In this document: piece after piece, positions 1 through 57,774 of the stretch
Numbering within the stretch: position 1 is the first letter of the stretch
Layout of the letters: each line of letters begins with the position of its first letter
IMG/VR virus record: IMGVR_UViG_3300010318_000003
Location: 1 to 57,774 of that record
Direction: 5' to 3' (one strand)
From: a virus
Taxonomy: Duplodnaviria > Caudoviricetes
Length of the DNA: 57,774 nt
Translations under genes and position numbers: made by a program
Notes under the pieces: model-generated
What the model saw: the letters and a program-made list of their open reading frames with translations, nothing else
The model's database searches: none
What the model was told of the DNA's origin: nothing

Positions 1-2
1 AC

Positions 3-212
3 ACTAGCGGGGTCGTGGCTATCGGTGACATCCAGCCTATTTATGAATATAGGACAACCGTTGCATCTGATGTCACATTTACAAATCTAAACGGTGGCCA
101 ATGTCGCTTTGACGTTCAAACTGCTTTAAGTGCTACTCCAAACGCCACTTACAAGGTAGAGGTGCTTTGTCGAGATGGTAAAATAGATCTGTCAAGTGTA
201 TCCAAAACTTGA
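3..212 (+). CDS. 3' end of a gene entering from the left edge (probable tail fibre/structural protein C-terminus)
   Basis: The frame of ORF 15..212 is open back to position 3; beta-rich sequence; followed by a typical tail-fibre-associated small gene. Confidence 0.5.
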   Translation, partial: TSGVVAIGDIQPIYEYRTTVASDVTFTNLNGGQCRFDVQTALSATPNATYKVEVLCRDGKIDLSSVSKT

Positions 213-252
213 TCTAACCCTACTTAACTTAAAAATTTAATTTATCTTAACA

Positions 253-597
253 ATGACAACATCTTTTAACTGGACCATTAGTAGCTTAGAAAGATACGTA
301 AGCACAGGGATCGTAAAAGCTTTACATTGGCGCGTTAACGCAGAAAAATCAGGGCGCAAGGATTATTCTTATGGCGTTTTGGGCTTGCCCTCTCCTGGAG
401 AAACTTTTGTTCCTTTTGAAGACTTAACAGAAGAGTTTGTTATCGGATGGCTGGACTCTGTTGAGTATTTTGATAAGGAAGAAGTAGAGGCAAAATTAGA
501 AGAAAAGATAGATAAAGTTATCTCGTTAGAGACTACAACTGAGGGACCTTTGCCTTGGTACGTTGAACCAGAAGAAGAAGAAGAAGTACCCGGTTGA
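253..597 (+). CDS. Small tail-fibre-associated (assembly chaperone-like) protein
   Basis: W-TIxxLER...GIVxxxHWR...FVPFEDLTEE-VIGW...LPW pattern, which I recognise from small proteins following phage tail fibre genes. Confidence 0.6.
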   Translation: MTTSFNWTISSLERYVSTGIVKALHWRVNAEKSGRKDYSYGVLGLPSPGETFVPFEDLTEEFVIGWLDSVEYFDKEEVEAKLEEKIDKVISLETTTEGPLPWYVEPEEEEEVPG

Positions 598-653
598 CAA
601 AAATAAATTTTTAGGTTAAAATATATTTGTACATAATTGCATAACTTTAAAGT

Positions 654-896
654 ATGGAACCCCAAGCACTTAAGAAAAATTTTACTGAGCAACTCGAGAA
701 GCTCAACACTGAAATTGGTCAGCTTCGCCAGGCTCTGGCTCAACGACAAGAACTCGCCATCAAGCTTCAAGGGGCTGTTGAAGCAATGCAGCTGCAACTA
801 GGAGAAGAGCCAGGTTCTGCACCTGAGCCCGAGGCAGTTGAAGAAGCTACAACCGAAGTAGTAGCAACTAAAGAAGAATTTTACGAGCGTAATTGA
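654..896 (+). CDS. Hypothetical coiled-coil protein
   Basis: 80 aa ORF with heptad pattern and acidic tail; followed by a terminator. Confidence 0.75.
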   Translation: MEPQALKKNFTEQLEKLNTEIGQLRQALAQRQELAIKLQGAVEAMQLQLGEEPGSAPEPEAVEEATTEVVATKEEFYERN

Positions 897-900
897 TAGC

Positions 901-932
901 AGATAGGGCTCAAAAGAGCCCATCTGTTTTTT
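901..932 (+). terminator. Rho-independent terminator
   Basis: AGAT-A-GGGCTC-AAAA-GAGCCC-ATCT followed by GTTTTTT. Confidence 0.7.
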
Positions 933-942
933 CTCTATTAAT

Positions 943-984
943 AAAAAAAAAGGCGGGTTGGAATTTAATTCCTTCCCGCTTTTC
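943..984 (-). terminator. Terminator for the convergent minus-strand genes (possibly bidirectional)
   Basis: A-run plus GCGGG-TT-GGAATT..AATTCC-TT-CCCGC stem plus TTTT. Confidence 0.55.
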
Positions 985-1244
985 TAGTCTTTATAAACAA
1001 TTTTTGCTTCTGCTAACTTAGGGCTAAGCTTTCCTCCTAAAACCCAGATCCTTTTAACAACTTTTTTATCGTCGTAGTATAGATCAAATATATCTACCAT
1101 ATTGTAAGAACGAACTACATCAACAAAGGTTTGTTCTTGCTCTGCAGTATATTCTACGCCATGACAATCAACTGTAAGGCTTGATAAATCAATGTTATCA
1201 ACTTCAAGTTTTTCGCCGATGACTTTTACTTTTGCTTTACTCAT
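984..1244 (-). CDS. Hypothetical protein
   Basis: 86 aa ORF, translationally coupled to the upstream ORF at 1244. Confidence 0.7.
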   Translation of the reverse strand: MSKAKVKVIGEKLEVDNIDLSSLTVDCHGVEYTAEQEQTFVDVVRSYNMVDIFDLYYDDKKVVKRIWVLGGKLSPKLAEAKIVYKD

Positions 1245-1573
1245 TAAGAAATTCGCTCGGTTTGCAAGTTTTCGGCCACCTCTATTATATTACTAATTGC
1301 CATATTTGTCCACCGCCTATCTTCGGGATCTTCTCCCGCGACATTTAGCATTTCTCCCAAGTCAAACTTGGCGTCTGAAGGAGTAGGCCAGCCTTCTTTG
1401 AGGTAGTCAAGCATCCAGTCTTTTACTTCAGGCTTTAAGTACCTTCCGCCAATCAGCCTCCAAATCTGTTTGCTCCAGGCAAATGAGTCACCGTTAGATA
1501 GCACAACAATATCACCCGGGTCTTTTTCCTTAGGAAACTGAGCATTTCCTCTAGGCAATCTTGTTATTTTCAT
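1244..1573 (-). CDS. Hypothetical protein
   Basis: 109 aa ORF in a tightly packed minus-strand operon. Confidence 0.7.
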   Translation of the reverse strand: MKITRLPRGNAQFPKEKDPGDIVVLSNGDSFAWSKQIWRLIGGRYLKPEVKDWMLDYLKEGWPTPSDAKFDLGEMLNVAGEDPEDRRWTNMAISNIIEVAENLQTERIS

Positions 1574-1574
1574 C

Positions 1575-1754
1575 TCAGTACTCTTCGGTAATTTCTACTT
1601 CGCCGCCCATTTGCTCGGACTCAGAAGAGTTGGGAAACAAAATATTAAGGGCCTGCTCAAGGTTATCGATCATAGACCTAATAAGAATTTTGTTTTTAGA
1701 AGCTTTAGCGTCAGCGTAGGCGTCAATAAGTTCTGCAAAAGTTTGCTTGTCCAT
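1575..1754 (-). CDS. Hypothetical protein, 59 aa (not in ORF track)
   Basis: Translated by hand: MDKQTFAELIDAYADAKASKNKILIRSMIDNLEQALNILFPNSSESEQMGGEVEITEEY; abuts the next ORF; GGTTAAAG motif 25 nt upstream. Confidence 0.7.
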   Translation of the reverse strand: MDKQTFAELIDAYADAKASKNKILIRSMIDNLEQALNILFPNSSESEQMGGEVEITEEY

Positions 1755-1779
1755 TTTAACACATTAAATAGTCACTATC

Positions 1780-1807
1780 CTTTAACCCAAAAGGTTGCTG
1801 TTTAAAG
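1780..1807. promoter_or_regulatory. Divergent pair of candidate late-promoter motifs (GGTTAAAG minus, GTTTAAAG plus)
   Basis: CTTTAACC 1780-1787 and GTTTAAAG 1800-1807, 25 and 29 nt from their respective starts. Confidence 0.5.
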
Positions 1808-1836
1808 ATATAATAGTTATATTATTATCCTTACCT

Positions 1837-4206
1837 ATGGCGCGATATATTGGCCTAGATCCTACAGCAAGGACCGTTGTTCAGATAGACGGAAATAAGA
1901 GCGCATACGTTAATGTCAAATCCTTCGGAGCCGCTGGATTAGATCAGTATTTTACAGGAGGAGTATCAGGGGCAAGTAGCTCTGGCTCTTCAATATTCAT
2001 CAACTCTATTAGCAACTATTCTCAGTTTGAAGAAGACTTTTTTACGGTCGGTAAGCAAATTACGGCCTTTTTCTTAACCGAAGATACTGCTCCTGACGTT
2101 TCTGAGTATGGCGGTATTTTTAGTTCCCCGAACATTTCCGCGGTGGGTTCTATTAGAGACGAGAATCTTTCTTCGGCTAGAACTATTGAATACTACTTGT
2201 TTCCCTACAATGTACAAACAGGAAGATTCTCTCCTTACTCCTTAGTTACTTCTTTAACAGGTATTGTTGTTGGAGACCCTAGAACAGAATTTGACGAAGA
2301 CAATTACGTTCAAGTTACGTTTAATAGAAGTTCTTCTGACTGGATTCCTGTTATCTACAGAAGATACGGTGGAAGAGTTGATTTTATATCAGCAGTAGGC
2401 AACGGGGCACTTCAAACCTCGACTCAGGTAACCTTCTTCGATAGAGGAAGCACTCAAACCCCCTCGTGGGACGAAGCAACTATAGCAGAAGATCCTAATT
2501 TCCTTTTGCCGGACTTTTTGGATGGCCAAATTCTCTTAGGTTCATCAGGTGGGCCCGTTGGTAAAGCCGTAATTGGAAAAAAAGTTTTACAAATTGTAGC
2601 TAAAAATGACGTAACTAAAGTTGTCGAGTTTGCCGATGCTTTAGATCCTACATCTGATTTATCTAGTTATACCGGATCTGGCATAACTGCAAAGTTTAAG
2701 TTTGACGATACTGCCGCAATTCAGAGAACTATAGATTACGCTAAAGATAACGCTGTTAAGAATGTATTTTTCCCAACAGGAACATACAACGTAGGCCATG
2801 TTAGAATCTACAGCACTTCGGATCCTTCAGCTTATAGCGGCATATCTTTGTTCGGTACAGGAAACTCATCTATTATTAAAAAATCTCCTAGTTTTGTAAA
2901 TGGAATAACAGACTTCGGAACAATTGGCGTATTAGGAACAGGAGTTACTGGAAGGATCGACGGTATTACTATTAAGGATCTTGCTTTTGATGGCAATAAG
3001 CCGGAAAGCATTTCCGTTAGATCACCTCAAAGCGACGTATATGGTATCTCTTCTAAGTACCAAGATTTTATTGCACTTGAGTTTGCAGACTCGATAACGA
3101 TCCAAAACTGCTCTTTTTATAACGGTAACGGCTCATCCATCTACTCTCTTCAGAGTGAAAAAATTAACTTCACTAACAACAGAGTATTCCAACTTTCCAA
3201 GCCTTACGAGCCTAACGTTGCTCCTGTTAAAATTAGAGAAACTGACAAGCTTGTTGTTCAGGGTAATCTTTTTGAAAATTGCTCAGCACCGGCTGACTTT
3301 ACGGGCATTGACGTTTCTGTCATCAACAACAACATTGTTAACAATTGCGGAGAAACTGGAATCCAGCTTGTTGCATCTGATAACTGGAACGCACAAGGAA
3401 ACTTAGCTTATAACTCATCTGGTAGTGTTATCCAAAGCACCGATCTTTATCTCAATGAGTATAGCAGAGCCTCTTTAACAATTAAAAAAGGAGTTGTTGC
3501 TGATCCTACTTTCTTTACAGTTACTGACGGTCAATTGCCAGTTCAGATCGCTCCTGGAACTATTAATGCCAGAGTATACCCTCTCACCTCTAGTTATTCG
3601 TTTGACACATCAGGAACTGCAGAATACTTGCAGGTTGTAGAGCAGTCTAATCAACTCAGAGCAGGTATTTTTGCAGTTACGGCTCCAGTTGCAACAATTC
3701 CCTCAGGACAGGGAGGCGGCGGCTCAAATCAAAACAAGAAAATTCTCGGTACTCAAGATTACGGCCTATTAGACGTATTAAACCCCACTGTTTCCCAAAG
3801 AAATTATGGGTACGGCTACAGAATTACTGCAACGGCAAGACTGGGAGGTTTTGCAATCAGAAGAATCTCTGCAGACGTTTCAAACCCAGGCGATGTTCTT
3901 ATTTTGCTAAGAAGCTCCTCTGATCTTCTCCAGCTTAACTTCTTTGCCGGTGGTAACGCATCTAATAGCCTTATCTCTACAACCGGAGTCGCTGTTCCTA
4001 ACAGCCAATTAGAAGATTGGACGGACGAGGTTCCCATTACGGTTAAAGAAGTTGACTCCGAAAACGGAACAATTAGAATTGAAACTCCGGGGTCTGTGTC
4101 TGCATTGTTCTCTTCGACAGAGCAATATGACGTAAGATCTGGTAAAATACAGCTTGTTCAAAACAATTATTTCATTGCCGACGGAAACATCTACGTATCT
4201 GACTAA
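1837..4206 (+). CDS. Tail spike-like protein with right-handed parallel beta-helix (pectin lyase fold)
   Basis: DDTAAIQxxID...VFFPTGTY motif followed by ITIQNCSF/INFTNNRV/INNNIV beta-helix rungs; start moved to the ATG at 1837, downstream of the promoter motif. Confidence 0.75.
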   Translation: MARYIGLDPTARTVVQIDGNKSAYVNVKSFGAAGLDQYFTGGVSGASSSGSSIFINSISNYSQFEEDFFTVGKQITAFFLTEDTAPDVSEYGGIFSSPNISAVGSIRDENLSSARTIEYYLFPYNVQTGRFSPYSLVTSLTGIVVGDPRTEFDEDNYVQVTFNRSSSDWIPVIYRRYGGRVDFISAVGNGALQTSTQVTFFDRGSTQTPSWDEATIAEDPNFLLPDFLDGQILLGSSGGPVGKAVIGKKVLQIVAKNDVTKVVEFADALDPTSDLSSYTGSGITAKFKFDDTAAIQRTIDYAKDNAVKNVFFPTGTYNVGHVRIYSTSDPSAYSGISLFGTGNSSIIKKSPSFVNGITDFGTIGVLGTGVTGRIDGITIKDLAFDGNKPESISVRSPQSDVYGISSKYQDFIALEFADSITIQNCSFYNGNGSSIYSLQSEKINFTNNRVFQLSKPYEPNVAPVKIRETDKLVVQGNLFENCSAPADFTGIDVSVINNNIVNNCGETGIQLVASDNWNAQGNLAYNSSGSVIQSTDLYLNEYSRASLTIKKGVVADPTFFTVTDGQLPVQIAPGTINARVYPLTSSYSFDTSGTAEYLQVVEQSNQLRAGIFAVTAPVATIPSGQGGGGSNQNKKILGTQDYGLLDVLNPTVSQRNYGYGYRITATARLGGFAIRRISADVSNPGDVLILLRSSSDLLQLNFFAGGNASNSLISTTGVAVPNSQLEDWTDEVPITVKEVDSENGTIRIETPGSVSALFSSTEQYDVRSGKIQLVQNNYFIADGNIYVSD

Positions 4207-4261
4207 TTAGATTAAAGATACTTATAGATATAACTATTTTCCGTTATTTACATAGAAGAAT

Positions 4262-7200
4262 ATGGCTTCAAAAGTATCCGTAGGAAAAACCTCCCCAGTA
4301 CCCTTGGGGCAACAACCGGCGGCTAATTCGCTTCCCGTTGTTTTTGCAGAGGACCAGCCTCCTATTCCCGTAGAGGAACAAAATAAGATTCAGTCCGAAG
4401 TTGCCCTGTCGCTCCTTGGTATTCCAAGAGCCGAAGTTGCGCTTGGTATTTTTGCAGACGTTAACACATACGATGTTAGCCCGACCGAATGGGCTCAGTT
4501 TCCTGTGGAAAACGTTGCTGATGCAGATGGAAACGTGGTAGATGGCGTTGAGCACGTCCCCGATGAAGCCGGAGCTAAGCTCGTGGCTACTGACGGAAAC
4601 ACCACAATTCTTACTTCAAAGCGATTCTTCCGCTATCAACCCGGTAGAGTTTCTTCTTCCACTATGGGTGTGAAGATGAACAAAACCCTTGATCCTAACA
4701 CAGATACTACAATGCCTGTGGAGGATAAAAACCGCATGAAGGGTGCTCCTTCTCTTAAGAAGTGGGGTATTTTTGATAAGTTTGACGGATACTATTTTGA
4801 AATTGCAAACGCTGGAGTAGGCAATGACTTCCGCTGCGTAAGAAGAACACAGGCCATTATCGAAACCGAGCCTAAAGGCTTAACTGGCAATACTTCCTGG
4901 GTTACTAACTCAAACACTGAGGGTTTACTCCCCACGTCTAACTTTGGTGTACAAGGAGTTGATCCTGTTATTATTAGAGACGGCCTTGTTTATGTTGCTG
5001 CTGCGATCTATGATCCCAGCCTTTGCTACTCTCCTGAAGATGTTAGAGCAATTGACGGCGTTGGTTCAGTTGGAGCGGGTGGGAGAGAAGGTAAAAACAC
5101 GTCGTTTAGAAACGGTTCGTACGTGTCCCCATCTTACGAGGGAGCTGGAGAAAGACTTAAGGATTATACCTTTGATTCTAATTATGCCGTAAGATTGGCA
5201 ACTCTTAAGTCCGACGGCGTTACTTGGGACGAAAAATTAAACAACAGAAAGTTTCAGTTCCCATTTGACCAAGATACGGTAATCCTCAAAGATAGCGCAA
5301 CCTTCGGTGAAGAAGATTCTCTTGAGAGGGGATATATTAGATCTGACGCCCACTGTAACTTCTTCAAAACTGTTTCTAACTTTAACAGAAAGGGCGGTTA
5401 CACCGGATTTTTAACAACGGCCACTGATTATGGCTCTAGCCCAGAAAACGACGAAAACTTCTTAGTAGAAGGCGTCACTTCTGCTGCGGACTACGGCAAT
5501 CTATTTACCTGGGATCCTAACCCAAGTACTGACGAAAATGTAGGAATTCAAGATAAAACAAAGGTTTGGCACCTGCTGGTCAATGTTCAAGGAAAAGAGG
5601 CCGGCACTGCCTCAGTACAAACTACCGATCTTGATAAAAACGACGTTTACTCAAGAGACGTAACTAACGGCAATGTAACCCTCAAGGAATGGTTTAACAC
5701 CTGCGTTCCTAGGCCTTTCCGCCTTGTATATGAGTGGAGACCCGTTAGAGCAATGTTCTCTGGCGATAAGCTTGATGGAGCCGAAAGTGTTCTTCGCTGG
5801 AGCGACATCAATACTGCTGCTAATGACTCTGTAGTTGGTGGAGGAGACGCTATTAACCGTCCTGGTGATCCGATTATCGGACCCACCGGAGAAGCTCTTA
5901 CGATCCAGTCTGCTTATAACGTAGACTTCTCTAAGGTTACCATGTGGAAGACAGAGTTCTCCTGGTATGGTGCTGTTGGTGCTATCTTCCTTTGCTATGT
6001 TCCCATTTCTAACGGAGAAGCAAGATGGGTAAGAGTTCATCAGATTAGAGCTTCTAACCAGCACTCGGTTGCTTCTTTGGGTAACGCTACGCTGCCGATC
6101 ACCTACCTAACTCATGGCGGAATTCAATCTGGTCTTGATGGACAAGATGGCTCGAATTTAGGTGGTAACATTCTTGTTAAGTACGGTGCTTCTTACTATA
6201 TTGACGGTGGAGATAAGGGAACTGTAAGACTTCTTTCTAAAGCCTCTGATTTTAGTAGAGAGGTTCCTCCTGGATTTATTAAGTTCCCTGGCGGAGCAGC
6301 GCTGAGCGCAGGTGGTTGGGAAAAACAATCAGCAACAACAGCTGCTAAAATTCAAATTAACAACTATGCTGGTAATGCAAATAGGCCAGGCAAATTAGAT
6401 TGGAAATCTGCCGTTGGTTTGATGGGTGCTTACGTAGAAGGAAATACTGCAAATAAGGTTAAGTGGGTTAGCCCTGGTAGCACAGATAACGAAGTTATTC
6501 TTAGCTTTTCTGACGAGCTGCCTGAAGACACCGAAGAGCTTAAGCTCATTATTCCTAGAGCGCAGCAATCTCTTCTTAGCTTTAGAGCAAAAGACTTCAT
6601 TCTTAATAGAAAGGGCGATGAGGTTAGAAACAGACTTCAGATTTATCCTATTAAGCTTGGTGCAGGTATCACCGGAGGCGGCAACGGAGACCTGGTAACT
6701 CTTAGAACTATCAAAAACCCTCTTAAGATTGTAACTAACAAAGAACTAACCAGCGACGTAGCTTCTGAAACGGTATACGGAGACGGAACCCCAGGTCTTG
6801 TTCAGGACCCAGATGACTCGGCCAAAAACTTTGTAAATACTAAAACTTCAACTTTGCCCGCAAAGGTTGCTTTTGCTAGCAATAACAACCCTACTAACAT
6901 TCTTAGCGAAAATGACGTTTACAGATACGGCTACTTTATTGGAACTAGAGATACCACCGCGGCTAACAACTTTGATGCTGCTAATCTTACTGACTATGGC
7001 AATGGCGTATACTTCCCCGTAATCGGAAGACTGTTTAGAAAGAACGGCGAATACTTCTTTGCAAAGTTATTCTCTTATCCCGAGCCTGTATTTATTACTG
7101 GATACTTCCTCCCAGAGCGTCACCTTTCATTAGGATCTTATGATGGCTCAGGATACGACGTGTTTGAACAACAGACTGTAACTGCTAAAAACCACAAAAA

Positions 7201-7537
7201 CTTTGCTGACCAAAGCAAGTGGGACAAGCTCGAAAATGATAACATTGTTACTTGGGAAGAAATTACCCGTCTTTCTGGAGTAAGAGTTGGCCAAGACCTT
7301 AAGCTAACTCCTATTGCTGAAACAGGAAACGAGATTCTTGCTTATTACGGAAATCCTGGAGGATATCAGTTTGACCTCCAAGACTATTTTGCTTATAACA
7401 AAGAATACTTATCTTTCCCGCTTACGGATCAGGTAGACATTTTGAACCTATACGGACACTACGATATTAACTCAGTCGACATGGCTCAGGTTAATTCTTT
7501 CGGACTCAACTCAGCACTTTCTTGGGAGGAACAGTGA
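4262..7537 (+). CDS. Large virion structural protein (paralogue A)
   Basis: 1091 aa; shares SEVxxSLLGIxRxE, RYQPGR, EFxWYGAxGA, GEARWV and KYGASYYIDGGDxGT with the next gene. Confidence 0.75.
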   Translation: MASKVSVGKTSPVPLGQQPAANSLPVVFAEDQPPIPVEEQNKIQSEVALSLLGIPRAEVALGIFADVNTYDVSPTEWAQFPVENVADADGNVVDGVEHVPDEAGAKLVATDGNTTILTSKRFFRYQPGRVSSSTMGVKMNKTLDPNTDTTMPVEDKNRMKGAPSLKKWGIFDKFDGYYFEIANAGVGNDFRCVRRTQAIIETEPKGLTGNTSWVTNSNTEGLLPTSNFGVQGVDPVIIRDGLVYVAAAIYDPSLCYSPEDVRAIDGVGSVGAGGREGKNTSFRNGSYVSPSYEGAGERLKDYTFDSNYAVRLATLKSDGVTWDEKLNNRKFQFPFDQDTVILKDSATFGEEDSLERGYIRSDAHCNFFKTVSNFNRKGGYTGFLTTATDYGSSPENDENFLVEGVTSAADYGNLFTWDPNPSTDENVGIQDKTKVWHLLVNVQGKEAGTASVQTTDLDKNDVYSRDVTNGNVTLKEWFNTCVPRPFRLVYEWRPVRAMFSGDKLDGAESVLRWSDINTAANDSVVGGGDAINRPGDPIIGPTGEALTIQSAYNVDFSKVTMWKTEFSWYGAVGAIFLCYVPISNGEARWVRVHQIRASNQHSVASLGNATLPITYLTHGGIQSGLDGQDGSNLGGNILVKYGASYYIDGGDKGTVRLLSKASDFSREVPPGFIKFPGGAALSAGGWEKQSATTAAKIQINNYAGNANRPGKLDWKSAVGLMGAYVEGNTANKVKWVSPGSTDNEVILSFSDELPEDTEELKLIIPRAQQSLLSFRAKDFILNRKGDEVRNRLQIYPIKLGAGITGGGNGDLVTLRTIKNPLKIVTNKELTSDVASETVYGDGTPGLVQDPDDSAKNFVNTKTSTLPAKVAFASNNNPTNILSENDVYRYGYFIGTRDTTAANNFDAANLTDYGNGVYFPVIGRLFRKNGEYFFAKLFSYPEPVFITGYFLPERHLSLGSYDGSGYDVFEQQTVTAKNHKNFADQSKWDKLENDNIVTWEEITRLSGVRVGQDLKLTPIAETGNEILAYYGNPGGYQFDLQDYFAYNKEYLSFPLTDQVDILNLYGHYDINSVDMAQVNSFGLNSALSWEEQ

Positions 7538-7540
7538 TAA

Positions 7541-10500
7541 ATGGCGGATTATAGAATTAAAGCCCAGAAAACTGGGCCTCGCACCTTTGTGAAAGATCTC
7601 CAGATGATCAGCTTTCGTGGTGCTTCTCTATTTACAGAGTCGGGCTCCCCGCTAATCGCAGAAAAGGAAGTCTATTATCCGCCCGATTTTTTACCTGAAA
7701 CCTCAACCGCTGTAGTTCTTGATTCTGATACTTTTCAAAGTTCCGGGGTTTCCTTAGGCAACGCATTTAGCAAGGGTGGCGGCCGCGCCGCTTTGCCTAT
7801 CGAAGAGCAATTTTCACTCGAGAGTGAAGTAAGCAGAAGTTTGCTAGGTATTGATAGGTCTGAGCAGCAGCAAGGTCTTTTTGGCAATGTTTCTTCATAC
7901 GGATTAGATTTAAAGGATTGGGTTACTTATAGAGGCTACGACGACGGCGGAGAGGCTAATTTTTGGAAAACAAAAAACTCTCCTGCTGGCCCCCACTTCC
8001 CGACAAGAGAAGAAGACGATCCTAAAAACTCTGCTATTCTTTTATCTACTTTCCCCACTCCTTACTCAAACCCGGGTAATCCTCCCGTTGCTAGAGCCGT
8101 AAGCTCAGGTGAGCTGGAAGGAGCGATCCCTAATAGCTGGGCCAGGTATCTTCAGGGTCTAGTTGCTCTGTACATTATAGAGTACATGGTCAATGAGTTT
8201 TCAGATGAGAAAAAAATACTTTTTGGAGTAGATTATATAGATAAAAACTACGCTAAAGAAAACGGAAAGTTTGATCCTATTTTCTGGGACAGAATCTGGA
8301 CCGACATCGACCAAGGAAGAGTGGGAGGAGTCGATAACATTCCTAGAATTCCCCTTGGAGAGTTCAGAAACTTTGGCGCACAAAATTCTAACGATGAAGA
8401 TTATCAAACCATCGATTTAACTGACGAAAGCATTTTCGGAGCGGGCAAATCCACAGATCCAGACCTGACCGAAGTAAGTAATTACTTTGGTAATTTTTTC
8501 GCAGCAAGTACTAGGTATAATTTTACAAACCCTAATAAGGGACATTTTAGATTGAAAACAATTCAGTCTCCTGCGAACTGGAGAGAGCTTTGGCAAATGG
8601 ATTATGACCAATTGCCTCAGGATCTTAAAGATTGGGAGTTTAGAGTACTTGAGCAAGAGCCCGGCCCTGATTCTCCAGAAGTTAAATATAAGCTTCCCTA
8701 CTATTTAATTACTGAGGTTAATGGCAATTCCCCCGAAATTCCTTACGAATCTTTAATTTTTGGAGCCTCCTGGCCCGCAAGATTTGACGACGACACCATC
8801 CCCCAGATTCTTAAAAAACTTACAGAAGGTAATTCCATCGGAACCAGACCGAGCGGAGAGGCAATTCAAACGCTTCAGTCTACCAGAGCATACAGATACC
8901 AACCCGGTAGAATTAGTGGATTTACATACGGAGTTCGAGTTTCTGAAGAAGGAGCAGGGCCCGGAACGGTTATTGAGTTTGGTGTAGAAAACTACTCTGA
9001 TGCCTACTTCTTTAGGCTAAAGGACGGTACTGATTTTTCAATTATTCGTAGGTCTACTGTTCCCCTAGGATCTACTGATTTGTTTAGAGAATCAAACTAT
9101 GAAGAAAAGGAAGTATATGTAAGTAGACTTACCGGTAAAGCTAAATTTAAAGAGCTGCTTTCTGAAACAGAGATAATGCAAGAGGACATGAAAGTAGAAA
9201 GGGGAGATTCCTATCTTGTATTTGAAACCTCTATCGATCAAAGCATAATGAACGGAGATCCCTTGAATAATGAAGGAGAGACCGGTTACATTTACGATCC
9301 AGATACAGTTACCATGTATAAGATCGAGTTTGGTTGGTACGGAGCTATTGGCGCAAGATTCTATGTTTATGTTCCTGTCGGCTCAGGAGAGGCAAGATGG
9401 GTAACATTGCATACTCTTGTTATTGAAAACCAGATTGGCCAACCTTGCTTAGAAGATCCTTTCTTCTTCTTTAAGTACAGAGTATATAACCAGTCTCCCG
9501 CCACAACAAAGTTACCTCAGTTCCTTGAAAAGTACGGTGCTTCTTATTATATCGATGGCGGAGACGAGGGTACTTTAGAAATTGGTAGCGGTAGTGCAGT
9601 AAATAGAAAAATTAAAGATGCTGTAGACGACGATTACCTTAATGGTGGACAAACTTTTCCCATTAGTAAGTGGGCAACTGTTTTAGGAGTTAAGCCTAAA
9701 AAGTTTATTGTAAATAACGAAGGAACAGAATTCTTTAATAAGAAGGAAATTTTCCCCGTAAGTATATCCGTATCTTCTAATAAAAACACAGAACTTAAGT
9801 TTGTTAATCAGTTTGGTTGCCAAGAGCATGCACACACCTTCCAAGAAGGATTTAGATGCGTTCTTCCAGAAAAACAAAGATTAAGAGCAAAGATTAGCGT
9901 TAATAGATCAACTTCGTCGGGACTAAAGGGACCGGCAAAAAGAAAGAAGTCTGCTTCTATTAGACTTGTAGGTCTTGCGGACGGAGACACGTTCCAGAAC
10001 GTAGATGTAACATCACCGACTCCATGGGAACAGCTAAACGGAGGACTATTAGGGTCTAAGATCATTTCAAATGATTTATTTAATGCTTATGTAAATCCAC
10101 TTGAGGATAATCAATATATCGGCGAAGACACAACGCTAGCAGTTATCGGAAGACCGGGACAACGTAAAACGGTATTTGATGGGTCATTTAAAAACTATAA
10201 TGACTGGAGTTTTGGTCCTCTAATTAAAAGATTTACAGAAAACATAGACGTTAAGTTTTCTCCCTTTAGAAGAGACACGACCTTGGTCTCCACGATCGGT
10301 GTTACTCAATCAGAGTTCTTTATTCTATTTACAAGCAGAAGAAATAACGGCCAGCGTTTTGATAGCGTTTCCACCATAGACGGCGTTTCTGTAGACTACG
10401 AGGCAATTTGCAATCAAGACGAAGACGGAAGGTGCGACGGTAAAAACGTTGCCGACTATCAAATAGGTGTAGTTTGGCCCTTTGGAACTAGCACACCGCA

Positions 10501-11875
10501 AACAGACGCAGAGTATGAGTATCCTAAGTCTCATTTGCATAGGTCTAGGGTGGGAAATAATTTCGGTATTCTTATGCCCGATGATAGTCTTGCTAATAAC
10601 GCCGATCTTAGCGGAAAAGACGTTGGCATTGGCACTAACGCTACCGGAGACAAGTACGTTTTTGACAGGCAAATTCCTAACTCTGATGAGTACAGATACT
10701 ACGAAGGCCTTCCCATCGACTTTGAAGACGACGCCGTTCAAGATAACGTTCTAATTACGAACAGCGTGGGCGTAGTTCGTGCGAACAATGGAAGAGAAGT
10801 CGGAGAGGCTCTAGAAAGAGACTTGGGCATTATAGACGCTCAGCAACCTGGAGTTCCTGGTAAAGACGGAGGAGCTTGCAGAGCTATATTTGTAAGGTCT
10901 GGAGAAATTATTGAAGAGGCAAGATTTTTAGAGAGTACGGACGTACAGCCAAAAACTTACTTCTTGGGTAAGGATAGCCGCTGGGACCCCGGATTAACCC
11001 CAGGTAACGTTATATCAGTAGTAAACCCTGAAAATCTTGTGGGAGCAGACTTTGAGATAATAGGTCCTCAAGAACAGTTTATCTTGGGAGAAGGCACCTT
11101 AAATGAGCTTTTAGAGTATAGGCTTCCTGTAAATCCAGTTGACATGGTTCCTATGTCCTTCAACAATGAGCTTATTGTAGAAGTAAAGTATAGGGCGGTT
11201 GCAATGTACCAGCCTAGTCTTCTTTCTGATACGGCCACTTTGCTTGCTAGAAAGGTAACTGGACAAGCCACAGATATTAAAGCGTTTATTAAAATGAGAG
11301 AGGGAGCGGAGCTCGGCTCTGTTGTTATTGCCAAGAAAACTAATAATGGCTTTATAACTCAGCCATTTAGCCCCCACGGATGCACCTTAAGTGTGTCAGA
11401 TGAAGGGGTTTTGGACGAACACAACGGAGGAGTTTCTATTGCAGAATTCCCCGCTTCTAAGAGTATCGGCATATTCTCAGAGCCCGGTGCTTTGGTACCA
11501 GGAGAAGATTACTCCTACGTAGACTACTCATCAGATAGAGCAAACCCAGTAAATAGAGTCAAAAGATGTTACAGTTTCTTATCTAGGAACACCCTCTCCG
11601 GCACTGGATTCTCAAGTACTGGAGACTACCCACTAAGGTTCCTTAAGTTTAAAGACTCAGGAGCGCCGGTTGGAGCTTTTTATCTTAAAGCAAACGAACC
11701 CCAAGAGATTAGCTTAGCCGAACTTTTTAACATTAACGGAGAGTCGGTAACTCCAAGTTTCTGGAATAACAAGGCTTTATTCATGATCGCGCGGGACATT
11801 TCTGGTACTGCTGGAGATCCAAGACCGAACCAAGACGGAACTATATCCGTAACATTGAATTACAAAGAACAATAA
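7541..11875 (+). CDS. Large virion structural protein (paralogue B)
   Basis: 1444 aa; same motif series as 4262..7537. Confidence 0.75.
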   Translation: MADYRIKAQKTGPRTFVKDLQMISFRGASLFTESGSPLIAEKEVYYPPDFLPETSTAVVLDSDTFQSSGVSLGNAFSKGGGRAALPIEEQFSLESEVSRSLLGIDRSEQQQGLFGNVSSYGLDLKDWVTYRGYDDGGEANFWKTKNSPAGPHFPTREEDDPKNSAILLSTFPTPYSNPGNPPVARAVSSGELEGAIPNSWARYLQGLVALYIIEYMVNEFSDEKKILFGVDYIDKNYAKENGKFDPIFWDRIWTDIDQGRVGGVDNIPRIPLGEFRNFGAQNSNDEDYQTIDLTDESIFGAGKSTDPDLTEVSNYFGNFFAASTRYNFTNPNKGHFRLKTIQSPANWRELWQMDYDQLPQDLKDWEFRVLEQEPGPDSPEVKYKLPYYLITEVNGNSPEIPYESLIFGASWPARFDDDTIPQILKKLTEGNSIGTRPSGEAIQTLQSTRAYRYQPGRISGFTYGVRVSEEGAGPGTVIEFGVENYSDAYFFRLKDGTDFSIIRRSTVPLGSTDLFRESNYEEKEVYVSRLTGKAKFKELLSETEIMQEDMKVERGDSYLVFETSIDQSIMNGDPLNNEGETGYIYDPDTVTMYKIEFGWYGAIGARFYVYVPVGSGEARWVTLHTLVIENQIGQPCLEDPFFFFKYRVYNQSPATTKLPQFLEKYGASYYIDGGDEGTLEIGSGSAVNRKIKDAVDDDYLNGGQTFPISKWATVLGVKPKKFIVNNEGTEFFNKKEIFPVSISVSSNKNTELKFVNQFGCQEHAHTFQEGFRCVLPEKQRLRAKISVNRSTSSGLKGPAKRKKSASIRLVGLADGDTFQNVDVTSPTPWEQLNGGLLGSKIISNDLFNAYVNPLEDNQYIGEDTTLAVIGRPGQRKTVFDGSFKNYNDWSFGPLIKRFTENIDVKFSPFRRDTTLVSTIGVTQSEFFILFTSRRNNGQRFDSVSTIDGVSVDYEAICNQDEDGRCDGKNVADYQIGVVWPFGTSTPQTDAEYEYPKSHLHRSRVGNNFGILMPDDSLANNADLSGKDVGIGTNATGDKYVFDRQIPNSDEYRYYEGLPIDFEDDAVQDNVLITNSVGVVRANNGREVGEALERDLGIIDAQQPGVPGKDGGACRAIFVRSGEIIEEARFLESTDVQPKTYFLGKDSRWDPGLTPGNVISVVNPENLVGADFEIIGPQEQFILGEGTLNELLEYRLPVNPVDMVPMSFNNELIVEVKYRAVAMYQPSLLSDTATLLARKVTGQATDIKAFIKMREGAELGSVVIAKKTNNGFITQPFSPHGCTLSVSDEGVLDEHNGGVSIAEFPASKSIGIFSEPGALVPGEDYSYVDYSSDRANPVNRVKRCYSFLSRNTLSGTGFSSTGDYPLRFLKFKDSGAPVGAFYLKANEPQEISLAELFNINGESVTPSFWNNKALFMIARDISGTAGDPRPNQDGTISVTLNYKEQ

Positions 11876-11884
11876 TAGGCAGCT

Positions 11885-14800
11885 ATGGCAATTGATCCCA
11901 CCAACTTTTTCAGGTTCCTAGAGCAAACTAGGTCTCCTATAGGCTTTGTAGACAACTTAAACCTTGGCGAGGTTAATGCCTCTGACCAAAGAGATGCTCT
12001 TAGAAATCTCCTACTTAACCCTGAGGGTCTGGATCAAATTAGTGGCCTAGCTAGAGGAGGCGTGGGCTCTAGGCCTCTTCTTAAAGAAGACATTCGCCTT
12101 ATAGGCGGACTTGAAAGCCGCGTTATTGACTCTCTCGGTCTTATAGAAGACGTTAAGCCTAAAGTTACCTTTGAGTTATCTACCTTTATAAGAGTCGGAT
12201 CGCCAATTGGCGAGCCCGAAAAAAAATCCCTCTCTACAAACGCTTTCTCTGATAATATTATTGTACACCATGGTGGATTAGCTGCTAAAAATATTGAGTA
12301 CGACGTATTAGATATTGACGGAGTAAAAAGAACTGTTTCTGTATCTACATCCAGAGAGAGTTTGTTTAACGCAGAATCAAATAGCGACGGAGAATTCACC
12401 GACGTTTCTTTTCCCGGTCTTATTAGATCTAGAAGAAGAAGCCATGTAAATGAAATTAAACTTAGAGAAAAACTCTTTGTTAAAAAAGGATCAATTACAG
12501 AGTCTCCAGGTGCTATTGTTAGAATTCCAACTTACCTACAAACTAGCGCCTCTGGACCTAATCCTGACGTAAAAGTACTAAATACTTATGCAACTAAAGG
12601 ATCACCTTTAGAAATTCCTATCAACAAAATAGGAGAATGTACCTTTGAGATTGGAACAATACTAAGCATTTCTAGTGCTTATTACTTCGGATTCGAGGTT
12701 AAAAGAAAAAGCGACGGGCGCTTAATTATCAGCAAGCAGTTCTCGGGTAATAACGTACAAAATAAACCGGAGAGTATTAGAGAATCTTTCGATTTAACTA
12801 CACAGGCTGGGGGAATCGGTAACGGAGTAGACTGTATTTTATCTATTTTCTGTGTTCCTTCGCTAGTTAAAGAACTAAATTTACAAAACTTAGGCATTAG
12901 CGATGGTGGCCAAAGAGATATCGGGTTAATCGGTTTTGATAATCTAGAAAGGTTAAATCTTCAAAACAACAACCTACAAGCCCTTCCTACGTGGCTAAAA
13001 GTAAACTATAAGACTTTAACTTTCCTGAATCTTTCAGGTAATCCTTTTTGGAACAATGGGCCAGTGAAGTTTTTTGATTCTCAGGTTATTAGTAATAGCA
13101 TTACCGGACGCTCTAGCTCTGCTATTCCTCAGAAAAGTGCCACTCAGATTTTAGCTTATTCTGGCCATATAGATAGCTCTGATGCAGGATCTTTTGGCAC
13201 AGACGCACAAGGAAAATACGAACTTTACGACGGATCTCTCGGTACTGCTAGAGATAAGGCGGGAGAGTTATTTGTAAATAAAAGACAAGCCCATATAGAC
13301 GGTAGCGCGGCTTGTGCAATTGACGAAGAAAACGGCTTTAGAGTTTTTGAAAGATTAGAGACCTTGGTGTTAGGTTCATCTTTTTTAATTTCTAACGGAG
13401 ATTTTTCAGAGCTATTTCCTAACTTGAGTAGTTTGCAACTTCAAAGCCCTGCCAATGGTGGAGACAGAGTAGCTGGACTTTTGCCCAAGGTATTTAATAG
13501 CGAAAACGAGGCCGGTTTTAGTTATGATATTAACCAGCAAAGAAGAGTATCAGGTAACATTAAATATCTTGGATCAACAACCAGATACCAAACTACTCTT
13601 TCTGACGAACAAAAGGCTCAGTACATCGGCCAGTTCCCCATGAGATTATGGGACACTGAATTGTGTGGTTTCCTTGCAAAAGAAAGGCTAGCTGGTGGAA
13701 TTGCAACAGACGATAGTATGATTGCCAATGGCAAAGTGAACGGCGCTCAAGTAGACGGCAGCAACGCTTTCTCTTCTGTCGACGGAGGCAACGCGTCTAT
13801 TGCTTGGAGTAAGTGGCTGGAGCGTTTAGAAAATATTAACATAAGATTTACAGACATAGCTTTTTGTATTGCAAACGGCGACAGTTCAGACTTTGAATGG
13901 AAAGAGCTTAAAACTCTGAACACCGAGTTTACGGGCTTAAACAGTAAAAACGCCGTAAGTAAGCCCCTCCGTCGGACTAAGATAAGGTACAATGAGGGCG
14001 TGACAGGTTTAAACGAGAGTTCCGTAGATAAGCTTCGTGCTCCTAAGCTATCAACTATCAAATCTTCAAGAGGCCACTGGGGAGGAAAGATGTTCTCTTT
14101 AGATGGCAACAACGGTCTGGGTGGTATGTCCCTTAAGACGCTTAATATATCCGCTCAAGCCTGGGAAGGATACGAAGCAGAAGATGGTAGCGGAGTATTA
14201 TATTTCTTACCTAAAAACTTTGCCCCCACCAACGATATTATGTATGCCTTGGAGATATTTCAGGCAGAAAGTCTTCTTAACAAGGATATAATAGATCTAG
14301 AGTTTAGACCAAATGATTTTGAAAGAACTCCTAGACTTAGATTCTTCGACATTAGAAACAGCGGATTTACCGGAGTTTTTCCTAATCTCGTTGCTGAGAA
14401 AAGACCCTTAGATTTAAGAATTGACGGTAACAGATTTTATGATTTAGATAATATTGGTCCTAGATCTAATAGCAATATTGTTAGAATTTTTAGTACTAAC
14501 CAGGGAATACTCAGAGGAGGTTCTATAATTCCCGACTTCTCTGAACCAAATAACGATAACAAAACTCTATTTCAGGTTGTACTTAACGGATCTTTACCTT
14601 CTAAGTATACTTCTGTATGGAAAAATGATCCTACCAAGGCTCGGACTCCAGTGTTTAACGCTTTATTCGGGCTAATTAACGCAGGAAGCAACGAGCCAGC
14701 AAATTACAACCTAATTGTCAAAGAAAGAAACACCGCAGCTGGCGCAACATGGACTTCAAAAAATCGTGCCGGTGTTAATCAACAACCCTCTGAGTTCTTA

Positions 14801-15520
14801 TACCCCTCTATCTCATCACTTTCAATAAACGGATACGTTAGAGTGGGAGATAAAGTTTACAAGAGCGAAAATGGCACGCAACAGGTTGGCGTGGTAAAAC
14901 AGATAAAATCCGGAGCCGGAGCATATATTGTTCTTAGCGACAAAGTGGACTTTAGCTCGCATGAACTTTGGTTCCAAAGAGGCGGAGTTGATGCAGGAGA
15001 CTATTTTAATAAGTGCAAAAATCTTAAAGATATCATTGCTAGAGACTGCTCGTTAGTGGGAAGAGTACCTAAATTTAGAGGAAATAGCGGAAGGTTGGCA
15101 ACTGTTGATCTTGCTTCTAATCTTCTTTTTGATTATCAAAAGGGAACTCTTCAAGAGATTACAGGAAGGGCAGAAGAAAACACAAATCCCCCCGCTTTGC
15201 AAGTATTTAATCTTTCAAACAATCCTTTAACTAAGGCGAGCATAAGAAAGATTATAGAAGACGCGTTTGATGTAGCTGAGTTTTACGGAGATAAATTATC
15301 TTCTAAAAAGTTAGTTATTGATTTAACTGCTACAAAGGCAAATATAGCTGAGGGAAGTTATTCTAACTACACCCTAGATGAAATATTTGATCAGGGTAAG
15401 CCGGGTAACCCGAACTCTGAGCCACCTATCGATCCAATTTCAGACAATCTCCTGGAAAAATTTAATCAACTTAATGGAAACGGAAATAATTTTTCTAGAA
15501 TAAAAGTCCTTCTTAACTAA
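11885..15520 (+). CDS. Leucine-rich-repeat-containing putative virion protein
   Basis: LERLNLQNNNLQALP, LTFLNLSGNPF, LRFFDIRNSGFTGVFP, LATVDLASNLL and LQVFNLSNNPL fit LxxLxLxxNxL. Confidence 0.75.
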   Translation: MAIDPTNFFRFLEQTRSPIGFVDNLNLGEVNASDQRDALRNLLLNPEGLDQISGLARGGVGSRPLLKEDIRLIGGLESRVIDSLGLIEDVKPKVTFELSTFIRVGSPIGEPEKKSLSTNAFSDNIIVHHGGLAAKNIEYDVLDIDGVKRTVSVSTSRESLFNAESNSDGEFTDVSFPGLIRSRRRSHVNEIKLREKLFVKKGSITESPGAIVRIPTYLQTSASGPNPDVKVLNTYATKGSPLEIPINKIGECTFEIGTILSISSAYYFGFEVKRKSDGRLIISKQFSGNNVQNKPESIRESFDLTTQAGGIGNGVDCILSIFCVPSLVKELNLQNLGISDGGQRDIGLIGFDNLERLNLQNNNLQALPTWLKVNYKTLTFLNLSGNPFWNNGPVKFFDSQVISNSITGRSSSAIPQKSATQILAYSGHIDSSDAGSFGTDAQGKYELYDGSLGTARDKAGELFVNKRQAHIDGSAACAIDEENGFRVFERLETLVLGSSFLISNGDFSELFPNLSSLQLQSPANGGDRVAGLLPKVFNSENEAGFSYDINQQRRVSGNIKYLGSTTRYQTTLSDEQKAQYIGQFPMRLWDTELCGFLAKERLAGGIATDDSMIANGKVNGAQVDGSNAFSSVDGGNASIAWSKWLERLENINIRFTDIAFCIANGDSSDFEWKELKTLNTEFTGLNSKNAVSKPLRRTKIRYNEGVTGLNESSVDKLRAPKLSTIKSSRGHWGGKMFSLDGNNGLGGMSLKTLNISAQAWEGYEAEDGSGVLYFLPKNFAPTNDIMYALEIFQAESLLNKDIIDLEFRPNDFERTPRLRFFDIRNSGFTGVFPNLVAEKRPLDLRIDGNRFYDLDNIGPRSNSNIVRIFSTNQGILRGGSIIPDFSEPNNDNKTLFQVVLNGSLPSKYTSVWKNDPTKARTPVFNALFGLINAGSNEPANYNLIVKERNTAAGATWTSKNRAGVNQQPSEFLYPSISSLSINGYVRVGDKVYKSENGTQQVGVVKQIKSGAGAYIVLSDKVDFSSHELWFQRGGVDAGDYFNKCKNLKDIIARDCSLVGRVPKFRGNSGRLATVDLASNLLFDYQKGTLQEITGRAEENTNPPALQVFNLSNNPLTKASIRKIIEDAFDVAEFYGDKLSSKKLVIDLTATKANIAEGSYSNYTLDEIFDQGKPGNPNSEPPIDPISDNLLEKFNQLNGNGNNFSRIKVLLN

Positions 15521-15541
15521 TACAAATACACTTAATAAATT

Positions 15542-17485
15542 ATGGCTATCGGATTAAGCAGAGCACTAAATCTCTCAGAAATAAACTTAAATTTAAAAGA
15601 ATCTCTTCAGAAGCTTTATGCTCCTGGAATTGAAAATGACATTGAGTTATTTTCTTTGTCCTCTCAGCTTACCTCAAGTGTTTTATCTGGCCCAGAAGGA
15701 GACAACATTGCCAAATTAATAGGTTTAAGGTCCGAGGCCATTAGAGAAGCAAATGGAGATGTTATTAGAAGAACAAGGTTTTTAACCCAAGGAAACACTT
15801 GGTCAAATAACGACGAAGTATTTTTTGATAACTTTGCTGTTGCTCCTTCTGCCCAGCCCGACGCGGTTAATCCTATATCTAGAATTAACAACGGAATTGC
15901 CTCGGTTAGAGTCCTGTACGGAGGCTCGGGATACTACTTTAAAGAAGTAGCTCCGGCCGGAGTAACTATTCCTAAAAACTTTGTAGCAGATGAGTTAGTT
16001 ATTAAAAACGTAGTTTTAGAAGGCTCTATATCTAAGTCTAATAACGCAAGAGCACAAGTAACTTTTGCAATTGAGCCAGACACTGTATTCCCTTCTTCTG
16101 ATATCGTCTCTTGGCAAGAAAGAAACTCTCAGGTATCTGTGGCCGCAGGAGTTGCCGGGACAGTAAGCGGAACTACAAACAACTTAACAATTAACGCAAA
16201 CGGAACCTGGAACTATTTCTCTCCAGATCAAATAGAGCTATCTACAGACTTATATGTTACCGTACTCTATTCTAACGGAGAAACAAAGGAGTACCTTGTT
16301 ACTACAAGATTATTTACTTCTCAGAACTCTTCCGGAGTACTCCCTCTTGCTCCTATTGGCTCTGAAGAAGATATAGGACCTCTTGCAACATGGACCGGCT
16401 TTTACACAAGAAGATATAGTGTAGCTAAAATAGAAATATTAGAGCAAGGAACCGGGTACTTAGTTGGAGAAAGAATCAATATAGTAACGGAGACAAACGT
16501 AGAAGAAACCTCAAGCTCACAAGAGTGTGTAATTGTAAGACAGATAGGCGAAAGATTTTTCTCTAAAGATCCTAGGATTGTAAACGATAACTTTAAATAT
16601 TCTGTAAGAGGTTCTAATCAAGATGGATTCTATCTCTTTGATAATTTAAGTCAAAAATTTATTTTTATAGACACGGAAATAACTGTAGGGTCTTTTAACT
16701 CGGATACTCCTAGAGAAATTAAATTAGTAAGAGACGATTCTATATTTATTGATAACATTCTCCAGCTTAAGTTTGCTCAGTCTAACATCTATATTTCTAA
16801 TTATGTAGACCCCTTTGTACCCGGCGGAAGTCTTTCTGGAGATTTATTACAAGCAACATCCAGAGCCTCAGAACTCAGATCCGACTCTTTTAGAGCAATC
16901 CAAAACACTAAAAACCCTGAAGAAGTTTCATCTGACGCCAACACTTTAGGATTTAGATTTAATCGTATTTTGGGTCAAGACGCCGGGATTAATCAAAGAG
17001 TTGTAATTAGAGACCAAGACTTTTTACTTGGCACTTTCGGGGTAACAGGGCTTAAGCTAAAAAATAACGTTAGAATTCCTAAGTTTAGATTAGATGATCC
17101 CGATATCAGAGTTCCTGGACTCTTTATTAAAGTAGGCCCTGATTATAAAAGAGCGTTTTCTACACAGGATAAGCCCTTCTTCCAGTTAAACTCCTTACAA
17201 TCTGGTAATATTAACCCGGACGTTGTTGGAGGCTTTACTTACGGAGAATACGCCGTGTTTGCCGCTAATTTGTATGCAGATGGCTGGAAGGGATATAACG
17301 TTAACATTAGCTCGTTTGCTCAAAGAATCTCGGTTCCTGACGGATCTGATCTTACCAACGCAGGAGAAAATGGAGCTTTATTCTATCACAAAAACTCTAA
17401 AGAAGATCTTCCGGTAACTGCAAAGACCTCTGGGAGCAAAAGCTATTACGAGGTCTCTTTGTTTACTTTCTTACCTGGTATCTAA
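15542..17485 (+). CDS. Putative virion/tail structural protein
   Basis: 647 aa; N-terminal GLSRALNLSEI motif; GGSGY/QGTGY cyanophage structural repeats. Confidence 0.65.
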   Translation: MAIGLSRALNLSEINLNLKESLQKLYAPGIENDIELFSLSSQLTSSVLSGPEGDNIAKLIGLRSEAIREANGDVIRRTRFLTQGNTWSNNDEVFFDNFAVAPSAQPDAVNPISRINNGIASVRVLYGGSGYYFKEVAPAGVTIPKNFVADELVIKNVVLEGSISKSNNARAQVTFAIEPDTVFPSSDIVSWQERNSQVSVAAGVAGTVSGTTNNLTINANGTWNYFSPDQIELSTDLYVTVLYSNGETKEYLVTTRLFTSQNSSGVLPLAPIGSEEDIGPLATWTGFYTRRYSVAKIEILEQGTGYLVGERINIVTETNVEETSSSQECVIVRQIGERFFSKDPRIVNDNFKYSVRGSNQDGFYLFDNLSQKFIFIDTEITVGSFNSDTPREIKLVRDDSIFIDNILQLKFAQSNIYISNYVDPFVPGGSLSGDLLQATSRASELRSDSFRAIQNTKNPEEVSSDANTLGFRFNRILGQDAGINQRVVIRDQDFLLGTFGVTGLKLKNNVRIPKFRLDDPDIRVPGLFIKVGPDYKRAFSTQDKPFFQLNSLQSGNINPDVVGGFTYGEYAVFAANLYADGWKGYNVNISSFAQRISVPDGSDLTNAGENGALFYHKNSKEDLPVTAKTSGSKSYYEVSLFTFLPGI

Positions 17486-17488
17486 GTT

Positions 17489-20400
17489 TTAAACGTATCC
17501 CGGGTCGTTATCGGTTAAAAGACTTATACCTGATACGACCCCCTCTTCTCCGTCTTTTTTAGCAAACAAGAACACTGCCTCTTTAACCGCAGAGCCATCA
17601 GAGAACGTCAAGGCATCTTTAAAAATGTTGTCGTTGGCCACGGCATTATAATCTGTTCTTGAGAACAAACCGGTAGAGTTATTCGGATCTACTAAGTCAG
17701 GGGCTCCGATGTAAGGGCTTAGGTTTACTCTTAGTTTGTGGGTGTAACTATCTGCGACGAAGGTAGGGAATGTGCCCAAGGTTAATAGGCCAGTTAGCTG
17801 CGCTCCTTCTGGAACTATATTAGGTCTTTCTGCCTCAGAAAAGTCTAAAGCAAACTCTTGGTTTACTTGTAAAAACTTTTCGTCTAAAGTAAGTAAACTT
17901 CTTTGAGGAGAACCAAACCACACGTCGTAGTTTCCTACGGCAGAGCTATAAAGCGTAGCATCATTCGCAACAGTATCTTTAAGATTAAGCTCCTGAGTCT
18001 GATAAGGTGGGTAACATAAACCACCTAGGCCGGGGTTAGCAGGATCTGTGGCAGAATTATCAAAGTCAAACGGAGTAACAGTAACCGAAGGCGGAGAAGG
18101 AAGCTCTGTTCCTGTGCCAAAAGGCGTTATCTGAGGATTTGCAGGAGTAGTGTCTGGGGTGGCTACAAAAAGAGTCTCTGAGAAGGATAAACCAGCTCCG
18201 TTATCTGCTCTTGAGAATCCAAAGCCAGAGTTATATACAAAATATATCTGGAATGTAGAGTTGCTGCCGGGCTCTGAAAGATTTGCTACTGATCCGTTTT
18301 CAAACGCTCCCAAAGAGTCAGTTAATTTTTTAGGAACACTCGTAAACTCAAAGTAGTTATAATATACTCTTACAGCATAGGCCACTCCGTTTGCGGGATT
18401 ATTTGCCTCGCCTGATATCACTTCGTAAGTAATTGTCTCAGTACTCTCATCGTATCCTGTAACGTACGCCTGAGAAAAAGGAGCAACTTCTCCGGCCTCT
18501 TGGTCGCCCGAGTTATCTAGATCATCGGAGCTTGAGTAAAACTCAATAAGGGCACCATCATAGAGTTTATTGCCGTCATCAAGACTTAGTGTTTGTCCAA
18601 AATTACTGAACAATGCGCTACTGGTAATATTTCCAGTTCCCGGTGCTCCAGATGGGTCTGGAACCGATATCATCATGTTTCCGGCAGTTAAATTCGGTCT
18701 TGTTGCCAGCAAAAAGTCAATAAAGTATTTTTCTTCTTCGGTTGAAAAAGTAACGCTATTTGTTGCGTAATTTCTTTTTATAAACTTATAGATAAAAATA
18801 GCTTTATTTGTTTTAGTTCTTCCGTTTGTTCCTGTAGTAACTTCATTTACACCGAGGCCACTGGAACTAATCATGCCGCGAGTAACTGCGTCATGTGTTC
18901 CGTTTCCACCGGCGTTAGTTGTTAAAGCTTTAGGGAAAAATATGTTTTTACCTTTTACTTCTGAGTAGTTGATTGTGTAAGTGGTGGGGGTTAAATCACC
19001 GTCACTATCAAATCTATCAGAGGGCGGAAACTGAAGCCCAGAAATATTAATATTTTGGTTATTTTGCCTGAGAGCGTTATTAAAGGTATTTGAGTTATCT
19101 CCGCTGTGGAGAATCTTGCCACCATTATCAAGTCCAGCGGTGTTAAATAACGCGGCCAAAGTATTTGTTGGGTATCCTGAAATCTTTACGTTACCTCCGT
19201 TACCCGCAGCGTCTTCTTCTACAGAGATAAAGGTGTAGTTTTCTCCGGGTACTCTTACTTCTCCATCAGCAAGTGGCTTGGGATCCTGAACAACATTTCC
19301 TGTAAATTGGTCCTGTGCTGTCTCTTGCTTTCTTTGACGACCGATGAATAAAAGCTTGTCGTGGCTATAGTCATAGTCTCGATCACCGGCCAGTGTAGTA
19401 AATCTATTTTTAATAAATCCGTCGTACCTATCGGGTCCGTAGGTGTTTTGGATGGGCCTGTTTCCTAACTTATATTTAAAGTACTCTGGGTTGTCGCTAA
19501 AGGAAACTCTGGAAGTATTTTGCTCTGCAAATCTTTCCGATCCTGCAACCATGTCGGCAGAACCCCTGTAATTTCCAAACTTGTTTGGGTTAAATGCTTC
19601 AGCCTGGAAAAGCTCTTCTCTTTCTCTTTCGGCAGGATCCGCAAGAATATCAGAAGGATCAAGGGGTACTACTGTAAATGCAATGTTTTGTGCAATTATG
19701 TATAACTTATTTCCGTTTGAAGGAGCAAGAGTGCCTGTTGTAAATTCTATTTTATCGGTACTTGCTTGACCTGCGTTAAGAGGATCCTCGACTCTTCTTC
19801 CCGTAATTCTTCTCTGGTCGGGCTGATTGCCGAACGTTCTAACTGACTCAAGACAAGCCACGAGATTTTTTTCACTTGCCCCGAGAGCCGGTGGAATTGA
19901 AGCAGGATCAAGGTCAGTAAAAGCAAGAACCTCAAAGGTAGTTGTTAGCTCGTTTGTGTTTGTTTCGTATCCAGATTCTTGAGGTGTAGATACAACGGTC
20001 CAGTTAGCATTAGCGGAATCGTATTCTAGCTCGTAATATCCCAAGAAGCTGTTCCAGTACTTAAATGTGCCGTCTGGAGGAGTTACGGGGTCTGTGGTGG
20101 TATCTTCAGGCGTGTATCCTAAAGCCGTGTCAACTTGCTCTATAGCAAAAGACGGATCGAAGGTGCTAATAGTTCTTTGAAAGATAGGCAACGGGGACGA
20201 ACTTCTGTCAATAGTGTCCTGTCCGTACCAATACCTAATAACTACAGGTACATAATTATTTTTATACTTATTTACTTCGTTTCCGTCTTCGTCTATATAG
20301 GTATCGGATAGATCAAAAAGATTATTGGTTGCTACAACATCGGAAGAATTTCCGTAGTTAGGACCACCTTGAACAAAAATCTCTTTAGCTCCTAATTGAT

Positions 20401-21685
20401 TATTAACTTTGTCGTTAATATCTATTTCTCTAAAGAACGTAGACTCATCGGTGGTGTCTATCGCGGTTTTCCAAGTACCGATGGCCGCTCCGGTGGTTTC
20501 GTCAAAGCCCGTTTGATCGTAATAGTCAATTTTTAAATGACCATTTACTTGAGCAACAAACCTAGAAAAAGTTCTATTTCCTAAATACTCTCTCTTAATG
20601 AAAAAATCGTATTTAAATCCTACGTTTCTATCCTGAGAAAGAGTTCTTATGCTATCTACAAAATTTAAGTTTCCGTCTTTTACAATTCTAAACTTCGGAT
20701 TATCTTCGCCGGAATCCCCCGGCAAACCATACTGAGTCCTACTTCTAAACTCGAAGTTATACTGACCTTCCCACCAAGACTCCGCTTCTTTCTTTACTAC
20801 AAACTCTCCTCCTTGTAAGCCTCCCAACCTATGGGATTTTTTAAAGTTAGAAACGCTAGGAATTACTTCTGCGCTGTTAAAGTTTGTAGATTCGAGAGGC
20901 TCTTTAAAGAAGGGAGGCTGGACGTTGTGGCAATATCTTTTTCTTAATTTCTTGCCAGCTGTTACAGTTTGTGCAGGAATTGGGTCAAGGGTAATAGAGG
21001 TATTGCTATCTACGCTAACGACTTTATAAATAGCATCGTCTGACTTTCTTTCATCCTCGGTGGCCCCGGTCTTAAATAATGTTTCTCCGTCAGAGTCGTA
21101 CAATACTACGAAGTCTCCAACACTTAATGTAGTATTAAGCTGTTGGCTTGTTTCTGCACCGCTTTCGTCTATAAAGAAAGTACCTGTGCCGGTAACTACT
21201 CCAGTGGTGGAGCTAATCTCTACTGTGCCAGGAAGTAAATCTCCTTCTCTAGGGACGATGTAGGTGAATTTAACTGGACCAGATCCAACAAATTCTATAC
21301 CTCTACCAGTAAAACTCTCTAGCTGAGATATTCTATCAGCGATTCTAAATCTAGGGTTAACAAGAGCAGAGCCGTCTTCTGCAGCTGTGGATCCTCCAGC
21401 TAAAGCCTGTAGATCTTCCTTTTTAATATCAAAATCGACAATGCCGTCAATAACCGTAAGGTCAGTTGCTTTAAATATACCTACCGACTCTCTTTCATCA
21501 GGAGACTGAATATCAAGCAGTACCTGGTCCAAGGCGTCCGGCTTTGACTCTAGGTCGTTTAAAGCCTGATCTCTAATAAGTCCGAAGTACTCTACCTCGG
21601 ACGTAGAAGAAACCTTTGTATTTGAAATAAGAGAGGGGGCAGTTTTGGAGATTCTGACCTTACCCCCAGGCAGTTTACCAGGCAT
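17489..21685 (-). CDS. Large putative tail/virion protein (possible PA14-like domain)
   Basis: 1398 aa; VTGTGTFF...LSVGD motif; YVPVVIRYWYG resembles the PA14 C-terminal strand; GTTTAAAG 26 nt upstream. Confidence 0.65.
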   Translation of the reverse strand: MPGKLPGGKVRISKTAPSLISNTKVSSTSEVEYFGLIRDQALNDLESKPDALDQVLLDIQSPDERESVGIFKATDLTVIDGIVDFDIKKEDLQALAGGSTAAEDGSALVNPRFRIADRISQLESFTGRGIEFVGSGPVKFTYIVPREGDLLPGTVEISSTTGVVTGTGTFFIDESGAETSQQLNTTLSVGDFVVLYDSDGETLFKTGATEDERKSDDAIYKVVSVDSNTSITLDPIPAQTVTAGKKLRKRYCHNVQPPFFKEPLESTNFNSAEVIPSVSNFKKSHRLGGLQGGEFVVKKEAESWWEGQYNFEFRSRTQYGLPGDSGEDNPKFRIVKDGNLNFVDSIRTLSQDRNVGFKYDFFIKREYLGNRTFSRFVAQVNGHLKIDYYDQTGFDETTGAAIGTWKTAIDTTDESTFFREIDINDKVNNQLGAKEIFVQGGPNYGNSSDVVATNNLFDLSDTYIDEDGNEVNKYKNNYVPVVIRYWYGQDTIDRSSSPLPIFQRTISTFDPSFAIEQVDTALGYTPEDTTTDPVTPPDGTFKYWNSFLGYYELEYDSANANWTVVSTPQESGYETNTNELTTTFEVLAFTDLDPASIPPALGASEKNLVACLESVRTFGNQPDQRRITGRRVEDPLNAGQASTDKIEFTTGTLAPSNGNKLYIIAQNIAFTVVPLDPSDILADPAEREREELFQAEAFNPNKFGNYRGSADMVAGSERFAEQNTSRVSFSDNPEYFKYKLGNRPIQNTYGPDRYDGFIKNRFTTLAGDRDYDYSHDKLLFIGRQRKQETAQDQFTGNVVQDPKPLADGEVRVPGENYTFISVEEDAAGNGGNVKISGYPTNTLAALFNTAGLDNGGKILHSGDNSNTFNNALRQNNQNINISGLQFPPSDRFDSDGDLTPTTYTINYSEVKGKNIFFPKALTTNAGGNGTHDAVTRGMISSSGLGVNEVTTGTNGRTKTNKAIFIYKFIKRNYATNSVTFSTEEEKYFIDFLLATRPNLTAGNMMISVPDPSGAPGTGNITSSALFSNFGQTLSLDDGNKLYDGALIEFYSSSDDLDNSGDQEAGEVAPFSQAYVTGYDESTETITYEVISGEANNPANGVAYAVRVYYNYFEFTSVPKKLTDSLGAFENGSVANLSEPGSNSTFQIYFVYNSGFGFSRADNGAGLSFSETLFVATPDTTPANPQITPFGTGTELPSPPSVTVTPFDFDNSATDPANPGLGGLCYPPYQTQELNLKDTVANDATLYSSAVGNYDVWFGSPQRSLLTLDEKFLQVNQEFALDFSEAERPNIVPEGAQLTGLLTLGTFPTFVADSYTHKLRVNLSPYIGAPDLVDPNNSTGLFSRTDYNAVANDNIFKDALTFSDGSAVKEAVFLFAKKDGEEGVVSGISLLTDNDPGYV

Positions 21686-21720
21686 AGTGCTGTAACTATA
21701 ATATATAGTTACTTTAAACT

Positions 21721-22452
21721 CTATGCCGCGTATAAATCCGCGTATTCTTTAATTACTGAGCGTACAAAACCTGATCTAACAATTTCATTGAATGAGAATT
21801 CAACGTGGCCCACCTCATTTAGCTTAGAAAGCCTTCTTGCAGCATCAGACAATCCATCCCTTCCGAACTTTCCGTCAAGGTCGCGCTGTACAACGTCTCC
21901 AAGTAAAGCTACTTTGCTGTCACTTCCTAATCTAGTAAGAACAGTAAGAACAGAGTGCGGGATTGCATTTTGCATTTCGTCGGCAATAATGAAACATCTT
22001 GACAAACTTCTCCCTCTGAGGTGCTCTAAAGGAACAAACTCAATGACTTTCTTTTCAATTAGATAGTCTGCCTTGCCCTTTGGCATAAATACACTTAAGG
22101 CGTCTTTAAGAGGAGCAATATGAGGAGCGGTTTTTTCATCGACCTCACCGGGCAAAAAGCCCAAACCTTGCTCGCCTACGACGTCAACGATGGGTTTTAC
22201 ATAGTAGATCTTATCGATTTCTCTTTTTTGAAGCGCTTGGCAAGCCGCATACGTAGAGAGTAGAGTTTTTGCTGTACCTGGAGGTCCTGTAAGAATCGTT
22301 AGAGTTTTTGTTTTCAAATAGTTTAACGCATCTACTTGAGATGGGTTGCGGGGCATTATGATGTTTATTTGGTCCTGTTCTCGATTCTGTGGCATATAGG
22401 ATTGTTCGGTGCGAATTTTTTGTCTGCGAGTGTTTTTAACTTTACGTGCCAT
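21721..22452 (-). CDS. phoH: PhoH-family ATPase
   Basis: GPPGTAKT Walker A, LGFLPG, HLRGRSL, IIADEMQN, LTRLG, GDVVQRD; start placed at the ATG at 22452 with GGAGA RBS. Confidence 0.93.
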   Translation of the reverse strand: MARKVKNTRRQKIRTEQSYMPQNREQDQINIIMPRNPSQVDALNYLKTKTLTILTGPPGTAKTLLSTYAACQALQKREIDKIYYVKPIVDVVGEQGLGFLPGEVDEKTAPHIAPLKDALSVFMPKGKADYLIEKKVIEFVPLEHLRGRSLSRCFIIADEMQNAIPHSVLTVLTRLGSDSKVALLGDVVQRDLDGKFGRDGLSDAARRLSKLNEVGHVEFSFNEIVRSGFVRSVIKEYADLYAA

Positions 22453-22471
22453 AGGGTCTCCATATAGCAAA

Positions 22472-22506
22472 AATCCCCGAGACACACTTCTGTGCCTAAG
22501 GGACTT
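22472..22506 (-). terminator. Stable hairpin (terminator or attenuator) upstream of phoH
   Basis: Minus strand AGUCCCUUAGGCACA-GAAG-UGUGUCUCGGGGAUU followed by U-run. Confidence 0.5.
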
Positions 22507-22568
22507 TGCTCAAACTAGTAATAAAGTGTCGGAACATTAAAATCTTTTTAATCAATGTTCATATAACT

Positions 22569-23141
22569 TTAAACCCAAGTAGAAATAGTCGCACGTTTCC
22601 AAGTGTTGCTCGCTACACAAATGTAAACAAAGTCGGTGTCCCAAGCAATGTCCCCTGTTACACCGGGGTCTGTAGCAGCTGTAGGAGGCTGGGAGGGGAG
22701 GTTAATTCTTCCTGCAACTGTAAGATCTCCAGCTTTTGACAAAGAAAGCTTAGAGGAGCCTCCTACGGTTATCTCAAGAGGCTTAGAACCGGCTCCGGAA
22801 AGAGTATCGGTGACAGTTATTTTTAAAGCCGACTGATCGACCGTATTGTCGTTCCAAGTTGTAGCAAGCTCGAGTGGTGCTGTAGGTAGCTCAAGACCTA
22901 TACCTACGTTACCTGCGGAGTAGTAAGCATTTTCTCCAGACTTGGCCCATACACCTGCCAGTTTCTTTGCGGTATCATCTGAATGGTCTACATAGTAGAT
23001 CTCTTGAAGGTTCTCGTTAAGGAAGAGCTCGCCGGGCTTGGCAAAAGTATTGTCGTTGGTATATTGGGTTTGAATATAAGCAAGGTTCTTAGTAGAATCT
23101 GAGGAAAACCTGATTCCCCACCTATGATTAGGAGTTGTCAT
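22569..23141 (-). CDS. Short tail-fibre-like protein
   Basis: PGELFLN N-terminal fibre motif, GNVGIG, C-terminal PxxATDPGxxGDIAWDxxxxYICVAxNTWKR motif. Confidence 0.7.
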   Translation of the reverse strand: MTTPNHRWGIRFSSDSTKNLAYIQTQYTNDNTFAKPGELFLNENLQEIYYVDHSDDTAKKLAGVWAKSGENAYYSAGNVGIGLELPTAPLELATTWNDNTVDQSALKITVTDTLSGAGSKPLEITVGGSSKLSLSKAGDLTVAGRINLPSQPPTAATDPGVTGDIAWDTDFVYICVASNTWKRATISTWV

Positions 23142-23219
23142 GTGACTATAACAAAATATCTAATCTAGCTTTAAACTCTAGGCTTCTATGATATAATAAT
23201 ACATATACGACATTTACTG

Positions 23220-23783
23220 ATGCTTCCAAAAATCATTGCTGTCCTAGGTCCTGATCGTGTCGGAAAAAGCACTTTTGTCAACACCAGTGAGTTTGTAATT
23301 GCAGAGTTTGCCAGCGTAGAAAAACTTCACTTCTCAGGTCCTCAGCCCCACCACAACACTCCAATTGATCAGTACATCGAGCCTCTTGATAAAATTATTA
23401 GTAAAAACTCCGCAGAGTTTATTCTTTGCGACAGAGGATTTTCTGAAGTTTGTTTTTATGAAAAGTTCAGACGGAATATCACTATCTCGGATGAGTGGGC
23501 AGTTGCCGCTGAGTCTTACTTTTGCTCTGTTAGCGAAACGATCAATATTTTGCTAATTGAAAGAACCTGGGACTGGGCCCTAGAAAACCATATTAAAGAA
23601 ATCGAAGAGCTTTTTCCTAACGCTACTAACTACTATAAGCGCAATCAGCTTCTTGTAAGAGAGGAAGAGCATAAGCAATACTATGCTTATATGAAAAATT
23701 ATCTTGAAAATGTTTCTACTCTTCCCCACCGAGTTATTCAACCCGAGCTCGGAACGTCCGTCTTGGACTACATTGTGGTTTAA
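23220..23783 (+). CDS. P-loop nucleoside-monophosphate kinase-like (thymidylate kinase-like) protein
   Basis: IIAVLGPDRVGKST Walker A and FILCDRG motif; TGxTATAAT upstream. Confidence 0.7.
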   Translation: MLPKIIAVLGPDRVGKSTFVNTSEFVIAEFASVEKLHFSGPQPHHNTPIDQYIEPLDKIISKNSAEFILCDRGFSEVCFYEKFRRNITISDEWAVAAESYFCSVSETINILLIERTWDWALENHIKEIEELFPNATNYYKRNQLLVREEEHKQYYAYMKNYLENVSTLPHRVIQPELGTSVLDYIVV

Positions 23784-23813
23784 AGATAAGTAGATTTGTT
23801 ATAAAACAATACT

Positions 23814-24545
23814 ATGGCTAATATTCTGAACGAGGGTTTGTCTCGTACCCTCGGTATTGAATTTGAATTCAAACTTAAATTACAAACTCTGCTTACAGAG
23901 TTTAAAGATAACGCAGTTGTTCAAGCTCAAGCCGGCGAAGCTGCTGCTGCAGCCGCTGCACTTACTAAGTTCGTTATTTGCGGACCTTCTATGGGCTTTG
24001 AAGCTAAGCGTAATGCTTATGCCTGCCTTGAGCAAATTGCTCTTGCTCTTCAAGCAAACGCTAATGTTCCCGCTGCTGACAAAACTGCTCTTACCTCTGA
24101 GTTAGTAAACGTTACTAAATTTGTTGGTTTAGAAGGCGAAGAAGACTTCCATTTTATGGTTGCTACATTCAACCTTTGCGAACTCATCTCTGGTATCCTC
24201 GGCGAAGTTGAAACTGAGGTTGTTGAAGGATCTGCCCCAGAAGGCGGAGTTCTTACCATCACTCTTATCGACGGTGGCTCAGGTTACACCAACGCAGCTG
24301 ATGGCGCCACAACCTTCTTCTTGGTTAGCACCGAAGATTCTGGTGGTGGTGACGGCAACGCGAATCTTGACAACGGCCTGTCTGTTGTTGCCGGAGTTGT
24401 TACGGCATCTGGCGACGAGCTTGGAGTCCCAGTTGCAGGCGCTAATTACTCGGTTGGCGATATCGTTATTATCGCTCTTGATGCGGCTGGTACACTTCCT
24501 GCTGGAGCTACTCCTGCACTTGCGGAGGTTACTCAGTTACTCTGA
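23814..24545 (+). CDS. Putative abundant structural protein
   Basis: 243 aa Ala/Gly-rich, DGGSGY motif, strong GCT/CTT codon bias, GTTTAAAG 28 nt upstream. Confidence 0.6.
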   Translation: MANILNEGLSRTLGIEFEFKLKLQTLLTEFKDNAVVQAQAGEAAAAAAALTKFVICGPSMGFEAKRNAYACLEQIALALQANANVPAADKTALTSELVNVTKFVGLEGEEDFHFMVATFNLCELISGILGEVETEVVEGSAPEGGVLTITLIDGGSGYTNAADGATTFFLVSTEDSGGGDGNANLDNGLSVVAGVVTASGDELGVPVAGANYSVGDIVIIALDAAGTLPAGATPALAEVTQLL

Positions 24546-24560
24546 TAAAAAATTAAAACT

Positions 24561-24812
24561 ATGTCAAACATTACCTTTTCTGTTGGAGAATACACTTCAG
24601 AAGATAAGACCGTTCTCGTTACCTATACTAACGAAGTCGGGCATACTCATGAGCGAAGAATTGTCCTTCCTAAAACTTCAGAAGGAGAAATTGATGCCGA
24701 GCGTTTGACATCAAGGCTGGACAATCAGCTCCAAGGATTGTATAATAAAGTCGAGGTTGGGGCAGTTACTTTTATTGATCCAAACGCGAATCCTGAGGAG
24801 CCTCCTGTTTAA
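24561..24812 (+). CDS. Hypothetical protein
   Basis: 83 aa ORF following the structural gene. Confidence 0.7.
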   Translation: MSNITFSVGEYTSEDKTVLVTYTNEVGHTHERRIVLPKTSEGEIDAERLTSRLDNQLQGLYNKVEVGAVTFIDPNANPEEPPV

Positions 24813-24834
24813 GCGCTAAACTTAATAACCTTTA

Positions 24835-24865
24835 GCCCCTGGAAGGAGATCCCTTCTGGGGGTTT
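24835..24865 (+). terminator. Hairpin/terminator overlapping the next promoter motif
   Basis: GCCCCTGGAAGGAGATCCCTTCTGGGGGTTT stem-loop. Confidence 0.45.
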
Positions 24866-24890
24866 AAAGTATATATAGCATATCGCCCTA

Positions 24891-27800
24891 ATGACTAACA
24901 GTAGTAGCTTGTACAGATGCAAGGCTCGCGTTGCATATAAGCCCTCAGGTGGCGGTGACATCGCTATTGTTTTTCCTGAAAGGCAAATTCAATCTATTGA
25001 AGCCGGGCTCGCGATGAATTGGTCTGGTTTAGTGGCAAACACCCCAAACACGGCTAATTCGCAGTTTTATAATACAGACAAAAACCAATGCAGAATCACC
25101 ATCCAAGATCCCTACCTTGAAGGGCTGGGGTGGATTTCTCTAAATGACGTTGACAGAGTTTATACTAGTATAGCTGAACAAGCCGCGGGGGAGGGAGACC
25201 TTCTTCCTAAATGTGGTCCAGGGCAAAATCCGCAAACTGACAAGTGCTTTCCTTACGCTACTCTGGATTTAAAGAGCTTTGAGCAAAGAACTGTCAATGA
25301 CGGATTTCCCTTTATTATAGTTACTCTATATTATGATATACAGGGAACAAATAGTCAAACTGTTGAGCAAACTTTTTTCTACAGATCAACAGGAATAAAT
25401 ATAACTCATGGTGTTTCTGGCGAACCGACCGTCTCTCTTACCGGGACAAACGCATTTGCCGTAAACTTTCAGGCTACTTTACAGTCAATTTATTTTGAAA
25501 AGGGAAAAAATTTAGTAGATGAGTTTAACGAAAAAACAGATATACCTAAAGCAAATTTTGAGTTAGAAGACGTTTGCTCCACTCCTGCAAATGCTTATAA
25601 GTTAGACAGAAATTACAGAATTAATAACTTAAATAGCTTAGAGCTAATGCAAAAAATGGGCTCGGCTTATAACTTTGATATTTTATCTTTGCCTACAAGA
25701 GAGTTTGCTAATAAAATTCAAATCTGTTCAAACGAAGACTCCAGTTGCCTTAGCCAAAGAGTGTTTTATCTTGGTAAGGGACTATATGAAAAATACACAA
25801 TTAACGCAAAGTATGCTGTTAGTGATTGGCAAAGAAACTCAAGTCAAGGTGCTGCCACTGGAGGTAGAACACCGGCCGACTCTGCAGTACTAGAAGCAGA
25901 AGCTGGAGATGAGTTTACGGTAGACATAAAACGTCCTAATCTTACTAAAGAACAACTAGAAAAAGTTGATCAGAGGGCTTTTCAAGATGACGGAACTCAA
26001 TTTACAAAACTAGAAGACTATAACACAGGAGACTCTACTAACGGGCTAACAGGTATAGTAACTCCTGCCTCCGCTACCTCAAAGGGTAAATTTAAAGTAA
26101 AAAAGCTAGAAAACGTAATGCTTTTTAGGCGAGCTACTGACTCTAAAAATTATTTAGGAGGAAAAATTTTAGAAGCAGGTGACGGAAGAGTCGTGATAGA
26201 GAGCGATTTTGAAATATACTTGTGCAATCGTAGCGATGAGTGTGTTAGCTCTAGAGTTCGCCAAGAATATAAAAATCTTAAGTCTATTAGCGCGAAGAAA
26301 GGGGAAACAGTAAACGTTGGAGATGAAGTGGGAGAGATCGAGCCTGATCCTCAAAAAAGAACTAAGACAAGACTCTTGCTTAAAATTGGTAGAGACTCCG
26401 GTATTAAAGAAGTTACCTTGGATCCTACAACTCTTAAGGGCATTTTAGGAACGACTATAGGTTCAACTGATCAAGACAGTAGAGAGGAAGCTCCAACAAA
26501 TGAAACAGAGCAAAGAGTAGGACAAAAAATAGGAGAAATCGGTAGCACGGGGTCCAGCACCGGACCTCACATTCACGCTCAATGGCAAGATGGCCCTAAA
26601 AGATTACAAAATATTGTTAGGGCAGACGTGGAGAGATATGTAGATATTAGGGGAGCGGTTTCCGTATCTAGTCCGTATAGGTCTGCAAGAAGACCTAACC
26701 ACACTGGTGTAGACTTATCTGGTGCTATTGGAACAGAGCTCTTTGTAAAATCCCCTGCAACTATAAGAGATGCCGATAGAGGCGTGTTGGATCCTAACGG
26801 TTATGGATTTAGTGTTGTAATTGATACACCAGAAGGCGGAATGTTATTAGGCCACTTAAAGGCCGGCTCAATACCAGCAGGCATTCCCAGCGTTGGCCGT
26901 GGGTCGGTTCCTAGTACCCCCTCAAGTGGCGTGGGTGGCGCGGAAACAAGCGGTCCTAATGCTGGTAGCAATAGCCGCTCAGGCGCTCCGTCTGGTATTA
27001 CAAAAGATGGACCCGAGCTTAAAACCAGCTTTAAAGGAGTACCTAAAGCTTTACAAATTCTTCCCGGACGCACAATTTTGTCCTTTGTAACAGATTACGA
27101 CGAGTGGATCTTAGGAAATAAATCTGGAGAAATAGACCCCGGAGTTTGGATACCTGAAAAGTACAGAAGCTGGGCAGTAGTAAAAACTGTATTTAAATGG
27201 AACTCTGGAGACTTGAGAGTTGATTTAGACTGCAGAAGAACTAACAGAAGAAATGTTCAAACCAAACTAGATTTAGTTCCTAATTTTAGAGAGCTTGCCG
27301 TAGAGAAGGGGTATGCAAACTACTACGAATATATTCGTTCTGCCGGAGACCTTTGCTACGGTGACTCTTGCCAAAAATGCAAGAAAGGCGGTGATGGTAG
27401 CCAAATTCAAAGCTCTAGCAGAAATGGCTCAAGCAACCCTGAAAACGTAGAATCAACCTACCCACGAGGAAAGTTTACGTATACATGCAACCAATACAAC
27501 AATAGTAAAGTTCAGGCTTTGCTAGATGCGGGAAGTTTTATCGGGGTAACAAACCGCATTGGTCTTGCGGGTATTGTTAGCGGGGCTTTACGAGAAAGTG
27601 GGGTTAATTTAGACCCTACAATTATAAGTGGAGTTCCTGGAGAAAACAGCCAAGGAATTTTTCAATTGAACCCAGCGGTTGGCAGATTGCAAGCCTTAAG
27701 AGCATATGCTCAAAGCCGGGGGCTAGATCCTCTTGCGTATAATACCCAAGTGCAATTCTTTGTGTTTGAATCTCAAAAATTCCCAAATTTGGTACCTGCT

Positions 27801-27953
27801 TTAAACAACGCAAGATCTCCCTTCGAAGCAGCGCAGGCCTTTGATAAAAATTACACTATCTCTGGCGACAGCAGAGTAGGTCCGAACGAGAAAGGAAACC
27901 CTGCCCGCACGCAATTTGTGATCGATATAGACAAGTGCCTTAAACCATCATGA
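24891..27953 (+). CDS. Baseplate hub-like protein with M23 peptidase and C-terminal phage tail lysozyme domain
   Basis: GSTGSSTGPHIH and HTGVDL M23 motifs; C-terminal AGIVxxxxRESG...SQGIFQ...RLQAL...TQVQF is tail-lysozyme-like; the hub assignment of the N-terminus is inference. Confidence 0.75.
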   Translation: MTNSSSLYRCKARVAYKPSGGGDIAIVFPERQIQSIEAGLAMNWSGLVANTPNTANSQFYNTDKNQCRITIQDPYLEGLGWISLNDVDRVYTSIAEQAAGEGDLLPKCGPGQNPQTDKCFPYATLDLKSFEQRTVNDGFPFIIVTLYYDIQGTNSQTVEQTFFYRSTGINITHGVSGEPTVSLTGTNAFAVNFQATLQSIYFEKGKNLVDEFNEKTDIPKANFELEDVCSTPANAYKLDRNYRINNLNSLELMQKMGSAYNFDILSLPTREFANKIQICSNEDSSCLSQRVFYLGKGLYEKYTINAKYAVSDWQRNSSQGAATGGRTPADSAVLEAEAGDEFTVDIKRPNLTKEQLEKVDQRAFQDDGTQFTKLEDYNTGDSTNGLTGIVTPASATSKGKFKVKKLENVMLFRRATDSKNYLGGKILEAGDGRVVIESDFEIYLCNRSDECVSSRVRQEYKNLKSISAKKGETVNVGDEVGEIEPDPQKRTKTRLLLKIGRDSGIKEVTLDPTTLKGILGTTIGSTDQDSREEAPTNETEQRVGQKIGEIGSTGSSTGPHIHAQWQDGPKRLQNIVRADVERYVDIRGAVSVSSPYRSARRPNHTGVDLSGAIGTELFVKSPATIRDADRGVLDPNGYGFSVVIDTPEGGMLLGHLKAGSIPAGIPSVGRGSVPSTPSSGVGGAETSGPNAGSNSRSGAPSGITKDGPELKTSFKGVPKALQILPGRTILSFVTDYDEWILGNKSGEIDPGVWIPEKYRSWAVVKTVFKWNSGDLRVDLDCRRTNRRNVQTKLDLVPNFRELAVEKGYANYYEYIRSAGDLCYGDSCQKCKKGGDGSQIQSSSRNGSSNPENVESTYPRGKFTYTCNQYNNSKVQALLDAGSFIGVTNRIGLAGIVSGALRESGVNLDPTIISGVPGENSQGIFQLNPAVGRLQALRAYAQSRGLDPLAYNTQVQFFVFESQKFPNLVPALNNARSPFEAAQAFDKNYTISGDSRVGPNEKGNPARTQFVIDIDKCLKPS

Positions 27954-28555
27954 TATATTTAGCACCCCTTGTCGGATCAATAATTTCTGCAACTTACCAA
28001 GCAGCGCAGGCAACTCTATTAAACTTAGTTAAAGAGGAAACAAAAAAACAAGTAAAGAAAGAGGCGTTAAAATCTCAGCTTTCTGCGTTTAAATCTATTG
28101 TAGCTGCAGAAGTTGCAAAAGCATATATAGAAAACGTAAAGCTAAAAGCGGAAGGATATGTTAAAGCAGTATCTGATATAGAGCTAAACGTAGAGTTTGA
28201 AAAAACAGATAAAAAAGATTTTGTATATATTGCTCAAAGAGCTCTTAAAAAACTTGAGATATATATCGAAGAGAACAATACTCAAGAGTCTCCAATTATA
28301 TCTTTTTTAAAAAGAAGATATGAAGAGGAAGGCATTCGTCAATTTACAGGAAGACTATATGCTGGGCACTTCATACAAAAAGAATCAGAAGGAGTATATA
28401 GCGTATACAATAGAATGGCGTATGCGCCTCTTGTAGATAAAAATAAGCCCTGGCTAAGTAGCGAAACTACAGCCGAGGGCATAGGAGATATTATTGCTCA
28501 AAGAGCTAGCGAAATTTTTGAAGAAGAGTTTAACCTTACCCTAGGAACCGACTAG
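27950..28555 (+). CDS. Hypothetical protein, possibly neck/tail-completion-like
   Basis: 201 aa; TGRL...VYNRMAYAP resembles the HK97 gp10-like TGxL...YA motif (weak). Confidence 0.5.
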   Translation: MIYLAPLVGSIISATYQAAQATLLNLVKEETKKQVKKEALKSQLSAFKSIVAAEVAKAYIENVKLKAEGYVKAVSDIELNVEFEKTDKKDFVYIAQRALKKLEIYIEENNTQESPIISFLKRRYEEEGIRQFTGRLYAGHFIQKESEGVYSVYNRMAYAPLVDKNKPWLSSETTAEGIGDIIAQRASEIFEEEFNLTLGTD

Positions 28556-29262
28556 CCGTAATACTTAGATCCTTTCTTTAGGTTTTCTGTAGCATTTAAA
28601 ACCTGAAGATCAGCATTCATCATATGGTAATCAAAGAAAGACTCAGATAAAGTAGTGTCTTTGAAATAACATTTTGTTCCTTTGCAATAAACGTCAACAT
28701 TCTCTAAGTCTATTTTATAGTCTCTGCAAAACTCTTCTACTATATTTTTAAAGGCATATTTATGATCTATGTGAAACTCACCTGCGTTAATTGCTTGGCC
28801 TGAAATTGCGCATTTAATTTTATGCCCTAAAGGGCCTTGCAATTGTCTTAGTACGCTTTTTCTATAAGAAACGATCTGAGGCTCTACTATTTGCCTCATG
28901 GCAACAAGTGCCTCTTTTTTATTTTGCTTATACTCAGGTATCGGAGTTGCTCTAGGAAACAACTCCTCTACGATCTTACCCTTACCTAGCCATATTTCTC
29001 TTTTAGATTTTGGTGTTATTATTACGATCCCACGCACAGCTCGCCCTTGGAACTTTTTGTTCCTAACTTTATACTTTATTCCCTCTCTTCCGTGCAAGGT
29101 CTTCCACTTCTCGATCTTGCCCACTACCTCGTGAACAAAATCGTAGTCTGGAGGTTTTACAAAGTAATTACACTCTGTATTTTTTACGACCTCGGTCCAC
29201 TTCTTCTCGAAGGCTGTTTTTGTATAGTTTTGTCCACAGACTGATATGACTTGTCTGCCCAT
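28552..29262 (-). CDS. Putative HNH-like nuclease (DCL/DUF3223-like N-terminus uncertain)
   Basis: C-terminal CAISG...FHIDH...YH...LQVLNATENLKKG beta-beta-alpha-metal pattern. Confidence 0.6.
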   Translation of the reverse strand: MGRQVISVCGQNYTKTAFEKKWTEVVKNTECNYFVKPPDYDFVHEVVGKIEKWKTLHGREGIKYKVRNKKFQGRAVRGIVIITPKSKREIWLGKGKIVEELFPRATPIPEYKQNKKEALVAMRQIVEPQIVSYRKSVLRQLQGPLGHKIKCAISGQAINAGEFHIDHKYAFKNIVEEFCRDYKIDLENVDVYCKGTKCYFKDTTLSESFFDYHMMNADLQVLNATENLKKGSKYYG

Positions 29263-29927
29263 AGTATGTAGTTAATTAGCTGAGTCGAGTAAGACTTAAT
29301 ATCATCGATGTTTTTAAGATGCGGATTTTTTCTAAGCAAAGTAGAAATAGATCTCTTCTTAACAAGATAGTCTATCAAGAAAGTTTCATCAGAGGTTTCA
29401 AGATCCGTAATCCTAAACAAAAGATCCTTATGGTTTGTAAGAAGATCTGCAAAGTTTACTTCAGAAGTTTCTGTAGACTCGATTACGCAATTTTGCTCTG
29501 TAACCGGGTTGAACGACATAGTAAATGCAGTTCGGACGGTGTCTACTTTTTTAACAGGGATGTTTAAATCGTCTGCAATTTCTTGATTGGTAACATTAGG
29601 ATTTTTGATAAGGTACTTCCTAATTTTCAGATACAGATCCGAGTAAGACCTGGGCATTTTAACCAATCTGGAGCTATCTCTGAGATAATTAAGCATGTGA
29701 AACTGCAAGCACCTGTTTACCCAAGTGCTAAAGTTTGCGCCTTTACTTTGATCCCAGGTATCATAGATACGCACAATATACTCGAGGGCGGCGTCTCTGA
29801 GCTCTTCAAATGGCAATCCTGTGAAATTAGTGATCTTTCTTGCAACCTGATCGGCCTTCCACATCTGAGAGATGATATGCTCGTCTCTCTTATCTCTAGC
29901 TCTTTTAGATCTAGTTTTTTCTATCAT
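29184..29927 (-). CDS. Phage-encoded sigma-70-family RNA polymerase sigma factor (SigB/F/G-like)
   Basis: Region 2 motif FEELRDAALEY...WDQSKGANFSTW...MLNYLRDSSRLVKMPR; region 3 TNQEIADDLNIP. Confidence 0.88.
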   Translation of the reverse strand: MIEKTRSKRARDKRDEHIISQMWKADQVARKITNFTGLPFEELRDAALEYIVRIYDTWDQSKGANFSTWVNRCLQFHMLNYLRDSSRLVKMPRSYSDLYLKIRKYLIKNPNVTNQEIADDLNIPVKKVDTVRTAFTMSFNPVTEQNCVIESTETSEVNFADLLTNHKDLLFRITDLETSDETFLIDYLVKKRSISTLLRKNPHLKNIDDIKSYSTQLINYILWADKSYQSVDKTIQKQPSRRSGPRS

Positions 29928-30235
29928 TTCTCAATACAGTTAATGATGTAGTCTTTTAATTGACCTTTGGCCATCATGCCCTCGGTATTAAGACCCAACA
30001 GAACTCCTTCTTCGTCAAATGTTGCGAAGTTAGGTGTACCGTCACATTCAATCTTGTCGCAAAAAGCCCAATCGTCAGAGGTAACATCCCACTCTCCAAA
30101 TCCAACTTTAAGATGGGGATATTCTTCAGAGATTTCTGAGGCAACTTCTGCCCAGATAGGTTTCATTGCTTCACATGCTGAGCAGCTAGGCTGTTTAAAA
30201 AATACAACTCTATATTTAAATTTTGTTTCTGGCAT
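29924..30235 (-). CDS. Thioredoxin-like protein
   Basis: FFKQPSCSACEAMKPIW CxxC; GTP cis-Pro motif. Confidence 0.85.
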   Translation of the reverse strand: MPETKFKYRVVFFKQPSCSACEAMKPIWAEVASEISEEYPHLKVGFGEWDVTSDDWAFCDKIECDGTPNFATFDEEGVLLGLNTEGMMAKGQLKDYIINCIEK

Positions 30236-30307
30236 AGTAATTACTCATAAGTAATAATAAATCGCGTGCGCTCGTCGTTTTACTATACAAAACCTACGAC
30301 TTTTCTA

Positions 30308-30317
30308 ATTATACCAT
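30308..30317 (-). promoter_or_regulatory. Extended -10 host-type promoter for the thioredoxin-sigma operon
   Basis: Minus strand ATGGTATAAT (TGnTATAAT). Confidence 0.55.
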
Positions 30318-30320
30318 GCG

Positions 30321-31904
30321 CTAAAGATAACGCACACCTCCCGCGTTGCGGGTGTTTCTTCGGTCTCCTAATAGACTACCTATTGAGTTTGAAGACCTTC
30401 CGCTAGAGTCGTAGTGAAGCTTAGGCAACGTAGTTCTAATGCCTCCTGTTTTGGAACCAGCACCCATTAGCTCGTCTCTATATACCGTTACTCCGTAAAC
30501 AAAGGCGTCTACAAAGTCGTCATTTTTAATAAAAGGAAAAGAGGTAAGCTCGCTCATTCTGTCTTGAAGGTTAGGTATGTTTTCGTAAATACTAACCACG
30601 CCTTCTTCAAGCAAGGGCGCCACGGAGTTTGCTCTCAACACTTTATCTTTAGACGGTATGAGTTCCTTTATTTGTATAGATAGGGCGGAGCGTAAAGTTT
30701 GAATCAAAGGTACTCCGCTTGCTCGGCCTTCGATGTATACGCATCTAATCTTCCATTGCTTTACAACTTGAGGTATTAGCTTTTGTAAATCAGGGAACTC
30801 CATCCGTTCCATGACCACATGAAGCAATCTTAGACCTTTTTGTTTGTCCAACCCCCAAACGCATATAGAGCTAAAGTCGTTCATAGACGTGGCTTTATAC
30901 GCCGTATCAATTGTAGCATATATGTAGCTATACTTGACTTGTTTGTCATAGGTAGGCAACCAGTGCTCTTTAAAGATTGCTCCGGCATCACCAGCAGGTT
31001 GGCCCTGGTACAGAGAGTTAAAGTCCCTCTCACCAATTGACTTTTTAATTGCCTGAAGGTTTTCCAGTGGAAAGAACTCTGGCCAATGAGATTCTCCTAG
31101 CTTCCTACCCAATGAGTCGTTTTCCTCATCGACGCAGATAGCTGGGACGTTAAGTTCTTTCCAGTTATCTCTGTCTGCACTAAGCAATCTGCCAATAACA
31201 TCATCGCAATGAAACCTAGTTCCCATGGAAATAATCGCATGGTTGGGCAAACCACGAGTCAAGAACTGAGCCTGAACCCAGCCAAATGTACTTTCCATAA
31301 CAGTAAGCGAGTTACCATCAGCAAGAAGGTCGTCTAGAATACCGATACCCGGAAGGTCATCATCTGCAATAACACCGTAGCCAAATCCAGTAACACTAGA
31401 TCCAGCAGATGCAATCTTGATTAACCCTCCATTCTCGGTTCTCAAGGCAGTAAGGTTACATTTTTCTCTATTGATTTCACACTCTGGAAATATCCAAGAA
31501 AACTTTTCAGAGGAAATAAACTCCAGTACAGCTCTTGAGTTTTCAGTGGAAAGACCCAAAGCATAAGAGCTCATAATAAATTGAGCTGTAGGACTTCTCC
31601 CTAACTGCCAAGCAGGAAAGATCCGAGAGATAAGCATCGACTTTCCCGTTCTTGGAGGTAGGGAAATTGCACTGCGCTTGTAGTCTTTATTACCGTCGCC
31701 GATATTTTGCAGATAGTTGCAAATTAGCTCATGAACAGGGAAAGCTTTAAATTGTAGGTCTGTGATAATTTTAGCAAAAGTAACAAAGTCTGTTCTGCAT
31801 TTAAGCCTAAGCAGCTCTTCCTTATCTTTTGAAGAAAGGCTGCTGGCCTTCTTTTGCATATCAGCTACTAAAGCCAATTCATCATCTCTTTGATGTTTAT
31901 TCAT
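30321..31904 (-). CDS. terL: Terminase large subunit
   Basis: ISLPPRTGKS Walker A, GILDDL Walker B, GTRFH coupling motif, IDTA...NDFS and DDFVDA RNase H-like nuclease motifs. Confidence 0.93.
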   Translation of the reverse strand: MNKHQRDDELALVADMQKKASSLSSKDKEELLRLKCRTDFVTFAKIITDLQFKAFPVHELICNYLQNIGDGNKDYKRSAISLPPRTGKSMLISRIFPAWQLGRSPTAQFIMSSYALGLSTENSRAVLEFISSEKFSWIFPECEINREKCNLTALRTENGGLIKIASAGSSVTGFGYGVIADDDLPGIGILDDLLADGNSLTVMESTFGWVQAQFLTRGLPNHAIISMGTRFHCDDVIGRLLSADRDNWKELNVPAICVDEENDSLGRKLGESHWPEFFPLENLQAIKKSIGERDFNSLYQGQPAGDAGAIFKEHWLPTYDKQVKYSYIYATIDTAYKATSMNDFSSICVWGLDKQKGLRLLHVVMERMEFPDLQKLIPQVVKQWKIRCVYIEGRASGVPLIQTLRSALSIQIKELIPSKDKVLRANSVAPLLEEGVVSIYENIPNLQDRMSELTSFPFIKNDDFVDAFVYGVTVYRDELMGAGSKTGGIRTTLPKLHYDSSGRSSNSIGSLLGDRRNTRNAGGVRYL

Positions 31905-34823
31905 TTAATCACAAGAACCCTCGCTACGAGCAGCTCTTTCTTGTTCATTTTTAATCTGATCCAGTAGTGTATCAAACTCGCCGCTATCCAACTGATTAGG
32001 AGTAAGGAAGTTAATCTGCGTTCTAAGCACGTCGGCACCTGTCCCATTAACAAGCTTAGAAAAGTCTTGGTAAACGTAGTTAACGGTATCTTCTTGTGGT
32101 TGGCTCATACTAAGCTTTGCCGATAGCGAATCGTTAAGTACTTTAGACTCAGTATTTCTTGTTTCAAGGTTTTCAAATGGGGCGCCCAACTGAGGATCAA
32201 GGGAGCTTAAAATACTCAGAGCTTCAAGAATTGTTTTAATTAGGTTGATGATTGCCAGCACTCTTGACTTAGAGAAGTACGCCGGGATTGTTACAGGTTG
32301 TTTTAGAGTAGAAGCTATTGCGGGTGTTGGGCCTGGTCGATTCAGGTTGCCACCATCCTTTTTGCGATCTAACTCCTTAACCATTTCATATAGATCGGCG
32401 ATAGCTTTTGCTTGAGTAACTTCGTCTGCCGTTACCTTGCCAAGCAATCCGCCGGCTGGCCCAGTAATCAAGTTGTTCATGAAGTTTTGGCTACCAAGCA
32501 ATTCGAGGTTCTGAATTAACTCCATCAGGCTCAGGTTGTTGTCGGCAATTTTAAATGTCTTTTCAATCGCCTCAAAAGAATAAAGCATTTCTAGGTCTTT
32601 ATCAAATCCCTCAGCCCCTCCTTTAAATGCGTCTTCTAGCTTTTTGCTCAAGTCTGCGATGCGAGGGATCGACTTAAGCACAGACGTAAAGTCAAATGGA
32701 TTTTTAGGAATAAGATCGGCGCCAATGCCAGAAGTCAGAAGCCCTAGACCTTGCGCCAAGACTCCTTTGTTATTATTTAAAATATCCGATCCATACACAT
32801 TGGAGTTATCTAGCGTAAGGTTTCCGCACGGATCAAGAAGCCTATTGCCGTCGCTATCGACACCGTGGCTTGTTTTTCTACACTTAGGATCACAAGGACA
32901 TCCTCCGCCACCCCCACCAAACAACCCACCAATACCACCAATACCACCAAGAAGCCCTCCACCTCCAAGGATCGAGGTAAGAGGGCTGTTGCCTCCAAGT
33001 AACAAGGTTGCCGCAGTTAATCCGATACCACCAGGTAATGCCGCGGTCAACGGACCTCCGAGCCCTACCGCCCCAAGGAGAGAGGAGGCGCTTGCAGGGA
33101 GCCCAGGAGCAAAGGACGATAGCGCCCCTATATTTCCAAAGTCTTGGAAGATTTTACCCACCTCCCCGAGGTTACCAGAGGTAAGACTGCTTGCAAGGCC
33201 GGAAACATTTACGTTATTGAAGTCAATTCCTCCTGCAATGCTATTTACAACGTCAGATAATCCACCGTCGGCCCCAGCTCCTAATACAGAAGCAATAGCC
33301 GCCGGAGCATTATTCAGGTCTAGATCCTTAATTGCAAATTTAAACGCTTCATTCGCATAACTCGGAACGGCATCGAGTTTATTCTGCACGGCGTAGTTTA
33401 GAGAGCCAAGAGGACCGTCTATGATCATCGCATTTTCTGCACCAGCGTTTACTGGAGATATTGCTCCTAGGCCATCTCTCAAAATATTTGAGCCAGCAGT
33501 TGCAAGTATGCCGCTAAGATCTGCTCCCGCTGTAGCTATCTGCGCAACTTCAGGCCCAATTGCTTCTAAGAAGTTCTGAGCGGTTGCAAGATCGTCGCTT
33601 CTAAGCACCGCATCCAACGCGTTTACGTCTAGCCCCTGTTCTTGTAATAGCCTTGAGCCTAGCTGCATGGCGGTATCAAATGACACATTTCCAGTCTTCA
33701 GCGCCTCTACTGCTTTAGAGGCCTGCTCAATTGCATCATTGGTATATCCAGGAACCACAGCCGCAGCGGTTTGTTGGAAAATAGGTTCGACAAGACCAGG
33801 ATTTCCAATCACAGGATTTACGGCAGCAGCCGCCGCATTTTGAACAGGAGGCTCTACGTTTAGATTTGGATTTGGTTTTATTTTTTTATTTAAAAACTGT
33901 GATTTTTTAGGAGGTTCGGGTTTATTTGCGAACTTAACTACCTGTCGAGATCCGTACTTCACCCATTTCATATCCCGATCGAATCTTACACAAATACCCA
34001 GCTCTGAGTTATGCCCATCGTCGATCAGAGCCGTCTGGCCGTGAATTTTTTCTGTGCAACAGGGAAGCGTAGTTTTAAAATATGTAGGAACACACGCTAC
34101 AGGAGTCCATGCCCAATCTCCATTTTCGTCTTTGTTACAAACAAGCTGAATTTGCCTAAAATTTCTATCTTCAGTAAAAGTAATTTGCTCGGACTCTAGT
34201 TCCTGAGAGCATTTAGGAAGAGGCTTTTTTTCGGCTTTTACTAAGTCACGATCAACTTGCTTTGGGTCATCAGACTTTTCTACAACAAGTCCTCTGGATA
34301 TATTTTTCCACTCCCATACGTCGGCATTCGGATCGTTTTGTCTGTTATTTCTTCTCATACAAATTTTTGCATCTTGAGATACATTATTTGTAAATATATA
34401 AATTCTTCCTTCGTTCTTTTCAGAGCAAATCGACCCCGGATCTGTTGCATTTGCTAAATCTGCTTTGTCAATAACAGGAATCGTGACTGGGCCATTAACT
34501 CCGAGTCCATCTGGTGTATCTCCAAATATACCCAATACAATAGGATTATCTGAGTTACCAGAGATTGTTGCAACAATAGCTTTGGTTCCTAAAAACTGAG
34601 AAGAGATCCTGCCTTTACCTTGATTAAGTACGGGCATCCAGTCAGACTCGGCATTTGCGTTTTCTCCGTATAAAACTTTTACCCTAGAAAGTTCTTCTGG
34701 ATCGGCAACGTTACTAATAGTAGCCGACTGCAGGAAAAGTTCAATTTCCATGCCTCCAAGTTTATTACCCAGTCTTTCGTGGGTTTTTTGAGACGCTATT
34801 ATAGCGTTAATAAACGATGCCAT
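31905..34823 (-). CDS. Baseplate spike (gp5/VgrG OB-fold N-terminus) with Cys-rich repeats and a long Gly/Ala/Leu-rich extension
   Basis: N-terminal DPEELSRVKV...SDW...G...NPIVLG is the gp5 OB-fold pattern; located in the baseplate operon. Confidence 0.7.
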   Translation of the reverse strand: MASFINAIIASQKTHERLGNKLGGMEIELFLQSATISNVADPEELSRVKVLYGENANAESDWMPVLNQGKGRISSQFLGTKAIVATISGNSDNPIVLGIFGDTPDGLGVNGPVTIPVIDKADLANATDPGSICSEKNEGRIYIFTNNVSQDAKICMRRNNRQNDPNADVWEWKNISRGLVVEKSDDPKQVDRDLVKAEKKPLPKCSQELESEQITFTEDRNFRQIQLVCNKDENGDWAWTPVACVPTYFKTTLPCCTEKIHGQTALIDDGHNSELGICVRFDRDMKWVKYGSRQVVKFANKPEPPKKSQFLNKKIKPNPNLNVEPPVQNAAAAAVNPVIGNPGLVEPIFQQTAAAVVPGYTNDAIEQASKAVEALKTGNVSFDTAMQLGSRLLQEQGLDVNALDAVLRSDDLATAQNFLEAIGPEVAQIATAGADLSGILATAGSNILRDGLGAISPVNAGAENAMIIDGPLGSLNYAVQNKLDAVPSYANEAFKFAIKDLDLNNAPAAIASVLGAGADGGLSDVVNSIAGGIDFNNVNVSGLASSLTSGNLGEVGKIFQDFGNIGALSSFAPGLPASASSLLGAVGLGGPLTAALPGGIGLTAATLLLGGNSPLTSILGGGGLLGGIGGIGGLFGGGGGGCPCDPKCRKTSHGVDSDGNRLLDPCGNLTLDNSNVYGSDILNNNKGVLAQGLGLLTSGIGADLIPKNPFDFTSVLKSIPRIADLSKKLEDAFKGGAEGFDKDLEMLYSFEAIEKTFKIADNNLSLMELIQNLELLGSQNFMNNLITGPAGGLLGKVTADEVTQAKAIADLYEMVKELDRKKDGGNLNRPGPTPAIASTLKQPVTIPAYFSKSRVLAIINLIKTILEALSILSSLDPQLGAPFENLETRNTESKVLNDSLSAKLSMSQPQEDTVNYVYQDFSKLVNGTGADVLRTQINFLTPNQLDSGEFDTLLDQIKNEQERAARSEGSCD

Positions 34824-34830
34824 TTTGTAT

Positions 34831-37137
34831 CTATTCTGCTATTTTAGGTTCAAAAAACGCGTCGCCCTGCCGCCAAAGATCCGCCGCAAGATAAGCATGC
34901 TGAACTCTAGGATTAAGCGATCCGCTTACCCAGTACTTAGCCGCTAATTCTACAAGGTTCCAAGTTTTTCCGTCTCTATTATAATAGAAGGGCATTCTAA
35001 AAAACAAGTTATTCGCTTCAAAATTATCAGGAATTGACGTAACACCAGCAATTAGCTGATTCTCGTATGCGTCGATTGTTTTATCTTCTTCTGTCCCCAC
35101 CTGAGTAAAAGTGTACTTAGTAGGCAAGAGTACAGGAGCTAAATTTTCTTGAGCTCTAAGACCAGATCTTACCTTAAATACTCCGTTTACTAACTCAAGT
35201 TCTTTTGCAGAATGAGCTTTTACTTTAAAAACAGTAAATAGGAACACAAGAGATACAATAGTACCCTTAGACTCTATTAAGCCTTTCCAGTCACCTTTGA
35301 ATATACTAAATGAAGGAGCTTTGTCTAAGCTATTTTTCAAGCTATATTCTTCATCGCTAAGCTCTCCCGTTAACTCGTCTAAAACAATCTGGCTTATTTT
35401 AGATAAGTCTACTTGCTCTACGTTTACTTCGTTTCCAGATAGCTCTTCTTCGTTTCTCCAGGCAGATTCAGTAAAAGGATATTGATCTAATACTTCTCCC
35501 TTTATTGTTTTATATTGCTTACCTCCAACTTCTTGAGTGAGACTTTCTTCAAACCATCCTAGGGCATTTTTTATAAGAGTTCTCTTGTATTTGGCTTCCC
35601 ATTCTGTATTCCAAAAAGGCTCAGTAAGTCCCACGTGTTGAGCCAGCCAGTCTAAGTTTTGTACACTGCATTCTGAAGGATCTAAGTAAGAAAAATAAAA
35701 ATCTTCGCTTTCGTATTTCTTTTCTCTAAGAAACTCATCGACTCCAGAAAGTAACCATTTTGCAACTGCGGGCTGAGGTACACGATCTTTGGGTAATAAA
35801 ACCCAAGACTTTACGTCTTTAGGAGAATAAAGTTCTTCTTTAGTTCTTGATGAGTACACCGGAGACATCCCCAGCTTTTTCCTTTCATCTGAGTCAAATA
35901 TAGACCTAGGTAAAAACTGATACGCTTCGGATCTATCACTAAGAACAACAATAGTTCCTATATCCAAAGAAGAAATAGGTAAGCTAAGTCTATCTCTTGG
36001 ATTAGCAACCACAAGAGTCTCGTCTTCTGCGGGCCTATAGGAAAGAGAAGCACCGGGTAATCTTAAATATGTGGGCCTTACATTTTCATCAGATACCTTA
36101 CCTATTCTTGCCTGTTTTAGGTTACTCTTAGTTACTTGTATGCACTGCTTAAGAAGATCTTTTAAAAATCTAAAAGTAAAAGAAATAAACTTTCTATTTG
36201 TTTCTTGATTTATAATTCTATTATTCCAGCGACCTTCAATATAAGTCTCTACTCTTTCTTTCCACACATCTGCCAAAGAGAATAGTATATCGTTTATTAC
36301 ATCAATAACTACTCTTTCTATTCTTCTATCGGCAATGTCTGCCATAGTTGAGCCGATGCTAATCCTTGGGTTATCTCTATAAGCAAGAGTTAAAACAGTG
36401 GATAAAAAGTCTTCTTCAGAACTAACAATACCATCGAGTTCTCCTGTTACCCCATCTAGAGAATAAGCAGAGTTAAATACCTTAAAGTATTCCTGGCTAA
36501 ATACTTTATCCAGATAGTTTACTGGAGGTAGGTATATAAGAGTAGACTTACTGGCGGGCTTGTCTATCTTCTTACCTTCAAAAGCCCCTCTGATTATTGT
36601 CTTTAGCTCGAGTACTTCTTTACCACCAAGGAAGTAAGTTACAGGCTCTGAGTTATCTCCGTACAAAGCAGCGGAGGTATACATCCACTTATACCCAGAT
36701 ACTTTTTTTATTCTGCCTATAACGCACTTTCCGGGGTTGCAGTTACTATCTCCACCCTCGCCATCTTTGCACCTGAGTCCTTCAATAGCGCAGTTTTCCC
36801 TTCCGCCATTAAGGTCTCCTTCCATAGGAGTACCATGAGCCAAAACTTCAAACTCTCCGTTAGAATCCTCCGGTATTTCTAAAGGTTCAGGAGAGAATAC
36901 GTTACCAATAGTTTCATACCTGAAGCCGCTGCTGGTTAGTTTCTTTATATCCCTTGAGATAATTTCATTTCTTTCTTCGTTTCTATCCAGCCTGCTATTG
37001 AACGTAACTTGAGCCAAAGAGTGGTCTGCAATTTTTATTGTTTTTGTTCTTTGAAACTCTATTGTTAAGTCCGCAGGTTTGTATCCTCTTTTAATAAACT
37101 TGCGATTTCTTTGGTCCCAAATAGATAGGTACTCCAT
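34831..37137 (-). CDS. Baseplate wedge protein (P2 gpI-like region)
   Basis: YLDP...NLDWLAQHVG...W...KRTLIKNA...KGT pattern; directly after the J-like gene. Confidence 0.7.
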   Translation of the reverse strand: MEYLSIWDQRNRKFIKRGYKPADLTIEFQRTKTIKIADHSLAQVTFNSRLDRNEERNEIISRDIKKLTSSGFRYETIGNVFSPEPLEIPEDSNGEFEVLAHGTPMEGDLNGGRENCAIEGLRCKDGEGGDSNCNPGKCVIGRIKKVSGYKWMYTSAALYGDNSEPVTYFLGGKEVLELKTIIRGAFEGKKIDKPASKSTLIYLPPVNYLDKVFSQEYFKVFNSAYSLDGVTGELDGIVSSEEDFLSTVLTLAYRDNPRISIGSTMADIADRRIERVVIDVINDILFSLADVWKERVETYIEGRWNNRIINQETNRKFISFTFRFLKDLLKQCIQVTKSNLKQARIGKVSDENVRPTYLRLPGASLSYRPAEDETLVVANPRDRLSLPISSLDIGTIVVLSDRSEAYQFLPRSIFDSDERKKLGMSPVYSSRTKEELYSPKDVKSWVLLPKDRVPQPAVAKWLLSGVDEFLREKKYESEDFYFSYLDPSECSVQNLDWLAQHVGLTEPFWNTEWEAKYKRTLIKNALGWFEESLTQEVGGKQYKTIKGEVLDQYPFTESAWRNEEELSGNEVNVEQVDLSKISQIVLDELTGELSDEEYSLKNSLDKAPSFSIFKGDWKGLIESKGTIVSLVFLFTVFKVKAHSAKELELVNGVFKVRSGLRAQENLAPVLLPTKYTFTQVGTEEDKTIDAYENQLIAGVTSIPDNFEANNLFFRMPFYYNRDGKTWNLVELAAKYWVSGSLNPRVQHAYLAADLWRQGDAFFEPKIAE

Positions 37138-37139
37138 AC

Positions 37140-38453
37140 TTAGGCTCCTAAGCTTTGCTTATAATCTTGGTCAATAAATGTGTAGGTTACTGGAGCTTTA
37201 GTTGTAGAGGAGATAAGACTAATACGATTCTTATAAGATCTATAAGTTCTAATAGGGTTAGTGTTGCTATAAGAAGAAGACAAAGAATCAACAGTATCCT
37301 CTGCCAGGTCTATACAAACACCTTCAGTTTGTTCTGATATAAATGGAGAGTTGCAATACAGGTCTTTTTGATCTTCTTCTTGTATTTGAAGAATTTTAAT
37401 AGACATAGAACTAATAGACTCTACAAAATCAAGTTCGTATATCTTAGAAAAAATCTGTTGGTAATCAAACTTTTCACCCAAGTCAATTTCAGAAGGTGAC
37501 AGATAAAAATTTAAAATTGCGTTAAGATTAGACGCGTAAAAATCAATTCCCGAGGTAAACTTTTCAGGGTTGTATTCTATGCTAAGAGTGGTTTCAAGCG
37601 GAGATACAACAGGATCAGTAATAGACACTGTTAGTCCTAAAGGAATCTTTTTTCTAAGAGACTTTAAAATATCTCTCCTAAGATCTGCTCCCATCATCTC
37701 TCCATTTTTGTCCCCGAGGATGATCGCAATACTGGAGCTTAAACCTTCTCTTTCTGGGTTTAAGTTAAATCTGTCCTCGTAGGTAAGAACTTTAATTATA
37801 GAGTCAGTAGGGGCTAAAGCTCTAACTTCGTTTAAATAGTCCTCTTCTGAAATTAACGCTCTGCGTCTTAACAAAGCAAAAGCCTTTGACTTTACGTCTT
37901 CAATGGGCTCTAGGTCCTTTCCTCCTTGAGCGGCAGTAAAGTTTGTAACTCCATCAAGTCCTAGTACATTTAAGCTAAGTCTGTCTACGTCTCCGGCTTG
38001 AACATTATATATACTTCCCCACTTCTCTGATTCTGCAATTCCGTTCGCAGATACCTGAGTATCTCCAACCACAACCTGCTCTTTAAGAATAAAGTTAAGC
38101 CCTGAGACAGTAGAAATTTTAGTACCCTTAGGTATGACCACCGATCTTGTAAAACCCTCTGTTTTAATAAAGCTTACTGTAACTATGGCCTTAGCGCCGA
38201 TGCTTCTTTGAATACCTAATTGTCTCAGCCATTGAAGAGTATATGCTTCAGGCAGAGAGTTCAAGTAATACAGAAGCTCGTTTTGAGCGTAGGCCTGTCC
38301 TTCTACAATAGCGGCCAATGGCGATGCCTGGCTAAAATCATTCAGAGTCCCATCAGACTCCAAAAAGATCTTAGTTTGAGTATCCCTTACTAGTGCGGCT
38401 GTGTTCCTCGGGTCAAGTTGTAGAGGAAGTATAGGTCCGAAAATATCAGGCAT
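37140..38453 (-). CDS. Baseplate J-like wedge protein
   Basis: LGIQRSIGAKA, IPKGT, G-YNV, VTNFTAAQGGKDLE, RALISEEDY. Confidence 0.88.
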   Translation of the reverse strand: MPDIFGPILPLQLDPRNTAALVRDTQTKIFLESDGTLNDFSQASPLAAIVEGQAYAQNELLYYLNSLPEAYTLQWLRQLGIQRSIGAKAIVTVSFIKTEGFTRSVVIPKGTKISTVSGLNFILKEQVVVGDTQVSANGIAESEKWGSIYNVQAGDVDRLSLNVLGLDGVTNFTAAQGGKDLEPIEDVKSKAFALLRRRALISEEDYLNEVRALAPTDSIIKVLTYEDRFNLNPEREGLSSSIAIILGDKNGEMMGADLRRDILKSLRKKIPLGLTVSITDPVVSPLETTLSIEYNPEKFTSGIDFYASNLNAILNFYLSPSEIDLGEKFDYQQIFSKIYELDFVESISSMSIKILQIQEEDQKDLYCNSPFISEQTEGVCIDLAEDTVDSLSSSYSNTNPIRTYRSYKNRISLISSTTKAPVTYTFIDQDYKQSLGA

Positions 38454-38465
38454 TGCGCTAATTGC

Positions 38466-39320
38466 TTATATATTTATTGTAGAGAGATTTATGTTATACA
38501 GAGGATCACTGACAACTTCAGAGGTTTCCTCAAAACTAACAGTGTAGTACTCTATGCTGTCGTTATCTAGTAAACTTTCACCTAGTAAAGCCGCCAAAGG
38601 GTATCCCACGTACCCTTGCGACACTGAATTTTTTAAAGATACATCAGAAGAGTTGTAAGTGCTTCTTCCTCTGTAATAATCTGCTACGGAGGTAGTACCA
38701 ACTCCTATCTCTACTCCGTTGTATTTTTTGCTCAATCTACCTACTTGTTCTAAAGAAACTAGTCTGTCTGGAGGAGCAGCAGAAATTTTTGTAATCGGAT
38801 TATTTGCAGCAATTAAGATTATTTTATTAAGATCTTCTACTAGATAGTCTTCTTCTCTAAATCTTTGTATAAGATTTTTTGCTATGCCTACAAAGTCTAC
38901 TACAAGATCTGGATCCGGGTTTGATCTCCTGTAAACCTCCATAAGAGAGTCTTCCAAGATTTGCTCAAGAGAAGAGTTATAGTCTGATATTCTATTAATT
39001 ATATAGAGCAAGCTATCACAAACTAAATCTGAAAATCTCTCTACTGTGTCTCTATAAAATATGTCTATAAAGTCCGTAAAATTATTATCTTTTTTATATT
39101 CTAAGTCTAATACTATATATACTGTTTCTTTTAAAATAGTTTTTGTAGAAACGTAGTCTAAAACTAAGTTAGAAGGGAGCTGTTCGTCTAGTGGCGAAGA
39201 CAGGGACCCGGTCCTAATTTGATCCGCAACGGTGTAGAATAGCTCAGAAGATCCGTAAGCTACAGCTGCAAGGCTTCCAGTGGTTGTAAATTTATCTGTA
39301 AGGAAGTTATTTTTAGCCAC
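38466..39320 (-). CDS. Hypothetical protein (baseplate operon)
   Basis: 284 aa, GTG start, GTTTAAAG 22 nt upstream. Confidence 0.7.
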   Translation of the reverse strand: MAKNNFLTDKFTTTGSLAAVAYGSSELFYTVADQIRTGSLSSPLDEQLPSNLVLDYVSTKTILKETVYIVLDLEYKKDNNFTDFIDIFYRDTVERFSDLVCDSLLYIINRISDYNSSLEQILEDSLMEVYRRSNPDPDLVVDFVGIAKNLIQRFREEDYLVEDLNKIILIAANNPITKISAAPPDRLVSLEQVGRLSKKYNGVEIGVGTTSVADYYRGRSTYNSSDVSLKNSVSQGYVGYPLAALLGESLLDNDSIEYYTVSFEETSEVVSDPLYNINLSTINI

Positions 39321-39342
39321 ACGTTAAATTTATCTATTATAG

Positions 39343-39369
39343 CTTTAAACCGCAAAAAGCAGTTTAAAG
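39343..39369. promoter_or_regulatory. Divergent pair of GTTTAAAG candidate late promoters
   Basis: CTTTAAAC 39343-39350 and GTTTAAAG 39362-39369 between divergent structural operons. Confidence 0.6.
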
Positions 39370-39401
39370 GAAGGATAGACTATATACAAATAGAATTGTA
39401 A

Positions 39402-39950
39402 ATGAGTCAAGCATCGATTCAAATTTTATCAACCAACGTTGTTGGAGAAGAGCCTTTCATCGGGGACTTGGATGAGGGGGAACTCTTTGTAAATAACGCT
39501 GATGGTAGAGTTTGGGTAGGAGATTCGATAGGCTCTCCTATCGAGATCGGAGGGGCCGTTAAGAACTCTCCGCTGGGAGCTCTAAGATTTTCAAACTATC
39601 TTAGAGTTGACGTAAGTAACCCAGAAAACTTACCTATCTCAAATACTAACCCACTGGTTATACCCGAGGGTTTTTATAGAGAGATGAGAATTTTAATCAC
39701 TTTCCCTCAAGATCCCGTATCAAACGTAGTCTATTTTGATTATCCCATCGACTGGGGAAACAGGGACTCATGGCTTGTCAAATCAAGTGGCATAACATGG
39801 GGCCAGGGTATCGAAATCGTAGATGAGAACGCAGACAATCCAATCGACGCCTATAAGGCATCAGGTAGACAACTAATGATTGAGCTTAGCTCTTTCGGCC
39901 CTGCTGATTCATGGATGGGCAGATTACTTTGGATAAATAATATTTCATAA
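39402..39950 (+). CDS. Tail-fibre-associated protein
   Basis: LDEGELFVNNADGRVWVG N-terminal fibre motif. Confidence 0.65.
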   Translation: MSQASIQILSTNVVGEEPFIGDLDEGELFVNNADGRVWVGDSIGSPIEIGGAVKNSPLGALRFSNYLRVDVSNPENLPISNTNPLVIPEGFYREMRILITFPQDPVSNVVYFDYPIDWGNRDSWLVKSSGITWGQGIEIVDENADNPIDAYKASGRQLMIELSSFGPADSWMGRLLWINNIS

Positions 39951-39960
39951 TTAACCTCCA

Positions 39961-42900
39961 ATGCTTGACAAGATTACATTCGCAAACGGAACTATCGTTT
40001 CAAAGGATTACCTTAACGAGGTACAGAAAGGAACGAGTTTTGATGGCACGACAACCAGAAACGACTTCTACTCAGCCACCGACGCCGAGCAACAAGGCTG
40101 GGGTATCTCGCAGAGAGATAAATTAAAAGACTACGAAATTGCCGATCCTAGAGAAGAAAAGGAAACCTCTATCGGTAGGTTAGCTCATGATGGAATTATT
40201 CTGGGCTACGAAGGTACTATTACTTCTGTCAACGAAGCAACCTTCTCTGAACCTAAGACCGTTCCTGTCACTGTTGGTCAGGATCAGATTCCTGTAATCG
40301 ACTCAACCTCCACTAGCGGAACTAGGGGAATCATTGTAGAAGCTGGTAGCGTTAAGCTTTCCGACGGATCAGTATTTAGCTGGCCTCGTACTCTGAAGCA
40401 ACTTATCGGAGTCGGTGCCACAACGTCCGGTCCTAACTATCTCTATGTAGAAGAGAACGTTTCTGATAAAGCAAACTCTCAGATCGTTATTTCTGCTACA
40501 AACCCCGACATTTCTGCTGTTCCCCATGTACCTCTTGCTGAGCTGAACTTCAGCGCATTTGAGTTCCTCACTGGTACAGATAACAAGGTTGTTGGAACCG
40601 GCGTTATTGATTTAAGGCCTAATGTATTTGTTGGCAACTTGGCCAACTACTCAACTACTGCTCTTAGAAACACAGACATTATCAGTACCTCGCAGGTAAT
40701 TAATTCTGGAGACAGAGCGGTTCTCGATACCAGAAATGGCTCGATAATTATTTCTCTTCCTGAGTCCCCATCAAATAACGCCAGAGTGGCCGTTGTGGAC
40801 CTCGAAGGTTCTTTTGACAGATTCCCCGTTGTTCTCAGACCCGGAGCCGGATCTAAAATTAACGGATCGGTTGACGACTGGATTATTAATATTCGCGATG
40901 CTCACCTCGAGCTCTTCTACTTTGCTCCTACAGGAGAGTGGAAGTTTGAGGAAACTCCTGGCTCTGAGTGCAATCCGACCTTAGGAACATTTATTAGTTG
41001 TGGTGGTAAAGAGTTTATTGGTACAAGAACCGCAGGTGAGTGCCCTGACGGACAACCCATTCCTGCTAACTACCCCGACCCTTCAGAAGGCGTATATCGC
41101 TACGAGGCATCTACTCAAAAGTGCTATAAGGAAATTAGCCCAACTGCCGCAGTATTCTCTAACGGAGAAGGCGGATTAATCAAAGTTTTAAGGTCTTCTA
41201 GATGCATTAAAGATTCTAGTTCGCTTTCTACTATTAGCATTTCTAAGAGTACTATTTACGTCGATCCTTCTAACGGCGACGACGGCGTCTCTAACACTGG
41301 TAACGATCCTGCAATTCCTTTCAGAACCATCGAAAGGGCGATTATTGAAGCTGCTAGAGCGTCTAGAAGAGTCGAGGGCCTTGATGCCTATGACACTACG
41401 GTAATTGAACTTGCACCCGGCGATTACTACGTTGATAACGCACCTGGAGTAAACGGAGTAACAACCGTTTCTGAAGTAGATCAGTACATTAAGCAAGTAG
41501 ATACTGGATTCAGTGCTCTTGAGACTTGGTCTAAAGAGTCTCCTTATATTGTCATTGATACTTCTGACGGTATCAATGAACAGCCTCCCATCTCTCTCAA
41601 TCTTGGTCGTACAATTTACACCGCAGCCGGTGGCATTGGTACAATCTACAAGCTTGAGAAGCAAGGTCGAGGCTCCTCCCGCTGGAAAGTTTACCTTCAG
41701 TTTGTTCAAGGCGCTATTGCCGCAGGTGACAGACTTTTCTACAACCGCCTTTCTGACTTCAACCCTACCACTGGTGGTATCGTTGTTCCTAGAGGTATCT
41801 CTATTAACGGAATTGACTTAAGAAAAGTCAGAATCCGCCCGATGTACGTTCCCAAGCTAACTCCCGGGTCTTTGATTGCTCAGGAAAAGAGAACCTACAT
41901 CTTTAAGGTAACAGGTGGTACTTATATCTCCCTGCTTACTTTCACTGATAACCAGCAGTTCTCTAGAACTCACAATACCGTTACCGCCGTTGGTTTTGCT
42001 TCTGAAGAAGAGATCAAAGGATCTGATCAGGAAACTTCTTATTACAGAAAAATTTCCTCGTTGTTTGCGAATCTTGACGGATGGGGAGACGACTCTATAA
42101 TTCCTACATCTGGAGAAACAACGATTGTTGCTCCTCTTGCCGGATCTAAGGACAACAGATCGCAAGACTTGGAAGAGAACCAAACTGGTATTCAGAGTCC
42201 TGACCTTGATCTCACTAGAAATCCTTCGATTCCTGGCCAATCTATTCTTAAAGTTTCTGAGGGCGGAAGTAATCAGTTCTTTAGGCTTCCCGACGTAAAC
42301 TCAACCAGATCTTCTTCCCCCTACGTCTTTAACTGTTCCGTCAGATCGATCTTCGGTCTTAACGGAATGTGGGTTGATGGATCCAGAGTTTCTGGCTTTA
42401 AGTCAATGGTCACCGCAAACTATACTCAGGTATCTTTGCAAACTGACCCCAACTGCTTCGAGAATCCCTCTATTGACTATTTCTCCGATCCCCCGACTAA
42501 CAAAGATACGGGCGCAGGTAAGAAATACAGAGAGTGCACCGCTGATCCCTTCAAGTATCGTCACTGGGGCTTTAGAGGAAGCTTCGATGCTACCATTCAG
42601 CTTGTTTCTTGCTTTGTTATCGGTAACGCAGATCACTTTATTTCTGAGTCCGGTTCCGATCTCTCCATTACTAACTCCTGCTCGGACTTCGGCGATATTT
42701 CACTCAGAGCTCTCGGATACAAAGGACATGCTTTCTCTCAAGACGAGGGCGTACCTAAGGGCTCTTACGCAGGAACAAAGATCGTTGAGATTATTCCTCC
42801 TCTCCCTCTTTCGTATGAGGCTCTCGATTCGTTCACTCCTCCTACTCTTGAGGATACCATAATCGGCACCGGTCTTACACTTGACTATCAAAACACTCTA

Positions 42901-44988
42901 GAGTACGTTAAAGAAAACTCTTCAAACGGGGTTCAGCCAAATACCTTCAGACTCTATGTCTTTAATTCTAACACGTCTAACGTATTCGATTTACAAAACC
43001 CACCCACTGCTTCTGACGTAGCGTTCGGACAATATTCTTATACTAAGAAAAGAGAAGATGGCAGATACGTTCAAGCCGGCGGTGAGGCAAGAGATAACAG
43101 AAAGAGAATCATTATCTCCGGCTTCGATGAAAACGGTAACTCTGTTAACTATCAGTTAAACATCAGAATCCAAACACCTCAGTCTCTCGGATTTGATGCT
43201 CTTGATGATCGTTCCAAGATCTTTGTTTGGGATCCTGTAAAAACTCGTTGGTATATTGAAGGAGACACCGCTGGAATTGTAGAAGAGGTATTTGACGATA
43301 ATAAAGAAAATAAGGGCGACACCGATGGTGACGGATTCTTTGCTAAGAAGCTTGACTACGCCTTTAGATTCAAGGTATCTACTGCCACAGATATTACTAC
43401 CGAAACTTTCAGGGAAGTTGACTTTATCTTTGATAAAGCACCTCTAAAGATTATCAGAGGCATTGATAGAAGAACCGATCAGCAAAGGATCTACAAGACT
43501 GTTGTAGAAGGCCACTTAAACGAGGCCGGAATCAGAAGACCTCAGGCCTACTACGTCCTGGAAAAACAGGAGCAAGTTCCCGGCTTCCCTCTTAACACCG
43601 GTAAGGATCTAGAAACCGATCCTCTTACTGTTACCCAAGTTATTCCTTATGATCAGTTCATTAGGCCGGGCTCGGTAGATGTAAGGTTCCCTGGCAAGTT
43701 TATTGTCTATCTTACGCAGTCTTCTGACGCAAGAGACGTATTCCAAGGTAACGTACTACCCGCTCAAGATGCCGACGAGCCCGAGCTTACAGAAGATCCT
43801 ACTAATTCTATTACAAGATCCGCTCTTGAAAAGTTTGCTGCTAGATCATCAGTATTCTTGACAAGGCCTTTAGCTCCCAGCGTTTCTTCCATCTTCATTA
43901 AAGAATCTTCTGCTTCTTCTCAGAATGGAATCTTAACTTCTTATCGTAGACCTTCTATTATTAGAGCTTCTGGTCACACCTGGGAGTGGACTGGATACCT
44001 CAACTATGACACCGCTTTCCCAACCTTCCAAGGCGAGCCTCTTGATCAAAACTTTGCTTTAGGCAAGATTATTCTTGAGGAAGACGGCGGCAGAGTGTAT
44101 GCAACCGGCATGAACGAAGAAGGTAACTACTATATCGGAACCACCGTATTCGACCTTAGATCCGGCGAGCAGTTCTCTATTCCTCTTAAGGCGGATAACG
44201 AGATCGGAAATGTAACCAACCAGGTTCTTAATACAGTTGCTGTTCGTTCTAGGTTGCTGCTTTCTGATGGTGCTTCTACGGTATTTTCATCTGACACTAC
44301 GATCTTCTTTAGCGAAACTACAAAGTTCAAGAGCTTAACCACCGGAAATATTACTGCTTCCAGCAATCCTCCTGGGGTTTACGGAACCGAAGAATCAGCA
44401 GGTCTGATTCAGTTTGCGGGAGCCGCTGATATTGCTGGATCAAGAAACAGATTAGGAGGATCCGCAAGCTCCGGCCGTGCTTCTCTCCTTGCTGTTAGCG
44501 CTCTTCAACTTGCCCAAGAGCTCGATACAAGACTCAGAGCGTTTATTAGCGCCGGCACTGGAGTTGAGGTAGTCTCTACTCCTAATCCTGGAGAAGACGG
44601 ACAATCGGGAACCGAGGATGACTTTAATACATTTGTCGTTAGCATTGGTCAACCTGTAGCTACAACAGATAACGTTCTCTTTAATAAAGTTACAGCAACG
44701 GAGGACATTTGCTTAGAGTCTGACTTAAGACTTAAGGATAATGTTATTAGGTTCGATGAATCTCTCGCTAAGATCGAAAAGCTCAGAGGCGTTAGATACG
44801 AACTTAAGGCTAAGCCCGGTGTACCTAGAATCGGACTTATCGCTCAGGAAGTTAAAGAAATTCTTCCTGAGTCCGTAAGCACGGATGCCGACGGAATGAT
44901 GTCTGTTTCTTATCAGTCTCTGATTCCGGTCCTTATTGAAGCGGTCAAGGAGCTTTCTGAAAGAGTTAAAAACTTAGAAAATAAGTAA
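39961..44988 (+). CDS. Long tail fibre with C-terminal intramolecular chaperone (peptidase S74-like)
   Basis: C-terminal SDLRLKDNV...LRGVRY...IGLIAQEV...VSYQSLIPVLIEAVKEL; internal TIYVDP...PFRTIERA and SPYVFNCS motifs; DTRNG...LP...GSF repeat. Confidence 0.88.
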   Translation: MLDKITFANGTIVSKDYLNEVQKGTSFDGTTTRNDFYSATDAEQQGWGISQRDKLKDYEIADPREEKETSIGRLAHDGIILGYEGTITSVNEATFSEPKTVPVTVGQDQIPVIDSTSTSGTRGIIVEAGSVKLSDGSVFSWPRTLKQLIGVGATTSGPNYLYVEENVSDKANSQIVISATNPDISAVPHVPLAELNFSAFEFLTGTDNKVVGTGVIDLRPNVFVGNLANYSTTALRNTDIISTSQVINSGDRAVLDTRNGSIIISLPESPSNNARVAVVDLEGSFDRFPVVLRPGAGSKINGSVDDWIINIRDAHLELFYFAPTGEWKFEETPGSECNPTLGTFISCGGKEFIGTRTAGECPDGQPIPANYPDPSEGVYRYEASTQKCYKEISPTAAVFSNGEGGLIKVLRSSRCIKDSSSLSTISISKSTIYVDPSNGDDGVSNTGNDPAIPFRTIERAIIEAARASRRVEGLDAYDTTVIELAPGDYYVDNAPGVNGVTTVSEVDQYIKQVDTGFSALETWSKESPYIVIDTSDGINEQPPISLNLGRTIYTAAGGIGTIYKLEKQGRGSSRWKVYLQFVQGAIAAGDRLFYNRLSDFNPTTGGIVVPRGISINGIDLRKVRIRPMYVPKLTPGSLIAQEKRTYIFKVTGGTYISLLTFTDNQQFSRTHNTVTAVGFASEEEIKGSDQETSYYRKISSLFANLDGWGDDSIIPTSGETTIVAPLAGSKDNRSQDLEENQTGIQSPDLDLTRNPSIPGQSILKVSEGGSNQFFRLPDVNSTRSSSPYVFNCSVRSIFGLNGMWVDGSRVSGFKSMVTANYTQVSLQTDPNCFENPSIDYFSDPPTNKDTGAGKKYRECTADPFKYRHWGFRGSFDATIQLVSCFVIGNADHFISESGSDLSITNSCSDFGDISLRALGYKGHAFSQDEGVPKGSYAGTKIVEIIPPLPLSYEALDSFTPPTLEDTIIGTGLTLDYQNTLEYVKENSSNGVQPNTFRLYVFNSNTSNVFDLQNPPTASDVAFGQYSYTKKREDGRYVQAGGEARDNRKRIIISGFDENGNSVNYQLNIRIQTPQSLGFDALDDRSKIFVWDPVKTRWYIEGDTAGIVEEVFDDNKENKGDTDGDGFFAKKLDYAFRFKVSTATDITTETFREVDFIFDKAPLKIIRGIDRRTDQQRIYKTVVEGHLNEAGIRRPQAYYVLEKQEQVPGFPLNTGKDLETDPLTVTQVIPYDQFIRPGSVDVRFPGKFIVYLTQSSDARDVFQGNVLPAQDADEPELTEDPTNSITRSALEKFAARSSVFLTRPLAPSVSSIFIKESSASSQNGILTSYRRPSIIRASGHTWEWTGYLNYDTAFPTFQGEPLDQNFALGKIILEEDGGRVYATGMNEEGNYYIGTTVFDLRSGEQFSIPLKADNEIGNVTNQVLNTVAVRSRLLLSDGASTVFSSDTTIFFSETTKFKSLTTGNITASSNPPGVYGTEESAGLIQFAGAADIAGSRNRLGGSASSGRASLLAVSALQLAQELDTRLRAFISAGTGVEVVSTPNPGEDGQSGTEDDFNTFVVSIGQPVATTDNVLFNKVTATEDICLESDLRLKDNVIRFDESLAKIEKLRGVRYELKAKPGVPRIGLIAQEVKEILPESVSTDADGMMSVSYQSLIPVLIEAVKELSERVKNLENK

Positions 44989-44997
44989 TAAAAAGCT

Positions 44998-47091
44998 ATG
45001 GAATTAGTAGCAACAAAAACTAGCGCAACTACAGTAGACCTAGATCTTACACAATTTGTAGATACCAACGTATTTTTAAACATATCCTGGATAAACGGTT
45101 CCCCAGCCGCCAACTCAGTCGCCTTTGCTACTGGAAACCTGCAGCTTGTTGTCCTTTCTGGTCCGCTGGATGGATTTATTAATTTTGAGTTTGTCGGAGG
45201 GCAGGTTTATACCTTTACCTACACAAACGCGGTTCCAGTTGCAGATCAGGTAAATACACCAGATATTAATGTAAATATCGCCTCTGGAAACTTTGTTAGG
45301 TGGGAATTTGAAGACGGCGGTGGCAATCCTGGCGCTTTTCCAACCTTTTCAGATGGCACTGTTATCATATCCATTGCTCAAGTTCAACCAGATAAGCCCC
45401 CGGTTCCCGATTTTGTCTTGCCGGTTTGTGTCTCACCACCTGCCCTAGAAAGCGATACGACTGACGGATTGCAAATTTCACTAGTAGATTCAGTTGTCGT
45501 AGCCACCAGCAGAACCGCCGGGTTCCCCGGAGCAATAGACGTTACAGGCTATGAAGACTGGAACGAATTTATTAACACCTACGCTATCTCGTTTACGACA
45601 GACATAGCAGGACTTCAAAATAGAACCGACGTTTCAACTATAGACGTGCCCTTTCCGGCCGCTGGACGGTACGTAGTTAGAGCGTCCGCAGATAATTCCG
45701 CTTTATCTTCTCTCACAGTAGATGGAAATGTATGCGCACTTAGCGGGTTCGAGCTCCCCGGTCTATACACAGAGATAGAGATAGATTCTCCCGGTCTTAA
45801 AACCATCGATATCGTTATTGGAAACCAAGACACCGGAATTCCTCTGGAAGAATTTGCCGATAACCCGATGGGCATCGCTTTTACAATTTTTACAAAACCC
45901 GCCGTAGCTTTAAATCTAAGAAATTACGAAAATCAACTCGTAACGCTCAAGCTCGTAAACGAGAAAAATGCTGGGTATCCTCATACCTTCGACTTTTCAA
46001 TACCCGACGCCTCTGACATTGTAGTAGATGGAGTGGCCTTAGGAGGCACAGAGTACGCCAGGGAAGAATTAACTTCAACACTAGGAGACACTGTAGTATC
46101 TTTTACCAGCACGGCCTACTTATATAACTTAGATGGAGGAGACTACAACTATATCTTCTCCAGTTTCTCCACTCCAGACCCACCACCAACACGCCAAAAC
46201 CATAGAACAGTTTGTGCTCCAGATTTAGATGGCTCCTTTGTCACTGAAATTGCAAATAGCAGAAATGCTGGATTTGCTGGTAAAATAGACGTAAGCGGTT
46301 ACGCATCTTGGAGTGACTTTATGAACGCAAACGCAATTTCGTTCACCACGTCCCCGACAAATTTGCAGGGTAGAGTTGACAACGCGAGTGTTACTGTTAA
46401 TTTCCCCACCGCTGGTAGCTATGCGGTCCGAGCAGCTGCGGATAATGGACCTCTTTCATCTGTGACATTGAACGGTACAGTTTGTGCTGTAGGAAACTTG
46501 GACACAGGAGGGGTCGACACCCTGGTTTCCATCCCTGCTGCCGGAGATTACACCTTAGACATTACTATCGGTAATCAAGATACGGGCACAGGGCCTTTAA
46601 CGACTTTTGATGAAAATCCTATGGGACTTGCGTTTCAGATTCTCACGGCTCCTATAGTTTGTGAAGAAGTGCCTTTCACAGAGACTTTCTCTGGAACGTG
46701 GCCTTTTTGCGATAGAGAAATCTTCATAACAAAAAATGGTGGCAATAGTGTAACTTGGTGCTTTGAGGATGGTGGTGGAATCAACTTCTGTGACCAAAGG
46801 ATCACTGTTACTTTAGAAGCGACCAGGGACGTTGTTCCAAATACCGGAAATGCTTGCCTTACCGCAATCCAGAACAACGTGTGGATTGCTGACTCCGCGG
46901 TACCCGCAGCTGATGGCGCCTGCATCTCCCAATACCGAGATCATAGCACAGCTTTTACTCAGAGCAGGTTTAGAATACCCGGAGAAAAAACCTCCAAAGT
47001 TGCGTTTCCCGGCACGCTTTGTTTCTCAGACTTCAGAGGAGTTGCAGGGGCAAAAACTCCAGAAGAACTGAATATACCTCCCGCACCGTAA
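44998..47091 (+). CDS. Putative receptor-binding/fibre-tip protein with a duplicated beta-sandwich domain
   Basis: 697 aa with two ~135 aa internal repeats; immediately after the tail fibre. Confidence 0.65.
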   Translation: MELVATKTSATTVDLDLTQFVDTNVFLNISWINGSPAANSVAFATGNLQLVVLSGPLDGFINFEFVGGQVYTFTYTNAVPVADQVNTPDINVNIASGNFVRWEFEDGGGNPGAFPTFSDGTVIISIAQVQPDKPPVPDFVLPVCVSPPALESDTTDGLQISLVDSVVVATSRTAGFPGAIDVTGYEDWNEFINTYAISFTTDIAGLQNRTDVSTIDVPFPAAGRYVVRASADNSALSSLTVDGNVCALSGFELPGLYTEIEIDSPGLKTIDIVIGNQDTGIPLEEFADNPMGIAFTIFTKPAVALNLRNYENQLVTLKLVNEKNAGYPHTFDFSIPDASDIVVDGVALGGTEYAREELTSTLGDTVVSFTSTAYLYNLDGGDYNYIFSSFSTPDPPPTRQNHRTVCAPDLDGSFVTEIANSRNAGFAGKIDVSGYASWSDFMNANAISFTTSPTNLQGRVDNASVTVNFPTAGSYAVRAAADNGPLSSVTLNGTVCAVGNLDTGGVDTLVSIPAAGDYTLDITIGNQDTGTGPLTTFDENPMGLAFQILTAPIVCEEVPFTETFSGTWPFCDREIFITKNGGNSVTWCFEDGGGINFCDQRITVTLEATRDVVPNTGNACLTAIQNNVWIADSAVPAADGACISQYRDHSTAFTQSRFRIPGEKTSKVAFPGTLCFSDFRGVAGAKTPEELNIPPAP
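45490..46650 (+). repeat. Internal domain duplication (about 45490-45895 and 46240-46650)
   Basis: SRxAGFxGxIDVxGYxxWxxFxNxxAISFTT...FPxAGxYxVRAxADN...IGNQDTG...NPMGxAFxI occurs twice. Confidence 0.85.
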
Positions 47092-47095
47092 AGTA

Positions 47096-47398
47096 ATGTT
47101 TACAACAATATCAGCAAGTGGCCGGAAGGCCAGAGCACCGCGCTGGTGGAGCGAAACAGTAGATAAGCTTCCTAAGCTCTCTTTACCGTTTCTTTGCCCT
47201 AAAACCTGGAACAAAAAATTAGCATATAAGTGGATCAATGCAATTCCAGATAAGTGCCCGTTTGAACGCCAACTCTGGGTAAAGGATACGCTGTTGCTCT
47301 ATATTCCTCCTCTGTGCCCATTCAATCCGTTCTCTAAGCAGCTATACTCAATAAAGCTCGAAGCCAAAAATTTTATCTACGAATATTACAAAAAATAG
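47096..47398 (+). CDS. Mo-dependent nitrogenase C-terminal domain-like protein (cyanobacterial type)
   Basis: IPDKCPFERQ...YIPPLCPFNPF matches the IPxxCPFER...IPPLCxxNP signature. Confidence 0.75.
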   Translation: MFTTISASGRKARAPRWWSETVDKLPKLSLPFLCPKTWNKKLAYKWINAIPDKCPFERQLWVKDTLLLYIPPLCPFNPFSKQLYSIKLEAKNFIYEYYKK

Positions 47399-47417
47399 TT
47401 TAAAGGTAGCTATGGGG

Positions 47418-47446
47418 TTGACATAGCGTCATTCCCATGATATAAT
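47418..47446 (+). promoter_or_regulatory. Consensus sigma-70 promoter
   Basis: TTGACA-17 nt-TATAAT with extended TG. Confidence 0.85.
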
Positions 47447-47509
47447 TTCTAAGTGAGCTAAGAGAGATCTTACTCCAAAGGACACATTTACTCAAAGGAA
47501 CCTAACAAA

Positions 47510-48445
47510 ATGTCTTTTACCATCAATACTGTCGACATCTCCACGAATGCCCCTGCTTTGGCTCCGCTTGCAGGTCGTGAGTACAACAGCGACTATACTT
47601 CTTTGCCTAACGCAAATCTGCCAAAAGCAATGCGCAAAGACCTCGATACCGTATTTCAATATTTAACTAAGGAAGAACTCCCCCTTGATGAGAATACTTT
47701 CCTCATTAAGTCCCGCGATAGCATCTACTTCCGCCTCTTTGGCCCCGTACTTAAAGTCGGTGCTGAAGGCGTAGAAGGTACTAAGGATGGCGAACTCTAT
47801 GTTCAGTGGGGTCCTCGTTATATCCCTCTCCAGGTTGATAAGGGTGGATTCAAAACAGAAGATGGCCGAGAGATCGAGGCAGAATTCGGCTCTTACAACT
47901 TCTCTGGTCGTGGCGAAGACGCAGCGCTCTTCATGGCTGTAGATGTTGAGGGTGGTCAAACTGTTCTTCCAGTTGCTATCCGGTTTACCGATTGGGAGAA
48001 TCCTGTTGAGCCCAAGGCTATGAACGCATTGCTCAAGAAGAAGCCTGCGGACATCATTTCCCTTCTTCAGAAAGTTACCGCTAAGGGCAGCGGCGGCGGC
48101 GGCGGCGGTACTCGAATTGAGCCCGATTCCGAAATTGACTTTCGTGAGCTCGAAGTGAATACCCCGTACGAGGTGATCGGTTATTACCCATGCAAGACCT
48201 CATACGGCCTCACATATCGCATCTTGATCAACAATACCCCGGAAGAGGGTAGCGTGGCTGGCGCATGGGCTCATAGCTCAATTCGCCCTCTGCTTGCAAC
48301 CAAGCCTGAGATCAACAAAGAAAAGCCTGCTACTTTGACTCTCCGTAGCAAAGAAGAAATGGATAATGGCCGTATCCGTATCCGTTCCACTCTGCTTCTT
48401 GCTCAGCAAGAAAGCACTGACGAGGACCTAAATTTAGATTTTTAG
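47510..48445 (+). CDS. Hypothetical protein, candidate single-stranded DNA-binding protein
   Basis: 311 aa; strong promoter; Gly linker; acidic aromatic C-terminus STDEDLNLDF; function is inference. Confidence 0.55.
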   Translation: MSFTINTVDISTNAPALAPLAGREYNSDYTSLPNANLPKAMRKDLDTVFQYLTKEELPLDENTFLIKSRDSIYFRLFGPVLKVGAEGVEGTKDGELYVQWGPRYIPLQVDKGGFKTEDGREIEAEFGSYNFSGRGEDAALFMAVDVEGGQTVLPVAIRFTDWENPVEPKAMNALLKKKPADIISLLQKVTAKGSGGGGGGTRIEPDSEIDFRELEVNTPYEVIGYYPCKTSYGLTYRILINNTPEEGSVAGAWAHSSIRPLLATKPEINKEKPATLTLRSKEEMDNGRIRIRSTLLLAQQESTDEDLNLDF

Positions 48446-48470
48446 AACTAAATCTAGTCTTCTAAGTTTA

Positions 48471-48498
48471 AAGGCTCTCTACGGAGGGTCTTTTTTTA
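48471..48498 (+). terminator. Rho-independent terminator
   Basis: AGGCTCTC-TACG-GAGGGTCT followed by T-run. Confidence 0.75.
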
Positions 48499-48591
48499 TG
48501 AATAAAACACACTATGTATACTACTCGTAAACTTTTAGGGCCCAAAAGGCTCTCTTTTTTTGTTTAAAGATATTCACCACAAAAAATAATA

Positions 48592-48777
48592 ATGGAAAAT
48601 AACAAGGATCTCATCCCACCCGATGGCTGGAAGGTATACGTTGCTCCAGGTCCCCAGACTGGTGAGGATGATTATCATTCTAAGTTTGTCGACCCCAAGT
48701 CCAAGTTCGGCGCTACCGACAGCTCTACTCCAGACAACAGTAGTTACGGAATTGTAAAACCCACTGATTTCGCCTGA
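48592..48777 (+). CDS. Hypothetical protein
   Basis: 61 aa; GTTTAAAG 22 nt upstream. Confidence 0.65.
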   Translation: MENNKDLIPPDGWKVYVAPGPQTGEDDYHSKFVDPKSKFGATDSSTPDNSSYGIVKPTDFA

Positions 48778-48816
48778 TCTGTGATAGAATAACTCTATTA
48801 TGATTCAGAGCTATCC

Positions 48817-49554
48817 ATGCCAGAGAACCTTCTGTTAGTCTCAGACATTCACTCAAGAAACGACGCTCTCTCAAGGCTACTGGATAAGCTTACACCAAAA
48901 ATCAACGCTGGAGCTCACATTGTATTTCTCGGAGATCTAAACGATTGTAGAGATAAATCTTACCAAGATCAATGTAGCTTTAATGAGGTATATTGCCTTG
49001 TTCGCCAGCTCTGTGATGAAGGTTATGCAACTCTTGTTCACTCCAACCACTCACAAAATCTTTGCGATCACTATCTTAAAAGAAGGAAGGTTCATAAAGG
49101 AGTTATGGGCTTCAAACATACTCTCCAAGAAATAGACCAACTCGATGAAGAATATAGGCAAGACATGATAGAGTGGCTGGATTCTCGACCTTTAGGACTT
49201 AGCTACAAACTTGATAACGATAATCATTATCACATATCCCATGCGTTTCACGATCGAAAGCTAGATTATAGCAATCCATCCACTCTAACACCGGAGCAAA
49301 TAGACAGAACTCTTAGAGGAGTAAAGCACTCTTGGCTGTATCAGGGAAAGAAATATAGCAAGCATATCGGCTTTTGGAGAAACCCAGAAAAGCGTGGCGC
49401 AGTTGATAACCACATTTTATGTGCAGGACACTGGGAACAAGTAATTGTAACCGATAATTGCGTGGTCAATGATCCAGGTGGACATAAGACTGACGGTACA
49501 ATAGGAGTATATAACGCAATCGAGCACGAAATTACTATCTACGAAAACAAATGA
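48817..49554 (+). CDS. Calcineurin-like metallophosphoesterase
   Basis: VSDIH, FLGDLND, SNH, SHA and AGHW motifs. Confidence 0.85.
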   Translation: MPENLLLVSDIHSRNDALSRLLDKLTPKINAGAHIVFLGDLNDCRDKSYQDQCSFNEVYCLVRQLCDEGYATLVHSNHSQNLCDHYLKRRKVHKGVMGFKHTLQEIDQLDEEYRQDMIEWLDSRPLGLSYKLDNDNHYHISHAFHDRKLDYSNPSTLTPEQIDRTLRGVKHSWLYQGKKYSKHIGFWRNPEKRGAVDNHILCAGHWEQVIVTDNCVVNDPGGHKTDGTIGVYNAIEHEITIYENK

Positions 49555-50576
49555 CAAGCAGCATATTGACCCATGACCCAATGCTATTTAAGAAAGACGG
49601 AGGGTTTGATTTTCCAGAGTTTTACGAATACTACGAAAAAGCAGTAGCAAGCGTTTGGCGCCACCAAGAAGTTGCGATGGAGTCAGATCTTCGTGATTGG
49701 CAATTTAACTCTACTCCTGAAGAACGTAACGTAATTGCAGGTATTCTCAAGGGATTTGTTAGCGCCGAGCTAGGTATAGGATGCTACTGGGCAGATAAAG
49801 TTTGCTCTATTTTTCCTAAGCCAGAAATTCAGTCTATGGCTCGCGCATTTAGTTTCTTTGAAACAATTCACGCTGGAGCGTACTCCTACCTCAACGACAT
49901 CCTAGGTCTCGATGAGTACGATGAGTTTATCAACGACGAAGTAGCTAGAAAGAAAGTAGAGACTTTTTTCGATACTTATTCCGATAAAGTGTCTCTAGGA
50001 GTGTTTTCTGGTGCAGGAGAAGGAGTAAGTCTATTTAGCTCTTTTTCGGTACTCTTAAGCTTCAATAAGGATGGCAGGTACAAGGGTTTGAGCCAAATTA
50101 TCTCATGGTCCGCTATCGACGAGCAAATTCATTCTGAAGCAGGATGTAAATTATTTCGTAAGTTAGTAGAAGAAACTGGGCTAACCGACGAAGAGCGCGA
50201 TGGAGTTTATGAAGGTTTTCGTCTCGTAGTTGACAACGAGGAAAAATTTATAGATAATATCTTTAATGGTTATAAACTAACCACAATTGATGCTCAAGAG
50301 TTGAAGGCCACAATTGATGCTCAAGAGTTGAAGGCTTACATAAGGAATCGTGCAAACGAACGCCTACTTCAGCTTGGCTTAGATCAAATTTTCAAACTTT
50401 CTACCGAAGAGTTATCAAAGGCAAAATCTATAGCAGCATGGTTTGATCCAACAATTCGTGGGGCAAGTAGCACCGACTTCTTTGCTCAAGCACGAGACGG
50501 ATCAAACTACACCTCTAAAATTTCCCAAGATTTTACGTCGGTAGACCTAACTTCTCTAGAACTTTCTTTGTCATGA
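49551..50576 (+). CDS. nrdB: Ribonucleotide reductase class I beta subunit
   Basis: W-xxEV-MESDLxDW, ETIHAGAY, EGVSLFSSF, DEQIH, TDFF motifs. Confidence 0.93.
   Translation: MTSSILTHDPMLFKKDGGFDFPEFYEYYEKAVASVWRHQEVAMESDLRDWQFNSTPEERNVIAGILKGFVSAELGIGCYWADKVCSIFPKPEIQSMARAFSFFETIHAGAYSYLNDILGLDEYDEFINDEVARKKVETFFDTYSDKVSLGVFSGAGEGVSLFSSFSVLLSFNKDGRYKGLSQIISWSAIDEQIHSEAGCKLFRKLVEETGLTDEERDGVYEGFRLVVDNEEKFIDNIFNGYKLTTIDAQELKATIDAQELKAYIRNRANERLLQLGLDQIFKLSTEELSKAKSIAAWFDPTIRGASSTDFFAQARDGSNYTSKISQDFTSVDLTSLELSLS
50281..50335 (+). repeat. Perfect 27-bp tandem duplication inside nrdB
   Basis: CCACAATTGATGCTCAAGAGTTGAAGG x2, giving TIDAQELKA x2. Confidence 0.95.
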
Positions 50577-50731
50577 TTAAAATGCCTTACTACGAGACTA
50601 GTCTGAAAAAATGGGTTGTTGATTGCGGAGACCACAACGTATATTTTCCTGATGGAGAAACTGCTGAAGATTTCTATTTAATGAATAAAGCTAGATACAA
50701 CAAAGAAAATGAGCAATTACCAAGTACCTGA
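50573..50731 (+). CDS. Hypothetical protein, 52 aa (not in ORF track)
   Basis: ATGA overlap with the nrdB stop; MIKMPYYETSLKKWVVDCGDHNVYFPDGETAEDFYLMNKARYNKENEQLPST. Confidence 0.6.
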   Translation: MIKMPYYETSLKKWVVDCGDHNVYFPDGETAEDFYLMNKARYNKENEQLPST

Positions 50732-51068
50732 CGGATGGGCCGAGTTTGGCGAAGAATGGAAGCGCTGGAAAAAGTCTCCGTACTTTGTTAGCGACAAAGG
50801 TCGTGTAAAGAGGGACGGAGAAATCCGCGCCCTCCGCGATGACGACCGTGGTCACTTTAGAGTAAATCTAACTTACGACGGCAAGAGAGAGGAGCCTAAG
50901 GTTCATCAAATGGTAATGGAGCTTTTCGGCCCACCCAAGCCCGATGGAGACCCTGTTATTCTGCACAAGAACAACAACGGACAAGATAATAAAATCTCTA
51001 ACCTTGAGTGGGGATCGCGTAGTAAAAACACTAAAGATGCTTACGACGACGGGTTAATAGATAAGTAA
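50709..51068 (+). CDS. Free-standing NUMOD4-HNH homing endonuclease-like protein
   Basis: YFVSDKGRV (NUMOD4), VHQMVMELF...ILHKNNNGQDNKISNLEW...N (HNH). Confidence 0.8.
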   Translation: MSNYQVPDGWAEFGEEWKRWKKSPYFVSDKGRVKRDGEIRALRDDDRGHFRVNLTYDGKREEPKVHQMVMELFGPPKPDGDPVILHKNNNGQDNKISNLEWGSRSKNTKDAYDDGLIDK

Positions 51069-51127
51069 GTAATTATTTACTAAGTGCAAATTTTTTGATA
51101 TAATAGGCAATAGGCTATCTCTCCAAA

Positions 51128-53053
51128 ATGACTCCATTTAAAACAGAAAAGATTGCTCCTGACTGGATGTCAAAGGAAGCAATTGATACGCTTTCACGCG
51201 GATATTTAAGACCCGGCGAAACTCCAAAAGACCTGTTTATTAGGGTCGCCAAAACAGCTCAAAAATATCTTACCAAAAACCCTGGCCTTGGCGAGGACAT
51301 TTTTGAAATGATGTGGGAAGGGTATGTTGGTGGTGCTTCTCCTGTTCTTTCTAATTTTGGAGCAAGTTCGGGTCTTCCAATTTCATGCTATTCTGTGCAT
51401 TTATCTGATTCTGTGCAGTCCATCTATTCCCACTTAAAGGAGGTTGCGGCCCTCTCTAAGAACGGTGGAGGAGTTGGTGTGTATCTTGGAGATGTTAGAC
51501 CTGCCGGAGCCCCTATTACAGGGGGAGGTAAGAGCACGGGTGTGGTGCCGTGGGCCCAACAGTACGACCTGGCAGCAAGTGTAGTAAGCCAAGGCGGCGT
51601 GAGACGGGGTAGCTTTGCTATTTATCTTCCCATTACCCACTCAGATTTGCCTGAACTTCTTCGCTCTAAAGACCATTCTCAAGGCGACCCTCGTAAGTTT
51701 ATCGATAGCAACATTGCAGTTACCGTTGACGACGAGTTTATTAACGCCATGATCTCCGGTGACTTGGAAAAGCAAAAGCTATTTGGCGAAGTGTTGAAGA
51801 TTAGAATGGTGTCAGGATCTCCTTATATTATTTATATCGATAACGCGAATCGCCAAAACCCTGAATGTTACAACCAACGAGGACTAGAAGTCTCTACCTC
51901 TAATCTCTGCTCTGAAATCTTCTTGCATACCGATGAGAACCACTCGTTTGTTTGTGTATTGAGTAGCCTTAATTTAGCAAAATATGACGAGTGGAAAAAC
52001 TGGAGAGGAAAGAACACCGGAAAGACCGTTCCAGAGCTCACAACTTATTTACTTGATGCTGTTGTCGAGGAGTTTATTCACAAGGCGGAGCGCTTGCCGT
52101 CAATGGGAAGAAGTGTCAGATTTGCTAGGAAATCCAGAGCTTTAGGCCTGGGAACAATGGGATTACACGCCCTTTATCAAAGCCGCGGCTATGCATTTAA
52201 ATCAGAAAAGGCACGGCAACTCAACATTGAATGTCATAAATTTATTAAAGATAACGCCGAGAAAGCATCGAAACAGATGGCTAAAGAATATGGCGAACCT
52301 GAATGGTGTAAGGGCAACGGAATGAGGCATACACACCTTGTGGCTATTGCCCCTACTAGGTCCAACTCCGTTATCTCTGGAGCAGTGTCCCAAGGCATCG
52401 AGCCCTTAGATGCCAATTTTTATGTTGCAAAACAAGCCAAAGGAACTTTTGTTCGTAAGAATCCTTACCTTGAAAAGCATCTAGAAAGCATTGGTAAAAA
52501 CAACGAAGATGTTTGGGAATCAATTCTGGAAATGAGAGGAAGTGTACAACATCTCGAGTTCTTGAGTGAAGAGGAAAAAGAGCTATATAAAACCGCACGC
52601 GAAATCGACCAATTCGAGTTGGTAAGACAGGCAGGTGATCGCCAGCCGTTTGTTTGCCAAGGCCAATCACTCAATCTCTTCGTAGATCCAGAGGCCGATG
52701 CTTCTGAAATTTTTAAGCTTCATCTTAGCGCTTGGAAAGTTGGACTGAAGTCGTTGTACTATCTGAAGAGCTCCTCTCTCCTAGTCAAGAAATCTGCTCC
52801 TAAGTCATCAGAGGCCAAAGCAAAAATTATCACCAAATCCGACTGTCCTTATTGCGTAAGAGCCAAAGCGCTCCTAAGCTCGCAAAACATCTCATACAAA
52901 GAGATCAAACGCGAGGACGTTGAAGACTTCCCCTACGCAACGGTTCCCCAGATCTGGCTGGATGGTCAGCACATTGGCGGCTTTTCAGAACTTGAGGAAA
53001 AGTTTACAGGAGAAAAGTCAAAATATTCCGAGTGCGTAGCTTGTGAAGGTTGA
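51128..53053 (+). CDS. nrdA: Ribonucleotide reductase class I alpha subunit with an inserted glutaredoxin domain
   Basis: SPVLSN, GLPISCY, GGGVG, SNLCSEI, VCVLSS, APT, QGQSLN, KSLYY; then CPYC...TVPQI...IGGF Grx domain and terminal CVACEG; no ATP cone. Confidence 0.93.
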   Translation: MTPFKTEKIAPDWMSKEAIDTLSRGYLRPGETPKDLFIRVAKTAQKYLTKNPGLGEDIFEMMWEGYVGGASPVLSNFGASSGLPISCYSVHLSDSVQSIYSHLKEVAALSKNGGGVGVYLGDVRPAGAPITGGGKSTGVVPWAQQYDLAASVVSQGGVRRGSFAIYLPITHSDLPELLRSKDHSQGDPRKFIDSNIAVTVDDEFINAMISGDLEKQKLFGEVLKIRMVSGSPYIIYIDNANRQNPECYNQRGLEVSTSNLCSEIFLHTDENHSFVCVLSSLNLAKYDEWKNWRGKNTGKTVPELTTYLLDAVVEEFIHKAERLPSMGRSVRFARKSRALGLGTMGLHALYQSRGYAFKSEKARQLNIECHKFIKDNAEKASKQMAKEYGEPEWCKGNGMRHTHLVAIAPTRSNSVISGAVSQGIEPLDANFYVAKQAKGTFVRKNPYLEKHLESIGKNNEDVWESILEMRGSVQHLEFLSEEEKELYKTAREIDQFELVRQAGDRQPFVCQGQSLNLFVDPEADASEIFKLHLSAWKVGLKSLYYLKSSSLLVKKSAPKSSEAKAKIITKSDCPYCVRAKALLSSQNISYKEIKREDVEDFPYATVPQIWLDGQHIGGFSELEEKFTGEKSKYSECVACEG

Positions 53054-53083
53054 TTGACAGCCGGCCTCATTCCATGATATAAT
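53054..53083 (+). promoter_or_regulatory. Sigma-70 promoter
   Basis: TTGACA-18 nt-TATAAT with extended TG; shares TCATT(C)CCATGATATAAT with the 47418 promoter. Confidence 0.8.
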
Positions 53084-53107
53084 AAAACCAGTTACAAAAC
53101 AACAACC

Positions 53108-53566
53108 ATGGACCTTGTAAGTTTTATCAACGACGGATTCACTTCTCAACAAAAGTACGCTACTGCATCTGGCGTAAAAGGCCCGTTCGACTATATGTCC
53201 CGCGAGGAACGCCACGCCAAGGTCATTGAATGCATTGGCCATATGATCGAAGAAACCATCGAGGCCCGCGTATATGTCCCTCGTCGTTCCTGGAAAACTG
53301 CAGAACCATCATTTCTTGATAATGCTAAGCTCCGCGAAGAGTTTATTGCAGAGATGTTTGACGTTCTACTCTTTTTTCGTGCTACTCTTGCCTACGCTGG
53401 TGTTGATGGCTCAGATTTTGTGGCTACAGCAAGTAGGAAATTAAATTACAACGCTAAGCGCAAGGATCACAAAGTCAACGGAGATAAAGCCGCACCGGCC
53501 GATCCGTCCAAAGAACTTCAGGGAGACTGCAACTCTGCAAAATTCGACAATGACGAAGCAAACTGA
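53108..53566 (+). CDS. All-alpha NTP pyrophosphohydrolase (MazG/dimeric dUTPase/dCTPase-like)
   Basis: EETIE...SWK...AEMFDVLLF ExxE/ExxD metal motifs, then KLNYN. Confidence 0.7.
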   Translation: MDLVSFINDGFTSQQKYATASGVKGPFDYMSREERHAKVIECIGHMIEETIEARVYVPRRSWKTAEPSFLDNAKLREEFIAEMFDVLLFFRATLAYAGVDGSDFVATASRKLNYNAKRKDHKVNGDKAAPADPSKELQGDCNSAKFDNDEAN

Positions 53567-53717
53567 GCACAGGGCCTTCGGGCCCACAAAATGTCATTAT
53601 TGCGACGGCAGAGGATTTTTAATAATTTTTTGCACCTCTTCCGAGGGAAAAATACTGCCGAGTTTGGTAGAAGAATGCGAGCACTGCAATGAAACTGGAG
53701 TCCTTCAAAAAAATTAG
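53550..53717 (+). CDS. Small zinc-finger protein, 55 aa (not in ORF track)
   Basis: MTKQ...CHYCDGRG...CEHCNETG, a DnaJ-type CxxCxGxG pair; overlaps both neighbours. Confidence 0.65.
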   Translation: MTKQTEHRAFGPTKCHYCDGRGFLIIFCTSSEGKILPSLVEECEHCNETGVLQKN

Positions 53718-54183
53718 TCCGTTAGCTAAAGAACAAATTCTTGTTCTAAACGCGTCATACGAGCCAATTAATATTACGTCGTGGAAAAGAGCATTTGTGC
53801 TTCTTTTAAAAGACAAGGCTCAAGTTATTTCTGATACGGTTATAAAACTTACAAACTTTATAAGAATTCCTTATAATAAAATGATGAGAGCTAAGCCTTC
53901 TAGGCAGTCAATTTATATTAGAGATAACCATAAGTGCCAGTATTGTGGGTCTACAAGAAAGCTTACCATAGATCACGTAATTCCAAAATCTAGGGGTGGC
54001 GATGATAGCTGGGAAAATCTTGTAGTTGCCTGCAGTAGATGCAACACTCTAAAGGGAAACACTCCCTTAGAGCAGTGCAGCTTAAAGCTTTCAAGAAAGC
54101 CTACTAAGCCAAGAACTCACTTAGATTTAACTTTGTATAAATCTAGTAACGAAGAGTGGAAAGAATACTGCTTTATTGTTTAA
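53689..54183 (+). CDS. HNH endonuclease (McrA-like, cyanobacterial type)
   Basis: ILVLNASYEP, RDNHKCQYCG, LTIDHVIPKSRGG..SWENLVVACSRCNTLKG. Confidence 0.9.
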   Translation: MKLESFKKISPLAKEQILVLNASYEPINITSWKRAFVLLLKDKAQVISDTVIKLTNFIRIPYNKMMRAKPSRQSIYIRDNHKCQYCGSTRKLTIDHVIPKSRGGDDSWENLVVACSRCNTLKGNTPLEQCSLKLSRKPTKPRTHLDLTLYKSSNEEWKEYCFIV

Positions 54184-54227
54184 AATATAATAGGAGTATG
54201 ATATAGTATATTCCTACGTTCATCCAG

Positions 54228-54428
54228 ATGCTTAGTTTACTTCTGGCTTTTACCTTAGTACACCACGCAGACGATTCCTCCTACGGGTGGCACATGTCGT
54301 GTGAAAGGTTCCAACAAAGAAAAGTTGAAATCTCTATGGATAACAACTTAGATCAAAAATCTAAGTATAATCTTATTGGTTATCTTAAGTCAAAGGTTGA
54401 AGGTGAATGCAACAGCAAACTAATCTAG
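54228..54428 (+). CDS. Small two-Cys hypothetical protein (ORF inside the outer P2 loop)
   Basis: 66 aa; hydrophobic N-terminus; Cys25/Cys61. Confidence 0.7.
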   Translation: MLSLLLAFTLVHHADDSSYGWHMSCERFQQRKVEISMDNNLDQKSKYNLIGYLKSKVEGECNSKLI

Positions 54429-54464
54429 GACGCAAGTAAGTCGCGCAACGGATACGTTGATCCT

Positions 54465-54635
54465 ATGATAGATATACTTTTATACACCTCTTTAACTTGT
54501 TCTCAGGCTGACGCAGTTATGCTTAAGATCAAAAACAACGATCATATGTCGAAGGAAATTCGCATTGAACTTTTAGAAGTGGTAAAAGAATCTAACCCAA
54601 ATTGTAAATTTGGCGCATGGGACGCAAACGACTGA
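54465..54635 (+). CDS. Small two-Cys hypothetical protein, 56 aa (ORF inside the inner P2 loop; not in ORF track)
   Basis: MIDILLYTSLTCSQADAVMLKIKNNDHMSKEIRIELLEVVKESNPNCKFGAWDAND. Confidence 0.7.
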   Translation: MIDILLYTSLTCSQADAVMLKIKNNDHMSKEIRIELLEVVKESNPNCKFGAWDAND

Positions 54636-54685
54636 AGGAACGGATAAGCCTAATAACCTTATACCTAAACTTCAGGAGAAAACAA

Positions 54686-54823
54686 ATGACCACAGCAACC
54701 TACAGAGGAATTCAGTACAACGTCAAGGCCGAGCTTAACGAGCTCTCTATTATTAAGAAGAGACTCGAGAAGGTAGAAAAACTCTATAACGCTCAGCTCG
54801 TAATGGCAGGCAAAAAAGGGTAA
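54686..54823 (+). CDS. DUF4278-like ('downstream peptide') small protein
   Basis: MTTATYRGIQY has the YRGxxY signature; AGGAG RBS at 54674-54678; lies downstream of glutamine aptamers as in cyanobacteria. Confidence 0.8.
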   Translation: MTTATYRGIQYNVKAELNELSIIKKRLEKVEKLYNAQLVMAGKKG

Positions 54824-54844
54824 CTGATAAGTAATATATATAGC

Positions 54845-54872
54845 AAAGGGGGCTCATTGGCCCCCGTTTTTT
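54845..54872. terminator. Bidirectional rho-independent terminator
   Basis: AAA-GGGGGC-TCATTG-GCCCCC-GTTTTTT between convergent genes. Confidence 0.8.
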
Positions 54873-54875
54873 ATG

Positions 54876-56087
54876 TTAGATTGACCAGATTGGCTCCATT
54901 GCTTTCTTAGAAACTACGTTTGATTGTCTAAGAATCTTTGGAGTTCCATCGTCCTTGAGCTCAGGCTCAATCCACTCTCTTTCTCCATCAAGAGCTGCAA
55001 CAGCTTCTTCAAGCCAGCATTGAGCAGCGTTTACCGGAACATTCTGGCAAATAACGTTAGAGTCCTTTGTAGAAATTTCTGTTTTATCCGCAAAGTCGTC
55101 TGGAAATCCCATAAGGGCCAGAGCCTCACTCGTCATGAGCCAGCGGTCTTCATAAGGATGTTTTAGCATCGGAAGTGTGCGCCACATCAAAGCTTGAGTT
55201 CTATACCATGCAAGCTTCATGCTTCCGTCCATGATATTTAGTCCGTTAGCTTTCTTTTCACGAGTATAGTTTAACCAACGATTCATACGCTCATCGCGAA
55301 CCGCTATGCACGCTTCGTCTAACCACCCAGAGTTGTAGATAACGTTCCACGTGCTAACCATTCTTTGACTTGCAATCTGAGAAAGTATGTCTTGATCACT
55401 TGAGCCTCTGTATTTTTCTTTGATAAATTGCCACAACGGGTCGGTGCTAGGAGCGGGCTTATTACTTACCAACGGAGATTTGCTAAAATGTCTATCTCCT
55501 AGAAACTTATGAAAAGGAACAAAAGGCTTGGATACCTCATTAAATACAGGGACCTTATTGCCCTTCCATAAAAAGAAGAAGCTACGCGTTCTTTCTTGAG
55601 GAAGGCCGTTTTTCAACGCAGATGTTTTGATAAGGGTCATTGCGTATCCGTTTTCTTGGGCCAAGGTGTTAATCCTCTCAGCAAATTCCTCTCCGGCTTT
55701 AGAGTACAGAGTTGGCGCGTTCTCAACCATTATAACTTTTGGTTTAATTTTTTTCATCGCGAACTCAGACCCGTTAATCATGTGAATATTACTCGGAGCA
55801 GAACATCCACGGGGGTTGTTTGCATCAGGGCCTTTTGTCGTGTTTGCATTTGATAAACCCGCGCATGGAGGCAAACATGTAATAATATCTACGTATTTTT
55901 TAGGCTCGGTCTCTTCTAGGTTAAAATATGGTATAGTGGGGTAGTATTTCAGGCAGTACTGGTCATTTCCGCTAAAAACGCTATCCCAAGACGCAATCCA
56001 TTCAGCAGGTTTACCGAGAAGCTGTGTAGCTCCAATAACGCTCCCTCCTACAAGAGGGATAACGTGCCCGTGAGTGTAATTTGACAT
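54876..56087 (-). CDS. C5-cytosine DNA methyltransferase
   Basis: PPCAGLS (motif IV), VENAP (VI), PQERTRSF (VIII), EALALMGFP (IX), QNVP (X); atypical motif I IPLVGG. Confidence 0.88.
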   Translation of the reverse strand: MSNYTHGHVIPLVGGSVIGATQLLGKPAEWIASWDSVFSGNDQYCLKYYPTIPYFNLEETEPKKYVDIITCLPPCAGLSNANTTKGPDANNPRGCSAPSNIHMINGSEFAMKKIKPKVIMVENAPTLYSKAGEEFAERINTLAQENGYAMTLIKTSALKNGLPQERTRSFFFLWKGNKVPVFNEVSKPFVPFHKFLGDRHFSKSPLVSNKPAPSTDPLWQFIKEKYRGSSDQDILSQIASQRMVSTWNVIYNSGWLDEACIAVRDERMNRWLNYTREKKANGLNIMDGSMKLAWYRTQALMWRTLPMLKHPYEDRWLMTSEALALMGFPDDFADKTEISTKDSNVICQNVPVNAAQCWLEEAVAALDGEREWIEPELKDDGTPKILRQSNVVSKKAMEPIWSI

Positions 56088-56108
56088 AGTTAATCTTAAT
56101 TCAGAAAC

Positions 56109-56126
56109 CTTTAGACTGGTTTAAAT
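56109..56126. promoter_or_regulatory. Divergent promoter-motif pair (GTCTAAAG minus, GTTTAAAT plus)
   Basis: 21 nt upstream of the MTase start and 19 nt upstream of the HNH start; repeated at 57102-57129. Confidence 0.55.
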
Positions 56127-56145
56127 ATAAATAAGAGTATTTGCC

Positions 56146-56916
56146 ATGGTTAATCCAGAAGAAAAATACCTAAGATTTATCGAGCATTGCTCTAAGAAAA
56201 AGTACCACCCAACAGAGTACTTAGAGCGCCATCACATCGTTCCTAAGCACGAAGGTGGGTCGGATAGTCCTTCTAATATCATAAAGCTAAGCCTTAAAGA
56301 TCATAGATTAGCTCATAAAATAAGATACGAAACATACGGTAATAAGTATGATCTTTCTGCGTATAAGTTTATGGAAGGCCAGAGCGCGGAGGCAAAAAGA
56401 GCTATCTGTTCTGCAAATGGCTCAAAAAGTAAAGGGAGAAAACTAACAAAAGAGCACAGAGAAAAACTTAGTAGGCCCGGAAGTTTAAATAGTTTCTATG
56501 GACAAACTCATTCGGTGGCTTCTAAGCAAAAAATGAGACAAGAAGCTACTGGGCGAAAGTGGAAAGAAGAGGCTAAAGAAAAACTTAGCGAAACTTTAAG
56601 AAATAGTCCTGAAACTACAGGGAGTAGGAGATGTAAAATAGAAGGAAATGTTTATAGGTCTTGTGCAAAAGCCGCTAGCTCTTTGGGGTTAAAAAGAGCC
56701 ACGTTAAAGTATAGATTAGATTCTAAAAACTACGAAGAGTATATTTGGCTGGACCCTCCCAAAACTACTAAGGTCAACCACCAGTCTTTACAAGTATTAG
56801 TAAATGGTATAGAGTACCATTCTGTTAGCTACGCAGCAACCCAGTTGAGTCTTCACCCAAAAACGGTCTTTAGAAGATGTGAAAATCCTGCGTATCAAAA
56901 CTATAAATTTTTATAA
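56146..56916 (+). CDS. HNH homing endonuclease with NUMOD3/NUMOD1-like DNA-binding repeats
   Basis: ERHHIVPKHEGGSDSPSNIIKLSLKDHRLAH; EHREKLS and NSFYGQTHS..SKQKM (NUMOD3); IEGNVYRSCAKAA and VNGIEYHSVSYAA repeats. Confidence 0.88.
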   Translation: MVNPEEKYLRFIEHCSKKKYHPTEYLERHHIVPKHEGGSDSPSNIIKLSLKDHRLAHKIRYETYGNKYDLSAYKFMEGQSAEAKRAICSANGSKSKGRKLTKEHREKLSRPGSLNSFYGQTHSVASKQKMRQEATGRKWKEEAKEKLSETLRNSPETTGSRRCKIEGNVYRSCAKAASSLGLKRATLKYRLDSKNYEEYIWLDPPKTTKVNHQSLQVLVNGIEYHSVSYAATQLSLHPKTVFRRCENPAYQNYKFL

Positions 56917-57077
56917 AATGGAGTTTCTGAAAAGAATTTTAGGCAATAAGAGTCATTTGTCCCAAACGTATTGGACCATGATGCGATCCACTCTGGATCA
57001 CGACCGAGAGCAGTGGTTGTGCCTACAACCGATCCACCAACAAGAGGAATTATATGACCGTGAGAATAACTACTCAT
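56901..57077 (-). pseudogene. Truncated duplicate of the methyltransferase N-terminus (58 aa)
   Basis: MSSYSHGHIIPLVGGSVVGTTTALGRDPEWIASW...NDSYCLK aligns ungapped with the MTase N-terminus, 32/58 identical by hand count. Confidence 0.85.
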
Positions 57078-57152
57078 AATTAAATTATTTTTTACTGAGA
57101 TCTTTAGACTGAGGATCATCGGTTTAAAGTTTCATGAGATATGCTATAGAGC

Positions 57153-57774
57153 ATGAAAAATAATATTAGTTACCAGGCCCCAGAAGATTGGGGCGTTTCT
57201 TCAGAGGATACGTGGGTTAGTTTTGAAGAGCTAAAAGACAATGGCGCACCTGCTCTTGAGGGTAGGGATGTTGTAGGTTTTATTGAGTTTAACGACGAAC
57301 TTGTTCCTGAAGCAGTAAGAAAAACTGCAGAAGTAGGAACAACATACGTAAATGACAAAACAAAAAATATTTTAACAAAGCAAAAAAACGGCCGTTGGAA
57401 GATTACAGGTAATACTGACACTAGCCAAAGGATGCAACAAGCTGATATAAGCAAAATTGACCCTAAAGGCAGAGACTCAGAAAAAGAAGTTACAGAAAAG
57501 CCTAAACCTAAACCTAAACCTAAACCTAAACAAGAAGCGCCTGTTGCTCCAGAGCCGGAAAGAGAGACAGAGGCTCAAAGAGAGGCAACAGAAAGGGCGC
57601 AAAAAGAAATTAAAAAAGATAGCTCTGTAGAATCTTATAGGCAATCTGAGGTATTTAAAAAACAAACAATTTTTACCTCGGAACAATTTATGAAAGCTCC
57701 TCCTCATGCACTCGTTAATGGAGCCCCATTTGTAGATGTAAAGAAAAGATTATCAGAAAGTGGCGCTTTCCCAG
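57153..57774 (+). CDS. Hypothetical protein, truncated by the window end
   Basis: Open from ATG 57153 (MKNNISYQAPEDW...) to the edge; KPKPKPKPK tract; GTTTAAAG 23 nt upstream. Confidence 0.75.
   Translation, partial: MKNNISYQAPEDWGVSSEDTWVSFEELKDNGAPALEGRDVVGFIEFNDELVPEAVRKTAEVGTTYVNDKTKNILTKQKNGRWKITGNTDTSQRMQQADISKIDPKGRDSEKEVTEKPKPKPKPKPKQEAPVAPEPERETEAQREATERAQKEIKKDSSVESYRQSEVFKKQTIFTSEQFMKAPPHALVNGAPFVDVKKRLSESGAFP
57498..57531 (+). repeat. Hexamer microsatellite (AAACCT)n encoding KP repeats
   Basis: AAGCCTAAACCTAAACCTAAACCTAAACCTAAAC. Confidence 0.85.

Follow-up and report, generated by a model that had tools for sequence, protein, structure and literature searches.

A probable glutamine-riboswitch-class leader RNA in a T4-like cyanophage with conserved small genes as its hairpin loops

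Group I and II introns carry ORFs in peripheral loops, with homing or maturase functions for the intron, and in the mgtA leader the mgtL ORF encodes a short regulatory peptide whose translation selects between alternative leader structures. The glycine riboswitch is a tandem, cooperative riboswitch. Aptamers have been treated as compact non-coding leaders, and the arrangement at the locus described here is new in that complete conserved genes are the hairpin loops of the aptamers, with start and stop codons serving at the same time as nucleotides of stem or core. Our literature search turned up no account of ORFs located within the aptamer loops of riboswitches; its scope did not extend to Ames and Breaker 2011, Ren et al. 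2015 or the supplements of Weinberg 2010 and Klahn 2018 (supplements may list phage instances). Positions 54217 to 54643 of the window, the whole 57,774-nt stretch of viral DNA that was analyzed, hold four conserved half-sites of a glutamine-riboswitch-class RNA, and both of its P2-type hairpins span genes, 208 nt with ORF1 and 162 nt with ORF2, the genes being the apical loops. As with the intron ORFs and mgtL, a structured functional RNA here tolerates or uses a translated ORF within its fold, as far as the locus is known from sequence; it differs from them in that the loop ORFs encode conserved proteins of 50-75 aa, the start and stop codons of which are part of a predicted ligand-binding aptamer.

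Among glutamine riboswitches, the locus shares with type 1 (glnA RNA, RF01739) the core letters CGUUCA, CGC-AAGUA and GAAGGAACGG, the P1, P2 hairpin, loop E and P3 elements (in the nested reading set out below), a marine cyanobacterial and phage setting, and an anti-Shine-Dalgarno strand supplied by the 3' core, a feature put forward for gifB in the available text of PMC6212724. In contrast to type 1, in which the P2 loop is of ~4 nt, the P2 loop of the locus is 208 nt and protein-coding, and in the nested reading its P3 surrounds another aptamer-like unit with a gene of its own. With Glutamine-II (Downstream-peptide motif, RF01704), an aptamer that works when split into two RNAs (PMC6698751, available sections), the locus shares its position upstream of a short YRG-motif peptide gene, possibly of the DUF4278/IF17-like kind, and the same ligand-pocket letters, but no type-II P2 helix can be made out 3' of GGAACGG at the locus, the score is under 33 bits, and the unit is permuted or nested with ORF2. 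Like the tandem glnA RNAs (PMC2864571, in the part available) and the glycine riboswitch, the locus has two ligand-pocket-forming units per leader, which an inter-unit helix (a3'-B or P3, listed below) could couple, but its units share strands (a domain swap) and each encloses a gene.

We consider it likely that 54214 to 54875 forms a single unit, from promoter to terminator, in a T4-like cyanophage, and that its leader is a glutamine-riboswitch-class RNA with a nested fold, for which we propose switching by glutamine. A preliminary description, made from the window only, had placed the elements in this class, and the assignment is upheld by core letters that match the consensus of both RF01739 and RF01704. 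The RF01739 core (CGUUCA; CG(G/C)AAGUA; GAAGGAACG(G)) is present in the window except for two substitutions at C5:G36. According to the available sections of PMC6698751, the conserved nucleotides of the aptamer cluster in a pseudoknot helix around the glutamine site, which is built from C1-C5/G36-G40, a G18 triple and a C19:G41 pair; CGUUC, CGC and GGAACGG of that pocket are present at the locus, with C5:G36 differing in the window. As in RF01739, a P2 hairpin lies directly between CGUUCA and CGC, with covariation in both the ORF1 stem and the compact forms, and loop E and P3 lie between AAGUA and GAAGG in the nested reading only.

The window gave no match to RF01739 at the gathering threshold (35 bits) or at E up to 10, and the genomes of the phages syn9, S-TIM5 and S-IOM18 have no glutamine-family Rfam match at the locus, whereas six compact relatives of the locus score at or above that threshold (L008 50.5, L106 43.6, L147 40.3, L203 37.7, L188 37.1 and L010 36.4 bits). 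The earlier suggestion that covariance searches overlook the element on account of its long loops is thus borne out (four phages without a match, compact relatives at 36-50 bits): the window misses the Rfam threshold because the covariance model cannot span loops of 162 and 208 nt, a blind spot through which covariance-model searches miss every long-loop form. The RF01704 threshold (33 bits) was missed as well, the best window match being 4.7 bits over 9 nt and those of syn9, S-TIM5 and S-IOM18 being 9.7-10.7 bits, away from the locus. The second unit of the compact relative L009 reached 23.7 bits with RF01704, with non-standard pairs in the type-II P2 helix. Matches of the window to the Freshwater-2, snoRNA and L20-leader families (E 2-6) were taken as chance.

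The locus is widespread and includes well-studied phages such as syn9. A blastn search with a 1401-nt stretch around it returned 229 cyanophage genome records, mostly covering only part of the ORF1/ORF2 region, and more than 100 viral contigs carry the locus. An ORF-blind junction scan of 120 loci recognized 111 units, of which 19 were compact/compact, 67 compact/long, 3 long/compact, 20 long/long and 2 undetermined. Long-loop forms were therefore the majority (90 of the 111 units). The loops of the compact relatives are 3-10 nt, and the three RNA blocks of the window are identical to those of the compact L106 at 14/14, 33/37 and 25/26 positions. Since the locus occurs with zero, one or two embedded genes, the coupling of RNA folding, ligand sensing and translation is directly testable.

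ORF1 and its stem comprise the following features:
54217 to 54222, + strand: half-site A, CGUUC (5' strand of P1) plus A; invariant, positions 3-8 of the RF01739 consensus
54223 to 54229, + strand: 5' strand of P2, UCCAGAU, holding the first two letters (A, U) of the start codon of ORF1; pair probabilities 0.50-0.87
54228 to 54428, + strand: ORF1, a 66-aa two-Cys helical hairpin protein (phrog_6471), filling the P2 loop
54423 to 54430, + strand: 3' strand of P2, AUCU-A-GGA, including the ORF1 stop UAG (54426-54428), with A54427 bulged

The ORF1 ATG follows CGTTCA (54217-54222) and TCCAG, and its TAG lies inside ATC-TAG-GA, immediately 5' of CGCAAG; the P2 of the window itself is 3 bp, the bulged A and then 4 bp. 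Over 37 sequences, this stem is 87.1% paired, versus 33-44% when the partner is slid, and none of 500 shuffles was as high. Pair 12/214 is UA in 18, CG in 17 and UG in 2 with none unpaired, so that the ORF1 stop codon (UGA, UAA, UAG) finds its mirror image, UCUC, UCUU or UCC, on the 5' side of this covarying stem. The preliminary description had treated P2 complementarity in homologues as a test of its proposal, and around ORF1 we found it kept over ~200 nt via compensatory changes. The compact forms vary likewise (pair 12/28: UA 11, AU 4, CG 2, GC 1; pair 67/80: UA 9, CG 9, GC 1). In predicted folds, median pair probability is 0.70-0.77 for the long-range P2 helices and 0.86-0.93 for those of compact forms. 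The ORF1 AUG is itself paired, with A-U in all 37 sequences, U-A or U-G in 26/37, and G-C or G-U in 37/37.

The corresponding features of ORF2 are:
54461 to 54467, + strand: 5' strand of P2', UCCUAUG, containing the ORF2 start codon; present in the minimum-free-energy fold
54465 to 54635, + strand: ORF2, 56 aa (phrog_504), a paralogue of ORF1, filling the P2' loop and continuing through the core
54616 to 54622, + strand: 3' strand of P2', CAUGGGA, spanning the Trp codon of ORF2 and the beginning of its Asp codon
54623 to 54643, + strand: core b, made up of CGC-AAA, the 3' strand of P3 CGACU (54629-54633), GAAG (3' half of loop E) and GAACG (3' strand of P1) plus G (54638-54643); invariant with frozen synonymous sites, ORF2 UGA at 54633-54635, consensus GAAGGAACG

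The ORF2 ATG follows CGTTGA-TCCT, and its 3' end, TGG GAC GCA AAC GAC TGA, is the aptamer core. Third-position entropy in the WDAND codons is 0, 0, 0, 0 and 0.15 bits versus a mean of 1.46 for codons 2-48 (48 sequences), so that the synonymous-site test proposed for these codons in the preliminary description revealed almost no synonymous change and so upheld a constraint at the RNA level. At WDAND, the RNA constraint overrides coding. In the same 48-sequence subset, no covariation of P2' was found, as its first five pairs never vary and 87 of 500 shuffles reached the observed pairing; across a wider collection (106 distinct stems), P2' position 4 is C-G in 77, U-A in 17 and U-G in 9.

Re-reading the window showed all of the earlier ORF coordinates and sequence statements to be correct. 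The loop ORFs encode paralogous small two-Cys proteins that are conserved and under purifying selection, the dN/dS outcome the preliminary description had sought: median pairwise dN/dS was 0.136 for ORF1 and 0.291 for ORF2, and an intact ATG ORF was present in 86/86 distinct long ORF1-type loops and 138/139 of the ORF2 type. Non-coding loops are ruled out by these values, and the earlier view holds that the ORFs make up the P2 loops and place their start and stop codons within stem or core sequence. The RNA blocks are invariant in syn9, S-TIM5, S-IOM18 and the window (four phages), and also in 37 and 48 relatives. The conserved blocks, P2 pairing, ORF integrity and dN/dS are far beyond chance. 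Folding of the sensor entails pairing of the own start and stop codons of ORF1 and ORF2.

One reading of these observations is that insertion of the ORFs inactivated the aptamers and the blocks were kept as translation signals, RNase sites or for protein binding. It would account for the lack of an Rfam match in the window, and folding over 160-210 nt makes heavy kinetic demands. We consider this reading very unlikely, however, as the core letters including synonymous sites are invariant in 48/48 sequences, the P2 complementarity over ~200 nt is maintained by compensatory changes, the anti-Shine-Dalgarno helix described below covaries, and long-loop forms predominate.

A second reading is that the P2 loops are permissive sites in a strongly transcribed leader, at which passenger genes came to be inserted and then compacted, with the riboswitch controlling only ORF3 (the gene downstream) and the stem codons reflecting genome economy. 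That all four loop architectures occur implies that the ORFs are dispensable for the RNA, and the crystallized RNA has a UUCG tetraloop on the equivalent stem-loop, with the conserved nucleotides away from it (PMC6698751, available sections), from the placement of which the loop would play no part in ligand binding. The presence of an ORF1 homologue without aptamer halves in one cyanobacterial chromosome, which indicates that the protein is independent of its RNA context, fits this reading too, as do the AGGAGG that one loop ORF (L139) has of its own and a junction GGAG that tracks long ORF2 loops (AG in 96 long versus 1 compact) and could be an ordinary Shine-Dalgarno. Nevertheless, the start codon is held close behind CGUUCA with no leader of its own, 4 nt past it in 57/86 ORF1-type and 127/139 ORF2-type distinct loops and 4-5 nt past it in 73/86 and 136/139; the ORF1 AUG is itself paired; and a ribosome at these start sites must cover the 5' half of the aptamer. 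Because of that footprint, some interference between ribosome and aptamer is expected, whatever its adaptive value. On balance, we find the passenger reading doubtful. In agreement with what had been noted earlier, neither ORF1 nor ORF2 has an adjacent Shine-Dalgarno of the AGGAG type in the window. The length of the ORF2-type loop is a multiple of three in 126/139.

The remaining half-sites bear on how the strands of the glutamine-riboswitch-class leader are partnered:
54431 to 54438, + strand: core CGC (linking strand) and AAGUA (5' half of loop E); invariant, RF01739 consensus CGGAAGUA
54439 to 54443, + strand: 5' strand of P3, AGUCG, pairing with 54629-54633 with covariation; the Rfam alignment of compact relatives puts P3 here
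54446 to 54451, + strand: half-site a3', CAACG plus G (GAACGG in most relatives); local pairing with 54455-54459 at probability 0.99
54455 to 54460, + strand: half-site B, CGUUG plus A (CGUUCA in most relatives), its G compensatory to C54446

The fold is most likely nested (domain-swapped) rather than a simple tandem, a conclusion that is supported but unproven. The outer type-I aptamer would consist of P1 (54217-54221/54638-54642), P2 with ORF1, loop E (AAGUA/GAAG) and P3 (54439-54443/54629-54633), and P3 would most likely enclose a circularly permuted second aptamer-like unit comprising the hairpin 54446-54450/54455-54459, P2' with ORF2, and CGC. Supporting this partnering was that Rfam aligns L106 and L147 as a single aptamer with P3 inserts of 38 and 46 nt, and that RNAalifold on 19 compact units returned the outer P1 and the inner hairpin. 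P3 shows compensatory changes (e.g. AGUCA/UGACU and AGUUG/CAACU) and a mean pairing of 4.5/5 versus 4.15 with shuffled partners, a value as high being reached in 0/2000 shuffles. The CAACG and CGUUG changes occur together, in the window and in L049/L050, and no sequence has just one of them; the window substitutions, C54446 and G54459, sit at the less conserved C5:G36 position. Because neither P1 strand varies among the sequences, only a handful of events inform the register (1-2 lineages with CAACG/CGUUG and 16 distinct P3 combinations). If it is correct, a double aptamer that is both permuted and domain-swapped would add a new architecture to the riboswitches.

The preliminary description had instead proposed tandem aptamers, in which A (54217-54221) pairs with a3' (54446-54450) and B (54455-54459) with b3' (54638-54642) as two independent units. 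In such a reading, the a3'-B hairpin and AGUCG/CGACU would form only in the ligand-free state. Its conserved halves and P2 hairpins stand, but its partnering of the P1 strands is probably wrong, given the P3 covariation, the Rfam alignment and RNAalifold. Tandem glnA RNAs have been reported (PMC2864571, available part), and Rfam scores single units in the tandem register (L203 37.7, L188 37.1, L010 36.4, L009 33.4 and 23.7). In the Prochlorococcus-type class, moreover, each linker can make a small AG/CU hairpin by itself, P3 contains a C-A mismatch, and for the second aptamer the tandem reading is the one that Rfam favours (L203, L188). A mismatch at C5:G36 may also be tolerated, as this is among the less conserved core pairs (PMC6698751, available sections). 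In the window, however, neither unit would have both halves of loop E (AAGUA is only in a, GAAG only in b), and CAACG/CGUUG costs both P1 helices their fifth pair while keeping the a3'-B pair. Likewise, the above-threshold Rfam matches of the window's own class (L106, L147) span the entire double element, and RNAalifold gives the nested fold. Two independent aptamers therefore seem to us somewhat unlikely. Of the preferred nested fold, P3 and the inner hairpin could occur solely in the ligand-free state. A third arrangement, a permuted single aptamer formed locally from a and B with UAGGA/UCCUA as the closing helix, agrees with the window sequence but with none of syn9, S-TIM5 and S-IOM18, and has a probability of 0.03 in the predicted fold; it was rejected for P2, and the a3'-B P1-type hairpin was retained from it.

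Downstream of the core, the expression platform consists of:
54632 to 54637, + strand: anti-Shine-Dalgarno strand CUGAAG, overlapping the ORF2 stop and pairing with 54670-54675 at a probability of at least 0.99
54670 to 54678, + strand: CUUCAG (54670-54675), overlapping the ORF3 Shine-Dalgarno AGGAG (54674-54678)
54686 to 54823, + strand: ORF3, a downstream peptide gene of 45 aa with a YRG motif and a partial match to phrog_545

ORF2 stops at the UGA of CUGAAGG, and the same CUGAAG pairs at the ORF3 Shine-Dalgarno. This helix covaries, with G-C in 71, G-U in 39, A-U in 36 and A-C in none of 146 distinct sequences. In the absence of glutamine, CUGAAG would keep the ribosome site of ORF3 closed; when glutamine is present, CUGAAGGAACG would be claimed by the outer P1 and loop E, allowing ORF3 to be translated, and the same fold would bury the start codons of ORF1 and ORF2. 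Judging by these strands, glutamine may thus repress ORF1 and ORF2 while activating ORF3. With their start codons buried by the fold, the loop genes would be translated chiefly while the 3' strands have yet to be transcribed, or at times when the fold has opened. Ribosomes at the ORF1 start or the ORF2 stop would prevent or undo the fold, and a ribosome terminating on ORF2 could also open the anti-Shine-Dalgarno helix. That folding and translation of ORF1 and ORF2 are mutually exclusive, as was suggested earlier, is a reasonable inference from the geometry. Since RNAfold predicts P2 and P2' to form without ligand, however, the start codons may be occluded at all times and not in response to glutamine. 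We put forward only tentatively, and at less than even chances, that one ligand-sensing fold is a three-gene, two-direction translational switch gated by ribosomes, in which closure by glutamine buries two starts and frees the ribosome site of the third gene, while ribosomes block or reset the sensor. If true, the phage would integrate glutamine level with translational activity. The locus would tie three uncharacterized small phage proteins to a host nitrogen status signal.

As for those proteins, ORF1 and ORF2 had no Pfam match and matched PHROGs families of unknown function only. With Foldseek, no PDB entry matched at E<=0.001 and 23 did at E<=10, and the Atlas returned viral hypothetical clusters only (0.86-0.88). 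The ORF1 family was identified in 2 of 301 genomes of the host family of G001, and the ORF2 family was absent from the 301 searched. The ORF3 protein of the window had no Pfam match and matches phrog_545 over residues 17-41 only; its syn9 counterpart, gp198, matched DUF4278 at E = 1e-4 and 22.9 bits, under the 25.3 cut-off. In syn9, gp196-gp198 are annotated solely as hypothetical.

The unit is framed by the following:
54179 to 54207, + strand: sigma-70-type promoter-like site, TTTAAA, 17 nt, TG-TATAGT, with the -10 box at 54202-54207
54214, + strand: possible 5' end of the transcript, 7 nt past the -10 box, where one RNA-library contig begins
54848 to 54875, + strand: intrinsic-terminator-like hairpin and T run

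The relatives (149-160 distinct) have a TTGAC-type -35 and a TATAAT-type -10 at the same spacing from CGTTCA. Contigs of four metatranscriptome runs cover the unit (e.g. 54168-54837, with one letter different), some stretches lacking cover, although such RNA-library contigs may reflect DNA carry-over and show neither strand nor ends. The contig starting at 54214 (X10 record 2) has adapter letters immediately before it and is a weak hint only. The contigs of three runs end together at 54756.

The window comes from a T4-like cyanophage, the closest isolates being the S-TIM5 group (~71% identity). Upstream of the riboswitch locus lie nrdA, an ORF resembling MazG and an HNH endonuclease. The HNH endonuclease gene (53689-54183) is directly 5' of the riboswitch unit in both the window and S-TIM5; syn9 and S-IOM18 have none at this place, and in them the unit follows nrdB and a small ORF. 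Three small ORFs, whose syn9 counterparts (gp196, gp197 and gp198) are all annotated as hypothetical, lie between a promoter-like site and a terminator-like hairpin. The blocks around and between these ORFs are identical in the window, syn9, S-TIM5 and S-IOM18, and it is the ORF interiors that vary.

Features of the riboswitch locus (window positions, strand as presented)
54202-07: -10 box TATAGT of a promoter-like site, from sequence
54228-54428: ORF1
54465-54635: ORF2
54686-54823: ORF3, the downstream peptide gene
54848-65: terminator-like hairpin
Just 5' of the ATG of ORF1 and of ORF2: invariant block CGTTCA
Between ORF1 and ORF2: invariant block GGACGCAAGTAAGTCGCG-AACGG
ORF2 end: invariant block TGGGACGCAAACGACTGAAGGAACGG

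Rfam matched neither the window nor the corresponding locus of the three isolate genomes, whereas compact relatives of the locus with hairpin loops of only 3-10 nt, recovered by pattern and junction scanning, reached at least the 35-bit threshold of the Rfam Glutamine model (L008, 50.5; L106, 43.6; L147, 40.3; L203, 37.7; L188, 37.1; L010, 36.4), bearing out the earlier proposal that long loops evade covariance searches. Another relative, L009, scored 33.4 bits with RF01739 and 23.7 bits with RF01704. The three RNA blocks of the window are identical to those of L106 at 14/14, 33/37 and 25/26 positions. The glutamine site is described as lying in a pseudoknot helix (C1-C5 with G36-G40, a G18 triple and a C19:G41 pair; Huang et al. 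2019, PMC6698751), and the window has matching CGUUC, CGC and GGAACGG letters, the C5:G36 position being different. Judged by these similarities, the RNA of the locus is a member of the glutamine riboswitch class, as the preliminary description had claimed. In the crystallised RNA the stem-loop equivalent to P2 is capped by a UUCG tetraloop, and an aptamer split into two RNAs still assembles (PMC6698751). The class, its tandem occurrence and its association with short DUF4278-like peptides are already known (PMC2864571, PMC6212724), and glnA RNAs have been reported from cyanophages too, a 99-nt RF01739 match being tabulated for S-CREM1 (PMC9964418). A full-text literature search, with supplements outside its reach, found no report of protein genes within aptamer hairpin loops or of a nested aptamer arrangement. 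The viral contig bearing the compact double glutamine aptamer of L106 also carries a PhotoRC-II RNA (RF01717, 57.1 bits; 1021-1116).

An ORF-blind junction scan yielded at least 120 loci, with at least 111 units recognised by motifs, and compact and long loops occurred in every combination; the contigs are not independent lineages, and the unit counts are of sequences rather than events.

Loop forms in the junction scan (first/second loop)
compact/compact: at least 19 units
compact/long: at least 67 units
long/compact: at least 3 units
long/long: at least 20 units
second half not found: at least 2 units

When half-sites in all the recovered loci were located by anchored motifs, an intact ATG ORF was found to fill 86/86 distinct long first loops and 138/139 distinct long second loops, the single miss appearing to be TTG-started. 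The ATG follows CGUUCA by 4 nt in 57 of the 86 first and 127 of the 139 second loops, and by 5 nt in a further 16 and 9, respectively. The ORF1 stop is U-R-R directly 5' of GA-CGC in 70/86 and the UAA of AAGUAAG in 7/86, the commonest offset places the ORF2 stop at the UGA or UAA of CU(G/A)AAGG (103/139), and the ORF2-type loop length is divisible by three in 126/139. Median pairwise dN/dS was 0.136 for ORF1 (318 usable pairs, all <0.5) and 0.291 for ORF2 (306 usable pairs, 279 <0.5). The loops are genes, and the ORFs that had been described in them are both intact and conserved.

Some codons of these genes are also stem nucleotides. In a set of 37 equal-length ORF1-type sequences, P1 and P2 as proposed were 87.1% paired, versus 33-44% with a slid partner, and 0/500 shuffles did as well in pairing, in the number of double changes or in covariation score, in agreement with the P2 complementarity previously drawn. 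P2 pair 3 is U-A in 18 sequences, C-G in 17 and U-G in 2, with none unpaired, and pair 4 is C-G in 13, U-A in 6, U-G in 1 and unpaired in 17 (the A-A class). The ORF1 stop codons UGA, UAA and UAG are thus mirrored 5' of the AUG by UCUC, UCUU and UCC(U/A). The AUG is itself paired (A-U 37/37; U-A or U-G 26/37; G-C or G-U 37/37). For the ORF2 stem, a 48-sequence subset showed no covariation signal, five of its pairs being invariant (87/500 shuffles reached the observed value). Position 4 of this stem is C-G in 77, U-A in 17 and U-G in 9 of 106 distinct stems, ~4 of which are mis-anchored by the motif, and in compact forms it is U-A in 9, C-G in 9 and G-C in 1. The synonymous constraint suspected in the W-D-A-N-D codons was found, with third-position entropies of 0, 0, 0, 0 and 0.15 bits versus a mean of 1.46 bits over codons 2-48; one first position in this stretch varies (N, H or D).

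Every P1 strand reads CGUUC or GAACG, which leaves each 5' half free to pair with either 3' half. The preliminary description had drawn two separate aptamers in tandem, pairing 54217-21 with 54446-50 and 54455-59 with 54638-42. Its P2 hairpins stand, but five observations favour a nested P1 pairing, of 54217-21 with 54638-42 and of 54455-59 with 54446-50. Firstly, Rfam aligns L106 and L147, which are of the window's class, as single aptamers (87 and 97 nt) in which AAGUA and GAAGG flank P3 on its 5' and 3' sides. Secondly, since AAGUA occurs only in the core after ORF1 and GAAG only in that at the ORF2 end, only the nested reading yields a unit with both loop E halves. Thirdly, changes in the P3 strand AGUCG covary with those in its partner CGACU (AGUCA/UGACU in L131 and L171, AGUUG/CAACU in L198, GUCAA/UUGAC in L010), and 16 distinct combinations had a mean of 4.5/5 paired versus 4.15 with shuffled partners (0/2000 shuffles reached 4.5). 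Fourthly, the window and the relatives L049/L050 have CAACG and CGUUG together, with no sequence having one change alone; this double change preserves the pair between 54446-50 and 54455-59 and would cost both tandem P1 helices their fifth pair, a test informative only for loci not chosen by junction pattern, and the two lineages may share one event. Finally, RNAalifold gave the nested fold for 19 compact units. On the side of the tandem pairing, the Prochlorococcus-type class has a C-A mismatch in P3 and Rfam there prefers a tandem second unit, and the inner hairpin and P3 might form only when no ligand is bound.

CUGAAG (54632-37), which overlaps the ORF2 stop codon, is predicted to pair with CUUCAG (54670-75), located at ORF3's AGGAG (probability at least 0.99). 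Among 163 distinct sequences scanned, 17 had no recognisable site and were left out; the remaining 146 have, at the variable base of the stop codon and the base opposite it, G-C in 71, G-U in 39, A-U in 36 and A-C in 0. The same logic is proposed for the gifB riboswitch, in which glutamine binding pulls away a strand blocking the ribosome site (PMC6212724). A GGAG lies 10 nt 5' of the ORF2 ATG in most relatives with an ORF2 loop (junction AG: 96 long versus 1 compact, confounded by lineage) and is possibly a weak Shine-Dalgarno. ORF3 itself looks rearranged relative to syn9 gp198, with a YRG motif preceding a segment like the gp198 N-terminus (LIKK...AQL), and its match to phrog_545 is limited to residues 17-41.

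Ribosome footprints and riboswitch logic, applied to the observed anatomy, suggest how these elements might act. Because, with a 5' end at 54214, the entire 14-nt ORF1 leader would be the aptamer 5' half, and because ORF2 starts within P2', a ribosome initiating on either ORF would have to keep the 5' strands open, and the closed fold would have to conceal the start codons. As the long-range P2 helices have a median probability of 0.70-0.77 in RNAfold with the ligand term absent, we speculate that the loop genes may be translated mainly in the seconds preceding 3'-strand transcription, with glutamine adding stability. Closing of the outer P1 and loop E on glutamine would free the ORF3 ribosome site, and a ribosome terminating on ORF2 would free it mechanically.

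ORF1 and ORF2 are paralogues that fall into families without assigned function (phrog_6471 and phrog_504). Profile comparison aligns the two families cysteine to cysteine at both positions (probability 66.6%, E = 5e-5). The Cys-X35-40-Cys spacing is kept in other loop ORFs too, as judged by eye. AlphaFold models of ORF1 and ORF2 are helical hairpins (pLDDT 80.6 and 79.0), and nothing in the PDB matched them at E up to 0.001. Several divergent two-Cys family members occupy the second loop of L139 (2090-2310), L133, L012-L014, L094, L103 and others, some with signal-peptide-like N-termini (MKYILLFSLLLFPTTSFA..., MKFLLPLLLLTSPTYA...), and the L139 loop ORF has its own AGGAGG within the stem. In the 301 genomes searched from the family of host genome G001, no ORF2-family member turned up, and two had the ORF1 family, one being a contig that also yielded the relative L011. 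The other, G234, has two copies on its picocyanobacterial chromosome (L213 and L214; G234:C1, about 1.2576 and 1.3010 Mb). Aptamer halves are absent from their surroundings, where there is no CGTTCA, GCAAGTAAG or GGAACGG; these ORF1 homologues are longer (open frame of 103 aa) and have an HHND-PYGWHMSCERF motif.

Contigs matching the window were found in four metatranscriptome runs (53882-54756, 53947-54756, 54287-54756 and 54168-54837), and one RNA contig starts at 54214 directly after adapter letters; such contigs carry no information on strand, level or true ends and may stem from DNA carry-over. Those of three runs stop at 54756, just 3' of a terminator-like hairpin (54731-45). In the same runs, related-phage contigs at 54426-54467 and 54615-54643 match only the conserved RNA blocks, and some show a compact first aptamer; their word depth is up to ~1140 versus 27-30 for window-identical contigs, a depth not readable as expression. 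In relatives, a -35 of TTGAC type is retained along with a -10 of TATAAT type that ends 8-10 nt 5' of CGUUCA. At 54193-54215 the -10 box sits in the loop of an inverted repeat, the arms of which differ among phages yet remain complementary (e.g. GGTCTATAATAGACC and GTGTTAGTATTAACAC). In the 28 nt upstream of CGTTCA, the best inverted-repeat arm was at least 6 nt in 111/149 distinct sequences versus 28/149 shuffled, and the repeat is a candidate for a role either as DNA (an operator) or as RNA made from an upstream start.

Follow-up and report, generated by a model that had tools for sequence, protein, structure and literature searches.

A putative nested glutamine riboswitch that encloses two small genes in marine cyanophages

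RESULTS

Genes and features of the locus

The window (the whole 57,774-nt stretch of viral DNA that was analyzed) carries a glutamine-type RNA element of a marine cyanophage in which a second, rearranged copy of the sensor lies within one arm and two small protein genes, ORF1 and ORF2, sit in two other arms (Table 1). All of the motifs on which the sequence-only reading had built this layout were recovered at the same positions by direct reading of the sequence.

By their coordinates, both embedded genes have their start and stop codons inside stems. The third codon position is the most variable in ORF1, and its stop ends 2 nt before the A that closes P2 in 77 of 107 copies. ORF2 reads through the 3' strand of P2', CGCAAA, and CGAC; its stop codon is the UGA with which J3/1 opens, and the stop occupies this position in 169 of 177 copies. 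The loop of the inner hairpin P1' provides a GGAG 10 nt upstream of the ORF2 AUG; loops that start with GAG, and thereby give GGAG, were found in 155 of the 177 copies with ORF2 versus 4 of the 35 without it. Because GAG loops go with the presence of ORF2, the P1' loop appears to have been shaped by translation. Different ORF families are hosted by the P2' loop among the copies. A Pfam search gave no match for ORF1 or ORF2, and the ESM Atlas matched both only to unnamed viral clusters.

The proposed regulated gene is ORF3. Eight of nine ORF3 homologues matched DUF4278 (PF14105) at E ≤ 0.05, and two of the nine were above the cut-off; the window's own ORF3 had no Pfam match, only the YRG..Y motif and the phrog_545 match. 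The element is constantly linked to a DUF4278 gene, and the gene context typical of RF01739, as leader of a nitrogen-related or DUF4278 gene, was found here through the ORF3 homologues. Upstream, the promoter-like sequence of the window has a counterpart in related loci, where TTGACT...TATAAT lies at the same distance. A weak hint of the transcription start comes from one RNA-library contig, in which adapter letters are followed at once by position 54214. Metatranscriptome contigs from four runs cover 54168-54837, 53947-54756, 53902-54756, and 54287-54756, with the reservation that RNA libraries can contain DNA.

TABLE 1 Features of the locus, in window coordinates
Feature	Position	Strand	Remarks
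Promoter-like TTTAAA-17 nt-TATAGT	54179-54207	+	consensus scan only; predicted start ~54214, 3 nt before P1
Nested glutamine-type element	54217-54642	+	
Outer P1, 5' strand CGUUC	54217-54221	+	pairs with 54638-54642; fifth pair becomes U-A on both sides in copies L086 and L152
A between P1 and P2	54222	+	read in sequence
P2, 5' strand UCCAGAU and extension UAGUUU	54223-54229, 54233-54238	+	holds ORF1 AUG (54228-54230); in MFE and centroid
ORF1	54228-54428	+	66 aa, phrog_6471; fills P2 loop; stop UAG in P2 3' strand
P2, 3' strand AAACUA and AUCU(A)GGA	54417-54422, 54423-54430	+	sequence, folding
Outer J2/3 CGCAAGTAA, RNA CGCAAGUAA	54431-54439	+	contains CGC of the predicted binding site and AGUA, presumed E-loop half
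P3, 5' strand GUCG	54440-54443	+	common to both junctions; covaries with 54629-54632
CG joining P3 to P1'	54444-54445	+	read in sequence
Inner P1' hairpin CAACG-GAUA-CGUUG	54446-54459	+	swapped C-G closing pair; sequence, covariation, folding
A between P1' and P2'	54460	+	read in sequence
P2', 5' strand UCCUAUG	54461-54467	+	holds ORF2 AUG (54465-54467)
ORF2	54465-54635	+	56 aa, phrog_504; fills P2' loop
P2', 3' strand CAUGGGA	54616-54622	+	sequence, covariation, folding
Inner J2'/3 CGCAAA	54623-54628	+	CGC of putative second site; no GUA
P3, 3' strand CGAC	54629-54632	+	covariation with 54440-54443
J3/1 UGAAG (54633-54637), with preceding C CUGAAG	54632-54637	+	presumed E-loop half and anti-Shine-Dalgarno
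Outer P1, 3' strand GAACG and conserved next G	54638-54643	+	pairs with P1 5' strand
CUUCAG, partner of CUGAAG	54670-54678 (pairing 54670-54675)	+	overlaps ORF3 Shine-Dalgarno AGGAG; folding, covariation
ORF3	54686-54823	+	45 aa, TYRGIQY motif, phrog_545 match; proposed regulated gene; DUF4278/IF17-like in homologues
Terminator-like hairpin (intrinsic) with T run	54848-54872	+	ends the unit

Conservation and natural architectures

The layout recurred in 82 of 83 loci that were fetched without reference to the RNA (80 through similarity to the ORF1 protein and 3 from phage records). Cyanomyophage genomes and viral contigs yielded 243 complete copies, of which 212 are unique, with a parser that imposed NAACG/CGTTN, a G-first loop, and the first three P2 pairs; loci fetched by pattern are biased towards a conserved J2/3. 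Four natural architectures were found among these copies: ORFs in both the P2 and P2' loops (107 copies), a short P2 loop with an ORF in P2' (88), short loops in both (33), and an ORF in P2 with a short P2' loop (15). The forms that lack both ORFs are only 79 to 95 nt long. The element is thus conserved, and its layout is not a product of chance.

Scans for variants of P3 gave no matches with GVCG and two with GTDG, both in unrelated coding sequence. A loose-pattern scan of genome contigs gave at least 120 matches; those listed were all chance and none had the element, and the scan has no bearing on cellular genomes. A custom model (R1), searched against the window and its parent record, gave no more than a partial match at this locus.

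Relationship to known glutamine riboswitch models

The window had no Rfam match at the gathering threshold, and at E ≤ 10 the region 54100-54760 had no Glutamine match. The matches at E ≤ 10 were all at chance level: a snoRNA, a CRISPR repeat, and freshwater-2, which owes its 19.5 bits to the Shine-Dalgarno stretch. The absence of a match is explained by the 190-nt and 150-nt ORFs that occupy the P2 and P2' loops. The sequence-only reading had proposed a model search after removal of these loops, and natural ORF-free relatives, used in place of loops deleted in silico, gave matches: four of the five tested exceeded the RF01739 gathering score of 35 bits over the whole nested unit (L093, an 81-nt copy, 43.6 bits; L137, 42.9; L121, 40.3; L113, 38.4), while the fifth (L120) scored 30.9 bits over the 3' unit only. 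In these alignments Infernal forms P1 from the first CGUUC and the last GAACG, leaving the inner unit as a P3 insert of 38 to 48 nt.

Membership in glutamine-II (RF01704) would entail a score of at least 33 bits together with an H-type pseudoknot in which GAACG occupies the loop of a 3' hairpin. Only L113 rose above 33 bits, the second hairpin of the model aligned with nonstandard pairs on the 3' unit, and covariation places GAACG/CGUUC in a plain hairpin rather than a pseudoknot. We class the element as a putative variant of the known glutamine riboswitch.

Covariation and folding

The sequence-only reading had also proposed that P1, P1', and P3 would show compensatory changes in homologues, and they do. 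In an alignment of 83 sequences (A2), 98.8% of cells pair and 9 pairs have changes on both sides; its covariation score of 0.136, versus 0.051 for shuffled alignments, was reached by none of 500 shuffles, and slid controls were 31 to 56% paired. A smaller alignment of 20 sequences (A1) gave 99.1% pairing and a score of 0.201 versus 0.059. P1, P2, and P3 each have 97 to 100% of their cells paired, with both-side changes in every helix. Among the 83 sequences, the fifth pair of P1 is C-G in 81 and U-A in 2, the swapped pair of P1' is G-C in 74 and C-G in 9, the first pair of P3 is G-C, A-U, or G-U, and its fourth pair is G-C or A-U. Across the copies, P3 states include G-C, A-U, U-A, and G-U, and the 3' strand of P3, which was left unconstrained in the searches, tracks the 5' strand (ATCG/CGAT, TTCG/CGAA, GTCA/TGAC, and GTCT/AGAC). 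Noncomplementary P3 positions under this parse occur in three copies of the L030 type and in L246.

From 92 ORF-bearing sequences, RNAalifold recovered P1, P3, P1', and P2' de novo. Both the MFE and the centroid fold of the window contain P2, P1', P2', and the anti-Shine-Dalgarno helix; P1 and P3 are not in the window MFE, and the z-score of the window fold is only -1.79. The cognate 5' and 3' ends of P2 form duplexes at -16.0 kcal/mol, versus -10.6 kcal/mol for noncognate ends.

Two predicted junctions on one helix

In the outer unit, the junction strings CGUUCA (54217-54222), GGACG-N-AAGUA (54428-54438), and UGAAGGAACG (54633-54642) are all present, as in RF01739, and they align to its consensus in homologues; in homologue alignments, J2/3 matches the Rfam Glutamine consensus CGGAAGUA. 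We take the AGUA of J2/3 and the GAA of J3/1 to be the two strands of an E-loop. UAAAG replaces UGAAG in 71 of the 212 unique copies, and the GAA is therefore altered in those copies. A G directly 3' of GAACG was present in 77 of 77 copies. On the best overall explanation, this three-way junction, with its AGUA...GAA strands, probably represents a type I (glnA) glutamine aptamer.

The "loop" of P3 would itself be a second three-way junction on the same helix, composed of P1', P2', and the CGCAAA strand, and it reads as a circular permutation of the same core minus the E-loop. This inner unit has neither GUA nor UGAAG and is therefore not a full type I core. In the solved structure of glutamine-II, glutamine contacts C1, G2, G18, C19, C39, G40, and G41, and the nonconserved pair is C5:G36 (Huang 2019, PMC6698751). 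The inner unit retains CGUU-N/N-AACG-G and CGC and varies only at the equivalent of C5:G36; by this comparison, it keeps every glutamine-contacting nucleotide of that structure and is a putative second site. A second glutamine is probably bound there, which would also stiffen P3, and the two junctions may bind glutamine cooperatively.

An alternative that we think unlikely keeps the nested fold but leaves the outer unit as the sole glutamine sensor; the inner junction would bind nothing and would act as a scaffold that holds P3 together across a long insert, as a translation-initiation module for ORF2, or as both. The inner unit lacks the E-loop strands, having CG in place of UGAAG and CGCAAA without GUA, and GGAG-giving loops, as described above, track ORF2. 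Against this, the inner core strings GAACGG, CGUUCA, and ACGCA are invariant in all 20 unique ORF-free copies, and all 82 of 82 loci that were collected without use of the RNA have G as the first nucleotide of the P1' loop, the position of a long-range G:C pair. Moreover, an E-loop is not needed for glutamine binding in the glutamine-II class, which relies on exactly these residues (PMC6698751).

Probable nested rather than tandem pairing

The repeated P1 strands could alternatively be read as two side-by-side aptamers, in which the middle GAACG is the partner of the first CGUUC and the last GAACG that of the second; GUCG/CGAC would then form a pseudoknot or tandem and nested folds would alternate as a switch. 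A total of 157 tandem glutamine riboswitch doublets have been recorded (Sherlock 2022, PMC9481103), and the 3' unit alone scored 28.9 to 33.3 bits against Glutamine and 24.2 to 34.0 bits against Glutamine-II. Both copies of CGUUC and both copies of GAACG are identical in 201 of the 212 unique copies; because their P1 strands are identical, both folds are possible in those 201, and only 11 copies discriminate. In all 11, each variant of the fifth P1 pair has its compensating change in the nested partner, whereas the tandem partner never has one; two of these copies have CGUUU...AAACG outside and CAACG/CGUUG inside. Covariation thus favors the nested pairing, as the sequence-only reading had claimed, and the mismatches that it saw in a tandem pairing are borne out among the 83 sequences by 9 unpaired cells per P1 with no compensatory change there, although a tandem P1 in the swapped copies would still retain 4 of its 5 pairs.

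Mapped onto a tree built from the remainder of the element, the nine swapped rows do not group together, and branches with good support require six or more changes. Recombination of a 13-nt hairpin could give such scattered swaps without independent mutations; because mutation and recombination are inseparable there, we did not use the tree as a count of swap events.

A tandem arrangement implies two complete aptamers, each with its own P1 to P3 and its own expression platform. Read in this way, both units here would lack a P3 of their own, and AGUA would fall in one unit and GAA in the other; there is one expression platform rather than two, and Infernal chose the nested alignment at a higher score. 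We therefore consider a tandem arrangement improbable.

It is more improbable still that the repeated strings serve mainly as recombination boundaries for small-gene cassettes around a vestigial riboswitch, similar to the promoter-stem-loop (PeSL) cassettes that have been described for T4-like phages (PMC4122927): ORFs enter at exactly the same sites in the four architectures, the P2' ORF families are varied, the states of the core do not cluster on the ORF2 tree, and a promoter lies within a stem-loop just upstream, but recombination sites need identity and not complementarity, so the compensatory changes in P3, P1, P2, P2', and the anti-Shine-Dalgarno helix, together with the constant DUF4278 link, point to selection on the RNA fold. 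The roles of recombination boundary and riboswitch are not exclusive.

A single predicted expression platform

In the MFE and centroid folds, CUGAAG pairs with CUUCAG, and across copies this helix covaries, with counts of 95 G:C, 72 A:U, 37 G:U, and 0 A:C. Only one Shine-Dalgarno-sequestering helix was found, and the comparison shows this alternative pairing to be the single predicted expression platform. The nested-aptamer interpretation is supported by these comparisons, and we regard it as likely that 54214-54872 is one transcription unit of which the first ~430 nt form a nested double glutamine aptamer with one platform for ORF3.

DISCUSSION

Comparison with known systems

With the type I glutamine riboswitch (RF01739), the outer unit shares its three-way junction, its conserved strings, and its association with DUF4278/IF17-like genes. 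It differs in that P3 carries a whole second junction rather than a small hairpin, P2 can enclose a 66-aa gene, J2/3 has CGC in place of the consensus CGG, and the Rfam model fails to detect the ORF-bearing forms. A literature search found no paper on the structure of a type I glutamine riboswitch. The inner unit resembles glutamine-II (the Downstream-peptide motif, RF01704) in its CGUUC/GAACG helix, adjacent hairpin, CGC strand, and lack of an E-loop. In glutamine-II, however, GAACG lies in a downstream pseudoknot loop, whereas here it lies upstream and is connected to CGUUC by a loop of 3 to 4 nt, a circular permutation, and the third helix is common to another aptamer.

Two cores within ~100 nt of one mRNA are also found in tandem glutamine riboswitches, which are side by side and complete, have several expression platforms, and have been called "pseudo-cooperative" (Weinberg 2010, PMC2864571; Sherlock 2022, PMC9481103). 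The cores described here are nested, have P3 in common, and have one expression platform. In its accessible text, the 2022 review (PMC9481103) does not use the word "nested", and some of the reported glutamine doublets may be nested arrangements. The nested, gene-enclosing layout was not found in the papers searched.

Two further systems offer partial parallels. The tandem glycine riboswitch consists of two homologous adjacent aptamers with tertiary docking and a single expression platform. It likewise couples two aptamers for one amino acid to one platform, so that binding might be cooperative or mutually stabilizing; here, one aptamer is inserted in a helix of the other, and its strand order is permuted. 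Group I introns are self-splicing ribozymes that carry homing-endonuclease ORFs in peripheral loops, and they likewise hold a complete gene in a hairpin loop of a structured RNA, with a helix closed over hundreds of nucleotides. In the cyanophage element, the RNA that holds the genes is a predicted metabolite sensor, whose stems contain their start and stop codons.

Proposed mechanism

We propose that P2 and P2' act as long-range helices, each enclosing a complete small gene. The CUGAAG of J3/1 would pair instead with CUUCAG over the ORF3 Shine-Dalgarno; glutamine would lock P1 and J3/1 into the aptamer, free the Shine-Dalgarno, and turn ORF3 on. By analogy, glutamine would act on ORF3 as it does on the cyanobacterial gifB switch, for which the role of IF17 and ON-switch behavior have been described (Klahn 2018, PMC6212724). 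Because both AUGs and the GGAG of ORF2 lie in aptamer helices, translation of the embedded genes and folding of the aptamer should exclude each other.

More tentatively, and with some doubt, we speculate that the element is a two-input device. Two glutamine sites on a shared helix would give a steep response, and ribosome traffic would unfold the sensor, since the start and stop codons and one Shine-Dalgarno of the embedded genes are in stems; the ribosome on ORF2 would terminate on the anti-Shine-Dalgarno strand itself. The output, an IF17-like inhibitor of glutamine synthetase, would then be set by host glutamine and translation capacity, and expression of the embedded genes and of ORF3 would be reciprocal.

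Significance

In the accessible text of a 2017 survey (PMC5473149), the glutamine riboswitch aptamers reported from cyanophage genomes number only two. One architecture alone is now seen in the 229 phage records that match this region and in hundreds of viral contigs, the element having been missed because genes sit inside it. If the nested interpretation is correct, it would represent a new design principle, in which a helix of one aptamer houses a second, circularly permuted aptamer and belongs to both. A metabolite-sensing fold that may be closed over whole genes would also be one in which coding and structural constraints overlap. The natural ORF-free forms, at 79 to 95 nt, are ready-made constructs for binding and structure work. 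For the cyanophages themselves, the element would tie phage gene control to the nitrogen status of the host through an IF17-like gene.

Architecture of the element

Direct reading of the window recovered every motif that the sequence-only reading had reported, each at its coordinates, and the observation of the nested layout is confirmed. The outer unit is a glnA-type aptamer (P1, P2, and P3) that carries a permuted second core (P1' and P2') in its P3 loop; one gene, ORF1, lies in the P2 loop and another, ORF2, in the P2' loop. No Rfam match to a glutamine riboswitch was obtained in the window at the gathering threshold, nor at E ≤ 10 on the sub-region.

Features of the nested element and its surroundings (RNA strands as read from the sequence)
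Feature	Coordinates	Strand	Sequence or remark
Ribonucleotide-reductase-like ORF	51128-53053	+	glutaredoxin-like tail
152-aa ORF	53108-53566	+	
164-aa HNH-endonuclease-like ORF	53689-54183	+	annotated so in S-TIM54
Promoter-like site	ends at 54207		
Outer P1, 5' strand	54217-21		CGTTC, then A
P2, 5' strand	54223-29		TCCAGAT
ORF1	54228-54428		66 aa; phrog_6471, E 9e-34
P2, 3' strand	54423-30		ATCT(A)GGA
Outer J2/3	54431-39		CGCAAGTAA
P3, 5' strand	54440-43		GTCG
Inner P1' hairpin	54446-59		CAACG-GATA-CGTTG; preceded by CG, then A
P2', 5' strand	54461-67		TCCTATG
ORF2	54465-54635		56 aa; phrog_504, E 1e-25
P2', 3' strand	54616-22		CATGGGA
Inner J2'/3	54623-28		CGCAAA
P3, 3' strand	54629-32		CGAC
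J3/1	54633-37		TGAAG
Outer P1, 3' strand	54638-42		GAACG
ORF3, DUF4278/IF17-like	54686-54823	+	
Terminator-like hairpin	54848-65		
403-aa ORF	54876-56087	-	matches DNA methylase of S-TIM54

Distribution and natural variants

In a distant blastn search, 229 phage records matched positions 54100-54900, all of them cyanophages (171 named Synechococcus phage, 54 Cyanophage, and 4 Prochlorococcus phage). Similarity begins at the first CGTTC or within 2 bases of it; the annotated counterparts of the ORFs in Syn9 are gp196, gp197, and gp198. A set of 83 loci was assembled without reference to the RNA (80 viral contigs found by ORF1 protein similarity plus 3 phage records); 82 share the motif string, and the exception, L015, has foreign sequence immediately past the inner hairpin loop. 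Further loci came from pattern scans of viral contigs. The parser located 272 central anchors and 243 complete copies, the latter reducing to 212 unique sequences; it imposes NAACG/CGTTN, a G at the start of the loop, and pairing at the first three P2 positions, so that counts there hold by construction while other positions are free. Scanning metagenomes for this layout, with the canonical CGGAAGUA strand specified, returned nine matches: five are genuine nested elements that precede DUF4278-like genes, and four are chance. The arrangement therefore spans more than one sequence lineage.

Unrelated sequence directly follows the inner hairpin GAACG-GAG in L015 and two other loci (L158 and L199), and in phage Sf-CH5 (PV340852.1) an annotated homing endonuclease separates the two parts of the match. 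Interruptions of this kind, at the inner hairpin loop or immediately past it, suggest mobile-gene insertion into the riboswitch. On one viral contig (L229), two nested elements stand about 470 nt from each other (997-1240 and 1711-1800); the P2' of one holds an ORF, and the other is fully compact. On another, a compact element is accompanied by a PhotoRC-II RNA (L093:1021-1116; RF01717, 57.1 bits, gathering score 39).

Complete copies take four forms. The window's form, in which P2 encloses ORF1 and P2' encloses an ORF, accounts for 107; P2 is a short hairpin and P2' encloses an ORF in 88; the converse, ORF1 within P2 and a short P2', is found in 15; and 33 have two short hairpins and measure 79 to 95 nt in all. 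The deletion of the ORF loops that had been proposed before scoring with Infernal thus already exists in nature, and four of five fully compact loci exceeded the Rfam Glutamine gathering score of 35 (43.6, 42.9, 40.3, and 38.4 bits). Those four alignments span the first CGUUC to the last GAACG, with the model's four-base P3 loop replaced by the 38 to 48 bases of the inner unit. The fifth locus gave a 30.9-bit match to the 3' unit only. Scored alone, 3' units reached 28.9 to 33.3 bits with Glutamine and 24.2 to 34.0 bits with Glutamine-II, just one lying above a threshold.

Nested and tandem pairing

The alternative to nesting is a tandem arrangement, in which the first CGUUC pairs with the middle GAACG and the second CGUUC with the last. 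For 201 of the 212 copies, identical P1 strands allow either fold. The remaining 11, the window included, have inner CAACG/CGTTG; two of these also have CGTTT...AAACG outside, and no half-changed copy was found among the 212. In the 83-sequence alignment, 81 sequences have C-G and 2 have U-A as the fifth pair of outer P1, and the P1' closing pair is G-C in 74 and C-G in 9. Tandem pairing leaves nine cells unpaired in each P1 of this alignment and yields no compensatory change in these helices. Compensatory changes in P1, P1', and P3 fit the nested partners, and none fit tandem P1s.

The nested structure pairs 98.8% of cells in this alignment, versus 94.3% after shuffling (0 of 500 shuffles reached the observed value); slid-partner controls paired 31 to 56%. 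Both sides change at nine pairs, and the covariation score is 0.136 versus 0.051. The 20 compact, ORF-free sequences are 99.1% paired, with a score of 0.201 versus 0.059. P3 gives the strongest covariation signal because its strands are 40 to 230 nt apart. In scans that fixed only the 5' strand of P3, the free 3' strand tracked it (ATCG/CGAT, TTCG/CGAA, and GTCT/AGAC); GTCA is met by TGAC, once by TGGC, which still pairs, and once by CGAC, a mismatch. With the window among 92 ORF-bearing sequences, RNAalifold recovered P1, P3, P1', and P2' de novo. Overall, support for the nested fold is good.

A tree built from the remaining columns places the swapped copies in scattered positions and, on well-supported branches, forces at least six changes. 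Recombination of the short hairpin could produce such scatter, and we therefore do not count these changes as independent events. In L030 and two similar unique copies, a GCCGAC direct repeat occupies both P3 regions, so that P3 is not complementary under the parse used; gene conversion between strands or a shifted helix could account for this.

A putative second glutamine site

According to Huang et al. 2019 (PMC6698751), glutamine is contacted by C1, G2, C39, and G40 of the CGUUC/GAACG helix, by G18 and C19 of a CGC strand, and by a long-range C19:G41 pair; U4:A37 and C5:G36 are not conserved, and the class has no E-loop. Compared with that class as described there, the inner unit likewise pairs CGUU-N with N-AACG, has G as the next base, and carries a CGC strand beyond P2'. 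Within these elements only the C5:G36-equivalent position varies; GUA and UGAAG are missing from the inner unit. At the 82 RNA-independent loci, both the base preceding the middle NAACG and the first loop base after it are always G. Contact-equivalent residues are invariant in the 20 unique ORF-free copies and so are not kept merely for ORF2 translation. The inner unit thus resembles, in sequence, a permuted, E-loop-less core on a shared P3, and we infer that this putative site would bind glutamine.

Genes within the stems

Neither ORF1 nor ORF2 matched a Pfam family or a named Atlas cluster. In both, the third codon position is the most variable and alignment gaps come in threes, so they look like real genes. 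Counting from the junction A, the AUG is 4 bases further on for 167 of 177 P2' ORFs and for 76 of 107 P2 ORFs. In 169 of 177 cases the ORF2 stop (UGA or UAA) coincides with the opening three bases of J3/1, and the ORF1 stop ends two bases ahead of the P2-closing A in 77 of 107. The aptamer core UGGGACGCAAACGACUGA (54618-54635) also encodes the end of ORF2, WDAND, together with its stop, and is consequently under both protein and RNA constraint; the stop is retained through the G/A variation of J3/1. A P1' loop starting GAG, with the preceding G, forms GGAG 10 nt upstream of the ORF2 AUG in 155 of 177 copies with a P2' ORF versus 4 of 35 without; the window's loop is GAUA.

Cognate 5'/3' duplexes of the ORF region ends have lower energies than non-cognate ones when relatedness is ignored (ORF1, -16.0 versus -10.6 kcal/mol; ORF2, -12.6 versus -10.4 kcal/mol), and both long-range helices are present in the window's MFE and centroid folds. 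The two ends of each ORF region co-evolve. Several unrelated ORF families of varied length occupy the P2' loop (columns 95-290 of the 83-sequence alignment; L090, L111, L124, L182, and L168), sharing one AUG position and mostly stopping at J3/1, as if the loop may serve as a cassette site.

Transcription and downstream gene

CheckV puts the completeness of the source record, a 57.8-kb fragment, at 36%. The window's promoter-like site is matched, at an equal distance, by TTGACT...TATAAT in related loci, where the -10 box falls within a short palindrome. Most short-P2 copies lie directly behind TTGACT-N17-TATAAT, situated about 10 to 45 nt upstream of the first CGTTC and with its -10 box in the palindrome GGTCTATAATAGACC; in the window (54193-54216), GGAGTAT...ATATTCC flanks TATAGT. 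This arrangement resembles the promoter-stem-loop (PeSL) cassettes reported from T4-type phages (PMC4122927).

The stretch is present in four metatranscriptome runs, in libraries of a kind that can contain DNA (contigs spanning 54168-54837, 53947-54756, 53902-54756, and 54287-54756). One contig begins at 54214 right behind adapter letters, a weak hint of a 5' end. Contigs of related variants in three runs (X1, X2, and X4) cover the conserved core alone (54418-54467 and 54603-54676) with 167 to 210 different letters between, at depths of 76 to 1144 versus about 27 to 30 for this phage's own contigs. These RNA libraries are rich in relatives of the element.

In every lineage the last GAACG is followed by a spacer, YUUYAGGAG, and AUG. 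The base before AGGAG tracks the second J3/1 base (G with C 95, A with U 72, G with U 37, A with C 0; 204 unique copies, eight others being too short or unmatched), which argues that CUGAAG (54632-37) pairs with CUUCAG (54670-75). The latter overlaps the Shine-Dalgarno site, and the helix is present in the window's MFE and centroid folds. The downstream gene is DUF4278-like: eight of nine representatives match PF14105 at E ≤ 0.05, two above the cut-off, and the window's own 45-aa protein offers no more than the TYRGIQY motif and a phrog_545 match. According to Klahn et al. 2018 (PMC6212724), DUF4278 marks the glutamine-synthetase inactivating factor IF17, whose translation is raised by glutamine binding. 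By analogy with that switch, the phage element would follow ON logic.

Relation to known glutamine riboswitches

In Sherlock 2022 (PMC9481103), 157 doublets and 4 triplets are treated as pseudo-cooperative systems with several expression platforms, and the word "nested" is absent from that text; McCown 2017 (PMC5473149) reports only two glutamine aptamers from cyanophage genomes. The literature searched yielded no account of glutamine aptamers that are nested or permuted, nor of any that contain genes. In its architecture, the element is a new variant of type I glutamine riboswitch. What surprises most is the presence of protein genes within the arms of the sensor, where aptamer folding may interact with translation.
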